NCBI RefSeq assembly: GCF_003334385.1
Contig: NZ_QOWN01000003.1
From: Escherichia coli
GTDB taxonomy: Bacteria; Pseudomonadota; Gammaproteobacteria; Enterobacterales; Enterobacteriaceae
Reading direction: 5' to 3' (one strand)
DNA length: 64,000 bases
Part shown: positions 1-64,000 of the stretch, piece after piece
How the letters are laid out: every line of letters begins with the position of its first letter
Numbering within the stretch: position 1 is the first letter of the stretch
The notes under the pieces: model-generated
What the model saw: the letters and a program-made list of their open reading frames with translations, nothing else
Told to the model about the DNA's origin: nothing
The model's database searches: none
Program-made: the position numbers and the translations under genes

Positions 1-972
1 ATAAAGGCGGCAAAAATAACGTAGTCGCTGCCAGAAGGCGACGTGCCGATAGTCGGCGACGTTGGTCGGGCGTAGCGGGGCGATAATACGTGCGACGGTG
101 TAAACATCTGTTTGCGAACTGGCGAGCGCCGTCAGCAACTGTTCGAGAATTTCTCGTGTGGCACCTGGCGGTGAGGGCCAGTTGAGCAACATACGTCGCA
201 GGCTGGAGATGACACTGGTCATACGTAATTGCTGGTGGAGCAGCGCATTAAGGCGCGCGTTTTGCTGGCGAAAACGATAGTGGCTCCAGAAAGCCTGGAT
301 ACGCAGCAAATTCATGGTCAGTATCTGCCCAATCACCCCTTCATGTGCTGCACGAATGGCATCGGTTGTTTCAGGCTGCCAGAGTAAACTGGCATGTTCC
401 AGTAATCGGGCGTGCATGTTTTTCAATGCGGTTAAAAGGGCAGTAGCATCGGAACTGCTCGGCAGGATCATCATCATCATGCCGCCGCACAAAATACCGA
501 CTATTACCTCGCAAACGCGCGCCTGAGCGATATCCCACAGCTGGCTGGCCTCAGTAATATTAACCATCGGAAAGGCGATGATGGCAGCCGTGTAGCCCGC
601 CAGTTGAAATGCATACGCGACGTTATTCGTGAAGTGCGCACAGGCCCAGGTACAAAAGCCAAGCCACGCCGACATGCTCAATAGAAAAAACCACGGCTCA
701 TTGAGCGTATGCCCGGCAAGAAGCAGTGCCGCAATGGCTCCGAGCAAACTGCCAGCGATGCGTCCGAGGCTTTTGCTGATAACACCGCCAACGGTGGGAA
801 AGCTAACCACTGCAGCCGAGGTCATCGCCCAATAGGGTTCATCCAGATTTAAATAATAGGCAACCGTCAGCGCCAGACACATGGCAATGGTATTGCGTAA
901 CGCATAACGCCATTGCGCCAGCGTGGCCCTGAACCAGGGCAAATTGCGCAAGGACCATGACGATGCGTTCAT
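1..972 (-). CDS. ydhK: AaeB-family efflux transporter YdhK, N-terminal ~324 codons only (gene runs past window start)
   Basis: Minus-strand frame open from 972 to position 1 (hand-translated; not in ORF track because no stop in window). Begins [30 protein letters not shown] (complement 970-972) overlaps ydhJ stop. Matches remembered YdhK and the ydhIJK operon position. Confidence 0.8.
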
Positions 973-1829
973 TATTGACCTACGGCAATGCTACAGGTGG
1001 TGCCCGACACCAACGTGACATCGCCTGGGACTTTATCCAGCGCAAAGCGGACGGGAACGCGTTGGGCGAGTCGAACCCAGGGGACGTTAGGTTTAACATC
1101 CGGAATAAGGCTTGAGTCACTTTCAACGCTCTGATCATAAATCGCCCGACCGATACTGGAAACGTGACCCTGTAACGTTTTGTTATCACTATAGAGGGTA
1201 ATTTGTGCTGGTGCACCTTCGCGGATATGGCGCAACTTGGTTTCTTCAAAATAACCAATGACGTAAAACGAGTGGCTGTCGACAAGGGCAAACAGCGGTT
1301 TCCCGGTATCAGCGTAATCGCCGATGCGGGTAGTAAGGTTAGTCACCCATCCACTCACCGGGGCGCGAATTTCCGTTTGCGCCAGTTGCCATTGTGCCTG
1401 TTTCAGCGTCGCCTGTGCGGCATCAACACTGGCCTGCATCGCTTTAACATTGAGGTTAGCGGTATCGAGTTCTTCGGCAGAAATAAAATTTTGTGAGAGA
1501 TGACGACGACGATTCGCTTCGTTATTGGCTTTTGCGAGGTCAGATTGCGCTTTCGCCAGCTGAGCCTGTGCGTTCAGCTCGGCGATCTGAAAGGGCGTTT
1601 TATCGATCGTGAGCAGAAGATCCCCCGCGTTAACCAGCTGGTTGTCTTTTATATTCAGCTCAACAATACGTCCCGACACCTGTGGGGTGATAGAAACCTG
1701 TTCTGCGCGTATTTTCCCGTCGCGTGTCCACGGAGATTGCATGTAATAATTCCACAGCCACCATCCGGCAAGAACCGCAACTACCGCTACAATGATTGTT
1801 GAGAAATACTTAATTGTTTTAATTGACAT
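972..1829 (-). CDS. ydhJ: HlyD/AaeA-family membrane fusion protein YdhJ
   Basis: ORF track 972..1871; start placed at internal Met (MSIKTIKYF...) giving 285 aa as in K-12. Coiled-coil, single N-terminal TM. Confidence 0.85.
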
Positions 1830-1831
1830 AG

Positions 1832-2068
1832 TTACCACGCAATCAGTATTGCCAGAGCAAGGCAAACGCAAATCGCAAACAGCGATAAATCCATTAACAA
1901 GGGATGCCAGATGTCACCGGCGTAGATCCAGCCACGAAGCAGGCGGTGTACGACAAGCCAGATGACGAATCCAAACGCGAATGCTTTGAAAAACGGAGGA
2001 AAGTAGACGGACGCACCGAACACCAGATCTTGTAAGGGCAATCCTGTTGCATTGAGCATAAACTTCAC
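1832..2068 (-). CDS. ydhI: DUF1656 small inner-membrane protein YdhI
   Basis: 78-aa ORF ([15 protein letters not shown]...), hydrophobic, directly upstream of ydhJ. Confidence 0.85.
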
Positions 2069-2262
2069 AAAGTAGATTCCTTTACGACCGAATATATTGC
2101 GTTAGATTAATAAATATTCTTTAAGTGCGAAAAATTTACGCGCAATTTCTGAAAAATATGTCTGACGGTAACCAAATGCAGCAATACATTTGTTTTAGCA
2201 ATACAATTGCTGCACACTATTCTAAAAGCCGCATAATATCTTAGCAAGCTAATTATAAGGAG

Positions 2263-2703
2263 ATGAAATTGGAATCGCCACTAGGTTCTGATCTGGCACG
2301 GTTGGTGCGCATATGGCGTGCTCTGATAGACCATCGCCTGAAACCGCTGGAGTTAACACAAACCCATTGGGTTACGTTACACAATATCCATCAGTTACCT
2401 CCAGACCAGTCGCAAATTCAACTGGCAAAAGCGATTGGCATCGAGCAGCCATCACTGGTCCGTACTCTGGACCAACTGGAAGAAAAAGGGTTAATTTCGC
2501 GTCAAACTTGTGCCAGCGATCGTCGGGCTAAACGTATTAAACTGACGGAAAAGGCAGAGCCGCTGATCAGCGAAATGGAAGCTGTTATTAACAAAACCCG
2601 CGCGGAAATATTACATGGCATCTCCGCAGAGGAACTGGAGCAACTGATTACGCTCATCGCAAAACTTGAGCATAATATCATTGAGTTACAGGCCAAAGGG
2701 TGA
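2263..2703 (+). CDS. slyA: MarR-family transcriptional regulator SlyA
   Basis: Translation ...[39 protein letters not shown]... matches SlyA. ATG at 2263 gives 146 aa; the K-12 annotation uses the TTG at 2269 (144 aa). Confidence 0.9.
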
Positions 2704-2749
2704 AATGAAGGGGGCGTGTGGTCAGTAACCTGACCACACGCAAACTTAT

Positions 2750-3217
2750 TTAGCGCGGAGAAACGGTCACCTGACTGCCATTGCTGGCCAGTACGACACG
2801 TTGGCCCGGAGAGAAACGAGTGTTGCCTTGTTTCTGTACCACCATGATGGTATTACCATCGTCTTTACGAATTTCCAGCTCGACACCCTGCGTTTTGTTC
2901 ATTGCACTCTGTACGCCCTGACCAGCTACGCCACCTGCAACAGCGCCTGCTGCAGTAGCCAGAGAACGCCCGGTTCCGCCACCAACAGTATTCCCCAGGA
3001 AACCACCAAGAACAGCACCGCCAATTGCACCGATAACGTTGGAATCATCACCGCCCTGAATCTGTACCGGACGTACGTTAACGATGGTGCCATAGCTGAC
3101 ATTCTGTACTTGTTTCGCTTCAGAAGCGGTATAAACATCCCCTGACAGGGTGTCGTTATTAACACAACCGACAAGAGACAGACCTACCATTGAAACAACC
3201 AATACGCGTTTAATCAT
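2750..3217 (-). CDS. slyB: Outer-membrane lipoprotein SlyB (glycine-rich)
   Basis: 155 aa, lipobox LVGC, Gly-rich (AIGGAVLGGFLGNTVGGGTG); matches SlyB. Confidence 0.9.
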   Translation of the reverse strand: MIKRVLVVSMVGLSLVGCVNNDTLSGDVYTASEAKQVQNVSYGTIVNVRPVQIQGGDDSNVIGAIGGAVLGGFLGNTVGGGTGRSLATAAGAVAGGVAGQGVQSAMNKTQGVELEIRKDDGNTIMVVQKQGNTRFSPGQRVVLASNGSQVTVSPR

Positions 3218-3490
3218 TGAAAAATCTCCTGTTCACCATGAAACGCCACGCAAGCATCCCTCATGGTCAAAGTATATGGCATATGTGAATCCATGGTTAC
3301 ATGTTCTACCAAATATGAGCAAATCATAATGAAAGTAGGATCAACCAATTATAAACAAAACATTCATGATGATTATTGATTTGAAGATAATGTTTTACTA
3401 CCAACGGTAAAAATCGGTCATTCCGCATGGTATTCACGAAAAGTTTATGTTTGAGTGGTGCGCAAACGTCAGATTGAAAAAGGATGAACT

Positions 3491-4600
3491 ATGAAATCGG
3501 GCCGCTTTATTGGCGTTATGTCAGGCACCAGCCTTGATGGTGTTGATGTTGTGTTGGCGACAATTGATGAACACCGGGTCGCACAGCTGGCAAGTTTGAG
3601 TTGGCCGATCCCGGTATCTCTGAAACAGGCTGTACTGGATATTTGCCAGGGCCAGCAGCTTACACTTTCGCAGTTTGGACAGCTTGATACTCAACTCGGG
3701 CGACTTTTTGCTGATGCGGTCAATGCCTTGCTTAAGGAACAAAATCTGCAGGCAAGAGATATAGTTGCGATCGGTTGTCACGGTCAAACCGTCTGGCATG
3801 AACCGACGGGCGTGGCACCACACACTTTACAGATTGGCGATAACAATCAAATTGTGGCACGCACCGGAATTACGGTTGTCGGTGATTTTCGCCGTCGCGA
3901 TATTGCCTTGGGAGGACAAGGCGCACCGCTGGTACCTGCGTTCCATCATGCGCTGCTGGCTCACCCAACCGAGCGACGAATGGTGCTCAATATTGGCGGC
4001 ATCGCCAATCTGTCACTGCTCATTCCTGGGCAGCCGGTTGGGGGCTACGATACCGGTCCTGGTAACATGCTGATGGATGCCTGGATCTGGCGTCAGGCCG
4101 GTAAACCTTACGATAAAGATGCCGAGTGGGCACGGGCGGGTAAAGTTATTCTCCCACTGCTGCAAAATATGCTCAGCGACCCGTATTTCTCGCAACCTGC
4201 ACCGAAAAGCACCGGACGCGAATACTTTAACTATGGTTGGCTGGAGCGCCATTTGCGCCATTTTCCGGGTGTTGATCCCCGAGATGTGCAGGCGACACTG
4301 GCAGAACTCACCGCCGTGACCATTTCTGAACAAGTTTTGTTGAGCGGTGGCTGCGAACGATTGATGGTATGTGGTGGAGGTAGTCGTAATCCGCTACTCA
4401 TGGCGCGTCTGGCGGCATTACTGCCAGGCACAGAAGTCACCACCACCGATGCCGTTGGCATTAGTGGCGATGACATGGAAGCATTGGCTTTCGCCTGGCT
4501 TGCCTGGCGGACGCTGGCGGGATTACCAGGAAATCTGCCTTCCGTCACTGGCGCAAGCCAGGAGACGGTACTGGGGGCTATTTTCCCCGCTAACCCGTGA
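3491..4600 (+). CDS. anmK: Anhydro-N-acetylmuramic acid kinase
   Basis: 369 aa [23 protein letters not shown]...; matches AnmK. Confidence 0.9.
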
Positions 4601-4697
4601 TATCAGAGTTAACTGAATTTTTCTTACCGCGTCTGCCGTTACACTTGGAACGTTAGGGAGGGCGTATTGCCCTCCAGACCAGGAAAGTCTTCGGGAT

Positions 4698-5027
4698 ATG
4701 ACTATGAAAAAACTGTTAATTATCATTTTGCCGGTCCTTCTCTCCGGCTGTAGCGCCTTTAATCAGCTGGTTGAGCGCATGCAAATCGATACGCTGGAAT
4801 ACCAGTGTGATGAAAAACCGTTGACGGTCAAACTGAATAATCCGCGCCAGGAGGTCAGTTTTGTTTACGATAATCAACTACTGCATCTCAAACAGGGCAT
4901 TTCAGCCTCTGGCGCGCGTTACACTGACGGAATCTATGTTTTCTGGTCGAAAGGCGATGAAGCGACTGTCTATAAACGCGACCGCATCGTCTTGAATAAC
5001 TGTCAGTTACAAAATCCACAGCGTTGA
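4698..5027 (+). CDS. mliC: Membrane-bound lysozyme inhibitor of C-type lysozyme (lipoprotein)
   Basis: 109 aa with lipobox LSGC; matches MliC (YdhA). Confidence 0.85.
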
Positions 5028-5085
5028 GATTTTTCCAGGGGCGGCGCACAATAGCGTCACCCACTGACAATCCGTAAAGAAAACC

Positions 5086-5742
5086 ATGTCTGATAACGAC
5101 GAATTGCAGCAAATCGCGCATCTGCGCCGTGAATACACCAAAGGCGGGTTACGCCGCCGCGATCTTCCCGCCGATCCATTAACCCTTTTTGAACGTTGGC
5201 TCTCTCAGGCTTGTGAAGCCAAACTGGCGGACCCTACCGCGATGGTGGTCGCTACCGTGGATGAACATGGTCAGCCTTATCAGCGCATCGTTTTACTCAA
5301 ACATTACGACGAAAAAGGCATGGTGTTTTACACCAACCTCGGCAGCCGTAAAGCACATCAAATCGAAAATAATCCGCGCGTTAGCCTGCTGTTCCCGTGG
5401 CATACCCTTGAGCGCCAGGTGATGGTGATCGGTAAAGCAGAACGACTTTCGACTCTCGAAGTGATGAAATATTTTCATAGCCGCCCGCGTGATAGCCAGA
5501 TTGGTGCATGGGTTTCGAAGCAGTCCAGTCGCATTTCTGCCCGCGGTATCCTTGAAAGTAAATTCCTGGAGCTGAAGCAGAAGTTTCAACAGGGCGAAGT
5601 GCCATTGCCGAGCTTTTGGGGCGGTTTTCGCGTCAGCCTTGAACAGATTGAGTTCTGGCAGGGTGGTGAGCATCGCCTGCATGACCGCTTTTTGTACCAG
5701 CGTGAAAATGATGCGTGGAAGATTGATCGTCTTGCACCCTGA
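5086..5742 (+). CDS. pdxH: Pyridoxine/pyridoxamine 5-phosphate oxidase
   Basis: 218 aa [39 protein letters not shown]...; matches PdxH. Confidence 0.92.
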
Positions 5743-5870
5743 AAAGATGCAAAAATCTTGCTTTAATCGCTGGTACTCCTGATTCTGGCACTTTATTCTA
5801 TGTCTCTTTCGCATCTGGCGAAAAGTCGTGTACCGGCAAAGGTGCAGTCGTTATATACATGGAGATTTTG

Positions 5871-7145
5871 ATGGCAAGCAGTAACTTGATTAAACAATTG
5901 CAAGAGCGGGGGCTGGTAGCCCAGGTGACGGACGAGGAAGCGTTAGCAGAGCGACTGGCGCAAGGCCCGATCGCGCTCTATTGCGGCTTCGATCCTACCG
6001 CTGACAGCTTGCATTTGGGGCATCTTGTTCCATTGTTATGCCTGAAACGCTTCCAGCAGGCGGGCCACAAGCCGGTTGCGCTGGTAGGCGGCGCGACGGG
6101 TCTGATTGGCGACCCGAGCTTCAAAGCTGCCGAGCGTAAGCTGAACACCGAAGAAACTGTTCAGGAGTGGGTGGACAAAATCCGTAAGCAGGTTGCCCCG
6201 TTCCTCGATTTCGACTGTGGAGAAAACTCTGCTATCGCGGCGAACAACTATGACTGGTTCGGCAATATGAATGTGCTGACCTTCCTGCGCGATATTGGCA
6301 AACACTTCTCCGTTAACCAGATGATCAACAAAGAAGCGGTTAAGCAGCGTCTCAACCGTGAAGATCAGGGGATTTCGTTCACTGAGTTTTCCTACAACCT
6401 GTTGCAGGGTTATGACTTCGCCTGTCTGAACAAACAGTACGGTGTGGTGCTGCAAATTGGTGGTTCTGACCAGTGGGGTAACATCACTTCTGGTATCGAC
6501 CTGACCCGTCGTCTGCATCAGAATCAGGTGTTTGGCCTGACCGTTCCGCTGATCACTAAAGCAGATGGCACCAAATTTGGTAAAACTGAAGGCGGCGCAG
6601 TCTGGTTGGATCCGAAGAAAACCAGCCCGTACAAATTCTACCAGTTCTGGATCAACACTGCGGATGCCGACGTTTACCGCTTCCTGAAGTTCTTCACCTT
6701 TATGAGCATTGAAGAGATCAACGCCCTGGAAGAAGAAGATAAAAACAGCGGTAAAGCACCGCGCGCCCAGTATGTACTGGCGGAGCAGGTGACTCGTCTG
6801 GTTCACGGTGAAGAAGGTTTACAGGCGGCAAAACGTATTACCGAATGCCTGTTCAGCGGTTCTTTGAGTGCGCTGAGTGAAGCGGACTTCGAACAGCTGG
6901 CGCAGGACGGCGTACCGATGGTTGAGATGGAAAAGGGCGCAGACCTGATGCAGGCACTGGTCGATTCTGAACTGCAACCTTCCCGTGGTCAGGCACGTAA
7001 AACTATCGCCTCCAATGCCATCACCATTAACGGTGAAAAACAGTCCGATCCTGAATACTTCTTTAAAGAAGAAGATCGTCTGTTTGGTCGTTTTACCTTA
7101 CTGCGTCGCGGTAAAAAGAATTACTGTCTGATTTGCTGGAAATAA
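5871..7145 (+). CDS. tyrS: Tyrosine--tRNA ligase
   Basis: ORF 5859..7145; start at [18 protein letters not shown] gives 424 aa; HIGH-type motif (HLGH) and KMSKS-like region present. Confidence 0.92.
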
Positions 7146-7160
7146 TGCATTAAGTGGAAA

Positions 7161-7192
7161 GGGGGAGTGAGAAATCACTCCCCCTGGTTTTT
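7161..7192 (+). terminator. Intrinsic terminator after tyrS
   Basis: GGGGGAGTGA-gaaa-TCACTCCCCC hairpin followed by TGGTTTTT. Confidence 0.75.
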
Positions 7193-7203
7193 ATACAGGG
7201 AAC

Positions 7204-8067
7204 ATGATGAAAAATATTCTCGCTATCCAGTCTCACGTTGTTTATGGTCATGCGGGTAACAGTGCGGCAGAGTTTCCGATGCGCCGCCTGGGCGCGAACG
7301 TCTGGCCGCTGAACACCGTTCAATTTTCTAATCACACCCAATACGGCAAATGGACTGGCTGCGTGATGCCGCCCAGCCATTTAACCGAAATTGTGCAAGG
7401 CATTGCCGCCATTGATAAATTACACACCTGTGATGCCGTATTAAGTGGCTATCTGGGATCGGCGGAGCAGGGTGAACATATCCTCGGTATCGTCCGTCAG
7501 GTGAAAGCCGCGAATCCGCAGGCGAAATATTTTTGCGATCCGGTAATGGGTCATCCGGAAAAAGGCTGTATCGTTGCACCGGGTGTCGCAGAGTTTCATG
7601 TGCGGCACGGTTTGCCTGCCAGCGATATCATTGCGCCAAATCTGGTTGAGCTGGAAATACTCTGTGAGCATGCGGTAAATAACGTCGAAGAAGCGGTTCT
7701 GGCAGCGCGCGAACTCATTGCGCAAGGGCCACAAATTGTGTTGGTTAAACACCTGGCGCGAGCTGGCTACAGCCGTGACCGTTTTGAAATGCTGCTGGTC
7801 ACCGCCGATGAAGCCTGGCATATCAGCCGTCCGCTGGTGGATTTTGGTATGCGCCAGCCGGTAGGTGTTGGTGATGTGACGAGCGGTTTACTGCTGGTGA
7901 AACTGCTTCAGGGGGCAACGCTGCAGGAGGCGCTGGAACATGTGACCGCTGCAGTCTACGAAATCATGGTGACCACCAAAGCAATGCAGGAATATGAGCT
8001 GCAAGTGGTGGCTGCTCAGGATCGTATTGCCAAACCAGAACATTACTTCAGCGCAACAAAGCTCTGA
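7204..8067 (+). CDS. pdxY: Pyridoxal kinase 2
   Basis: 287 aa [30 protein letters not shown]...; matches PdxY. Confidence 0.9.
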
Positions 8068-8110
8068 AATATCTCATTTCGGCCCACAACGACCTGTGGG
8101 CCGATGGCTA

Positions 8111-8716
8111 TTACTTTAAGCCTTCCGCTGACAGCGCGTCTTGTACTTCCGGACGTTCAGCCATACGTTGCATAAATGCTGCAATGTGCTCTAACCCTTC
8201 CAGATTCAGTTTCACCGCGTATGCCCAGCGCAGAACCGTAAACAGATAGGCATCAGCAATTGTAAATCTTTGCCCGCAGATCCAGTGCTCATCCTTCAGT
8301 GCCTCGTTCACATATTGCAGCTTCTTCTCCAGCTGCGCGCGAACTGTCGGTTTGTACTCTTCCGGTGTATCAGGGCGAAACAGAGGTGTGAAACCTTTAT
8401 GCAGCTCGGTGGCGATGTAATTCAGCCATTCGATGGTTTTATAGCGGGAAATACTGTTTACCGGTGCCAGCAACTGGCGGTCGGGGACGCTGTCGGCAAG
8501 ATACTGCATAATCGCTACGCCTTCCGTCAGCAAAGTACCGTCATCCAGCAGCAATGCAGGCACCTGCCCCTTAGGGTTAACGGCAAAGTAATCGTCACCG
8601 TTTTCGAGACGTTTTTTCATTAAATCCACACTGACGAGGGTAAAATCCTTTCCGCTCTCACGCAGGGTGATATGGGAAGCGAGAGAGCAGGCACCCGGTT
8701 TGTAGAACAATTTCAT
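8111..8716 (-). CDS. gstA: Glutathione S-transferase
   Basis: 201 aa [35 protein letters not shown]...; matches GstA. Confidence 0.9.
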
Positions 8717-8766
8717 CGGTAACTCCTTTTGTCTGTGGTTTAAAGTATGGTAGTGCGTTGCTGAAC

Positions 8767-8798
8767 AAAAAAAAAGCCGCTAACGAAAAGTTAGCGGC
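8767..8798 (-). terminator. Intrinsic terminator after dtpA
   Basis: On minus strand GCCGCTAAC-ttttc-GTTAGCGGC followed by a 9-nt U run, 24 nt past the dtpA stop. Confidence 0.75.
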
Positions 8799-8821
8799 TT
8801 GTAAAAGAGTTTCCCTGAATT

Positions 8822-10324
8822 TTACGCTACGGCTGCTTTCGCCGCTTTGTCTGCAGCGTCATCCTGCGTCATGCGGTGCAGTTTCGGCGCGGTCAGCAGC
8901 ATCAGTACTGCAATAACGGCAGTAGCGACACCAATCTGCAAGAATACGCGACCATAGACTTCCAGTGACATCAGCGGATCGGTAACGTTATCCGGCACAG
9001 CCATCATACCCGCAACATAACCACCAATCAGGTTTGCACCGGCAGTGGTCAGGAACCAGCTACCCATAATGAAGCCCATCAGACGCTGCGGAACGAGTTG
9101 AGCAACCATTGCCAGACCCAGACCAGAGATCATCAGTTCCCCGATGCTCTGCAGGCCATAGCTTGCGACCAGCCAGCTTACAGACACGATACCAGCGTCA
9201 GACGCGAATTTCGCACCCAGCGGCAGAATCAGGAACGCACCAGAACACATCACCATGCCGATTGCAAACTTGGTTGGCATCGGCAGGGTATCGCCCATCT
9301 TGTTATAGATAGCGGCCAGAATCGGACTACCGATGATGATCCAGAACGGGTTCAGTGCCTGATACTGCTCAGGTTCTACGGCCAGACCCAGAATGGAGTG
9401 CTCAACGTTACGAATCGCAAAGAAGTTCAGTGACGTTGGCATCTGGCTGTACAGCACGAAGAAGATAATGGCTTCGAGCATCAGGATGAAGGCAACGATC
9501 ATTTTACGACGCGCAGCACCTTTCATCGCGAAGGCTTCTTTACCGAAGATAACCACGATACCGAAGGCAACAACGCCCAGCGCCATACGCGCAACTTCCT
9601 GATTGTGCAGCAGCCAGGTGGCGATAGCGATCAGTGCCACAACACCAATAATGGTCAGCAGCAGGTTACGGTAGTTGATAGGCTCGAAGTCTGGTTTTGA
9701 ACCGTACTGTTTAACCCAGCGTTGGCAGAAGGCGAAGTTAACGATAGTGATCAGCAGGCCTACAACGCTCAACGCAAACGCAACACTCCAGCCGTATTTC
9801 GCGGCCAGCCACGGCGTAGCAATCATAGAGAAGAAAGAGCCGATGTTGACGGACATGTAGTACATGGTGAATGCACCGTCCAGACGCGGGTCGTTTTTCT
9901 CATAGCATGTAGAAAGCAGAGAAGACGGGTTAGCTTTAAACAGGCCGTTACCGACCGCAATAGCCGCCATACCCATATAAACGATACCGGCGTCGTGACC
10001 AGACCAGGCAACCAGAGCATAACCAATCGCCAGCACAATAGCGCCGAGCATAATTACGCGTTTAGTACCCAGTACCTTGTCACCTAACCAGCCGCCGATA
10101 GCGACCAGACCATAAACCAGGGCACTAAAGGAAGAGAAAAGGGTGATTGAATCCGCTTCAGACATACCCAGTTGTTTAACCAGGTAAACAGCCATAATTC
10201 CTTGTAGGCCGTAATAACCAAAACGTTCCCATAACTCAATCGAGAAGATGAGATAGAACGCCTTCGGTTGTTTGAAAGCGTTCAAACTGACGCTTTCAGT
10301 TGGTTTTTGGTTTGCAGTGGACAC
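8822..10324 (-). CDS. dtpA: Proton-dependent di/tripeptide permease (POT family)
   Basis: 500 aa [39 protein letters not shown]...; matches DtpA (TppB/YdgR). Confidence 0.92.
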
Positions 10325-10908
10325 TTTTACCTCTTTTTTTACATCCCATATTAACGGGGGTGCTTTCTCGCGTTATGTATAAAAAACATACGCGCAATTG
10401 TTATAGTGGGAGGGGAAACGGCAGGTAATGTTCACTATCTTGCACTTTCAGACAAGTCCTTTGTAATAATCTGTTACATATAACTGAGGCGGGGAATTCA
10501 ACCATTCCGGGAAATGTTATCCAGCGTTAAATTTTTCAAAAAACGTAACGGCAGATTTTTTCACTGCACTGAGAGGGGGGTGATGGCTTAACGGCGATAT
10601 GTTCTGCTATTTAGCGTTTTTACTAGTGAGATAGTCCAGTTTCTGAAAAATAGCCAGTGTAATGTTTTGTAGGTCAATATTTGTTGCGTGTGTAAATTTA
10701 AATGATTTTAACCTGATTCTTGCAATGTTTTTACATTGCGACAGCATCGTGATCTTGATCACGAATGAATAGAAAATTTCGCTATTAAAAAAACAATTAA
10801 CCTGCATTTTTGGTTATCCGCAAACGGATTACCTGATGATAACGCTAAGCAATGGCATCATTGACGTTAAAAAGATGTTTTAAAAGAGGATAAAGAAAGG
10901 TTATCAAT

Positions 10909-10934
10909 GGGGTAATCGGTGTTACCCCTTTTCT
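10909..10934 (+). terminator. Hairpin with downstream T-run at the 3-prime flank of nth (plus-strand orientation favoured)
   Basis: GGGGTAA-tcggtg-TTACCCC followed by TTTTCTTC on the plus strand; on the minus strand the U-run is less direct. May serve nth or a plus-strand transcript from the dtpA upstream region. Confidence 0.35.
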
Positions 10935-11570
10935 TCAGATGTCAACTTTCTCTTTGTATTCACAAAGATCTTCAATAATACAAGAGCCACAGCGGGGCTT
11001 GCGGGCAATGCAGGTATAACGCCCGTGCAGGATCAACCAATGGTGGCAGTCGACTTTAAACTCTGCTGGAACCACTTTCAGTAGCTTTTCTTCTACCTGT
11101 TCGACGTTTTTCCCCGGCGCAAATTGAGTACGATTACAAACGCGGAAAATGTGCGTGTCGACAGCAATAGTCGGCCAGCCGAATGCAGTGTTTAATACGA
11201 CGTTGGCTGTTTTACGACCTACGCCGGGCAGGGCTTCAAGCGCAGCACGATCTTCCGGAACCTCGCCATTATGCTGCTCCAGCAAGATACGGCAGGTTTT
11301 GATGATATTTTCTGCTTTGCTGTTATAAAGCCCAATCGTTTTGATATAGGTTTTCACCCCTTCAACGCCCAGTTCAAGCATCGCTGCAGGCGTATTCGCC
11401 ACCGGGTAGAGTTTCGCCGTCGCCTTATTAACACTGACATCGGTCGCCTGAGCGGAAAGCAGTACGGCAATCAGCAATTCAAAAGGCGAACTGAAATTAA
11501 GCTCGGTGGTGGGATGAGGATTGTTCTCACGCAGGCGAGTGAGGATCTCCAGGCGTTTTGCTTTATTCAT
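10935..11570 (-). CDS. nth: Endonuclease III (DNA glycosylase/AP lyase)
   Basis: 211 aa [44 protein letters not shown]... with C-terminal 4Fe-4S Cys cluster; matches Nth. Confidence 0.92.
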   Translation of the reverse strand: MNKAKRLEILTRLRENNPHPTTELNFSSPFELLIAVLLSAQATDVSVNKATAKLYPVANTPAAMLELGVEGVKTYIKTIGLYNSKAENIIKTCRILLEQHNGEVPEDRAALEALPGVGRKTANVVLNTAFGWPTIAVDTHIFRVCNRTQFAPGKNVEQVEEKLLKVVPAEFKVDCHHWLILHGRYTCIARKPRCGSCIIEDLCEYKEKVDI

Positions 11571-12265
11571 CAGACATTCCCTGTTTCACCGTTTGGCAAT
11601 GCACGTTCTGCAGCTGCTTCAGCACGGCGCTTTTTCATTCTTTCATCAATCAGGTATTTTCCTGCCAGCATCAGTCCCAGGCCAATAAATGCACCTGGTG
11701 GCAGCATCGCCAGCAGGAAAGGGGAGTCGGTGTGGAAAATCTCCACGCGTAATACTTTTGCCCAGCTACCTAACAGCGCATCTGCACCGTCAAACAATGT
11801 GCCATTGCCGATAATTTCGCGTAGTGAACCCAGCACGAACATGGCGCAGGTTGCGCCCATACCAATTGAAAAGCCGTCCAGTGCCGAAAGCGCCGGACCT
11901 TTTTTGGCGGCGAAGGCTTCAGCGCGGCCCACAACGATACAGTTAGTGACAATCAGCGGAATAAAAATCCCTAATGATTGATACAGGCCAAAGGCGTAGG
12001 CGTTGATCAGCATCTGTACAGCGCTGACCACCGAGGCGATGATCATCACGTAAATGGGAATGCGGATCTCGGCTGGCGTCCAGTGACGCAGCGTCGAAAT
12101 GGTCAGGTTGGTCAGCGTCAGTACCAGCGTAGTCGCAAGTCCTAAACCCAGAGCGTTAGTGGCAGTGGACGTGACCGCCAACAGAGGACAAAGGCCGAGC
12201 AACTGGACCAGCGCAGAGTTGTTTTTCCACAACCCCTGAACAATAACGTCTTTAATTTCGCTCAC
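11570..12265 (-). CDS. rsxE: Rsx/Rnf electron transport complex subunit E
   Basis: 231 aa polytopic membrane protein ([31 protein letters not shown]...); operon position. Confidence 0.9.
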
Positions 12266-12268
12266 GCT

Positions 12269-12889
12269 TTATTCTCCACAGGCAGGAAGTTGAGAAAGTT
12301 GTGCCGGTAACGTCTGAGCGTACAATCCGGCGCGTTTTACCGCATTAACCACCGCGCGGGGAGTAATCGTCGCGCCGGTGAACTGGTCGAAATCACCACC
12401 ATCTTTCTTCACCGCCCAGTGCGCATCATCTGCACCACTGATTTTTTTACCCGCAAAATGGGTGATCCAGTCAGAAAGGCGCAGTTCGATTTTATCGCCA
12501 AGCCCTGGCGTTTCGTGGTGCTCTGTCACGCGCGTGCCAAGTACCGTGCCGTTAAAATCGGCTCCCACCAGCAGCTGAATCGCACCGGAATAGCCATCTG
12601 GCGCGGTTGCTTCCAGAACGGCGGCTACCGGTTTGTCATCCTGTTTGGCGATGTAAACCCGATGCTCACCTTTACCTAACTCTGGCGCAGTTACCAGATA
12701 GCAACTCTGTGCCAGCGCATTGTTATAGCGTTCGGCTGGCAGCACCTGATCAAATAACGCCTTTTGTTGCAGACTGGCCTGTTCAGCAATCGTCGTTTTG
12801 GTCATCTGGTTGATGGCCGCAGTTAACCCTGTTGAACCCGCTGCAAATAGCGCCAACGTAATGCCGTGTTTTCGGATAGTTTTCAGCAT
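12269..12889 (-). CDS. rsxG: Rsx/Rnf complex subunit G (FMN-binding)
   Basis: 206 aa [31 protein letters not shown]...; operon position. Confidence 0.9.
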
Positions 12890-12892
12890 GGT

Positions 12893-13951
12893 TTACCCTT
12901 TGCGATGGCCGTAGACGCGCGGACGCGTGTAGTAATCGATCAGAGGAACCGTGATGTTCGCCAGCAGGACGGCAAAAGCCACGCCGTCAGGATAGCCGCC
13001 GAAACTGCGGATCAACCAGACTAATAAGCCCGCAAGCGCGCCGAAAATAAGACGACCACGATTGGTCGTAGAAGCGGTAACCGGGTCAGTCAAAATAAAG
13101 AATGCGCCGAGCATGGTCGCTCCAGACAGCAGATGAATTTGCGGTGCTGCCAGTGTTTCTGGTGAGAACAACCAGCCCAACATTGCGCATAACGCCAGCG
13201 TTACTAAGAAGCTGAGGGGAATATGCCAGCGAATCGCTTTCTGCCATAGCAACCATACGCCGCCAGCCAGCCAGGCGAGATTTACCCATTGCCAACCAGC
13301 GCCCGCCAGAATACCGCTGTAGATCGGATATTGCATAATCTGTTCAACCGAATGACCGGCACGGACAGAGGTTTTAAATGTATCCAGCGGTGTCGCCTGA
13401 CTAATGCCATCAATACCTAAGCGTAGTGTGTTCATATCACCACCACTGGCGGTATGACCGCTAAAAATAACCTGGATGGCGTCGATAAAACCAGGGATGT
13501 TGACCGCAATTTCATGTGGCGGTAACCAGCTGGTCATCTGCACGGGGAAGGAGATCAGTAAGACCACATAACCAATCATTGCCGGATTAAACGGGTTTTG
13601 TCCCAGACCGCCATACAACTGTTTAGCGATGATCACCGCAAACACCGTACCCAGCACGACCATCCACCATGGCGCGAGGGGGGGAATACTTACCGCCAGC
13701 AATAAGCCTGTCAGCAATGCTGAGTTATCTTTCAACGTTGCGGCTACCGACTGCTTGCGTAGTTTGAGTACGAGAGCTTCGGCTAACAGAGCACTAACCG
13801 ATGCCAACAGGATCTGAACGAGAGTACCCCAACCAAAAAACCACAGTTGCGCTGCGATTCCTGGCACGGCTGCGAGCAACACCAACAGCATAATGCGCGA
13901 TGTCTGGCGCTGGTTATGGGTATAAGGGGAGCTAGCTATTCTGAATACCAT
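12893..13951 (-). CDS. rsxD: Rsx/Rnf complex subunit D
   Basis: 352 aa polytopic membrane protein; operon position. Confidence 0.9.
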
Positions 13952-16744
<2,793 letters not shown>

Positions 16745-16745
<1 letters not shown>

Positions 16746-17326
16746 TACAACTTCACCAAACCACTAAAGCCCATAAAGGCCAGAGACATAAGACCTGCGG
16801 TAATTAACGCAATGGCATTACCGCGAAAAGGTGCCGGGACATCAGCCACAGCAAGGCGTTCGCGGATGGCGGCGAAGAGCACCATCACCAGCGAGAAACC
16901 GACAGCGGCGGAAAAACCGTACAGCGCCGACTGCAAGAAATTGTGCCCGAGATTGATATTCAGCAACGCCACGCCGAGCACTGCACAGTTGGTGGTGATA
17001 AGCGGCAAAAAAATCCCCAGCAGACGGTAAAGCACCGGGCTGGTTTTGCGCACCACCATCTCGGTGAACTGCACGACCACAGCAATCACCAGAATAAATG
17101 CCAGGGTGCGCAGGTAAATCAGATTAAGTGGGATCAAAATCCACGTATCGATAAGCCAGGCGCAAATAGACGCTAGCGTCATCACAAACGTTGTTGCCAG
17201 CCCCATGCCCATCGCGGTTTCCAGTTTTTTGGAAACCCCCATAAACGGACAGAGACCGAGAAACTTGACCAGTACAAAGTTATTGACCAGTACAGTTCCG
17301 ACAAACAGTAACAGGTAGTCAGTCAT
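16745..17326 (-). CDS. rsxA: Rsx/Rnf complex subunit A
   Basis: 193 aa polytopic membrane protein [31 protein letters not shown]... Confidence 0.9.
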
Positions 17327-17402
17327 TTTTCGGCCTGAAATAAAAAAGCCGCCTATTATCCGTTAATCCAGAGCAGGCGACAACAGGTTAACTGTAAGGT
17401 TA

Positions 17403-17843
17403 TTACGGATTCACAAACGTCGCTTTTACCCGCGACGAGCGTTTGAAATAGGGGACGATCAATGCGGTTGCCAACAAAGTAAACAGCAACTGGCGAACGG
17501 CTATGCCATCTTCCACGGGTGAAAAAGCGAATGCTTTTACTGCCAGCAATACGGAAATAAGCAGCCAGATAATATAGTGTTTAGGAACACAACGCCGACG
17601 TTTAAAGAAAGCGATGGTCAACCACAGTGTGTAATACCACAAGGCGATAGCGGTAATAAAAGAAACGCCCCATAAGATTTGTGTCGTCAGTGCTTGTCCG
17701 CCGAGCGTTTGAAATGTTTGCGGAGAAGATAACGCAGCGGTATACAGCAACAACGCCAGCGTCGTACTCAACAGAGCGACTAAAAGCCAGGCCAACGGGC
17801 CAAGCAACCAGCCTCCAATACGTTGTGGCGTTGTGGTGGTCAT
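17403..17843 (-). CDS. ydgK: Inner membrane protein YdgK
   Basis: ORF 17403..17867; start at MTTTTPQRIGGWLLGP gives 146 aa as in K-12. Confidence 0.8.
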   Translation of the reverse strand: MTTTTPQRIGGWLLGPLAWLLVALLSTTLALLLYTAALSSPQTFQTLGGQALTTQILWGVSFITAIALWYYTLWLTIAFFKRRRCVPKHYIIWLLISVLLAVKAFAFSPVEDGIAVRQLLFTLLATALIVPYFKRSSRVKATFVNP

Positions 17844-17928
17844 AGGTTCTCCAGAATAGCGACGCAAACAGGCAAATCTAATTTTAGGGGCGTTATTATA
17901 AGGCTTTTATAACCGATCGCTACTTTCT

Positions 17929-18144
17929 TTATTGGACATAGTGCCAGACGGACTTCGGTACCTGGCCGAGGTCAAACAAACGCCCGCCAGAAACCAGCTC
18001 TGCGCGACGGTGATCGGCAGCACGATACATATTGATCAGTTCCTGATCGTCCGTCAGGGTGTAATTAAGATGGTCGTAGAGTTTTTCCAGACTTTCGAGT
18101 GAACTGATTTTGCGAAATTTTAATAAGTAGTCCTGAACAGTCAT
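17929..18144 (-). CDS. cnu: Hha-family nucleoid-associated modulator Cnu (YdgT)
   Basis: 71 aa [50 protein letters not shown]...; matches Cnu. Confidence 0.9.
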
Positions 18145-18416
18145 AAAAGGTCCATAAAATAATTAATACCAAAGGGGTAGGTATTATTAGTGATGATAAA
18201 ATTTCACCAAAAGTGAACGCTTGTGTTATTACAATAATAAGAATGCGCTGATGGCAAATATTCAGGGATGAAAAACTGCTCTGAAAAGAGTAACGCGCTT
18301 TACTATCCCTGACAATCACCAACAACATCGAACAAGATAATAAATTCCTGGTTTAATATCCGACAAGTGAAAACATGCACCCGGACGGGCAGCATGTCGC
18401 TCCACAAGTGCAGAGC

Positions 18417-18542
18417 TTACTTGTGTTGTACCGAAGCACTCTGTTCAGGTGGCTGATAGTTGTCAATGTGACTCGCCACGCCAAGAAGAATGACTGAAAC
18501 GACAAGAACGATCCAACCTGTTAATTCAATAAGACGATTCAT
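18417..18542 (-). CDS. blr: Small divisome-associated membrane protein Blr (41 aa)
   Basis: Internal Met of ORF 18417..18617 gives MNRLIELTGWIVLVVSVILLGVASHIDNYQPPEQSASVQHK (41 aa), matching Blr. Confidence 0.8.
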   Translation of the reverse strand: MNRLIELTGWIVLVVSVILLGVASHIDNYQPPEQSASVQHK

Positions 18543-18784
18543 TACAGCCCACATCTCTCTTGATTGATCCATTAACTTCAGGGGGTAAATGTTACTTAGC
18601 AATAATAGCTCCAGCAAGATTTTTACTGAGGTTTTTGCGATATTTAGCTTTTGTCGTTGGAAAATTCGCTATTTTTTTGACTTAAGTTAAACAACATCCC
18701 TTATTGCTGGCAGGTTATTAAACTGTTGAGCGTGGGTAAAGGATAGTGTCAAATAGCCATCATACTTCAATGAGAGGCAATGAC

Positions 18785-19825
18785 ATGAGCGACAACATCC
18801 GTGTTGGGTTGATTGGGTATGGTTATGCGAGCAAAACCTTCCATGCGCCCCTGATTGCGGGCACGCCCGGGCTGGAACTGGCGGTAATCTCCAGCAGTGA
18901 TGAAACAAAAGTAAAAGCCGACTGGCCAACGGTTACGGTTGTCTCTGAGCCGAAGCATCTGTTTAACGATCCCAACATAGACCTGATTGTCATTCCTACA
19001 CCCAACGATACCCATTTCCCGTTAGCCAAAGCGGCGCTTGAGGCGGGTAAACATGTGGTCGTTGATAAACCCTTTACCGTGACACTGTCACAAGCGCGAG
19101 AGCTGGATGCGCTGGCAAAAAGCCTGGGGCGTGTGCTGTCTGTATTCCATAACCGTCGCTGGGATAGCGATTTCTTGACGCTAAAAGGTTTACTCGCGGA
19201 AGGCGTGCTGGGTGAAGTTGCTTACTTTGAGTCTCATTTTGACCGCTTCCGTCCGCAGGTGCGCGATCGTTGGCGTGAACAGGGCGGCCCAGGCAGCGGT
19301 ATCTGGTACGATTTAGCACCACATCTTCTTGATCAGGCCATTACGCTTTTTGGTTTACCGGTCAGCATGACGGTAGATTTGGCACAGTTACGGCCCGGAG
19401 CGCAGTCGACCGATTATTTCCACGCCATCTTGTCCTATCCACAGCGGCGAGTCATTTTACACGGTACCATGCTGGCAGCCGCTGAGTCAGCACGGTATAT
19501 CGTGCATGGATCCCGAGGCAGTTATGTGAAATATGGCCTCGATCCACAGGAAGAACGTCTGAAAAATGGCGAGCGTCTACCGCAGGAAGACTGGGGCTAC
19601 GATATGCGTGATGGCGTACTTACCCGCGTGGAAGGTGAGGAACGTGTCGAAGAAACGCTGTTGACGGTGCCTGGGAATTATCCGGCTTACTATGCGGCTA
19701 TTCGTGATGCGTTAAATGGCGATGGTGAAAATCCGGTTCCGGCAAGCCAGGCAATCCAGGTAATGGAGTTGATTGAGCTGGGCATCGAATCCGCCAAACA
19801 TCGCGCGACTTTGTGCCTTGCATGA
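18785..19825 (+). CDS. ydgJ: Gfo/Idh/MocA-family oxidoreductase YdgJ
   Basis: ORF 18746..19825; start at MSDNIRVGLIGYGYASKTFHAPLIAG gives 346 aa as in K-12. Confidence 0.85.
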   Translation: MSDNIRVGLIGYGYASKTFHAPLIAGTPGLELAVISSSDETKVKADWPTVTVVSEPKHLFNDPNIDLIVIPTPNDTHFPLAKAALEAGKHVVVDKPFTVTLSQARELDALAKSLGRVLSVFHNRRWDSDFLTLKGLLAEGVLGEVAYFESHFDRFRPQVRDRWREQGGPGSGIWYDLAPHLLDQAITLFGLPVSMTVDLAQLRPGAQSTDYFHAILSYPQRRVILHGTMLAAAESARYIVHGSRGSYVKYGLDPQEERLKNGERLPQEDWGYDMRDGVLTRVEGEERVEETLLTVPGNYPAYYAAIRDALNGDGENPVPASQAIQVMELIELGIESAKHRATLCLA

Positions 19826-19858
19826 AAAATGGATGGTGCATTTGCACCATCCATTTTG

Positions 19859-20860
19859 TTACTTCGCGGCGACTTTTTCTCGCAGTGCGCGTTTTTCCTC
19901 AGCGCTGAGGAAAGCCATTTCCAGACCATTAATCTGTGCCTGGCGGATTTGCTCGCGGGATAACCCAGCAGCTGGCGCGGCAACGGTATATTCGTGAATG
20001 ATATCCACTCCCTGTACGCCGGGATCGTCAGTGTTAATGCTGGCACGAATGCCATGCTCAAGGAACGTTTTCAGCGGATGTGCAGCCAGCTCTGCTACGG
20101 TGCTGGTCTGAATATTGGAGGTCAGACAGGATTCAATACCAATTTGTTGCTCGGCGAGAAAATCCATCAGCGCCCGATCTTCAATGGCTTTTACGCCATG
20201 TCCAATACGCTCCGCACCCAGTTCACGAATCGCCTGCCAGATGCTTTCCGGCCCGGCAGCTTCGCCTGCATGGACGGTAATATGCCAGCCCGCATCACGC
20301 GCGCGGTTGAAGTGAGAAAGGAACAGACTTCCCGGGAAACCAAGTTCATCACCGGCTAAATCAAGTGCGGTAATCTGGTCACGGTGGGCTAAAAAGGCCT
20401 CCAGCTCTTGCTGACAGGCGGCTTCGCCGAAGGTCCGGCTCATAATGCCGATAAGCTTCGCCTGCACACCAAAGGTGCGGCAACCTTCACGTACGCCATC
20501 GATCACCGCTTCGACAACACCCGCTACAGGCAGCTGATGTGCCATTGCCATGTAGCCTGGTGAAAAACGCAGCTCGACATAGTGCAGGCCGTGACGGGCT
20601 GCATCTTCAATGTTTTCAAATGCCACGCGGCGACAGGCATCAAGAGAGGCGAGAACTTTAACGCCCCAGTCAAGTTTGGTCAGAAAGCTCACCAGATCGG
20701 GTTCGTTGGCAATGACCTGAACGTGGGGAATCAGTGTTTCCAGGGATTGTGCAGGAAGCGAGATATTATACTGGCGGCCAAGTTCAAGAATGGTCTGGGG
20801 ACGAATGTTGCCATCAAGGTGGCGATGGATATCAGTTAATGGCAGGGTGGTATCAATCAT
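19859..20860 (-). CDS. add: Adenosine deaminase
   Basis: 333 aa [37 protein letters not shown]...; matches Add. Confidence 0.92.
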
Positions 20861-20929
20861 GGTCGCACTCTTTTTCTGGATATAAAAGTGCGCACCATTA
20901 TAAAAACAAAGCAGGGTAAAAATCCACGA

Positions 20930-20957
20930 TTGCGCAACGATTTTTTACGTTGCGCAA
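20930..20957 (-). terminator. Perfect 10-bp inverted repeat (TTGCGCAACG-N8-CGTTGCGCAA) just past the malY stop; probable malXY terminator or operator
   Basis: Perfect palindromic arms read directly, 7 nt downstream of the malY stop on the minus strand; a U-run follows after a short gap. Confidence 0.45.
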
Positions 20958-20963
20958 TTGGGG

Positions 20964-22136
20964 TTAACGAACAGCGCGGATGGCGTTAATTAATCCAGCC
21001 ACACCTTTTTCCAGTTTCGAACGTGGGCAGCCGGCATTGAGACGGACAAAACCACGACCTTCTTCACCGTAGGTATACCCCGGCATGATCGCGACTTTTT
21101 CTTGTTCGATAAGTGCTTTTTGCAACGCGTTGTCGTCAATATTCAACGGACGTAAATCAAGCCATGCCAGATAAGTGGATTGTGGGATCTGCCAGTTGAG
21201 TTCAGGAAACGCGGCGTTCATTTTATCTGCGATATACGTCAGGTTATCTTTCAGATAGATGCGTAAGGCATCCAGCCACGGCGCGCCTTGCTGATAGGCG
21301 GCGATATGGGCAGTTAACGCCAGTACCGAAGGGGAAGAAAGCCCATCACGGCCTTTCAGTGCCGATAAATAGGCATCGCGGCTACTGCTATTTTCTATAA
21401 TCCCGTAAGCACCGGTCAGGGCGGGAATATTGAAACTTTTCGAGCCCGACGTTAGCAACGCCCAGTCTCCGCGAGCCACATTACTCCAGGGAATATGCGG
21501 CTGCTCGCCCCAAACCATATCCATATGGATTTCATCGGAAATAACCCGCACACCATGACGCTCGCACAGGTCAGCCATGATCTCCAGCTCATCGCACGTC
21601 CACACTTTCCCGGTAGGATTCTGTGGGCTACACAGGAGCATAATTTTACATTCTGGTTTCGCCAACACGGCTTCCAACTTGCCCATATCGCAAAACCAAC
21701 CATCAGCCTGCTTCTCTAAAGCAACGGGCATTACTGTGCGCTGGTTACCTTCAATGGCCTTGTAAAATGCGTCATAGGCGGGTGTGTGGATCACCACGCC
21801 TTCACCTGTTTCAGACCACTGACGAATCAGTTCTGAAACCATATAGATGACAGAAGGGCCATACACCACCGTCTGAGAATCGATGGCGGTGTAATGCTGG
21901 GTGGAAAACCAGTGGGCAATAGCCGCGAGAAACTCATCGTTTTTCCAGCGGCTGTAGCCAAATACGCCGTGCATCAGGCGCTGATTCAGCGCCTCGATAA
22001 TGCAGGGGGCAGTGGCAAAATCCATGTCTGAAATCGTGAACGGTAACAGGTCAGCAGTGCCGAAACGGTCAGCGACATAATCCCACTGTGTACACCATGT
22101 GCCATGACGATCCACGACCTTTGAAAAATCGAACAT
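20964..22136 (-). CDS. malY: PLP-dependent cystathionine beta-lyase / MalT-interacting modulator MalY
   Basis: 390 aa MFDFSKVVDRHGTWCTQWDYVADRFGTADLLPFTISDMDF...; matches MalY. Confidence 0.92.
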   Translation of the reverse strand: MFDFSKVVDRHGTWCTQWDYVADRFGTADLLPFTISDMDFATAPCIIEALNQRLMHGVFGYSRWKNDEFLAAIAHWFSTQHYTAIDSQTVVYGPSVIYMVSELIRQWSETGEGVVIHTPAYDAFYKAIEGNQRTVMPVALEKQADGWFCDMGKLEAVLAKPECKIMLLCSPQNPTGKVWTCDELEIMADLCERHGVRVISDEIHMDMVWGEQPHIPWSNVARGDWALLTSGSKSFNIPALTGAYGIIENSSSRDAYLSALKGRDGLSSPSVLALTAHIAAYQQGAPWLDALRIYLKDNLTYIADKMNAAFPELNWQIPQSTYLAWLDLRPLNIDDNALQKALIEQEKVAIMPGYTYGEEGRGFVRLNAGCPRSKLEKGVAGLINAIRAVR

Positions 22137-22145
22137 ATCTTATCC

Positions 22146-24941
<2,796 letters not shown>

Positions 24942-25052
24942 TCCTCTCTTTATCTGCTATACCTGGTAGTGTCCTTTCCTCAAGGTTAATGATAAAAAAT
25001 GTGGCACACAGGCGGTGCCTTTTATTTTTACTGAAGTTCACAGGAGGTTTAT

Positions 25053-25820
25053 GTGTTTAATTCTGACAACCTGAGACTCGACGGAAAATGCGCCATCATC
25101 ACAGGTGCGGGTGCAGGTATTGGTAAAGAAATCGCCATTACATTCGCGACAGCTGGCGCATCTGTGGTGGTCAGTGATATTAACGCCGACGCAGCTAACC
25201 ATGTTGTAGACGAAATTCAACAACTGGGTGGTCAGGCATTTGCCTGCCGTTGTGATATTACTTCCGAACAGGAACTCTCTGCACTGGCAGACTTTGCTAT
25301 CAGTAAGCTGGGTAAAGTTGATATTCTGGTTAACAACGCCGGTGGCGGTGGACCTAAACCGTTTGATATGCCAATGGCGGATTTTCGCCGTGCTTATGAA
25401 CTGAATGTGTTTTCTTTTTTCCATCTGTCACAACTTGTTGCGCCAGAAATGGAAAAAAATGGCGGTGGCGTTATTCTGACCATCACTTCTATGGCGGCAG
25501 AAAATAAAAATATAAACATGACTTCCTATGCATCATCTAAAGCTGCGGCCAGTCATCTGGTCAGAAATATGGCGTTTGACCTGGGTGAAAAAAATATTCG
25601 GGTAAATGGCATTGCGCCGGGGGCAATATTAACCGATGCCCTGAAATCCGTTATTACACCAGAAATTGAACAAAAAATGTTACAGCACACGCCGATCAGA
25701 CGTCTGGGCCAACCGCAAGATATTGCTAACGCAGCGCTGTTCCTTTGCTCGCCTGCTGCGAGCTGGGTAAGCGGACAAATTCTCACCGTCTCCGGTGGTG
25801 GGGTACAGGAGCTCAATTAA
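25053..25820 (+). CDS. hdhA: 7-alpha-hydroxysteroid dehydrogenase (SDR family), GTG start
   Basis: 255 aa (M)FNSDNLRLDGKCAIITGAGAGIGKEIAITFA... with Rossmann GxGxxG and YxxxK motif; matches HdhA. Confidence 0.9.
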   Translation: MFNSDNLRLDGKCAIITGAGAGIGKEIAITFATAGASVVVSDINADAANHVVDEIQQLGGQAFACRCDITSEQELSALADFAISKLGKVDILVNNAGGGGPKPFDMPMADFRRAYELNVFSFFHLSQLVAPEMEKNGGGVILTITSMAAENKNINMTSYASSKAAASHLVRNMAFDLGEKNIRVNGIAPGAILTDALKSVITPEIEQKMLQHTPIRRLGQPQDIANAALFLCSPAASWVSGQILTVSGGGVQELN

Positions 25821-25913
25821 TACACTAACGGACCGGTAAACAACCGTGCGTGTTGTTTACCGGGATAAACTCATCAACGTCTCTGCTAAATAACTGGCAG
25901 CCAAATCACGGCT

Positions 25914-25927
25914 ATTGGTTAACCAAT
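25914..25927. promoter_or_regulatory. Perfect 14-bp palindrome ATTGGTTAACCAAT upstream of uidR (UxuR/ExuR/UidR-type operator candidate)
   Basis: Palindrome read directly; resembles the TTGGT-N-ACCAA core of hexuronate-regulon operators as I recall it. Confidence 0.5.
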
Positions 25928-26040
25928 TTCAGAGTGAAAAGTATACGAATAGAGTGTGCCTTCGCACTATTCAACAGCAATGATAGGCGCTCACCTGACA
26001 ACGCGGTAAACTAGTTATTCACGCTAACTATAATGGTTTA

Positions 26041-26631
26041 ATGATGGATAACATGCAGACTGAAGCACAACCGACACGGACCCGGATCCTCAATGCTGCC
26101 AGAGAGATTTTTTCAGAAAATGGATTTCACAGTGCCTCGATGAAAGCCATCTGTAAATCTTGCGCCATTAGTCCCGGGACGCTCTATCACCATTTCATCT
26201 CCAAAGAAGCCTTGATTCAGGCGATTATCTTACAGGACCAGGAGAGGGCGCTGGCCCGTTTCCGGGAACCGATTGAAGGGATTCATTTCGTTGACTATAT
26301 GGTCGAGTCCATTGTCTCTCTCACCCATGAAGCCTTTGGACAACGGGCGCTGGTGGTTGAAATTATGGCGGAAGGGATGCGTAACCCACAGGTCGCCGCC
26401 ATGCTTAAAAATAAGCATATGACGATCACGGAATTTGTTGCCCAGCGGATGCGTGATGCCCAGCAAAAAGGCGAGATAAGCCCAGACATCAACACGGCAA
26501 TGACTTCACGTTTACTGCTGGATCTGACCTACGGTGTACTGGCCGATATCGAAGCGGAAGACCTGGCGCGTGAAGCGTCGTTTGCTCAGGGATTACGCGC
26601 GATGATTGGCGGTATCTTAACCGCATCCTGA
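26041..26631 (+). CDS. uidR: TetR-family repressor of the glucuronide operon
   Basis: 196 aa MMDNMQTEAQPTRTRILNAAREIFSENGFHSASMKAICKSCAISPGTLYHHF...; matches UidR (GusR). Confidence 0.9.
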   Translation: MMDNMQTEAQPTRTRILNAAREIFSENGFHSASMKAICKSCAISPGTLYHHFISKEALIQAIILQDQERALARFREPIEGIHFVDYMVESIVSLTHEAFGQRALVVEIMAEGMRNPQVAAMLKNKHMTITEFVAQRMRDAQQKGEISPDINTAMTSRLLLDLTYGVLADIEAEDLAREASFAQGLRAMIGGILTAS

Positions 26632-26960
26632 TTCTCTCTCTTTTTCGGCGGGCTGGTGATAACTGTGCCCGCGTTTCATATCGTAATTTCTCTGTGCAAA
26701 AATTATCCTTCCCGGCTTCGGAGAATTCCCCCCAAAATATTCACTGTAGCCATATGTCATGAGAGTTTATCGTTCCCAATACGCTCGAACGAACGTTCGG
26801 TTGCTTATTTTATGGCTTCTGTCAACGCTGTTTTAAAGATTAATGCGATCTATATCACGCTGTGGGTATTGCAGTTTTTGGTTTTTTGATCGCGGTGTCA
26901 GTTCTTTTTATTTCCATTTCTCTTCCATGGGTTTCTCACAGATAACTGTGTGCAACACAG

Positions 26961-30202
<3,242 letters not shown>

Positions 30203-30240
30203 TATTCAATAAAAATAATCAGAACATCAAAGGTGCAACT

Positions 30241-31506
30241 ATGAGAAAAATAGTGGCCATGGCCGTTATTTGCCTGACGGCTGCCTCTGGCCTTACCTCT
30301 GCTTATGCGGCGCAACTGGCTGACGATGAAGCGGGACTACGCATCAGACTGAAAAACGAATTGCGCAGGGCGGATAAGCCCAGTGCTGGCGCGGGAAGAG
30401 ATATTTACGCATGGGTACAGGGAGGATTGCTCGATTTCAATAGTGGTTATTATTCCAATATTATTGGCGTTGAAGGCGGGGCGTATTATGTTTATAAATT
30501 AGGTGCTCGTGCTGATATGAGTACCCGGTGGTATCTTGATGGTGATAAAAGTTTTGGCTTTGCCCTGGGGGCAGTAAAAATAAAACCCAGTGAAAATAGC
30601 CTGCTTAAATTAGGTCGCTTCGGGACGGATTATAGTTATGGTAGCTTACCTTATCGTATTCCGTTAATGGCTGGCAGTTCGCAACGTACATTACCGACAG
30701 TTTCTGAAGGAGCATTAGGTTATTGGGCTTTAACACCAAATATTGATCTGTGGGGAATGTGGCGTTCACGAGTATTTTTATGGACTGATTCAACAACCGG
30801 TATTCGTGATGAAGGGGTGTATAACAGCCAGACGGGAAAATACGATAAACATCGCGCACGTTCTTTTTTAGCCGCCAGTTGGCATGATGATACCAGTCGC
30901 TATTCTCTGGGGGCATCGGTACAGAAAGATGTTTCCAATCAGATACAAAGTATTCTCGAGAAAAGCATACCGCTCGACCCGAATTATACGTTGAAAGGGG
31001 AGTTGCTCGGCTTTTACGCGCAGCTCGAAGGTTTAAGTCGTAATACCAGCCAGCCCAATGAAACGGCGTTGGTTAGTGGACAATTGACCTGGAATGCGCC
31101 GTGGGGAAGTGTATTTGGCAGTGGTGGTTATTTGCGCCATGCAATGAATGGTGCCGTGGTGGATACCGACATTGGCTATCCCTTTTCATTAAGTCTTGAT
31201 CGTAACCGTGAAGGAATGCAGTCCTGGCAATTGGGCGTCAACTATCGTTTAACGCCGCAATTTACGCTGACATTTGCACCGATTGTGACTCGCGGCTATG
31301 AATCCAGTAAACGAGATGTGCGGATTGAAGGCACGGGTATCTTAGGTGGTATGAACTATCGGGTCAGCGAAGGGCCGTTACAAGGGATGAATTTCTTTCT
31401 TGCTGCCGATAAAGGGCGGGAAAAGCGCGATGGCAGTACGCTGGGCGATCGCCTGAATTACTGGGATGTGAAAATGAGTATTCAGTATGACTTTATGCTG
31501 AAGTAA
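30241..31506 (+). CDS. uidC: Outer-membrane glucuronide porin UidC
   Basis: 421 aa with signal peptide MRKIVAMAVICLTAASGLTSAYAAQ; C-terminal ...YDFMLK. Confidence 0.88.
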   Translation: MRKIVAMAVICLTAASGLTSAYAAQLADDEAGLRIRLKNELRRADKPSAGAGRDIYAWVQGGLLDFNSGYYSNIIGVEGGAYYVYKLGARADMSTRWYLDGDKSFGFALGAVKIKPSENSLLKLGRFGTDYSYGSLPYRIPLMAGSSQRTLPTVSEGALGYWALTPNIDLWGMWRSRVFLWTDSTTGIRDEGVYNSQTGKYDKHRARSFLAASWHDDTSRYSLGASVQKDVSNQIQSILEKSIPLDPNYTLKGELLGFYAQLEGLSRNTSQPNETALVSGQLTWNAPWGSVFGSGGYLRHAMNGAVVDTDIGYPFSLSLDRNREGMQSWQLGVNYRLTPQFTLTFAPIVTRGYESSKRDVRIEGTGILGGMNYRVSEGPLQGMNFFLAADKGREKRDGSTLGDRLNYWDVKMSIQYDFMLK

Positions 31507-31513
31507 AAAATAA

Positions 31514-31540
31514 CGCCGGAGAGAAAAATCTCCGGCGTTT
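31514..31540 (+). terminator. Hairpin after uidC (CGCCGGAGA-gaaaaa-TCTCCGGCG then TTT)
   Basis: Read directly; short U tract. Confidence 0.5.
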
Positions 31541-31570
31541 CAGATTGTTGACAAAGTGCGCGTTTTTTAT

Positions 31571-31604
31571 GCCGGATGCGGCGTAAACGCCTTATCCAGC
31601 CTAC
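31571..31604. repeat. REP (repetitive extragenic palindromic) element
   Basis: GCCGGATGCGGCGTAAACGCCTTATCCAGCCTAC matches the E. coli REP/PU consensus. Confidence 0.8.
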
Positions 31605-31637
31605 AAAAACTCATAAATTCAAAGTGTTGCAGGAAAA

Positions 31638-31668
31638 GGTAGGCCTGATAAGCGTAGCGCATCAGGCA
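31638..31668. repeat. REP element in opposite orientation (forms a BIME with 31571..31604)
   Basis: GGTAGGCCTGATAAGCGTAGCGCATCAGGCA, REP-like. Confidence 0.75.
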
Positions 31669-31694
31669 ATCTCTGGTTTGTTTTCAGATGAAAA

Positions 31695-31724
31695 CGCCGG
31701 AGTGAAAATTCTCCGGCGTTTTGG
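31695..31724 (-). terminator. Bidirectional hairpin terminator after ydgA
   Basis: CGCCGGAG-tgaaaatt-CTCCGGCG flanked by AAAA and TTTT. Confidence 0.65.
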
Positions 31725-31731
31725 CCGTGAA

Positions 31732-33240
31732 TTACTGCTGCGGAATTGCCGGTACAGCCGGAACGTTAAGAGCTGGCATCGCAAACATGCCAACAAAATC
31801 TTCTAACGACATTTTCTGCCCATTTAACGTTATCTGACCGTTAGCATATTGCAGGCTGGTGGTGATGGTATTGTCCTGCAAGGTGGTCAGACGGAACATC
31901 TGCCCCATTGCTGATGCACCTTCAACTTGCTGTTTCGCCAGTTTTTTCGCTTGATCTTCCTGATAACCTTCCAGCTTCGCTACCTGAGTCATAAACTCAG
32001 TTGCCATATCCACCGGAATGGTCAGTTTCGCATCCAGAGATTTAACCGAACGATCTACTTCCTGCGCCAGCGTTTGCGGCGCTTCTTTAGTCGTTGCCGG
32101 ATCTTTCAGGAACAGCGACAGATTCAGGGCACTTTCACCCTGACTGTTTTTCCAGCTTAGCGGCGCGATAGTAATCACCGGATCGCCTTTCAGCATCAGC
32201 GGCAGGGCGCTAAAGAAGGCTTCCGTCACTTTCTCCTGATAAAGTTCGGGGTTGTTGGCAATTTCTGGCTGTGCCAGCAGCGCCTGAGTTTGCGCGTTAT
32301 ATTGCTGGCTAAACTGATGCCAGGCTTCACCATCAATCTGGCCGACTTTTAAAGTCAGCTTGCCGCTGCCCAGATCCTGATTCTGTACCTTCAGGCTGTT
32401 TAGCGAGTAATCCAGTTGGCTATTGATCGTTTTACCGTCATTGACCAGATCCGATTTACCGCTGATCTCCATGCCTTCCAGCAGTGCCAGTTCTTTGCCT
32501 TCCACTGAAATGGTCATTTTTTCCAGTGACAGTTTTTGATTTCCTACACGCTCACCAAAACTTGCCAGCGTGCTGGAACCGTCGGTTTTCAGATTATTAA
32601 AGGTCAACTGCACTTTCTGGTTGTATTCGTTAACTGCGTCTATCCGACCACTTTGCGCCTCCCCGGAAAGGGAGATGGCTTTGCCGTCTCTGTCAGCATT
32701 TAACTGGAACTCGCCGCCGCTAAAGGCGACTTTTTCATCCTTTTGCTCGTAATTCAGTGGCTTGAGCGAAATATCGGAACTGGAATCACCGCTGTAACCA
32801 ATGCGCGAGTTAATCTCAAAAGGCGTTTCACCTTTTGCCATATCAAACAGTGGTTTGCTTACTTCGTTATTAACCAGCGTGGTTTGAATTGATGCCATCG
32901 ACGGGATCAGGTTCAGTTTTTTAAGCTGGGCAAGCGGGAAGGGACCATGATCAACCGATTCGTTGAAGATGACGCTCTGACCGCTTTTAATCCACGGATT
33001 TTCTTTCCCGGCAATGGGTTTCACCAACAGTTGCAACTGGCTGCTGAATACGCCGCGATGATAGTTTTGATAACTCACTTCCAGGTTGGATTCAGGAGCT
33101 GTCAGTTTGAGTTGCGCGTTCGCCTGCGCGACCATGTCTTCGAGATGGGTTTCAATCTTCTTGCCTGTATACCATGCGCCGCCTGTCCAGACTACGCCTA
33201 GCGCAACAATGACGCCTACCGCTACCAGCGATTTATTCAT
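31732..33240 (-). CDS. ydgA: DUF945 periplasmic protein YdgA
   Basis: 502 aa MNKSLVAVGVIVALGVVWTGGAWYTGKKIETHLEDMVAQ...; matches YdgA. Confidence 0.88.
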   Translation of the reverse strand: MNKSLVAVGVIVALGVVWTGGAWYTGKKIETHLEDMVAQANAQLKLTAPESNLEVSYQNYHRGVFSSQLQLLVKPIAGKENPWIKSGQSVIFNESVDHGPFPLAQLKKLNLIPSMASIQTTLVNNEVSKPLFDMAKGETPFEINSRIGYSGDSSSDISLKPLNYEQKDEKVAFSGGEFQLNADRDGKAISLSGEAQSGRIDAVNEYNQKVQLTFNNLKTDGSSTLASFGERVGNQKLSLEKMTISVEGKELALLEGMEISGKSDLVNDGKTINSQLDYSLNSLKVQNQDLGSGKLTLKVGQIDGEAWHQFSQQYNAQTQALLAQPEIANNPELYQEKVTEAFFSALPLMLKGDPVITIAPLSWKNSQGESALNLSLFLKDPATTKEAPQTLAQEVDRSVKSLDAKLTIPVDMATEFMTQVAKLEGYQEDQAKKLAKQQVEGASAMGQMFRLTTLQDNTITTSLQYANGQITLNGQKMSLEDFVGMFAMPALNVPAVPAIPQQ

Positions 33241-33340
33241 AATGATTATCCATAAAATGAAATCAGGCGGACTGGCCGCCTGAAGGTGTTATAAGCCTTT
33301 AATAAGCTTAGCAAGAGATGTTAATTTTTTCAGTAAGCTC

Positions 33341-34516
33341 TTACAGCTTGTTGTAAACACGCGCTAAACGGCCGTGGCCTTTGACAGTCACCGGTGATTC
33401 GTTGGCGGCAATAAACGCTGATTCACCCGGTTTAAGCTGTAACTGCTGAGAACCTTTCCACAACGTTGCATCGCCTTCGACGCAGAACAAAATGGCGGCA
33501 CTCTGCTGGCTAATGGTGGTTTCTTTATCACTAAGGTCATGCAGCGAGAAGGCAAAATCATCCACTGGAATCGGGAAGTCCAGTTCTGCACCTTGTTTCA
33601 CCGGCTGGGTCAACAACTGGTTAGCCGGTTTGGCTTCGAATTTCACATTGGCAACCAGTTCCGGAATATCAATGTATTTAGGCGTCAGACCCGCACGCAG
33701 CACGTTATCGGAGTTTGCCATCACTTCCAGCGCCACGCCTTGCAGGTAAGCGTGCGGTGTTTCAGCGAACAGGAACATCGCTTCGCCAGGGTTCAATTTC
33801 ACCACATTCAGCAATAGCGGGGAGAACAGACCGCTGTCTTCCGGGTAAAATTCAGAAATTAAACGAATCGTTTGCCACGGTTCACCCTGCTGGCTATCGA
33901 GGGCCGATTTTAAAATCGCCAGCGCGCGGGATTTTTCTTCACCCTGCATATTCAACAGGCTGGCGAACAGTTCGCTTAAACGTTCGGCATCAGGCTGTTG
34001 TAAAAAGTGAGCAATCGCCGGATGTGCACCTGCGACCGGCTGGAGTAGGGAGACAATCTCGGAAAATTCACGAAACGCGTTCATCGCAAGGAAAGGCGTC
34101 AGCGCAAAAACCAGCTCCGGCTTGTGGTTAGGATCTTTATAGTTACGCTCGGCGGCATCCATCGGGATACCTGCGGCATTTTCTTTGGCAAAACCGATTT
34201 CAGAATTGTGTTTGTTTGGATGAACCTGAATGGAGAGTGGCTGTGCTGCGCATAATACTTTGAACAGGAAAGGCAGTTCGCCAAAGCGTTTGGCAACGGC
34301 CTCTCCGAGCAGAGTCGATTTATCACTCTCAATCACATCACGCAGTGAAACGATATCTCCGGCGGCATTCTGCACTCGTGAACTGCTTTTCGGATGTGCG
34401 CCCATCCACAGCTCGGCCATCGGCTGGCTGGACGGATTTTCCATACCATAAAGTTCAGTCAACGCCGTTTTGCTGCCCCAGGCATAGTTTTGCACTGAGT
34501 TAATGAGTTTTTGCAT
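33341..34516 (-). CDS. manA: Mannose-6-phosphate isomerase
   Basis: ORF 33341..34594; start at MQKLINSVQNYAWGSKTALTELYGMENPSSQPMAELWMGAHP gives 391 aa as in K-12. Confidence 0.92.
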   Translation of the reverse strand: MQKLINSVQNYAWGSKTALTELYGMENPSSQPMAELWMGAHPKSSSRVQNAAGDIVSLRDVIESDKSTLLGEAVAKRFGELPFLFKVLCAAQPLSIQVHPNKHNSEIGFAKENAAGIPMDAAERNYKDPNHKPELVFALTPFLAMNAFREFSEIVSLLQPVAGAHPAIAHFLQQPDAERLSELFASLLNMQGEEKSRALAILKSALDSQQGEPWQTIRLISEFYPEDSGLFSPLLLNVVKLNPGEAMFLFAETPHAYLQGVALEVMANSDNVLRAGLTPKYIDIPELVANVKFEAKPANQLLTQPVKQGAELDFPIPVDDFAFSLHDLSDKETTISQQSAAILFCVEGDATLWKGSQQLQLKPGESAFIAANESPVTVKGHGRLARVYNKL

Positions 34517-34714
34517 GATCAATCCCTGTTTTAATGTGGAAATTAATCCCACTATTAAAGCAAGAATCCTACGGGAAGTAACCTGGAGCCGCAAAAAGTC
34601 GTACTAGTCTCAGTTTTTGTTAAAAAAGTGTGTAGGATATTGTTACTCGCTTTTAACAGGGCAACGGAACACCCGCCCAGAGCATAACCAAACCAGGCAG
34701 TAAGTGAGAGAACA

Positions 34715-36361
34715 ATGTCAAACAAACCCTTTCATTATCAGGCTCCTTTTCCACTCAAAAAAGATGATACTGAGTATTACCTGCTAACCAGCGAACACGT
34801 TAGCGTATCTGAATTTGAAGGGCAGGAGATTTTGAAAGTCGCACCCGAAGCGTTAACTCTGTTGGCGCGCCAGGCGTTTCATGATGCGTCGTTCATGCTG
34901 CGTCCGGCGCACCAACAACAGGTGGCCGACATTCTGCGTGACCCGGAGGCCAGCGAAAATGATAAATATGTGGCGCTGCAATTCCTGCGTAACTCCGACA
35001 TCGCGGCGAAAGGCGTTCTGCCAACCTGTCAGGATACCGGCACCGCGATTATTGTTGGTAAAAAAGGGCAGCGTGTATGGACCGGTGGTGGTGATGAAGC
35101 GGCGCTGGCGCGCGGTGTCTATAACACTTATATCGAAGATAATCTGCGCTACTCGCAAAACGCGCCGCTGGATATGTATAAAGAAGTGAATACCGGCACC
35201 AATCTGCCAGCGCAGATCGATCTTTATGCCGTTGATGGCGACGAATACAAATTCCTCTGTATCGCCAAAGGTGGTGGTTCGGCAAACAAGACGTATCTCT
35301 ATCAGGAAACCAAAGCGTTACTGACGCCGGGGAAACTGAAAAATTACCTGGTTGAGAAGATGCGCACGCTGGGTACGGCGGCCTGTCCTCCGTATCATAT
35401 TGCGTTCGTTATTGGTGGAACTTCTGCAGAAACGAACCTTAAAACGGTGAAACTGGCTTCCGCGAAATACTATGATGAACTGCCAACGGAAGGGAATGAG
35501 CACGGTCAGGCGTTCCGCGATGTGGAACTGGAAAAAGAATTGCTGATCGAAGCGCAAAATCTTGGTCTGGGTGCGCAGTTTGGTGGTAAATACTTCGCTC
35601 ACGACATCCGCGTGATTCGCCTGCCACGTCACGGCGCATCCTGCCCGGTCGGTATGGGCGTCTCCTGCTCTGCTGACCGTAATATCAAAGCGAAGATCAA
35701 CCGTCAGGGGATCTGGATCGAAAAACTGGAACATAATCCAGGCAAATATATCCCGGAAGAGCTGCGCAAAGCGGGAGAAGGCGAAGCGGTGCGCGTTGAC
35801 CTTAACCGTCCGATGAAAGAGATCCTCGCACAGTTGTCGCAGTATCCCGTTTCTACACGCTTATCGCTTAACGGCACGATTATCGTCGGTCGTGATATTG
35901 CTCACGCCAAACTGAAAGAGCGGATGGATAACGGTGAAGGGCTGCCGCAGTACATCAAAGATCATCCGATTTACTACGCGGGTCCGGCCAAAACGCCGGA
36001 AGGTTATGCCTCCGGTTCTCTTGGCCCAACGACCGCCGGACGGATGGATTCTTATGTCGATCAACTGCAAGCGCAGGGCGGAAGTATGATCATGCTGGCG
36101 AAAGGCAACCGCAGCCAGCAGGTGACGGATGCCTGTAAAAAACACGGCGGCTTCTACCTTGGCAGTATCGGTGGTCCGGCCGCTGTATTGGCGCAGGGAA
36201 GTATTAAGAGCCTGGAATGTGTTGAATATCCGGAACTGGGAATGGAAGCCATCTGGAAAATTGAAGTGGAAGATTTCCCGGCGTTTATCCTTGTGGATGA
36301 TAAAGGAAATGACTTCTTCCAGCAGATACAACTCACACAATGCACCCGCTGTGTGAAATAA
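34715..36361 (+). CDS. fumA: Class I fumarate hydratase (FeS) FumA
   Basis: 548 aa [42 protein letters not shown]...; matches FumA. Confidence 0.92.
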
Positions 36362-36365
36362 ACAG

Positions 36366-36390
36366 AGCCGCCCTTCGGGGCGGTTTTTTT
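36366..36390 (+). terminator. Intrinsic terminator after fumA
   Basis: AGCCGCCC-ttcg-GGGCGG followed by TTTTTTT. Confidence 0.8.
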
Positions 36391-36503
36391 ACATGGCACG
36401 AAAGACCAAACATTTGTTATCAAATGGTAAACAATAAGTGAGCTAAAAGTTGCTTAACGAAAGCAAAACAGAAAGAAAAAATTAATCAGGTGAGGAGCAG
36501 GTC

Positions 36504-38866
<2,363 letters not shown>

Positions 38867-38908
38867 TTATAGCACAGTCGTGGTGACTTGACCATCGTGC
38901 GCGTAGTG

Positions 38909-40210
38909 TCAGGCAGAGGTAAATTGCGGGATGTTATGCCATAACGGCCAGCTAAACGAGAAGCGGGCACCACCCAGTTCGCTGGTGTCACAATTAACCG
39001 TACCGCCCATTGCCAGTGCTATAGAGTGGACAATTGCCAGCCCCAGCCCGCAGCCGCCGGTTGAGCGATCCCGGCTGGGATCGAGGCGAACAAAAGGTTC
39101 AAAGATATGTTCGCGGTTTTCTGGGGCAATCCCTGGGCCATCATCCTCAACAATTAATGTCGCTCTATTCCCCGACAGTAGCAGGCTGGTTTCAACCGTT
39201 GAATGGCAGTACCGCAGGGCGTTATTGAGCAAATTATCCAGCACGCGCTCCATTAAGCGCATATCCAACGCCGCATAATGGCCTTGCACGAGCGTTTTTA
39301 TCCGTACCGTTTTATCGGGCGTTACTGCCTGAATATCTGCCAGATGCGTTGACAGCCACAACGGCAGGTCTGGTTCGCTAAGATGAAGCTCGTTTTGTGG
39401 GCGATCGAGTCGGGCATAAGTCAGCAGCTCTTCAATTAAAGCTTCAAGTTGACTGATATCACGATTCAACGCCTGGGATTCGGCGGCGCTCAGGTTATCG
39501 CTCATCTCCAGTCGATAACGCAGGCGCACTAACGGTGTTCGCAGTTCGTGAGCGATACCGTCAATAAGCTGTTTTTTGCTGGCAATTAAGGCGTTGATAT
39601 TGTCCGCCATCTGGTTAAATGCGACGCCAAGTCGTTCAAAGCTCGAACCCTCATCAAAGTGGATACGTTCATTGAGATGCCCATCGCCAAATCGTTGCGC
39701 CGCTGCTTCCAGTTTTAACATATCCTGCCAGTGCGGACGCATCCAGATAAACACCGGAAAGGCGAGGGAAATAGCAATAAAAGCGATCAGGGCGATATCC
39801 AGCAATCGCATCTGATGGAGATAATAAAGATAAGGAACAGGACCAACTGCCAGCACGTAGTGGCTGCGCGGGATACGCTGCAAAAACGTGTACTGATCGT
39901 CCAGGGCGACAATTTCGCCGCCACGCAGTCGGTGCATGGAAATATCATCAAGATGGTATTTACTCAGTGGCTCGACACGCAGATCGAAAGAGAGATTTAA
40001 ATCCATCTCTTTCAGAGTTTTACCCCAGTCGTGTGGGGGGATCTCACGCAATTCGCTGCGCATCAGATACAGCGAACTGTTCATCAAATCATCCAGCGAC
40101 TGTTTGCCCGCGCGTTCGGCGGTAAATTTGTACACCAGCCCAACCAGCAGAGACATCACAAGGAAGCAGACAAACAATAACAGGTAAAACTGGATAAACA
40201 GTTTTTTCAT
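38909..40210 (-). CDS. rstB: Two-component sensor histidine kinase RstB
   Basis: 433 aa MKKLFIQFYLLLFVCFLVMSLLVGLVYKFTAERAGK... with H-box HELRTPL and ATPase G-boxes. Confidence 0.9.
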   Translation of the reverse strand: MKKLFIQFYLLLFVCFLVMSLLVGLVYKFTAERAGKQSLDDLMNSSLYLMRSELREIPPHDWGKTLKEMDLNLSFDLRVEPLSKYHLDDISMHRLRGGEIVALDDQYTFLQRIPRSHYVLAVGPVPYLYYLHQMRLLDIALIAFIAISLAFPVFIWMRPHWQDMLKLEAAAQRFGDGHLNERIHFDEGSSFERLGVAFNQMADNINALIASKKQLIDGIAHELRTPLVRLRYRLEMSDNLSAAESQALNRDISQLEALIEELLTYARLDRPQNELHLSEPDLPLWLSTHLADIQAVTPDKTVRIKTLVQGHYAALDMRLMERVLDNLLNNALRYCHSTVETSLLLSGNRATLIVEDDGPGIAPENREHIFEPFVRLDPSRDRSTGGCGLGLAIVHSIALAMGGTVNCDTSELGGARFSFSWPLWHNIPQFTSA

Positions 40211-40213
40211 CGC

Positions 40214-40933
40214 TTATTCCCATGCATGAGGCGCAAAAAGATAGCCTTTGTTACGCACAGTTTTAATGCGATAAGGTTCTGCGGCGTTATCGAGCAGTTT
40301 TTTTCTTAACCGCGAAATAGCCACGTCCACGCTACGATCCAGTCCGTCATAACTGACGCCGCGTAAATTTTTCAGCAATGCATCGCGGTCCATGATTTGC
40401 CCGGCATGGGTAGCTAATTCCCACAATAATTCGAAATCAGCTGTCGAGAGCGAGATTTCAGTGTTAGCCAGGGTGACTACGCGGTTGATGGGATCGATGG
40501 TCAACGTGCCGAAATGCAGGGCTTTGTAGGGAGTCAGAGACGTTTCCTGAAGACCTTTGGTCAGTGTGGCTTGCTCATTCTGACGCAAATGCAAACGTAA
40601 ACGCGCTAGCAAAACAGCAGGGGGCGTCGTTTTGAGAATATAGTCGCAGGCACCCATTTCCAGTGCCAGGATGTGGTTCATATCGCTATCGAGAGAGGTT
40701 AGAAGAACAATCGGTCCAGACCACTTTGCGCGTAAATCACGACAAATGGTCATGCCGTCCTTGCCTGGTAGCATGATGTCGAGTAACACCAAATCCGGAT
40801 TTTCTCGCAAAATGGTTTCTTCGGCCTGGTCGCCGCGCGGCTCTACGGTAACCTGCATATCATGTTTTGCCAGGTACGCGGCAATCAGTGAACCGACTTC
40901 CGCATCATCTTCCACAAATACGATAGTGTTCAT
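40214..40933 (-). CDS. rstA: OmpR-family response regulator RstA
   Basis: ORF 40214..40993; start at MNTIVFVEDDAEVGSLIAAYLAKHDMQV gives 239 aa as in K-12. Confidence 0.9.
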   Translation of the reverse strand: MNTIVFVEDDAEVGSLIAAYLAKHDMQVTVEPRGDQAEETILRENPDLVLLDIMLPGKDGMTICRDLRAKWSGPIVLLTSLDSDMNHILALEMGACDYILKTTPPAVLLARLRLHLRQNEQATLTKGLQETSLTPYKALHFGTLTIDPINRVVTLANTEISLSTADFELLWELATHAGQIMDRDALLKNLRGVSYDGLDRSVDVAISRLRKKLLDNAAEPYRIKTVRNKGYLFAPHAWE

Positions 40934-41061
40934 AACATTCACGGTAGATATAAAAACGTCACAATACACCGCGCTGTTTTTACTTACTATCAATCGTTTC
41001 TAAACAAGTTTTCATCAGGTATTCTACTGATGACTTGTTATGGAAGTGTTAAGGTAAAAAG

Positions 41062-41397
41062 ATGGGGCTGGTAATCAAAGCCGCGCTCGGTGCGCTGGTA
41101 GTGCTGTTGATTGGTGTTTTAGCAAAAACGAAAAATTATTATATCGCCGGGCTGATTCCACTTTTCCCGACCTTTGCGCTTATCGCGCATTATATTGTTG
41201 CCAGCGAACGCGGCATTGAAGCCTTACGCGCAACCATCATTTTTAGTATGTGGTCGATTATTCCCTATTTTGTTTACCTGGTGTCGCTGTGGTATTTCAC
41301 CGGAATGATGCGCTTGCCCGCCGCTTTTGTTGGTTCTGTTGCGTGTTGGGGGATAAGCGCATGGGTGTTGATTATATGCTGGATAAAGCTGCATTAA
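41062..41397 (+). CDS. ydgC: GlpM-family inner membrane protein YdgC
   Basis: 111 aa hydrophobic MGLVIKAALGALVVLLIGVLAKTKNYYIAGLIPLFP... Confidence 0.85.
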   Translation: MGLVIKAALGALVVLLIGVLAKTKNYYIAGLIPLFPTFALIAHYIVASERGIEALRATIIFSMWSIIPYFVYLVSLWYFTGMMRLPAAFVGSVACWGISAWVLIICWIKLH

Positions 41398-42116
41398 CGC
41401 AGATGACGACCGCCATCAAGTGGGAAACTGCGTCCGGTGACAAAGCAACTGGTAAGTAAGTAATCGACCAGGTCGATCACTTCTTTCTCGCCAGGCGCGG
41501 TTTTCATCAGTGATTTATTCAGCGCCTGTTGTCGATATTCGGCATCATCATGTTCATTAAACAGGATCAGCGATGGCGCAATAGAATTCACTTTCACTTT
41601 CGGTGCCAGCTTGCGGGCAAACGAGCGGGTCATATTATCCAGTGCCGCTTTGCTTGCAGCATACGCAATATGTTTGTCGCTACCGCGCTCCACCACATAA
41701 TCGGTAAAGTGAATGATATCGCTGGCGGCGTGTCCGTGCCCACGCAGTAATCTTTCCAGCGCATGGTTGAGCAGGTATGGGGTATTAACGTGGATCTGCA
41801 TCATGCAAGCCAGTACGTCGGCCAGTGGCGCACCCGGTTTTTCCGCCATCCACGCACTGGCGTTATGCAAAATAGCACGCAGACCATGGGTGCTTTTTAG
41901 TACTTCATCGGCAAACGCCATCACACCGTCGTTGGTCGAAAAATCAGCCTGAATACACTGCGCACCTGCATTAATCAGTCCATCAATGGCTGGATAGTGT
42001 GTCCGATAGCTGACAATCACCGGTTGCTTTTGATTAATGAAATGCCATGCGAGGGCGAGGCCGATGCGACGACCTCCGCCAGTAATTAATATTGGCAAGG
42101 GCTGGGTTTTACCCAT
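41394..42116 (-). CDS. folM: Dihydromonapterin reductase / SDR-family dihydrofolate reductase FolM
   Basis: 240 aa MGKTQPLPILITGGGRRIGLALAWHFINQKQPVIVSYRTHYPAID...; 4-bp convergent overlap with ydgC. Confidence 0.9.
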   Translation of the reverse strand: MGKTQPLPILITGGGRRIGLALAWHFINQKQPVIVSYRTHYPAIDGLINAGAQCIQADFSTNDGVMAFADEVLKSTHGLRAILHNASAWMAEKPGAPLADVLACMMQIHVNTPYLLNHALERLLRGHGHAASDIIHFTDYVVERGSDKHIAYAASKAALDNMTRSFARKLAPKVKVNSIAPSLILFNEHDDAEYRQQALNKSLMKTAPGEKEVIDLVDYLLTSCFVTGRSFPLDGGRHLR

Positions 42117-42152
42117 CGTTATCTCCTTTGCTATCCAACGATGGGATGAACG

Positions 42153-43535
42153 TTATCCCACCAGCATCCAGGTCGCCGGAACTGAGGCAATTAACAGCAT
42201 GCCAATCAGCACCATTTCCTGACGGTTCAGTACATTATCATGGGTATGCGTTTTGCGCGCGTACAGGAAAACCAGCAGCCCCGGTGCATACAGAACAACG
42301 GATAACAGCAAGTGCATTGGACCAGAGGCGTACAATAACCATAAGCCATAAATGCAGGCACCGACACCTACCGCTTTATGCAGTGGACGGGTTGCGATTT
42401 TCAGCAAGAACGCGCCGACCAGGAAATAGGGCACCAGAATCATTTCTGAGGCGATGGTCAGCAACGTGTTGTAATCGGAACCGGTCAGCCAGATGAGTAC
42501 CAGACAAATTTGCACGCAGATGTTGGTCAACCACAGTGAGGCGGATGGCGCAGCTTGTGCGTTCTGGCGCGCAAAAATGCGCGGGAATGCTTTATGAGTG
42601 GCGGCCAGGAACGGTACTTCTGCTGCCATGATGGTCCAGCTTAAGTACGCGCCGCAAACGGAAACGATCAAACCGGCAGCGATGATGATTTCGCCCCATG
42701 GTCCCATCATTTCCACCATCAGACCGGCCATTGACGGGTTACGAATTTCAGCCAGTTCAGGACGTGCCACCACACCCAGCGAAAGCAGCGTTACCAGCAA
42801 GTAAACGCCCAGAGCGGAGAGAACCGCCAGCAGTGTCGCTTTGCCAACATCACGTTTATTACGCGCACGCGCAGAAACAACCACGGCACCTTCCACACCA
42901 ATGAAAACCCACAGGGTGATCAGCATGGTGTTTTTCACCTGTTCCCAAACGGGTACGCCAAGTGCAAGTCCGGTGAAGTCGAGCTTGAAGGTATCCAGTT
43001 TGAACATCATCATCGCCAGCACAACAAACAGACCCAGCGGCAACAATTTTGCCAGTGTCGCCACCAGGTTAATGCTGGCAGCGGTTTGCACCCCGCGCAG
43101 GATCAAAAAGTGAACAATCCACAATAAAGCCGATGCACCGACTATCGATTGCCAGGTATTACCATCGCCAAACAGGCGCAATTCCGGCGTGTCCGTAAAA
43201 AAGCTTAACGCGGAAAAAACGATCACCAGATAGGAGACGTTGGCGATGACTGCGCACAGCCAGTATCCCCATGCGGAACAAAAGCCGATTAGCTCGCCAA
43301 ACCCTTCGCGGGCATAGGTAAAGATACCGCCGTCAAGTTCGGGACGAATGCGCGTGAGGATCAGCATGGCAAAGGCCAGCAATAAAATGCCAGCGCCAGT
43401 AATACCCCAGCCGATGAGCAGTGCTGCCGGGCTGGCAACTGCCGCCATATTTTGCGGCAGACTGAAAACACCCGCGCCCAGCATTGAGCTTAATACCAGC
43501 GCGGTGAGTGCGCTCAGTCCCAGTTTCTTTTCCAT
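42153..43535 (-). CDS. ydgI: APC-family putative arginine:ornithine antiporter YdgI
   Basis: 460 aa MEKKLGLSALTALVLSSMLGAGVFSLPQNMAAVASPAALLIGWGITG... Confidence 0.88.
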   Translation of the reverse strand: MEKKLGLSALTALVLSSMLGAGVFSLPQNMAAVASPAALLIGWGITGAGILLLAFAMLILTRIRPELDGGIFTYAREGFGELIGFCSAWGYWLCAVIANVSYLVIVFSALSFFTDTPELRLFGDGNTWQSIVGASALLWIVHFLILRGVQTAASINLVATLAKLLPLGLFVVLAMMMFKLDTFKLDFTGLALGVPVWEQVKNTMLITLWVFIGVEGAVVVSARARNKRDVGKATLLAVLSALGVYLLVTLLSLGVVARPELAEIRNPSMAGLMVEMMGPWGEIIIAAGLIVSVCGAYLSWTIMAAEVPFLAATHKAFPRIFARQNAQAAPSASLWLTNICVQICLVLIWLTGSDYNTLLTIASEMILVPYFLVGAFLLKIATRPLHKAVGVGACIYGLWLLYASGPMHLLLSVVLYAPGLLVFLYARKTHTHDNVLNRQEMVLIGMLLIASVPATWMLVG

Positions 43536-43720
43536 CGATATCCAGTGATTAAAACGTGATAAGAAGAATAAATATTAGGGCAAAACGCATAAAAATGGAG
43601 TTTGCCACTGAAGCGCGGGATTTTACGAAGAGATGTGTCTGCATGCAATGGTCGCGGGGAAATTTGTGACTAAAAATGCGAAAGGCGGCATCAAGCCGCC
43701 TTATAGGAGTAACTGAATAG

Positions 43721-44665
43721 TTATTTATACAGATCTGCGCTGACGGTCAGGTTATTACCACGTTCCTGCCACTGGCGGGTGATGTGGTAATACTTAGCAC
43801 CTTTCTTCGCGGCACGTTTCGCAACCTGATAGGAGACTTCGGTCATGTTGCCGTAGTTGCCAGAGAATTTGATGCTGTCGAACGGGACCATCATCGCTGC
43901 GGTCGCTTTGTTCAGTTCTTCGACTTTAGTGCCATCCGGGAGCGTGACGGTGTAACGCCCGCCTTTTGATGACTGGGTTTCAAAGAAGCGACCGACTTCA
44001 GAACTTGGTGATGCGGTAGTCGCAACACCCGGGATCTCAACTTTCTTCGCGGCTTCGCCACCGGCAGCCAGAGCTGCACGTCCTGCTTCGGAATCTGCCG
44101 GGATCACATCCGGGCTCTGGACGATACGTTTCTTAGCATCTTTTTTATAGATGAATGCAGTAATACGCTGGTTGCCGCCCTGGTTGGCATCGATTTGACG
44201 AACGATGTAGAAAGAGTAGGCACCTTTCGCTTTTGCCGCTTTGGTGATGGCATCATTGACTTCTGGCTGGCTACGATAGAAGCCCTGGACGGTGACCGTG
44301 TCAAACGGTTCAATCAGAACAGCCTGATCTTTCGGCAGTTCGACAACACCGTTAATTACGCGATTACTTGTTTCTTCTGCTTTTTCAGCATCGGCTTTAT
44401 AGAGGTCAGCGACCACACGCCAGTTACCGCTGTTACCAAAATCAGAAGTGTCGACAACATAAAAAGAGGCGGCACCTTCTTTATCTGCGCGACGAGAAAC
44501 GGCTTTCACCGCTTCGCCAATAGCATTAAAACGACCGGTAACCACTACACGGTCAAAAGGTTTAACCGCTGCCGCTTGCTCCGGTGTCAGTTCTGTTGCT
44601 GCGTTAACGGAGAATGCCGTAGCAGAAAGCAGTGCCGACGCCAGGAGGGTGTTCTTAAGCTTCAT
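43721..44665 (-). CDS. ydgH: DUF1471-repeat periplasmic protein YdgH
   Basis: 314 aa with signal peptide MKLKNTLLASALLSATAFSVNAA; internal repeated ~100-aa domains. Confidence 0.88.
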   Translation of the reverse strand: MKLKNTLLASALLSATAFSVNAATELTPEQAAAVKPFDRVVVTGRFNAIGEAVKAVSRRADKEGAASFYVVDTSDFGNSGNWRVVADLYKADAEKAEETSNRVINGVVELPKDQAVLIEPFDTVTVQGFYRSQPEVNDAITKAAKAKGAYSFYIVRQIDANQGGNQRITAFIYKKDAKKRIVQSPDVIPADSEAGRAALAAGGEAAKKVEIPGVATTASPSSEVGRFFETQSSKGGRYTVTLPDGTKVEELNKATAAMMVPFDSIKFSGNYGNMTEVSYQVAKRAAKKGAKYYHITRQWQERGNNLTVSADLYK

Positions 44666-45125
44666 AAAAATAATCCTTCGCCTTGCGCAAACCAGGTACT
44701 GGTATTGTTATTAACGAGAAACGTGGCTGATTATTGCATTTAAACGGTGTAACTGTCTGCGTCATTTTTCATATCACATTCCTTAAGCCAATTTTAATCC
44801 TGCTCAAATGACCGTCTATGCTTAAAAAACAGCCGTATCAGCATCATTACTACTGAAGCAACTGAATTGTATAAGTTAATTTAATGTTAAGTAGTGATTC
44901 GTGCCGGGGCGATGTCTCGTTTTACCCGACCGTCGAAGACAATTATCAGTCTTTATCCGGCGTTCTAAGGTGTTTATCCCACTATCACGGCTGAATCGTT
45001 AATATTTTGCGAGTTCACGCCGAAATACTGATTTTTGGCGCTAGATCACAGGCATAATTTTCAGTACGTTATAGGGCGTTTGTTACTAATTTATTTTAAC
45101 GGAGTAACATTTAGCTCGTACATGA

Positions 45126-46721
<1,596 letters not shown>

Positions 46722-46728
46722 GGGGTAA

Positions 46729-48120
<1,392 letters not shown>

Positions 48121-48124
48121 CCCT

Positions 48125-48147
48125 GACGGCCTCTGCTGAGGCCGTCA
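48125..48147. terminator. Bidirectional hairpin terminator between pntB and tqsA
   Basis: GACGGCCTC-tgct-GAGGCCGTC overlapping the tqsA stop, 5 nt after the pntB stop. Confidence 0.7.

Positions 48148-64000: not shown

Follow-up and report, generated by a model that had tools for sequence, protein, structure and literature searches.

The long nth–dtpA spacer of Escherichia coli: a putative 3'-end stem-loop of nth and an upstream dtpA region of conserved spacing

The window analysed was a stretch of 64,000 nucleotides of Escherichia coli DNA, and its coordinates are used throughout. It is the reverse complement of MG1655, for which coordinates were calculated as 1723093 minus the window coordinate. 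On the minus strand, the GTG start codon of dtpA was located at 10324 and the TGA stop codon of nth at 10937–10935, and the spacer between the two genes therefore comprises 610 bp (10325–10934). In MG1655 it is flanked by nth (1711523–1712158) and dtpA (1712769–1714271), which are co-directional. A match of at least 95% identity to the 610 bases was present in 5424 of 5426 complete E. coli genomes, and no feature is annotated under these matches. None of the 48 intergenic gaps in 50 kb of the MG1655 annotation exceeds the nth/dtpA spacer in length, and the longest co-directional gap after it measures 390 bp. The GC content of the spacer is 0.31–0.43, against 0.45–0.58 in the flanking genes. 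The preliminary description of an AT-rich and unusually long spacer of about 610 bp upstream of dtpA is borne out by these values, and the hairpin, the plus-strand T-run and the open reading frame that it reported are all present at the coordinates given below. The spacer consists of three ordinary parts, namely the 3' region of nth (10806–10934), an upstream module of dtpA (10424–10804) and the dtpA leader (10325–10420), and the locus as a whole is ordinary and largely known already. The features on the nth side are as follows.

10929–10936, plus strand: T-run TTTTCTTC, the complement of AGAAAA and of part of the nth TGA stop codon; judged incidental
10909–10928, minus strand: stem-loop GGGGTAATCGGTGTTACCCC, 6 nt past the nth stop codon; putative 3' end of the rsx–nth transcript
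10806–10908, minus strand: variable region downstream of nth, conserved only within Escherichia and holding a second, variable hairpin

The stem-loop has eight pairs, four of them G–C, and a 4-nt loop. Read on the plus strand, it folds at -10.1 kcal/mol and its T-tail scores 3.83; read in the direction of nth, it folds at -9.0 kcal/mol with a T-tail score of 1.24, i.e. without a U-tail. The d'Aubenton-Carafa discriminant, used in what we take to be its classical form, was marginally positive for the plus orientation and clearly negative for the nth orientation. Four terminator-like sites were found in 10200–11050, compared with 0.7 expected from shuffles. The preliminary description had proposed that a plus-strand transcript, divergent from dtpA, ends at the 3' end of nth. 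On a K-12-type sequence alone this was reasonable, because the plus orientation scores better than the nth orientation.

For comparison, a scan with the Nth protein, using one genome per species, yielded 80 Enterobacterales loci, in which hairpins and tails were compared. Most Enterobacteriaceae loci carry a GC-rich hairpin shortly past the nth stop codon, in many cases no more than about 20 nt away. In genera other than Escherichia, it is on the nth side of this hairpin that the T-rich tail sits (scores of 3.67, 3.83, 3.34 and 2.86 in loci L024, L034, L040 and L043, respectively). On the side opposite nth the tail scores high only in E. coli (3.83) and in the close Escherichia relative L002 (3.35); the score is 1.28 in E. 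albertii and about 2.1 or lower, mostly below 1.3, in other genera that retain the nth–dtpA adjacency. The exact 50-mer of the window, which carries the T-run, occurs in 4006 of 5426 E. coli genomes (74%), and an allele with the tail TGATCTTT and an unchanged stem occurs in 946 of the 5426 complete genomes (17%). The latter differs at 10930 (T to G), 10931 (T to A) and 10936 (C to T), the last of which turns the nth stop codon into TAA; PU-1 and GN06098 are among the strains that carry it. The stem is identical in both of these major alleles, including the one that lacks the T-run, and in E. albertii it has undergone a compensatory change from G–C to T–A. Because the stem is compensated in E. 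albertii and intact in alleles without the T-run, and the tail is not kept in relatives, selection maintains the stem and not the plus-strand T-run. The T-run would be a by-product of the A-rich six bases that separate the nth stop codon from the stem.

If the hairpin and TTTTCTTC formed a dedicated plus-strand intrinsic terminator, they would end a transcript that starts within the spacer and runs divergent from or antisense to dtpA. The stem is adequate for this purpose, the plus-strand fold, tail and borderline discriminant given above compare favourably with the nth-side tail, and the AT-rich spacer contains many weak plus-strand promoter-like sites. However, no plus-strand gene or sRNA is annotated in the spacer in MG1655, the most heavily screened genome, and a consensus promoter scan of the spacer found no promoter. 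Plus-strand candidates from an approximate PWM scan were weak and lie in non-conserved sequence. A scan of 9800–11600 against Rfam at a permissive threshold returned only a chance match, to an Enterococcus sRNA, with an E value of 0.42 and 18 bits where the gathering score is 94. The portion available of one term-seq supplement (Adams et al. 2021) lists no 3' end at 17121xx–17126xx, which is a weak negative, and the available portions of two further supplements (Yan 2018; Ettwiller 2016) hold no entries for nth, dtpA or the coordinates of the locus. Folding z-scores did not separate the strands, with values of -1.9 for the putative plus-strand RNA and -2.05 for the minus-strand RNA. Since no transcription unit was found on the plus strand and the tail is neither kept in orthologous loci nor intact in the 17% of E. 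coli genomes that retain the stem, the hairpin does not appear to be the terminator of a plus-strand gene. We regard a dedicated terminator of this kind as quite improbable; the plus-strand transcript of the preliminary description is unsupported, as judged from the sequences compared.

In most E. coli the hairpin might instead act in both directions, ending nth and blocking spurious plus-strand transcription that leaves the dtpA control region antisense into nth. Its geometry, an A-rich tract followed by a GC stem and T-rich sequence, is that of the bidirectional terminators found between convergent genes, and because of this layout the complement of the hairpin also looks like a terminator. 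The retention of the exact allele in about three quarters of the E. coli genomes, and the frequency of weak promoter-like sites on both strands of AT-rich DNA, are also consistent with such a role. The locus differs from the known bidirectional terminators in that E. coli has no convergent gene here, nth and dtpA being co-directional, and in that the tail towards nth is weak and the one on the plus side is unconserved. The poor nth-side tail argues against a symmetrical bidirectional terminator, and the T-run is unconstrained both across Escherichia and within E. coli; this role is in our view unlikely. A relic of a lost convergent gene was also considered as the source of the terminator and was rejected, as tblastn found no remnant in the E. 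coli spacer. Kosakonia, Phytobacter and Enterobacter sp. EA-1 have an additional gene beside nth, convergent with it and about 140–150 amino acids in length (the ORFs were read in two of the four long-gap loci).

The reading that we prefer for 10806–10934 is that of a fast-evolving 3' region of the rsxABCDGE–nth transcription unit. The stem-loop would form in the nth (minus-strand) RNA and would define or protect its 3' end, either as a weak intrinsic terminator or, more probably in E. coli given the missing U-tail, as a hairpin protecting a transcript that Rho terminates. Dar and Sorek (2018; PMC6061677) described U-less stem-loops that protect the 3' ends of such transcripts in E. coli. The nth stem-loop resembles this class in lying right past the stop codon and in its low tail score. 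The stretch that follows in the direction of nth is G-poor, with a C/G ratio of 1.78 over the first 78 nt, which may be a further likeness, but it is mostly U-rich. A difference is that in other genera the hairpin at this position is followed by a reasonable U-tail and has the appearance of an ordinary intrinsic terminator, and the likeness is one of sequence, the Rho dependence and the 3' ends being those of the transcripts in the published work. A part for Rho at the 3' end of nth is thus suggested by analogy. Within Escherichia the identity of 10806–10908 is 78–90%, compared with about 50% for the neighbouring 10671–10744, and because of this difference an Escherichia-specific function just past the hairpin, on one strand or the other, is possible.

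The remainder of the spacer belongs to dtpA. Its features are the following.

10424–10804, minus strand: upstream regulatory module of dtpA, rigid in layout, its conserved blocks forming a mosaic with invariant spacing
10769–10803, no strand assigned: blocks A1 (AGGTTAATyGTTTTTTT) and A2 (GAAAwTTTCTAT), conserved, beside the CRP site
10745–10765, no strand assigned: CRP-type palindrome ttCGTGAtcaagaTCACGatg, with its centre at 10755.5, i.e. -335.5 from the dtpA TSS
10607–10807, minus strand: 66-codon open reading frame with an ATG start (ORF66), judged non-coding; shares positions with blocks A and B and with the CRP site
10592–10669, no strand assigned: block B, conserved, including TAGCAGAACATATCGCC
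10510–10535, no strand assigned: block D, AAAAATTTAACGCTGGATAACATTTCC, conserved
10437–10496, minus strand: OmpR ChIP-exo peak, holding the conserved GTTATATGTAACAGATTATTACAAAGG at 10458–10484
10427–10455, minus strand: core sigma-70 promoter of dtpA, with -35 TTGTCT (10455–10450), a 17-nt spacer and -10 AACATT (10432–10427)
10325–10420, minus strand: 5' UTR of dtpA, about 96 nt, from a TSS placed at 10420

The promoter TTGTCT-17-AACATT was recovered by the PWM scan. To place the OmpR peak on the window, U00096.2 coordinates were converted using an offset that we presume to be correct. In the published ChIP-exo study the peak at dtpA (1710621–1710680 in U00096.2) is of the activating class and is centred at -46.5. 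Subtraction of 46.5 from the peak centre in the window (10466.5) places the TSS at about 10420. An adaptive A-to-T SNP, nth/dtpA (+503/-108), which has been described as adjacent to the -10 element and which raised dtpA mRNA about 23-fold, corresponds to position 10432, the first base of AACATT. The ChIP-exo offset and the position of the -10 element point to one and the same promoter, with a leader of 96 nt. In published work, a PdtpA-lacZ fusion spanning -201 to +15 lost its activity, or had it strongly reduced, without OmpR and was repressed by excess OmpR, and dtpA is reported to be unresponsive to osmolarity. GadX and YdcI have been reported as further factors at dtpA. The promoter is the known OmpR-dependent dtpA (tppB) promoter; an OmpR-controlled promoter had been anticipated from the A/T tracts of the spacer, and the ChIP-exo peak and the OmpR-dependent fusion agree with this. 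In the reading that we prefer, OmpR bound at -40 to -65 activates TTGTCT-17-AACATT, and 10325–10420 is the leader of dtpA.

An alignment of 45 spacers revealed conserved blocks far upstream of the dtpA promoter, and an ungapped stack of 381 nt (about 380 bp) from 33 Enterobacteriaceae species reproduced them. Six anchors have near-invariant spacing: the CRP site lies 323–324 nt, and block B3 169 nt, from the -10 anchor. The stack is gap-free despite weakly conserved internal segments, such as 10671–10744, for which E. coli and its sister species share about 50% identity. In the same genomes, two neighbouring non-coding stretches taken as controls do vary in length: the dtpA–gstA gap measures 98 to 151 nt, and the nth stop codon and the CRP site lie 131 to 202 nt apart. 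The nth-proximal 125 nt of the spacer could not be aligned between genera. As a guess from its sequence, block D may resemble an OmpR half-site.

A further possibility considered was a small protein gene concealed in the spacer, either ORF66 on the minus strand or ORFs of 36 and 25 amino acids on the plus strand. These frames do exist, and the five E. coli sequences compared all carry ORF66 uninterrupted. Against this, ORF66 is cut short by a stop at codon 39 in Escherichia L002 and is shifted out of frame in E. albertii, and the four E. coli polymorphisms inside it are all non-synonymous, in agreement with its earlier description as non-coding. An NCBIfam search of the spacer ORFs gave no match, neither strand has a frame longer than 22 codons that remains open in 90% or more of the species, and the stack of 10424–10804 has no 3-nt periodicity. 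We give the small-protein reading almost no credence and consider it effectively refuted at the level of the sequence. Calculations with RNAalifold, performed on both strands for seven sub-segments and for the whole 401-nt module, gave no consensus structure. As codon periodicity, a conserved ORF and a consensus RNA structure are all missing from the module, the constraint seems to act on the spacing of the DNA itself.

The most distinctive element of the module is the CRP-type palindrome. (Its exact sequence, ttCGTGAtcaagaTCACGatg, is listed in a Footprint-seq preprint of January 2026 as a previously undescribed CRP site with an inferred in-vitro Kd of 2.1 nM, and is assigned there to dtpA.) It is the sole match to GTGAT-N4-ATCAC in the 64 kb, compared with 0.06 expected. 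The core TGTGA-N6-TCACA is matched at eight of ten positions in E. coli and at nine or ten in many other species; 8–10 positions are kept in about 33 of the 45 loci, at 428–431 nt from the dtpA start. In its near-consensus palindrome and its nanomolar in-vitro affinity, the site is like those of CRP class I and class II promoters. At such promoters CRP contacts RNA polymerase from positions -41.5 to -92.5. The dtpA site, in contrast, is centred at -335.5 from the only supported TSS, far outside this range, and this position does not suit classical class I or class II activation from the dtpA TSS. A promoter served by the CRP site was sought on both strands and rejected, as no conserved -10 element was found at a class I or class II distance.

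One candidate of this type deserves separate mention, since it would combine the CRP site with the plus-strand T-run. A CRP-activated sRNA of about 140 nt would run on the plus strand from about 10795 to 10936, starting at a class II-like promoter and being ended by the hairpin with its T-run. About 40 bp separate the CRP centre (10755.5) from a possible -10 element downstream of it (TATTAA, 10783–10788), conservation runs from the CRP site to about 10805 and stops there, and the predicted RNA would end in the stem followed by U4CU2. However, the candidate -10 element is poorly conserved and the PWM scan found no high-scoring promoter there. The transcribed part is unconserved between genera, the terminator tail is missing outside E. 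coli and L002, and the folding z-score of this strand is matched by that of the opposite strand. With body and tail unconserved, no Rfam match and no MG1655 annotation, the plus strand does not have the properties of an Hfq-type sRNA gene. An E. coli-specific plus-strand RNA driven by the CRP site and stopping at the nth hairpin is very improbable, and is less likely than the phase-locked arrangement considered next.

The fixed distances suggest a phased nucleoprotein or looped architecture, and a phased multi-protein or looped promoter would explain the rigid spacing. In this interpretation 10424–10804 would be a rigid, multi-factor cis-regulatory module in which conserved blocks and a high-affinity CRP site are held at fixed distances. 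A more specific proposal, which we put forward tentatively and regard as possible but doubtful, is that the module is a phase-locked nucleoprotein switch, in which a DNA loop or a wrapped complex links CRP at -335, and the conserved blocks beside it, to the promoter where OmpR is bound. If this were true, insertions and deletions of any kind would have been barred by selection in many Enterobacteriaceae genera, including at positions where the bases themselves may vary freely. The upstream region of ompF, with OmpR sites F1–F3, a distal site F4 and an IHF-assisted loop, offers the nearest comparison. Each is a porin or transporter promoter that OmpR activates from a position just upstream of the -35 element; each is activated at low and repressed at high OmpR, and each has conserved sequence several hundred base pairs upstream. 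They differ in that the distal OmpR site belongs to ompF, whereas the far-upstream factor mapped at dtpA is CRP (in vitro). The repression of dtpA, moreover, was seen with a fusion reaching only -201, and dtpA does not respond to osmolarity.

Taken as a whole, the spacer is probably composed of an nth 3'-end region with its hairpin, a rigid dtpA regulatory module and the dtpA leader. The plus-strand claim that drew attention to the spacer accordingly matters little, the hairpin being assigned to the nth 3' end and the spacer being the region that controls dtpA, a much-studied peptide transporter gene under OmpR regulation. What is new at the locus is that its upstream module has been conserved without gaps. 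A single base change at the -10 element of dtpA sweeps in starving cultures, and dtpA is induced in the gut. Because dtpA expression is under strong selection, the conserved upstream module with its nanomolar CRP site is a reasonable target for promoter dissection. Reporter libraries integrated into the genome have also used the nth/dtpA intergenic region as a landing pad that was taken to be neutral; part of this region is constrained regulatory DNA.

Upstream of the dtpA promoter, a stretch of approximately 380 bp (positions 10424–10804) aligns across 33 Enterobacteriaceae species with no indels at all, and this holds even for sub-segments in which the sequence identity is low. The non-coding gaps that adjoin this conserved regulatory module differ in length by tens of bases. 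One segment, 10671–10744, is divergent: Escherichia coli is only approximately 50% identical there to its sister species (locus L002 and E. albertii), compared with 80–90% in the flanks, with the length of the segment kept exactly. Within it, these two sister species are apparently closer to each other than either is to E. coli, so the E. coli lineage seems to have undergone either rapid change or a segment swap.

The spacing of the module is also preserved in Kosakonia, Phytobacter and Enterobacter sp. EA-1 (loci L009, L022, L012 and L049), in which the gap between nth and dtpA is long. An extra gene was read in two of these loci. It is listed here with two further features, for which window coordinates are given.

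L009 4143–4601 and L022 4140–4565, convergent with nth: extra gene in the nth–dtpA gap, from reading of ORFs
10840–10870, downstream of nth: second hairpin, imperfect in E. coli
10272–10310, flagged as terminator-like on the plus strand in a terminator scan: C/A-rich run CAAACCAAAAACCAAC, then an 8-bp hairpin GAAAGCGT...ACGCTTTC

The extra gene ends 4–7 nt from the nth stop in L009 and L022, and its product of 141–152 amino acids is predicted to be a membrane protein. No remnant of this gene was found in the E. coli spacer. In L002 (GATGCC...GGCATC) and E. albertii (TGATGCCGC...GCGGCATCA), the second hairpin has a clean stem that is rich in GC; a T-run is absent on both sides of the hairpin. 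The nth stop codon itself (10935–10937) is polymorphic in E. coli. The window carries the TGA allele, and a TAA allele, found in 946 of 5426 genomes, is linked to both of the changes that break the plus-strand T-run (10929–10936).

Beyond the other end of the spacer, the C/A-rich run lies within the first 20 codons of dtpA and looks similar to the sequences with which GcvB pairs. In the −10 element of dtpA, the first base (10432; MG1655 position 1712661) is the site of an A-to-T mutation, AACATT to TACATT, which arose repeatedly in long-term stationary-phase cultures and raised dtpA mRNA approximately 23-fold (PMC7858067).

The nth–ydgR (dtpA) intergenic locus has served as the chromosomal landing pad of promoter reporter libraries that are integrated into the genome (bioRxiv 10.1101/2020.01.04.894907). 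Conserved regulatory DNA makes up much of the region (10325–10934). In one strain, E. coli GZ2408C (locus L086), the spacer carries an IS66-family insertion at about position 10722. The element is ISCro1-like, with tnpA, tnpB and a transposase gene, and it parts the CRP site (10745–10765) from the dtpA promoter.

Follow-up and report, generated by a model that had tools for sequence, protein, structure and literature searches.

Between malY and add in Escherichia coli, two genes read in the same direction, lies a short spacer with a perfect inverted repeat. What is this palindrome for? It could end the malXY transcript, or it could be the binding site of a dimeric regulator in the add promoter, and the original prediction, made from one stretch of DNA of 64,000 nucleotides (the window), left the choice between the two. 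The palindrome most likely forms the hairpin at which malXY transcripts end, a short way before the add promoter, and something probably also reads the TTGCGCAA sequence within it, as a protein site. In this combined reading a malXY terminator or 3' hairpin is fused to the upstream part of the add promoter, and its core is under an extra, sequence-specific constraint; we give it a probability of about 0.5. Taken separately, the terminator part is likely, and recognition of the core by a protein falls a little short of an even chance.

Anatomy of the malY-add spacer

The window carries the E. coli malY-add locus, with malX, malY and add all on the minus strand, and sequence comparison showed its malY-add spacer to be the same as that of K-12 MG1655. 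The malY open reading frame occupies 22136-20964 (stop codon TAA, 20964..20966), and that of add, with start codon ATG, 20860-19859; the spacer between them is 103 bp long. The left arm TTGCGCAACG (20930-20939), the loop ATTTTTTA (20940-20947) and the right arm CGTTGCGCAA (20948-20957) are all present as predicted, a 10-bp inverted repeat with an 8-nt loop, and the perfect stem is in fact one pair longer. Read in the malY/add sense (minus strand), it is an 11-bp repeat at 20929..20958, ATTGCGCAACG-TAAAAAAT-CGTTGCGCAAT, with six G-C pairs among the 11. The repeat begins 6 nt after the malY stop and ends 69 nt before the add ATG, which agrees with its description as immediately past malY and some 70 bp upstream of add. 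An extended imperfect stem (CCCCAA...TCGTGG, 20924..20963, minus strand) has 16 pairs with 2 mismatches. A run of five T (20918..20922, minus strand) follows 1 nt past the extended stem and 6 nt past the perfect one, so that the whole element reads CCCCA-ATTGCGCAACG-TAAAAAAT-CGTTGCGCAAT-CGTGG-A-TTTTT-ACC in the malY/add sense.

Each arm also holds the self-complementary 8-mer TTGCGCAA, a feature that the original prediction had missed. As both arms have it, the element is at once an inverted and a direct repeat. The distal box lies at 20950..20957, with its centre at -63.5 from the add start site, and the proximal box at 20930..20937, with its centre at -43.5 and 27 nt upstream of TATAAT.

The folding energy of the E. 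coli hairpin as RNA is -20.4 kcal/mol (z = -3.35 against shuffles). Perfect repeats able to form hairpins (stem 10 bp or longer, loop 3-10 nt) were counted in the window and in 40 dinucleotide shuffles: the window has 15 distinct repeats (30 script entries) and the shuffles a mean of 0.85 entries, a roughly 35-fold difference. Since such repeats far outnumber those in shuffled sequence, the palindrome is no chance match; it belongs to a common class of hairpins, mostly terminators. A stable hairpin lies directly downstream of the last gene, as is expected of an intrinsic terminator, and a consensus scan calls a terminator-like site there; the E. coli T-run, only five long and offset from the perfect stem, passes a simple scan. 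The 30-mer is found exactly in 5387 of 5426 complete E. coli genomes, one copy per genome, and has no RefSeq annotation under it.

The add promoter adjoins the hairpin. Its -10 hexamer is a perfect TATAAT (20897..20902, minus strand), conserved in 80 add loci, and its -35 region is poor (TGGATT/GGATTT); a consensus scan gave no full sigma-70 match. Locating the add transcription start had been proposed as a check on the palindrome. SMRT-Cappable-seq places that start at NC_000913.3 position 1702203 (PMC6131387, Supplementary Data 1, 2 and 4), which, mapped from K-12 through the identity of the spacer to MG1655, is window position 20890 on the minus strand, downstream of the palindrome. The hairpin therefore covers -39 to -68 of the add promoter and the T-run -32 to -28, about 25-30 bp from the add start. 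In the same data the add transcript is monocistronic and ends at 1703269, the malX-malY operon starts at 1699313, and a second start at 1700839 serves malY alone; b1621|b1622 and b1623 are separate operons, and add has a single transcriptional context in both media (PMC6131387). The Term-seq and long-read (SMRT-Cappable-seq) tables consulted list no malY 3' end.

Frozen boxes in a covarying stem

Eighty Enterobacteriaceae add loci were compared, about 50 of which have the element beside add. The unit conserved among them is not the 10-bp arm and its loop, on which the original prediction was built, but two exact copies of TTGCGCAA with 12 bp of variable sequence between them, 20 bp from centre to centre. 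The loop composition that had been stressed is not conserved across orthologous loci. The spacing differs in four loci, with 11 or 13 bp (13 in one Escherichia locus, 11 in the Citrobacter loci L052 and L074). Both boxes are unvarying in about 57 loci, and all 16 core positions are identical in 44 of 44 distinct sequences from more than 10 genera. Across genera (about 50 loci) the proximal box lies 24-27 nt upstream of TATAAT, so that its distance from the -10 hexamer varies by 3 bp; in Enterobacter the box centres are at -41.5 and at -61.5, counted with the published start site as reference. This is sequence conserved at a fixed promoter position, as would be found for an operator.

The bases around the boxes behave differently. 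In an ungapped alignment of the 44 distinct sequences, with 500 shuffles and slid partners as controls, all six flanking pairs show double, pair-preserving substitutions; the eight core pairs are constant throughout and therefore uninformative on covariation. The covariation score was 0.224 against 0.096 in shuffles (none of the 500 reached it) and at most 0.10 in the slid controls; a separate permutation test agrees for the pairs that flank the boxes. The pair that adjoins the boxes on the outside, for example, occurs as U-A (19 sequences), G-C (10) and A-U (7). Since the flanking pairs covary, pairing from arm to arm has been selected beyond the boxes, with compensatory changes of the kind expected in an intrinsic terminator. 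To judge from the alignment, this speaks for a nucleic acid that folds and not for a protein reading a long palindrome, and it makes the hairpin, at the 3' boundary of the malIXY module, a structure under selection. G.U and A.C mismatches number 18 and 17, without bias, and so give no sign that the sense RNA is the strand that folds.

Hairpins in 57 orthologous loci have a mean folding energy of -18.5 kcal/mol, and 55 of the 57 are followed, 0-6 nt after the stem, by a run of at least three T (the runs are of 3-6 T). The block ATAG(C/A)TTTTT is conserved in other genera, and the stem extension is better paired in other Escherichia lineages (-25.8 kcal/mol in L002).

The hairpin that follows add served as a control. 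In the window, a perfect 15-bp inverted repeat, AAAATGGATGGTGCA / TGCACCATCCATTTT (19826-19857), lies between the convergent genes add and ydgJ, and looks like a bidirectional terminator because A and T runs flank it. The published end of the add transcript, 1703269, is window position 19824, 2 nt beyond this repeat. Over the same 80 loci the hairpin after add gives way, from one genus to another, to REP elements or to unrelated hairpins. At such phylogenetic depth the sequence of a terminator is not normally preserved. As the downstream add terminator turns over while the TTGCGCAA cores are frozen, the cores are constrained beyond pairing. A hairpin needs no self-complementary arms, and an arbitrary one would have them by chance in about 1 case in 256.

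Rearranged loci, other copies and candidate regulators

Several loci separate the element from one or the other of its neighbours. Citrobacter gillenii (L007) and the metagenomic locus L195 have a 66-codon open reading frame and a different add upstream module between malY and add, L052 has a GGDEF gene inserted there, and in L074 add is 2.4 kb from malY. In these three Citrobacter arrangements add is 0.5-2.4 kb away, and the malY stop is still followed directly by both boxes and the inner stem; the hairpins of L052 and L074 have no T-run behind them, and add itself has a box-free upstream module in L007, L052 and L074. The opposite case is seen in three Pseudescherichia-type genomes (L063, L064, L067), where malY is a remnant or is absent within the fetched stretch and both boxes are intact. 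There two of the three have a decayed inner stem, and the T-run is down to three. A proximal box without its partner, spaced as usual from the -10 hexamer, is found in Siccibacter (L062) and Pluralibacter gergoviae (L068), with a separate GC-rich terminator before it, and in Cedecea and Dryocola the distal box alone survives. One box has decayed where a canonical GC-rich terminator is present (L062, L066, L068, L069). Because the core is kept both where only malY adjoins it and where only add does, dual use is favoured.

Several independent insertions have breakpoints at the hairpin edge or a few bases beyond it (L052, 868/869; L074, 81/82; L007, about 1990; L068, about 2400). The inserted material includes the GGDEF gene, the 66-codon open reading frame, with CPCPNC and CPQC motifs, and a 607-aa open reading frame. 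The palindrome may be a preferred junction or a fragile point for insertions.

The boxes do not occur wherever add does. They are absent from species without malY next to add and from add loci with the type B module (18 of these were scanned), those of Salmonella and Klebsiella included; Salmonella arizonae and diarizonae possess malY and no boxes. The box-free add loci share a different conserved upstream module that ends in CTGTTGTATAAT. Since species without an adjoining malY have this other module and no boxes, add does not need the boxes. The module linked to malY carries the TTGCGCAA pair and ATAGCTTTTT. The other, TTTTTCAAAGTT..TTAGAGG....CTGTTGTATAAT, is found in species without malY beside add. 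The two, as seen in the window (about 20903-20929) and in L006, L010, L018, L020, L049, L059, L065, L077 and L081, join about 10-20 bp upstream of the -10 hexamer. Within Silvania, Superficieibacter, Lelliottia, Phytobacter and Citrobacter, sister species differ in the module that they carry, and the two upstream regions for that reason behave as alternative haplotypes; the comparison suggests that whole haplotypes have been exchanged.

Other copies of the palindrome had also been proposed as a line of evidence. The 30-mer occurs once per E. coli genome (5387 genomes), so the search gave no further copy of the whole. A scan of the window found three further single boxes, all inside open reading frames, no other pair, and near-matches at chance frequency. 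With one place per genome, the element is not a multi-copy dispersed repeat of the REP/BIME, ERIC or similar kind. The pair TTGCGCAA-N12-TTGCGCAA was sought in metagenomes as well, with at least 121 matches in at least 120 stretches. Among the matches listed, the 17 enterobacterial stretches are all malY-add loci, with no second enterobacterial site of the pair, and the non-enterobacterial ones are mostly 20-bp tandem repeats, coding sequence, or arrays of boxes by unrelated regulators. A search of Rfam 15 gave only chance-level matches (E >=0.58, far below gathering scores).

Intergenic arrays of three or more TTGCGCAA were seen in unrelated metagenomic contigs from outside the enterobacteria, in L179 (2843-2870 and 9799-9826) and also in L103, L171 and L189. 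One of the L179 arrays adjoins a divergent XylR/AraC-type regulator gene, and in other phyla the 8-mer may serve a regulator as its box. A single exact TTGCGCAA also lies in the K-12 gltX-valU spacer (L211, 813-820), upstream of the valU tRNA operon, quite possibly by chance.

Adenine induces E. coli add 17.6-fold, and ChIP-chip found no PurR binding at add (PMC3159470); deletion of punR changes only punC (PMC8376909). As PurR and PunR leave the roughly 17-fold adenine induction unaccounted for (PMC3159470, PMC8376909), any conserved cis-element of the add promoter is a candidate handle. The palindrome, being haplotype-specific and linked to malY, is a poor candidate for a general purine response. 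A better candidate for conserved purine control of add is a second inverted repeat, GCGCACTTT-N13-AGAGTGCG (window 20864-20893, minus strand), which reaches across the add start site (20890) and the ribosome-binding region. All 80 of the add loci have it, with either upstream module, and one of its pairs covaries: C-G, U.G and U-A (four sequences) all occur there, and C opposite A does not. The repeat could act as an operator, or as a 5' stem-loop that covers the Shine-Dalgarno sequence.

A number of known regulators were compared with the boxes. The PunR motif, TsttwTCAAwAwwwTTGaaGGCA, is unlike them. The MalI operator GATAAAACGTTTTATC, which occurs twice in the malX-malI spacer and is conserved, is unrelated, and the upstream regions of xapA and xapR have no boxes for XapR. 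A near-copy of the arm, ATCGTTGCGTAAT, lies by the malX CRP site of E. coli and is not conserved in Citrobacter, Trabulsiella and Enterobacter-like loci. In the malX-malI spacer a CRP-like site lies between the two MalI operator copies, GATAAAACGTTTTATC and GATAAAACGTTTTACC (window about 23791-23806 and 23868-23883); all three elements are conserved in the same Citrobacter, Trabulsiella and Enterobacter-like loci. The arrangement resembles the malX-malI control region of the literature.

RbsR is a candidate in E. coli because it is reported, in the accounts given of Shimada 2013 by PMC8376909 and PMC5601083, to bind at the promoters of add, udk and purHD and to be an activator of all three. 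As the reader of the boxes it is a weak candidate, and in E. coli only. The verified rbs operator is TCAGCGAAACGTTTCGCTGA; the malY-add spacer has no match to the canonical operator GCGAAACGTTTCGC within 3 mismatches of 14, and no contiguous 14-18 bp palindrome with a central CG of the RbsR/LacI-family type. The E. coli arm GCGCAACG agrees with an RbsR half-site at 7 of 8 positions, the central CG among them. The two arms that look like half-sites stand apart, with an 8-bp spacer between them, and the resemblance is confined to Escherichia; the CG adjoining the box, which completes the half-site, is not conserved outside that genus. Exact TTGCGCAA copies are also found upstream of K-12 purH (L204, about 2151-2160), where the sequence reads TTGCGCAACG and overlaps the PurR operator, and in the K-12 udk-dgcE spacer (L203, 2145-2152). 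At the base rate of the window the expected counts at the two are about 0.05 and 0.025, with a joint chance of about 1e-3. The udk box is missing in Salmonella, Kluyvera, C. koseri and Cedecea, and was set aside as a conserved site.

Alternative explanations and known systems

In the combined reading, RNA polymerase coming from malX or malY would transcribe both arms, a stem of 11-16 bp would form, and malXY transcripts would stop at or close to the T-run, some 25-30 bp short of the add start site. Where the genes stand in their common order, this DNA would double as the stretch from -30 to -70 of the add promoter, whose -10 is perfect and whose -35 is poor. The TTGCGCAA core would be under a second constraint, on sequence and not on pairing, most likely caused by a dimeric or tetrameric protein that reads each 8-bp palindrome. 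Judged by the pattern of conservation, a dual-use element fits better than either single function. What the analysis shows directly is the anatomy of the element, its place relative to a mapped start site, the covarying flanks, the invariant core and the fate of the element in rearranged loci; from these we infer termination at the hairpin, the binding of a protein and, where one is named, its identity. Each of the two options of the original prediction keeps part of its ground. The terminator option, the better supported of the two, has the T-run, the flanking covariation, the separate published units and the staying of the hairpin at the malY end on its side, short of proof; the dimeric regulator has the invariant cores, the fixed 20-bp spacing and the positions -43.5 and -63.5 beside a poor -35, and neither a fitting motif among those tested nor a second copy in the sequence searched.

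An ordinary intrinsic terminator and nothing more seems unlikely. Its frozen core would be a self-complementary stem that is hard to change, or the product of template-switch correction of quasi-palindromes. The consensus scan, the fold, the separate published units, the orthologous hairpins and the covariation all suit it, the element co-occurs with malY or a malY remnant in every locus, and one box decays beside a canonical GC-rich terminator (L062, L066, L068, L069). However, terminators at the same phylogenetic depth, as after add, turn over completely, and self-complementary arms would arise in only about 1 hairpin in 256. Template-switch correction predicts arms that covary, as the flanking pairs do, not arms that are frozen, and in Pseudescherichia the boxes are perfect while the inner stem and T-run decay. 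Boxes kept after malY was lost (L063, L064, L067) and boxes kept singly (L062, L068) are what one would expect if the element were purely a DNA operator of the add promoter, with RbsR or another regulator on the two TTGCGCAA copies, activating or repressing add. The hairpin potential would then be a by-product of two identical palindromes, with no malXY termination. The invariant cores and their fixed spacing, the poor -35 beside a perfect -10, the Enterobacter positions of -41.5 and -61.5, RbsR binding to the add promoter as reported at second hand, and the TTGCGCAA copies upstream of purH and udk in K-12 fit as well. This explanation is also doubtful, because the bases outside the boxes covary for arm-to-arm pairing and not for symmetry within each box, a pattern that a protein site would not require. 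Moreover, L007, L052 and L074 keep both boxes whole beside malY, at a distance from add, neither the window nor the metagenome matches listed gave the further, regulon-like site expected of an operator, and the canonical RbsR, PunR and MalI motifs do not fit.

The persistence of the element after malY where neither a T-run nor the add promoter is beside it (L052, L074) is equally suited to a 3' feature of the malXY RNA. The self-complementary arms would give a two-fold symmetric stem, a duplex UUGCGCAA/UUGCGCAA with both pairing and sequence conserved, read by a dimeric protein that binds or cleaves RNA; examples would be RNase III-type processing or a 3'-end stabiliser that sets malXY mRNA stability. 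G.U mismatches are not in excess over A.C, however, no Rfam family matches, single boxes that are unable to form the stem persist (L062, L068), and boxes persist where malY is gone (within L063-L067), so that such a role is improbable. A more specific form of the combined reading can also be proposed, in which one protein at the TTGCGCAA palindromes both blocks malXY read-through and sets the activity of the add promoter, a terminator-operator inherited as the boundary of malIXY. The protein would be either RbsR in a non-canonical split-site mode or another one. This is speculative; if true, it could account for part of the purine/ribose control of add in E. coli. The malY-add element changes no general picture, and a frozen core in an otherwise normally evolving terminator is a small, clean test case for a hairpin that doubles as a protein site.

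Among known systems, the closest are the intrinsic terminators and compact terminator-promoter junctions of E. coli. As in these, a stable hairpin lies a few bases past the stop codon and is followed by a T-run, the flanking stem pairs covary, and the upstream and downstream genes are reported as separate units. Unlike these, the malY-add stem core shows no drift across genera, whereas the add-ydgJ terminator has been replaced many times; its arms are individually palindromic, and its T-run is five long and offset from the perfect stem. The operators of the LacI/GalR family (RbsR, PurR) are similar in that the E. coli arm resembles an RbsR half-site, RbsR is reported, in secondary accounts, on add, and the purH PurR box overlaps an exact TTGCGCAACG. 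They differ in that a canonical RbsR operator shares one central CG, and the CG dinucleotides at malY-add are an 8-bp spacer apart; for PurR, ChIP was negative at add (PMC3159470). Only 8 bp are conserved at malY-add, too few for this family.

Tandem short palindromes are also the operators of dimer-of-dimer repressors, for example the 8-bp met boxes of MetJ and the half-sites of NikR, about two turns apart. The malY-add boxes are like these in being two 8-bp dyads that, 20 bp from each other, share roughly one face of the helix and have a spacer of unconstrained sequence between them; we know of no protein of the MetJ or NikR type linked to the locus. Their sequence is unrelated, and the malY-add spacer and flanks have been selected to pair, which MetJ and NikR operators do not need. 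The element is most likely an unannotated terminator of the Rho-independent type set against the next promoter, an arrangement already known, and its deeply frozen, doubly symmetric core is what makes it unusual.

Follow-up and report, generated by a model that had tools for sequence, protein, structure and literature searches.

The 64-kb window, by which we mean the whole stretch of DNA that was analysed, carries the gene order malY-malX-malI-hdhA-uidR-uidA-uidB according to its open reading frames and the RefSeq annotation, and its segment 25821-27030 is identical to E. coli K-12 MG1655. The uidR gene (also gusR; 26041-26631, plus strand) encodes the repressor of the glucuronide operon, a TetR-family protein, as judged from the 196-aa ORF, the RefSeq annotation and the presence of PF00440 in its homologues. 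Upstream of uidR the sequence reads at 25914-25927 as the perfect 14-bp palindrome ATTGGTTAACCAAT (no strand assigned), which an earlier reading of the letters without database searches (referred to as the sequence-only reading) had placed about 115 bp upstream of the gene; the palindrome is present and we measured 113 nt between it and the first uidR ATG (26041). Perfect symmetry ends at 14 bp, the next two symmetric positions being mismatched. Within the palindrome lies TTGGT-TA-ACCAA (25915-25926), i.e. the core of a UxuR-type GT-N2-AC box, and the corresponding 18-bp site spans 25912-25929. The hdhA terminator hairpin (25833-25863, plus strand), an inverted repeat with the 12-nt arms CCGGTAAACAAC and GTTGTTTACCGG that are 100% complementary, ends 50 nt 5' of the palindrome and delimits the uidR regulatory region on its upstream side. 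A built-in scan also gave a terminator-like match on the minus strand (25914-25898), which is a weak stem, and a search of window 25700-27100 against Rfam at E<=1 gave no match.

Perfect palindromes of 14 bp are found five times in the window, where first-order Markov simulations predict 4.6. This corresponds to the chance rate, so the palindromy of ATTGGTTAACCAAT alone is no evidence of function and its rarity was dropped as an argument. Its particular sequence, unlike its palindromy, is beyond chance: TTGGT-N2-ACCAA, with its ten specified bases, is expected approximately 2e-4 times in the 220-bp spacer (arithmetic estimate). A full-text search of the literature with the palindrome sequence itself had an unrelated paper as its sole match.

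According to Suvorova et al. 2015 (PMC4494728), GntR regulators of the FadR subfamily recognise TKGT/ACMA palindromes, and the gap between GT and AC is 2 nt for UxuR and 3 nt for ExuR, FadR and PdhR. The half-sites of ATTGGTTAACCAAT, TTGGT and ACCAA, fit TKGT/ACMA perfectly and its centre reads GT-TA-AC, that is 2 nt and the UxuR type; reading it with N3 spacing gives three core mismatches. ExuR and PdhR/FadR-type boxes (TTGGT-N3-ACCAA) have the same half-sites as the uidR box and differ from it in the 3-nt gap. The resemblance to operators of the hexuronate regulon, put forward in the sequence-only reading for UxuR and ExuR alike, is borne out and at the same time narrowed to UxuR (GT-N2-AC), and not ExuR (GT-N3-AC).

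The K-12 hexuronate loci were fetched and their intergenic regions scanned for TTGGT/ACCAA boxes. Boxes with N2 spacing were found in the gntP/uxuA spacer (TTGGTCAACCAT and GTGGTTAACCAA) and upstream of uxuR (TTGGTTGACCAG and CTGGTCAATCAA), and in the scan of the K-12 hexuronate promoters only the uidR box had zero core mismatches. The UxuR operators of gntP/uxuAB and uxuR share with it the half-sites, the 2-nt GT-AC gap and an A/T-rich right flank, and like them it is positioned 5' of a hexuronide/hexuronate pathway gene; moreover, 15 contiguous bases (TGGTTAACCAATTTC) are common to the uidR box and the second box of the uxuA spacer, GTGGTTAACCAATTTC. The ExuR-controlled K-12 promoters (exuR, uxaB and uxaC/exuT) gave only degenerate matches, for which N3 fits as well as N2. 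There are also differences from the UxuR operators. The uidR box is located farther upstream of its likely promoter than those of gntP/uxuAB and uxuR, and it is single whereas the boxes of uxuR, uidA and Yersinia uidA are paired (20 bp); visual inspection for a partner 20 bp away turned up only CTGGCAGCCAA (25894-25904), which has another spacing and was not counted. In addition, purified UxuR selects the gntP/uxuA spacer in vitro in genomic SELEX (PMC5934670), and with UxuR alone gntP/uxuA was the single specific target in genomic SELEX(-chip), while the uid region, including the uidR box, was not selected (PMC5934670). With respect to AAATTGGTATACCAATTT, presented as the UxuR site of the uxuR promoter (PMC8092373), no occurrence was found in the K-12 gntP-uxuA-uxuB-uxuR locus at <=1 core mismatch, and it seems to represent a consensus and not a native site.

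A weight matrix was generated from ten other boxes, leaving out the uidR box and its Escherichia orthologues; the training sites are defined by motif, not by footprint, and score 16.7-24.7 bits. Scanning the 64 kb (approximately 64,000 positions) with this matrix ranked 25912-25929 first with 22.1 bits, followed by a match of 17.4 bits. Comparison with the UxuR and ExuR motifs, which the sequence-only reading had suggested as a check, hence returns a perfect TTGGT-N2-ACCAA that is also the top match in the window. The second-best match, TTATTGGTCAACCAGAAG (23383-23400), lies within the coding sequence of malX and recurs in Escherichia sp. MOD1-EC7003; it is probably due to chance.

The hdhA-uidR spacer is unusually variable, and of 5,414 E. 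coli genomes 2,103 show 90-95% and 952 show 80-90% identity to the window. We aligned 11 Escherichia alleles, comprising eight E. coli alleles spread over this identity range together with E. whittamii, MOD1-EC7003 and a divergent E. coli. In the alignment the box is a conserved island with 11/14 invariant columns, compared to 8/50 in the upstream and 16/33 in the downstream flank. Only two changes affect the core: T at 25915 is replaced by C, and the central A (25921) by G, where the latter results in TTGGTTGACCAA, a form also found at uxuR; the gap downstream of the box is invariant in every allele (57 nt; n=11). The sequence-only reading had named missing conservation of the palindrome in other strains as part of what would refute its proposal, and the 11 alleles do display this conservation. 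An 8-bp indel, GCGTGTGC, is located just 3' of the hdhA terminator (region 25864-25875 of the window, alignment columns 89-96); it is absent in the K-12-like alleles and carried by most divergent E. coli alleles.

Scanning genome contigs with UidR gave only three Escherichia loci, and distant orthologues were obtained by protein search and contig look-ups, whereby UidR homologues at 50-66% identity were traced to their contigs. In Enterobacter and Cedecea (61-66% UidR identity) TTGGTTGACCAA is located 78-79 nt before the gusR ATG, and gusA-proximal boxes are found in six genera besides Escherichia, with three boxes, spaced 20-22 bp apart, in Yersinia. No TTGGT-N2-ACCAA-type box was detected upstream of gusR in Salmonella, Buttiauxella and Mixta, and UxuR-type input to uidR is therefore not universal; for Buttiauxella and Mixta, no box was present anywhere in the uid spacers scanned. 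Together, the uid regulatory spacers of nine genera contain 12 boxes (<=1 mismatch) in 3.95 kb where approximately 0.3 are expected. Boxes with <=1 mismatch occur in control DNA (106 kb) at <=7.5e-5 per bp, and the uid spacers are enriched 40-fold.

A twin of the palindrome, ATTGGTTAACTAAT (26962-26975; no strand assigned; 15.0 bits), is positioned 46 nt before the uidA ATG, with the weaker neighbour AAGGTTGACCAG (26983-26994; 14.4 bits) 20 bp downstream of it. At this site, where β-glucuronidase is under classical dual UidR/UxuR control, 13/14 bases are identical to the uidR box of the same locus (one mismatch relative to ATTGGTTAACCAAT), and the twin box presumably binds the same regulator. 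It is conserved in the Escherichia alignment as part of a block that is conserved throughout, in contrast to the uidR box, which is a lone island in variable sequence. The palindrome CTGTGTGCAACACAG (26941-26960) adjoins the twin box, and exact repeats are found within 26658-26699 and 26941-26960, GATAACTGTG at 26658 and 26941 and CTCTGTGCAA/CTGTGTGCAA at 26690 and 26946; these sequences may be connected with O2, the second operator of GusR.

A cross-genus k-mer search identified yet another element, TCGAACGAACGTTCGGTTG (26785-26803, plus strand), with the core CGAACGTTCG and the consensus TmGAAyGAACGTTCGrTTG, as a candidate UidR/GusR operator of the O1 type. It is present once per locus in nine of nine genera in a constant orientation relative to gusA, and it is unique in the window, since scanning for CGAACGTTCG with <=1 mismatch gave a sole match at 26790; in the hdhA-uidR spacer there was no match to the core at <=2 mismatches. 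The GusR/UidR operator O1 (TetR family; described by Little et al. 2018 according to Pellegrino et al. 2023) is, like the uidR box, a palindrome-containing uid regulatory element, and the primers used to delete this high-affinity GusR site remove approximately 26684-26845 (Pellegrino et al. 2023). This interval, which we located via the deletion primers, contains TCGAACGAACGTTCGGTTG and neither of the TTGGT boxes, and the O1-type element differs from the uidR box in sequence, in position and in being present in all nine genera. Autoregulation of uidR by UidR through ATTGGTTAACCAAT, which the sequence-only reading had also considered, is unsupported, because the UidR-type motif is this different element, which recurs in nine genera, lies inside the O1 interval and is absent upstream of uidR.

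The gene arrangement varies among the genera. A single spacer lies between the divergently oriented gusR and gusA of Enterobacter, Cedecea, Salmonella, Buttiauxella and Mixta, while the two genes are organised in tandem in Erwinia, Pantoea and Yersinia; Erwinia and Pantoea have the cluster uxuB-uxaC-regulator-uidR-uidA-uidB with uidR 16 bp 3' of the GntR/FCD regulator gene. The spacer order in the divergent genera is gusA-box1-O1-box2-promoter-gusR. On this basis the tandem order in Escherichia looks like an inversion with its breakpoint between O1 and box2, which would have left box2, but not an O1-type site, with uidR.

The 80 nt directly 5' of uidR (25961-26040) are near-invariant among the 11 Escherichia alleles (73/80 columns) and are preceded by 100 nt that are highly variable; the conservation of this block is beyond that expected from the UidR protein identity (92-97%). 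The block contains TAGGCG (25984-25989)-17 nt-TAAACT (26007-26012), a candidate conserved uidR promoter (25984-26012, plus strand; pattern defined after inspection), a perfect TATAAT (26029-26034) and the imperfect dyad AGTGTGCCTTCGCACT. The pattern TAGGCG-17-TAmACT keeps a fixed distance to the ATG in Escherichia, Enterobacter, Cedecea and Salmonella (TAAACT vs TACACT outside Escherichia), with TGGGCC-17-TACACT as its Buttiauxella counterpart. Judging from the sequence, its transcription start would be near 26019, and relative to this start the box is centred at about -98.5 in all Escherichia alleles and at about -60 in Enterobacter and Cedecea.

An alternative promoter for uidR has been published in a list of constitutive RpoD promoters, TTAACC-17-TATACG, with the hexamers assigned from sequence (Shimada 2014). 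Its -35 element (25919-25924) is inside the palindrome and its -10 element is at 25942-25947 (promoter 25919-25947, plus strand). TTAACC agrees with the consensus at 4/6 positions and is conserved or improved, the A to G variant of E. whittamii and E. coli strain SCPM yielding the better TTGACC. TATACG likewise has 4/6 consensus positions, lacks the final T and varies among the Escherichia alleles (CATACG, CTTACG, TAAACG and TTCATG). In Enterobacter and Cedecea there is no acceptable -10 element 16-18 nt 3' of the box, and a built-in promoter scan of the hdhA-uidR spacer predicted no promoter on the plus strand. We favour, by a modest degree, the conserved proximal promoter TAGGCG-17-TAAACT over TTAACC-17-TATACG; as a third possibility, the TATAAT at 26029-26034 might give rise to a leaderless uidR transcript. 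The first uidR ATG (equivalent to window 26041; locus position 2498) is ACG in E. whittamii and SCPM, so in these two uidR starts at the second ATG (window 26044), which may be the real uidR start in K-12 as well.

The palindrome matches UxuR operators in sequence, is conserved in Escherichia, recurs in other genera and is distinct from the UidR-type motif. We consider it likely that it represents a UxuR-type operator (GntR family, FadR subfamily) and that UxuR acts on uidR through this predicted site. The half-sites are common to other members of the FadR subfamily, and what points to UxuR in particular is the spacing, the context and published genetics. We infer that UxuR occupies the uidR box, and likewise its mode of repression. 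UxuR, a repressor that responds to fructuronate/glucuronate, would act on uidR via the box, possibly in complex with its paralogue ExuR, and the near-identical box by uidA would link the genes specific for glucuronides to the state of the hexuronate pathway downstream. As to published data, uidR is counted in the UxuR regulon with reference to Suvorova 2011 and others, and uidABR is activated on glucuronate and upon deletion of uxuR (PMC10016265). The regulatory role that the sequence-only reading assigned to the palindrome, either cross- or autoregulation, hence holds in part: the predicted cross-regulation of uidR by UxuR fits both the conservation data and these published reports, while UidR autoregulation via the palindrome is unsupported.

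Other explanations for the box were weighed against a UxuR operator. One is that the palindrome is the operator of UidR itself and serves autoregulation, as its location 5' of uidR and the near copy 5' of uidA, a known UidR target, might suggest. Repressors of the TetR family bind palindromes and often control their own genes, and Blanco et al. 1985 reportedly described uidR as negatively controlled by UidR as well as UxuR. Nevertheless, it is TmGAAyGAACGTTCGrTTG, and not the TTGGT box, that co-occurs with uidR/gusR in nine genera and that is found inside the published O1 interval, outside of which both TTGGT boxes lie. Buttiauxella and Mixta, moreover, have UidR and the O1-type element without any TTGGT-N2-ACCAA box, and the same type of box is present at uxuA, gntP and uxuR, none of them a UidR target; taken together, a UidR operator at this position is extremely unlikely. 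That the main protein at the uidR box is ExuR instead of UxuR is somewhat easier to envisage, considering that the two are paralogues with related motifs for which overlapping gene sets and heterodimers have been reported. Given the UxuR-type 2-nt gap, the three core mismatches introduced by the 3-nt reading, and the much more degenerate boxes at exuR, uxaB and uxaC/exuT, where N3 fits as well as N2, we still regard it as clearly unlikely.

The bases of the box might alternatively be kept mainly as the -35 element (TTAACC/TTGACC) of the distal uidR promoter, and not as a site for a regulator. The assignment of a constitutive RpoD promoter in the spacer (Shimada 2014) and the improvement to TTGACC in E. 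whittamii and SCPM are in keeping with this, but conservation extends over 11/14 palindrome columns and thereby further than six -35 bases, the paired -10 element is poorly conserved and without its key final T, and Enterobacter and Cedecea lack an acceptable -10 at 16-18 nt, all of which makes this explanation very unlikely. Least probable of all is that the palindrome arose by chance, or that it serves a different FadR-subfamily regulator (e.g. PdhR-like proteins that bind TTGGT-N3-ACCAA), and has no role in uid regulation: the box forms a conservation island, occurs in other genera, has N2 spacing and ranks first with the matrix, and uid spacers are enriched 40-fold in such boxes, all of which speaks against it, even though palindromes of 14 bp occur at the chance rate in the window and TKGT/ACMA half-sites are common to the subfamily.

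How a UxuR operator would function depends on which promoter is used. If uidR is transcribed from TTAACC-17-TATACG the box covers the -35 element, and since TTAACC is inside the palindrome UxuR would repress by occlusion. With TAGGCG-17-TAAACT as the promoter, repression from near -98.5 (about -60 in Enterobacter/Cedecea) would need upstream contacts, e.g. cooperation with another bound protein or looping. For a simple repressor, a box centred near -98.5 relative to the conserved promoter-like element is unusually placed. A more elaborate scenario, which we consider unlikely, is that UxuR acts non-occlusively from about -98.5 on a promoter with a weak -35 element (by cooperation, looping or contact with RNA polymerase) and that uidR is kept for a role beyond uidABC, the latter suggested by two Escherichia lineages that lack uidABC and keep an intact uidR, the box and the promoter block. 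In these, Escherichia sp. MOD1-EC7003 (locus 2377-3091) and E. coli SCPM-O-B-8794 (locus 2372-3088), uidABC has been lost and uidR is directly followed by an opposite-strand ORF of 502 aa, which corresponds to K-12 ydgA by size and position only; MOD1-EC7003 is also without hdhA. The loss of uidABC represents either a recent deletion or a hint that UidR has a role beyond uidABC.

The link between UxuR and uidR, which connects glucuronide and glucuronate control, is already in the literature. Rodionov 2000, Suvorova 2011 and RegPrecise are said to list a UxuR box upstream of uidR. On account of the regulon listing described above, together with Blanco 1985, Rodionov 2000, Suvorova 2011 and RegPrecise, we rate the finding as already known, and the uidR box opens no new question. 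The candidate site would constitute the physical basis of this known wiring, in which the protein that represses glucuronide uptake and hydrolysis is coupled to the regulator of glucuronate catabolism further down the pathway. It is relevant for interpreting β-glucuronidase regulation in gut Enterobacteriaceae and, to a modest extent, for the reuse of GusR and gus promoters as glucuronide-responsive switches; the "native gusR promoter" of one published construct starts 3' of the box and would therefore lack UxuR input.

Two further observations concern neighbouring genes in the window. Relative to K-12, uidB has a 1-bp deletion and adjacent substitutions at 29254-29256; as a result the glucuronide transporter gene is split into two ORFs (28830-29300 and 29192-30202), and the strain probably carries a uidB pseudogene. 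Just 5' of the malI start (23913) and near the 5' end of malX, there is a perfect 16-bp palindrome, GATAAAACGTTTTATC (23789-23804), and 80 bp apart from it a copy of its 12-bp core, TAAAACGTTTTA (23869-23880), which are presumably MalI operators.

Follow-up and report, generated by a model that had tools for sequence, protein, structure and literature searches.

RIP126, a BIME-1 element of Escherichia coli, and its probable insertion into the terminator hairpin between uidC and ydgA

A palindromic repeat separates the convergent genes uidC and ydgA of Escherichia coli, and the locus raises the question of what this repeat is and how it came to lie there. The window, that is the whole stretch of DNA that was analysed, comprises 64,000 nucleotides. 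In it uidC, encoding a glucuronide uptake porin, occupies 30241–31506 on the + strand (stop codon 31504–31506) and ydgA, encoding a DUF945 protein, 31732–33240 on the − strand (stop codon 31732–31734), according to the list of open reading frames and the RefSeq annotation of 100%-identical genomes, which include K-12, BW25113 and BL21. A 76-aa open reading frame across the repeat (31576–31806, + strand) was treated as spurious. An earlier note on this DNA had described a pair of REP units (BIME) between the two genes and had proposed alignment to the REP consensus as a check. Both units were found where they had been placed: the Y consensus, which we take to be GCCGGATGCGGCGTGAACGCCTTATCCGGCCTAC from the BIME literature, matched 31571–31604 on the + strand with 2 mismatches in 34, and the Z1 consensus GCCTGATGCGCTACGCTTATCAGGCCTAC matched 31639–31667 on the − strand with 0 mismatches in 29. 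Each pattern had one match in the 64-kb window at up to 3 mismatches, against a chance expectation of 0.00 from 100 dinucleotide-preserving shuffles, and relative to the empirical consensus of the 31 listed family copies the Y REP had 1 mismatch and the Z1 REP none. The units are indeed inverted. Their CTAC (31601–31604) and GTAG (31639–31642) ends, the conserved REP tetranucleotide at the feet of the palindromes, face each other over a 34-nt spacer, and GTAG (CTAC on the other strand) is a feature of REPs as defined in PMC3333891. No further canonical REP tails were found in the intergenic DNA of the 64-kb window.

A single unit of Y, L linker and Z1 is a BIME-1 (PMC3333891, PMC1187871), and this one is already known: in Tran et al. 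(2009) it appears downstream of ydgA under its name in Rudd's catalogue, RIP126, where RIP means repetitive IHF-binding palindrome (PMC2773258). The description as a typical E. coli extragenic repeat was thus borne out, the element being a complete BIME-1 catalogued in K-12; the RefSeq feature table of MG1655 has no repeat feature entered at the uidC–ydgA site. Members of the class are extragenic, lie at 3' ends of transcription units, measure about 140–150 bp and vary among strains (PMC1187871); RIP126 lies between convergent stop codons, measures 152 nt and is present in 1751 of 5426 genomes. Its architecture is that of the BIME-1, RIP and RIB elements described by Gilson, Bachellier and Hofnung, by Oppenheim, by Boccard and Prentki and in Rudd's RIP catalogue. 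Nothing essential sets it apart from them, although it is more diverged than most and its linker core reads AGTG instead of the TATA of the family. The Rfam family naRNA4 (RF02564, a REP325-derived RNA) matched the Y REP only, with 37 bits and E = 7e-5 at a gathering threshold of 59.5, and this sub-threshold match mirrors common REP sequence, not family membership.

The earlier note had given the extent of the repeat as 31571–31668, which places the REP units correctly but falls short of the repeated unit, in fact the 152 nt of 31541–31692 (+ strand). This begins with a left arm at 31541–31569 (CAGATTGTTGACAAAGTGCGCGTTTTTTA), defined by the family alignment and in the consensus a partial inverted repeat of the right arm, followed by the Y-type REP at 31570–31604 (TGCCGGATGCGGCGTAAACGCCTTATCCAGCCTAC, with its CTAC end), which was assigned by its consensus match. 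The 34-nt L linker (31605–31638) has an IHF-like core, ATTCAAAGTGTTG, at 31617–31629. The Z1-type REP, an exact consensus match, occupies 31639–31668 on the − strand and reads GTAGGCCTGATAAGCGTAGCGCATCAGGCA on the + strand, and the right arm at 31669–31692, ATCTCTGGTTTGTTTTCAGATGAA, is diverged from the family consensus ATTTTGCGTTTGTCATCAGTCTCA in the alignment.

We searched the 152-nt stretch against 5426 complete E. coli genomes, and in those without the element at uidC–ydgA positions 1–147 matched elsewhere at about 84%, for example at fepA–entD and satP–mog. Alignment with 31 non-redundant copies gave the anatomy of the family: a left arm starting CAGATTGnTGACAAAGTGCGC, Y, a linker with a conserved AAATTCAATATATTGCAG core, Z1, and a right arm ending in GCGTTTGTCATCAGTCTC. 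The RIP126 copy is 82% identical to the consensus of these 31 copies, where the median of the family is 90%; both REPs are near perfect, and its right arm and the edges of its linker have diverged. Because of this low identity and the diverged right arm the copy is to be regarded as old, and it holds little information on the original junctions. Between the arms, 15 of 25 positions can pair in the consensus and 10 of 25 in RIP126; such complementarity is unspecific in an element that is quasi-palindromic throughout. Two bases of the family consensus, the T of 'TCAGATTG' and the A of 'CTCA', probably belong to the target, which would make the element proper about 152 nt, the exact length at uidC–ydgA. 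A copy of the 8-mer TTTCAGAT lies just within each end of RIP126, at 31538–31545 and 31683–31690 of the window, and the right arm ends in ...TTTTCAGATGAA where the family has ...CATCAGTCTCA; either the right terminus was remodelled or the 8-mer is there by chance.

The terminators that had been claimed for both sides of the REP pair proved to be two copies of one hairpin. Searches for direct and inverted repeats located a left copy, nearest uidC, at 31512–31540 (AACGCCGGAGAGAAAAATCTCCGGCGTTT) and a right copy, nearest ydgA, at 31693–31721 (AACGCCGGAGTGAAAATTCTCCGGCGTTT). The hairpin, AACGCCGGAG-loop-CTCCGGCGTTT, was returned by the repeat finder as a direct repeat with starts 181 nt apart. The copies are identical at 27 of 29 positions, both differences being in the loop, and the repeat score of 24 exceeded those of all 3906 permuted flank pairs (maximum 17). 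Comparison across strains, which had been suggested, was the informative test. The full-length region was found in 1751 of the 5426 complete E. coli genomes, and 3675 lacked the element and one hairpin copy as a block, so that the flanks span 370 instead of 551 bases, exactly 181 fewer. Four empty-site genomes, one of them O157:H7, were aligned, and each had a single hairpin that was identical to the left copy or differed from it by 1 loop base, with TTTTGGC and the end of ydgA coming immediately after it. The hairpin of the empty site is a single bidirectional intrinsic terminator common to uidC and ydgA. The occupied allele is accordingly the empty allele plus a 152-nt element and a second 29-nt copy of the hairpin.

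From these alleles we consider it likely that RIP126, otherwise an ordinary element, was inserted into the uidC–ydgA terminator and that the hairpin was duplicated in the process. The direction of the change is probable and not proven, because recombination between the hairpin copies would restore the empty allele exactly, without a scar. Two other accounts of the flanking hairpins were rejected. Two independent terminators alike by chance are ruled out by the empty alleles, which have one hairpin and are 181 bp shorter, and by the permutation score. A paralogous source of BIME and hairpin together found no support at the closest paralogues, fepA–entD and satP–mog, which have the 147-nt element only and other flanks. 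The element is dispensable, as the roughly two thirds of E. coli without it keep both genes.

The neighbouring end of ydgA bears on the history of the locus. In the comparison with four empty-site alleles, a patch at 31722–31860 (− strand) was diverged and almost purely synonymous: over the last ~110–140 nt of ydgA the occupied type differed from the four empty types by 10–13%, against a background of about 1%, and in the last 50 residues of YdgA a single residue separates it from all four. The patch was bimodal across 5424 genomes, with 1743 at ≥99% and 3653 at 80–90% identity, and the number of genomes with the patch matches that of genomes with RIP126. Nearly all occupied alleles match the window at ≥99% identity, and empty alleles occur in diverse lineages. 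A divergence this high cannot have arisen within E. coli, and such synonymous divergence suggests that a short tract, received by recombination from a diverged lineage, carried the element in. RIP126 thus probably entered one E. coli clade, K-12 and B strains included, together with the ydgA patch. The loop of the left hairpin copy is the resident one and that of the right copy shows two differences, a pattern that would fit a join inside the hairpin stem. No donor of the diverged patch was found among the 129 loci examined.

Occupied and empty alleles could also be compared at other loci. At ymdF–rutG a single hairpin, ACCGCCGGTAACCCCGGCGG, is present in the empty E. coli alleles, with TTTT after it. 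In the lineage of strain SCPM-O-B-8794 this site has a BIME-1 in the Y-to-Z1 orientation; it is filled in 1734 E. coli genomes, and the one inspected (strain S30) has a BIME-1 in the opposite orientation. The SCPM and S30 copies are at the same hairpin, and both have a copy of it on either side. Similarly, at gudD–barA the SCPM lineage and E. coli have opposite orientations at one hairpin, the second hairpin copy having decayed in E. coli. Copies at the same locus were no more similar to each other than to unrelated ones (rank 10–11 of 31 listed copies), which leaves in-place inversion unsupported and favours independent insertions, in a comparison of limited power. Intergenic flanks from SCPM-O-B-8794 (L060–L086) are about 90% identical to most of the 5426 genomes and match 3–7 genomes at ≥99%; the strain seems to represent a separate Escherichia lineage filed as E. 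coli. Older insertions with one decayed hairpin copy were seen in E. coli at satP–mog (L007:380-560) and gudD–barA (L134:160-385), where the hairpin copy still beside a T-run or A-run is intact, which suggests that selection keeps only the hairpin copy that still works as a terminator.

The same signature was sought in the wider family. A scan for exact Z1 sequences in one genome per species gave at least 120 stretches, and those listed came from E. albertii, Pseudocitrobacter faecalis, several Citrobacter and the genome labelled E. coli SCPM-O-B-8794. Among the matches listed, 85 of 133 Z1 sites had a Y tail 31–36 nt upstream, 82 of them with enough flank to use. A flanking repeat was accepted when it scored above the 99th percentile of permuted left and right flanks. 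By this threshold 17 of the 31 non-redundant listed copies with both arms recognisable had a repeat, as did 22 of 63 in an inclusive set with fixed flank windows (about 0.6 expected), these being the 63 non-redundant BIME-1 copies of Escherichia, Citrobacter and Pseudocitrobacter among the matches listed. In nearly all of the 17 positive listed copies the repeat abuts both ends of the element and is palindromic, with a length of 15–25 nt, and most of them have an A-run before the left hairpin copy, a T-run after the right copy, or both. The duplicated segment has no fixed length; its extent tracks the local palindrome within about 1 base and ranges from 15 to 29 nt overall. There was no orientation bias relative to the terminator T-run (5 copies with a T-run only, 4 with an A-run only and 6 with both). 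About one half to two thirds of the listed family copies have no significant flanking repeat, which could reflect decay or more than one route of insertion. On the whole, BIME-1 seems to behave as a MITE-like insertion, with terminator hairpins as its targets and the entire hairpin being duplicated. The stricter statement, that BIME-1 inserts specifically at intrinsic-terminator hairpins, in either orientation, with duplication of the whole hairpin over a length set by DNA structure, is one that we advance tentatively and would not yet rely on. No prior account of hairpin or terminator duplication at BIMEs or REPINs was found in the literature searched, older BIME papers lying outside its scope; these may describe the footprint, and we do not claim priority for it.

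In E. albertii NBRC 107761 tandem arrays of 2 or 3 BIME-1 units were observed, with a spacing of about 147–177 nt. One of them (L036:1522-1727) has a copy of the local hairpin between the units, as [hairpin-BIME-1]n, and another (L015:7105-7428) has a repeated non-BIME spacer there. The [hairpin-BIME-1] arrays resemble those of Pseudomonas REPINs, in which flanking sequence is also repeated (PMC3116915), and they may have arisen by unequal exchange between duplicated hairpins.

A mechanism can be proposed in which the ancestral site had one bidirectional terminator hairpin between uidC and ydgA. As the duplication always equals the target palindrome, BIME-1 would have been joined at the two feet of the hairpin, and the gaps would then have been filled in. 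The geometry of joining would be like that of a classical target-site duplication, with the stagger set by structure. Bacterial MITEs are a natural comparison (PMC3184786). BIME-1 resembles them in being small and non-coding, with flanking direct repeats of the target and a long stem-loop, and its arms may represent imperfect terminal inverted repeats; target-site duplication is evident from the empty sites at uidC–ydgA and ymdF–rutG. MITE duplications, however, are short, and each transposase produces a fixed length, so that the variable length seen here, 15–29 nt following the local palindrome, is unusual. We know of no parent insertion sequence with BIME-1 ends. IS186 generates duplications of GC-rich palindromic sites that vary in length, and Cas1-Cas2, assisted by IHF in E. 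coli, duplicates the complete CRISPR repeat on spacer integration. In both, a palindromic target is duplicated by joining at its two borders; this is meant as an analogy, with no relationship claimed.

The transposase now proposed for REPs and BIMEs is TnpA_REP (RAYT), of the IS200/IS605 type, a group that makes no target duplications (PMC3333891, PMC2817692). RIP126 shares with the REPIN/RAYT system the doublet of inverted REPs, which can form one long hairpin, and it is likewise non-autonomous and intergenic only. It departs from that system in its flanks: Y1 transposases of the IS200/IS605 type leave no target repeats, whereas a 29-nt hairpin is duplicated around RIP126, and at least one third of the listed family copies are bracketed by a duplicated hairpin as well. 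Given this contrast, the duplication would be due either to a different mode of action of RAYT on BIME-1 or to some other activity.

Insertion would also have altered termination for both genes. The tail of the hairpin nearest uidC changed from TTTTGGCTG in the empty to TTTCAGATTG in the occupied allele and that of the hairpin nearest ydgA from TTATTTTTTAC to TTTTCATCTG; the original tails of both genes now follow the far hairpin copies. After insertion each gene would therefore first meet a hairpin with an altered U-tract, the original U-tracts lying behind the far copies. By a simple scan the region has a single canonical terminator, on the − strand at 31539–31512 with the tail ATTTTTT, which is the distal copy for ydgA, and a simple scan of 31300–31950 found no promoter-like (sigma-70-like) site. 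Both strands fold far better than shuffled sequences (z = −6.6 and −7.3), with two terminator hairpins and REP stem-loops, and in the predicted folds the REPs form stem-loops of their own or, in the DNA centroid, pair partly with each other. This anatomy favours a scheme in which transcripts, above all those from ydgA, would read through the weakened nearest hairpin, cross the element and stop at the far hairpin, and the resulting 3' UTR with two REP stem-loops could slow 3' exonucleases and so protect the end. A Northern blot with a RIP126-specific probe detected an RNA of 480 nt, and its authors were undecided between a decay intermediate of ydgA and a new ncRNA (PMC2773258). Stabilisation of mRNA 3' ends, which the earlier note had suggested, is plausible and fits the 480-nt RNA; it is not automatic, because the element sits between two hairpins.

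The note had also named gyrase and IHF as possible partners. Linkers of BIME-1 often carry an IHF site (PMC3333891), and IHF is the expected partner of the class (PMC3333891, PMC2817692). The linker core ATTCAAAGTGTTG of RIP126 has 1 mismatch to the IHF consensus WATCAANNNNTTR, a match that is weak by itself, since the window has 0.83 such matches per kb when up to 1 mismatch is allowed. The argument for IHF thus rests on family conservation, an IHF-like core being retained in 25 of the 31 listed copies, and from its class membership the linker is predicted to offer an IHF site. Gyrase binding at RIP126 is less likely, given that BIME-2 binds gyrase more strongly than BIME-1 (PMC1475751, PMC2817692).

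Other explanations have to be weighed against insertion. Were the occupied allele ancestral, deletion between the hairpin copies, by strand slippage or recombination, would have removed the element from most lineages, and 29-nt direct repeats would permit scarless deletion of exactly 181 bp. The abstract of a 1997 Genetics paper by Bachellier et al. reportedly mentions 'excisions of a whole BIME-1', which counts for such loss. Chiapello et al. say of BIME-1 no more than that it is present or absent among isolates (PMC1187871). The distribution of the alleles nevertheless makes an ancestral occupied allele improbable. Empty alleles are found in diverse lineages (O157:H7, O45:H2), with flanks that are 5–6% off the window and differ among themselves, and occupied alleles, with few exceptions, share ≥99% identity. 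Even on the deletion account the near-identical pair of hairpins still requires an earlier duplication, and the copies in opposite orientation at the one ymdF–rutG hairpin, where most E. coli are empty, argue for gains. The near-invariance of the occupied allele in 1751 genomes could also be read as selection for a host function, with the element kept, for example, because it binds IHF in an architectural or topological role, or because it stabilises the ydgA and uidC mRNAs, and not as a neutral remnant of a mobile element. In keeping with this, conservation within the diverged copy is highest in the REP stems and the IHF-like core, and according to a 2026 preprint convergent gene pairs with a REP between them are expressed at higher levels. 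We consider this unlikely: near-invariance is expected anyway from a single young clade, both arms and parts of the linker have decayed, and 3675 genomes with intact genes do without the element.

The 480-nt RNA allows a further reading, that of an independent sRNA whose transcription begins beyond the ydgA terminator and continues, antisense, into the 3' end of uidC. It was candidate 9 of Tran et al. (2009), who detected the 480-nt species with the RIP126 probe and favoured an ncRNA, having judged the ydgA terminator to be strong (PMC2773258). Read-through from ydgA is plausible even so, as the hairpin nearest ydgA is without its original U-rich tail. No sigma-70-like promoter is seen in 31300–31950; the terminator at 31539–31512 on the − strand would stop − strand transcripts before uidC, and the element is missing in about two thirds of strains. 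An independent sRNA therefore appears very improbable.

Insertion of RIP126 into a terminator hairpin thus remains the preferred reading. The uidC–ydgA locus itself has little weight, being a catalogued, dispensable repeat in the best-studied bacterial genome. About 1% of the E. coli genome consists of REP and BIME elements. What this analysis adds are the counts of presence and absence among strains, the hairpin on both sides and the same signature in the family, and what merits a second look is the recurrent duplicated-terminator footprint and the linkage to the probably imported ydgA patch. A 2026 preprint describes REP insertion in vivo as 'not fully established' and as 'semi-random'. The duplicated hairpin, if true and undescribed, would be a concrete footprint of REP/BIME insertion in vivo, and it would be hard to account for if RAYT worked by plain IS200/IS605-style single-strand 'peel and paste'. 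With a recurrent signature, experiments could be aimed at a known target and at an expected product, namely a hairpin on both sides of an element in either orientation and one hairpin in the empty alleles, and the signature would explain why BIME-1 is located at 3' ends of transcription units. The locus would also exemplify an insertion that leaves a terminator hairpin beside each gene while lying itself inside 3' UTRs.

Some further observations were made in the course of the comparisons. An array in Pseudocitrobacter faecalis (L057:8870-9122) has 3 exact Z1 units, 112 nt apart, alternating with a shorter Y-like REP (GCCGGATGCGGCTTCGCC...); it is BIME-2-like yet contains Z1, which the E. coli classification makes specific to BIME-1. 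Exact 29-nt Z1 units of the E. coli type were also present in MAG contigs labelled Oscillospiraceae, Bacteroides and Bacteroidales (L010, L087 and L088), which are probably mis-binned enterobacterial DNA. At the uid locus of E. coli CH10508 (L004:1316-1650) a deletion has directly fused a 5' gene fragment just after uidR with the final 150 nt of uidC; uidA, uidB and uidC are largely gone and the single terminator hairpin is retained. In E. coli O157:H7 OK1 (L133:1-4272 and L001) uidA and uidC are annotated as frameshifted pseudogenes, which fits the glucuronidase-negative character of O157:H7.
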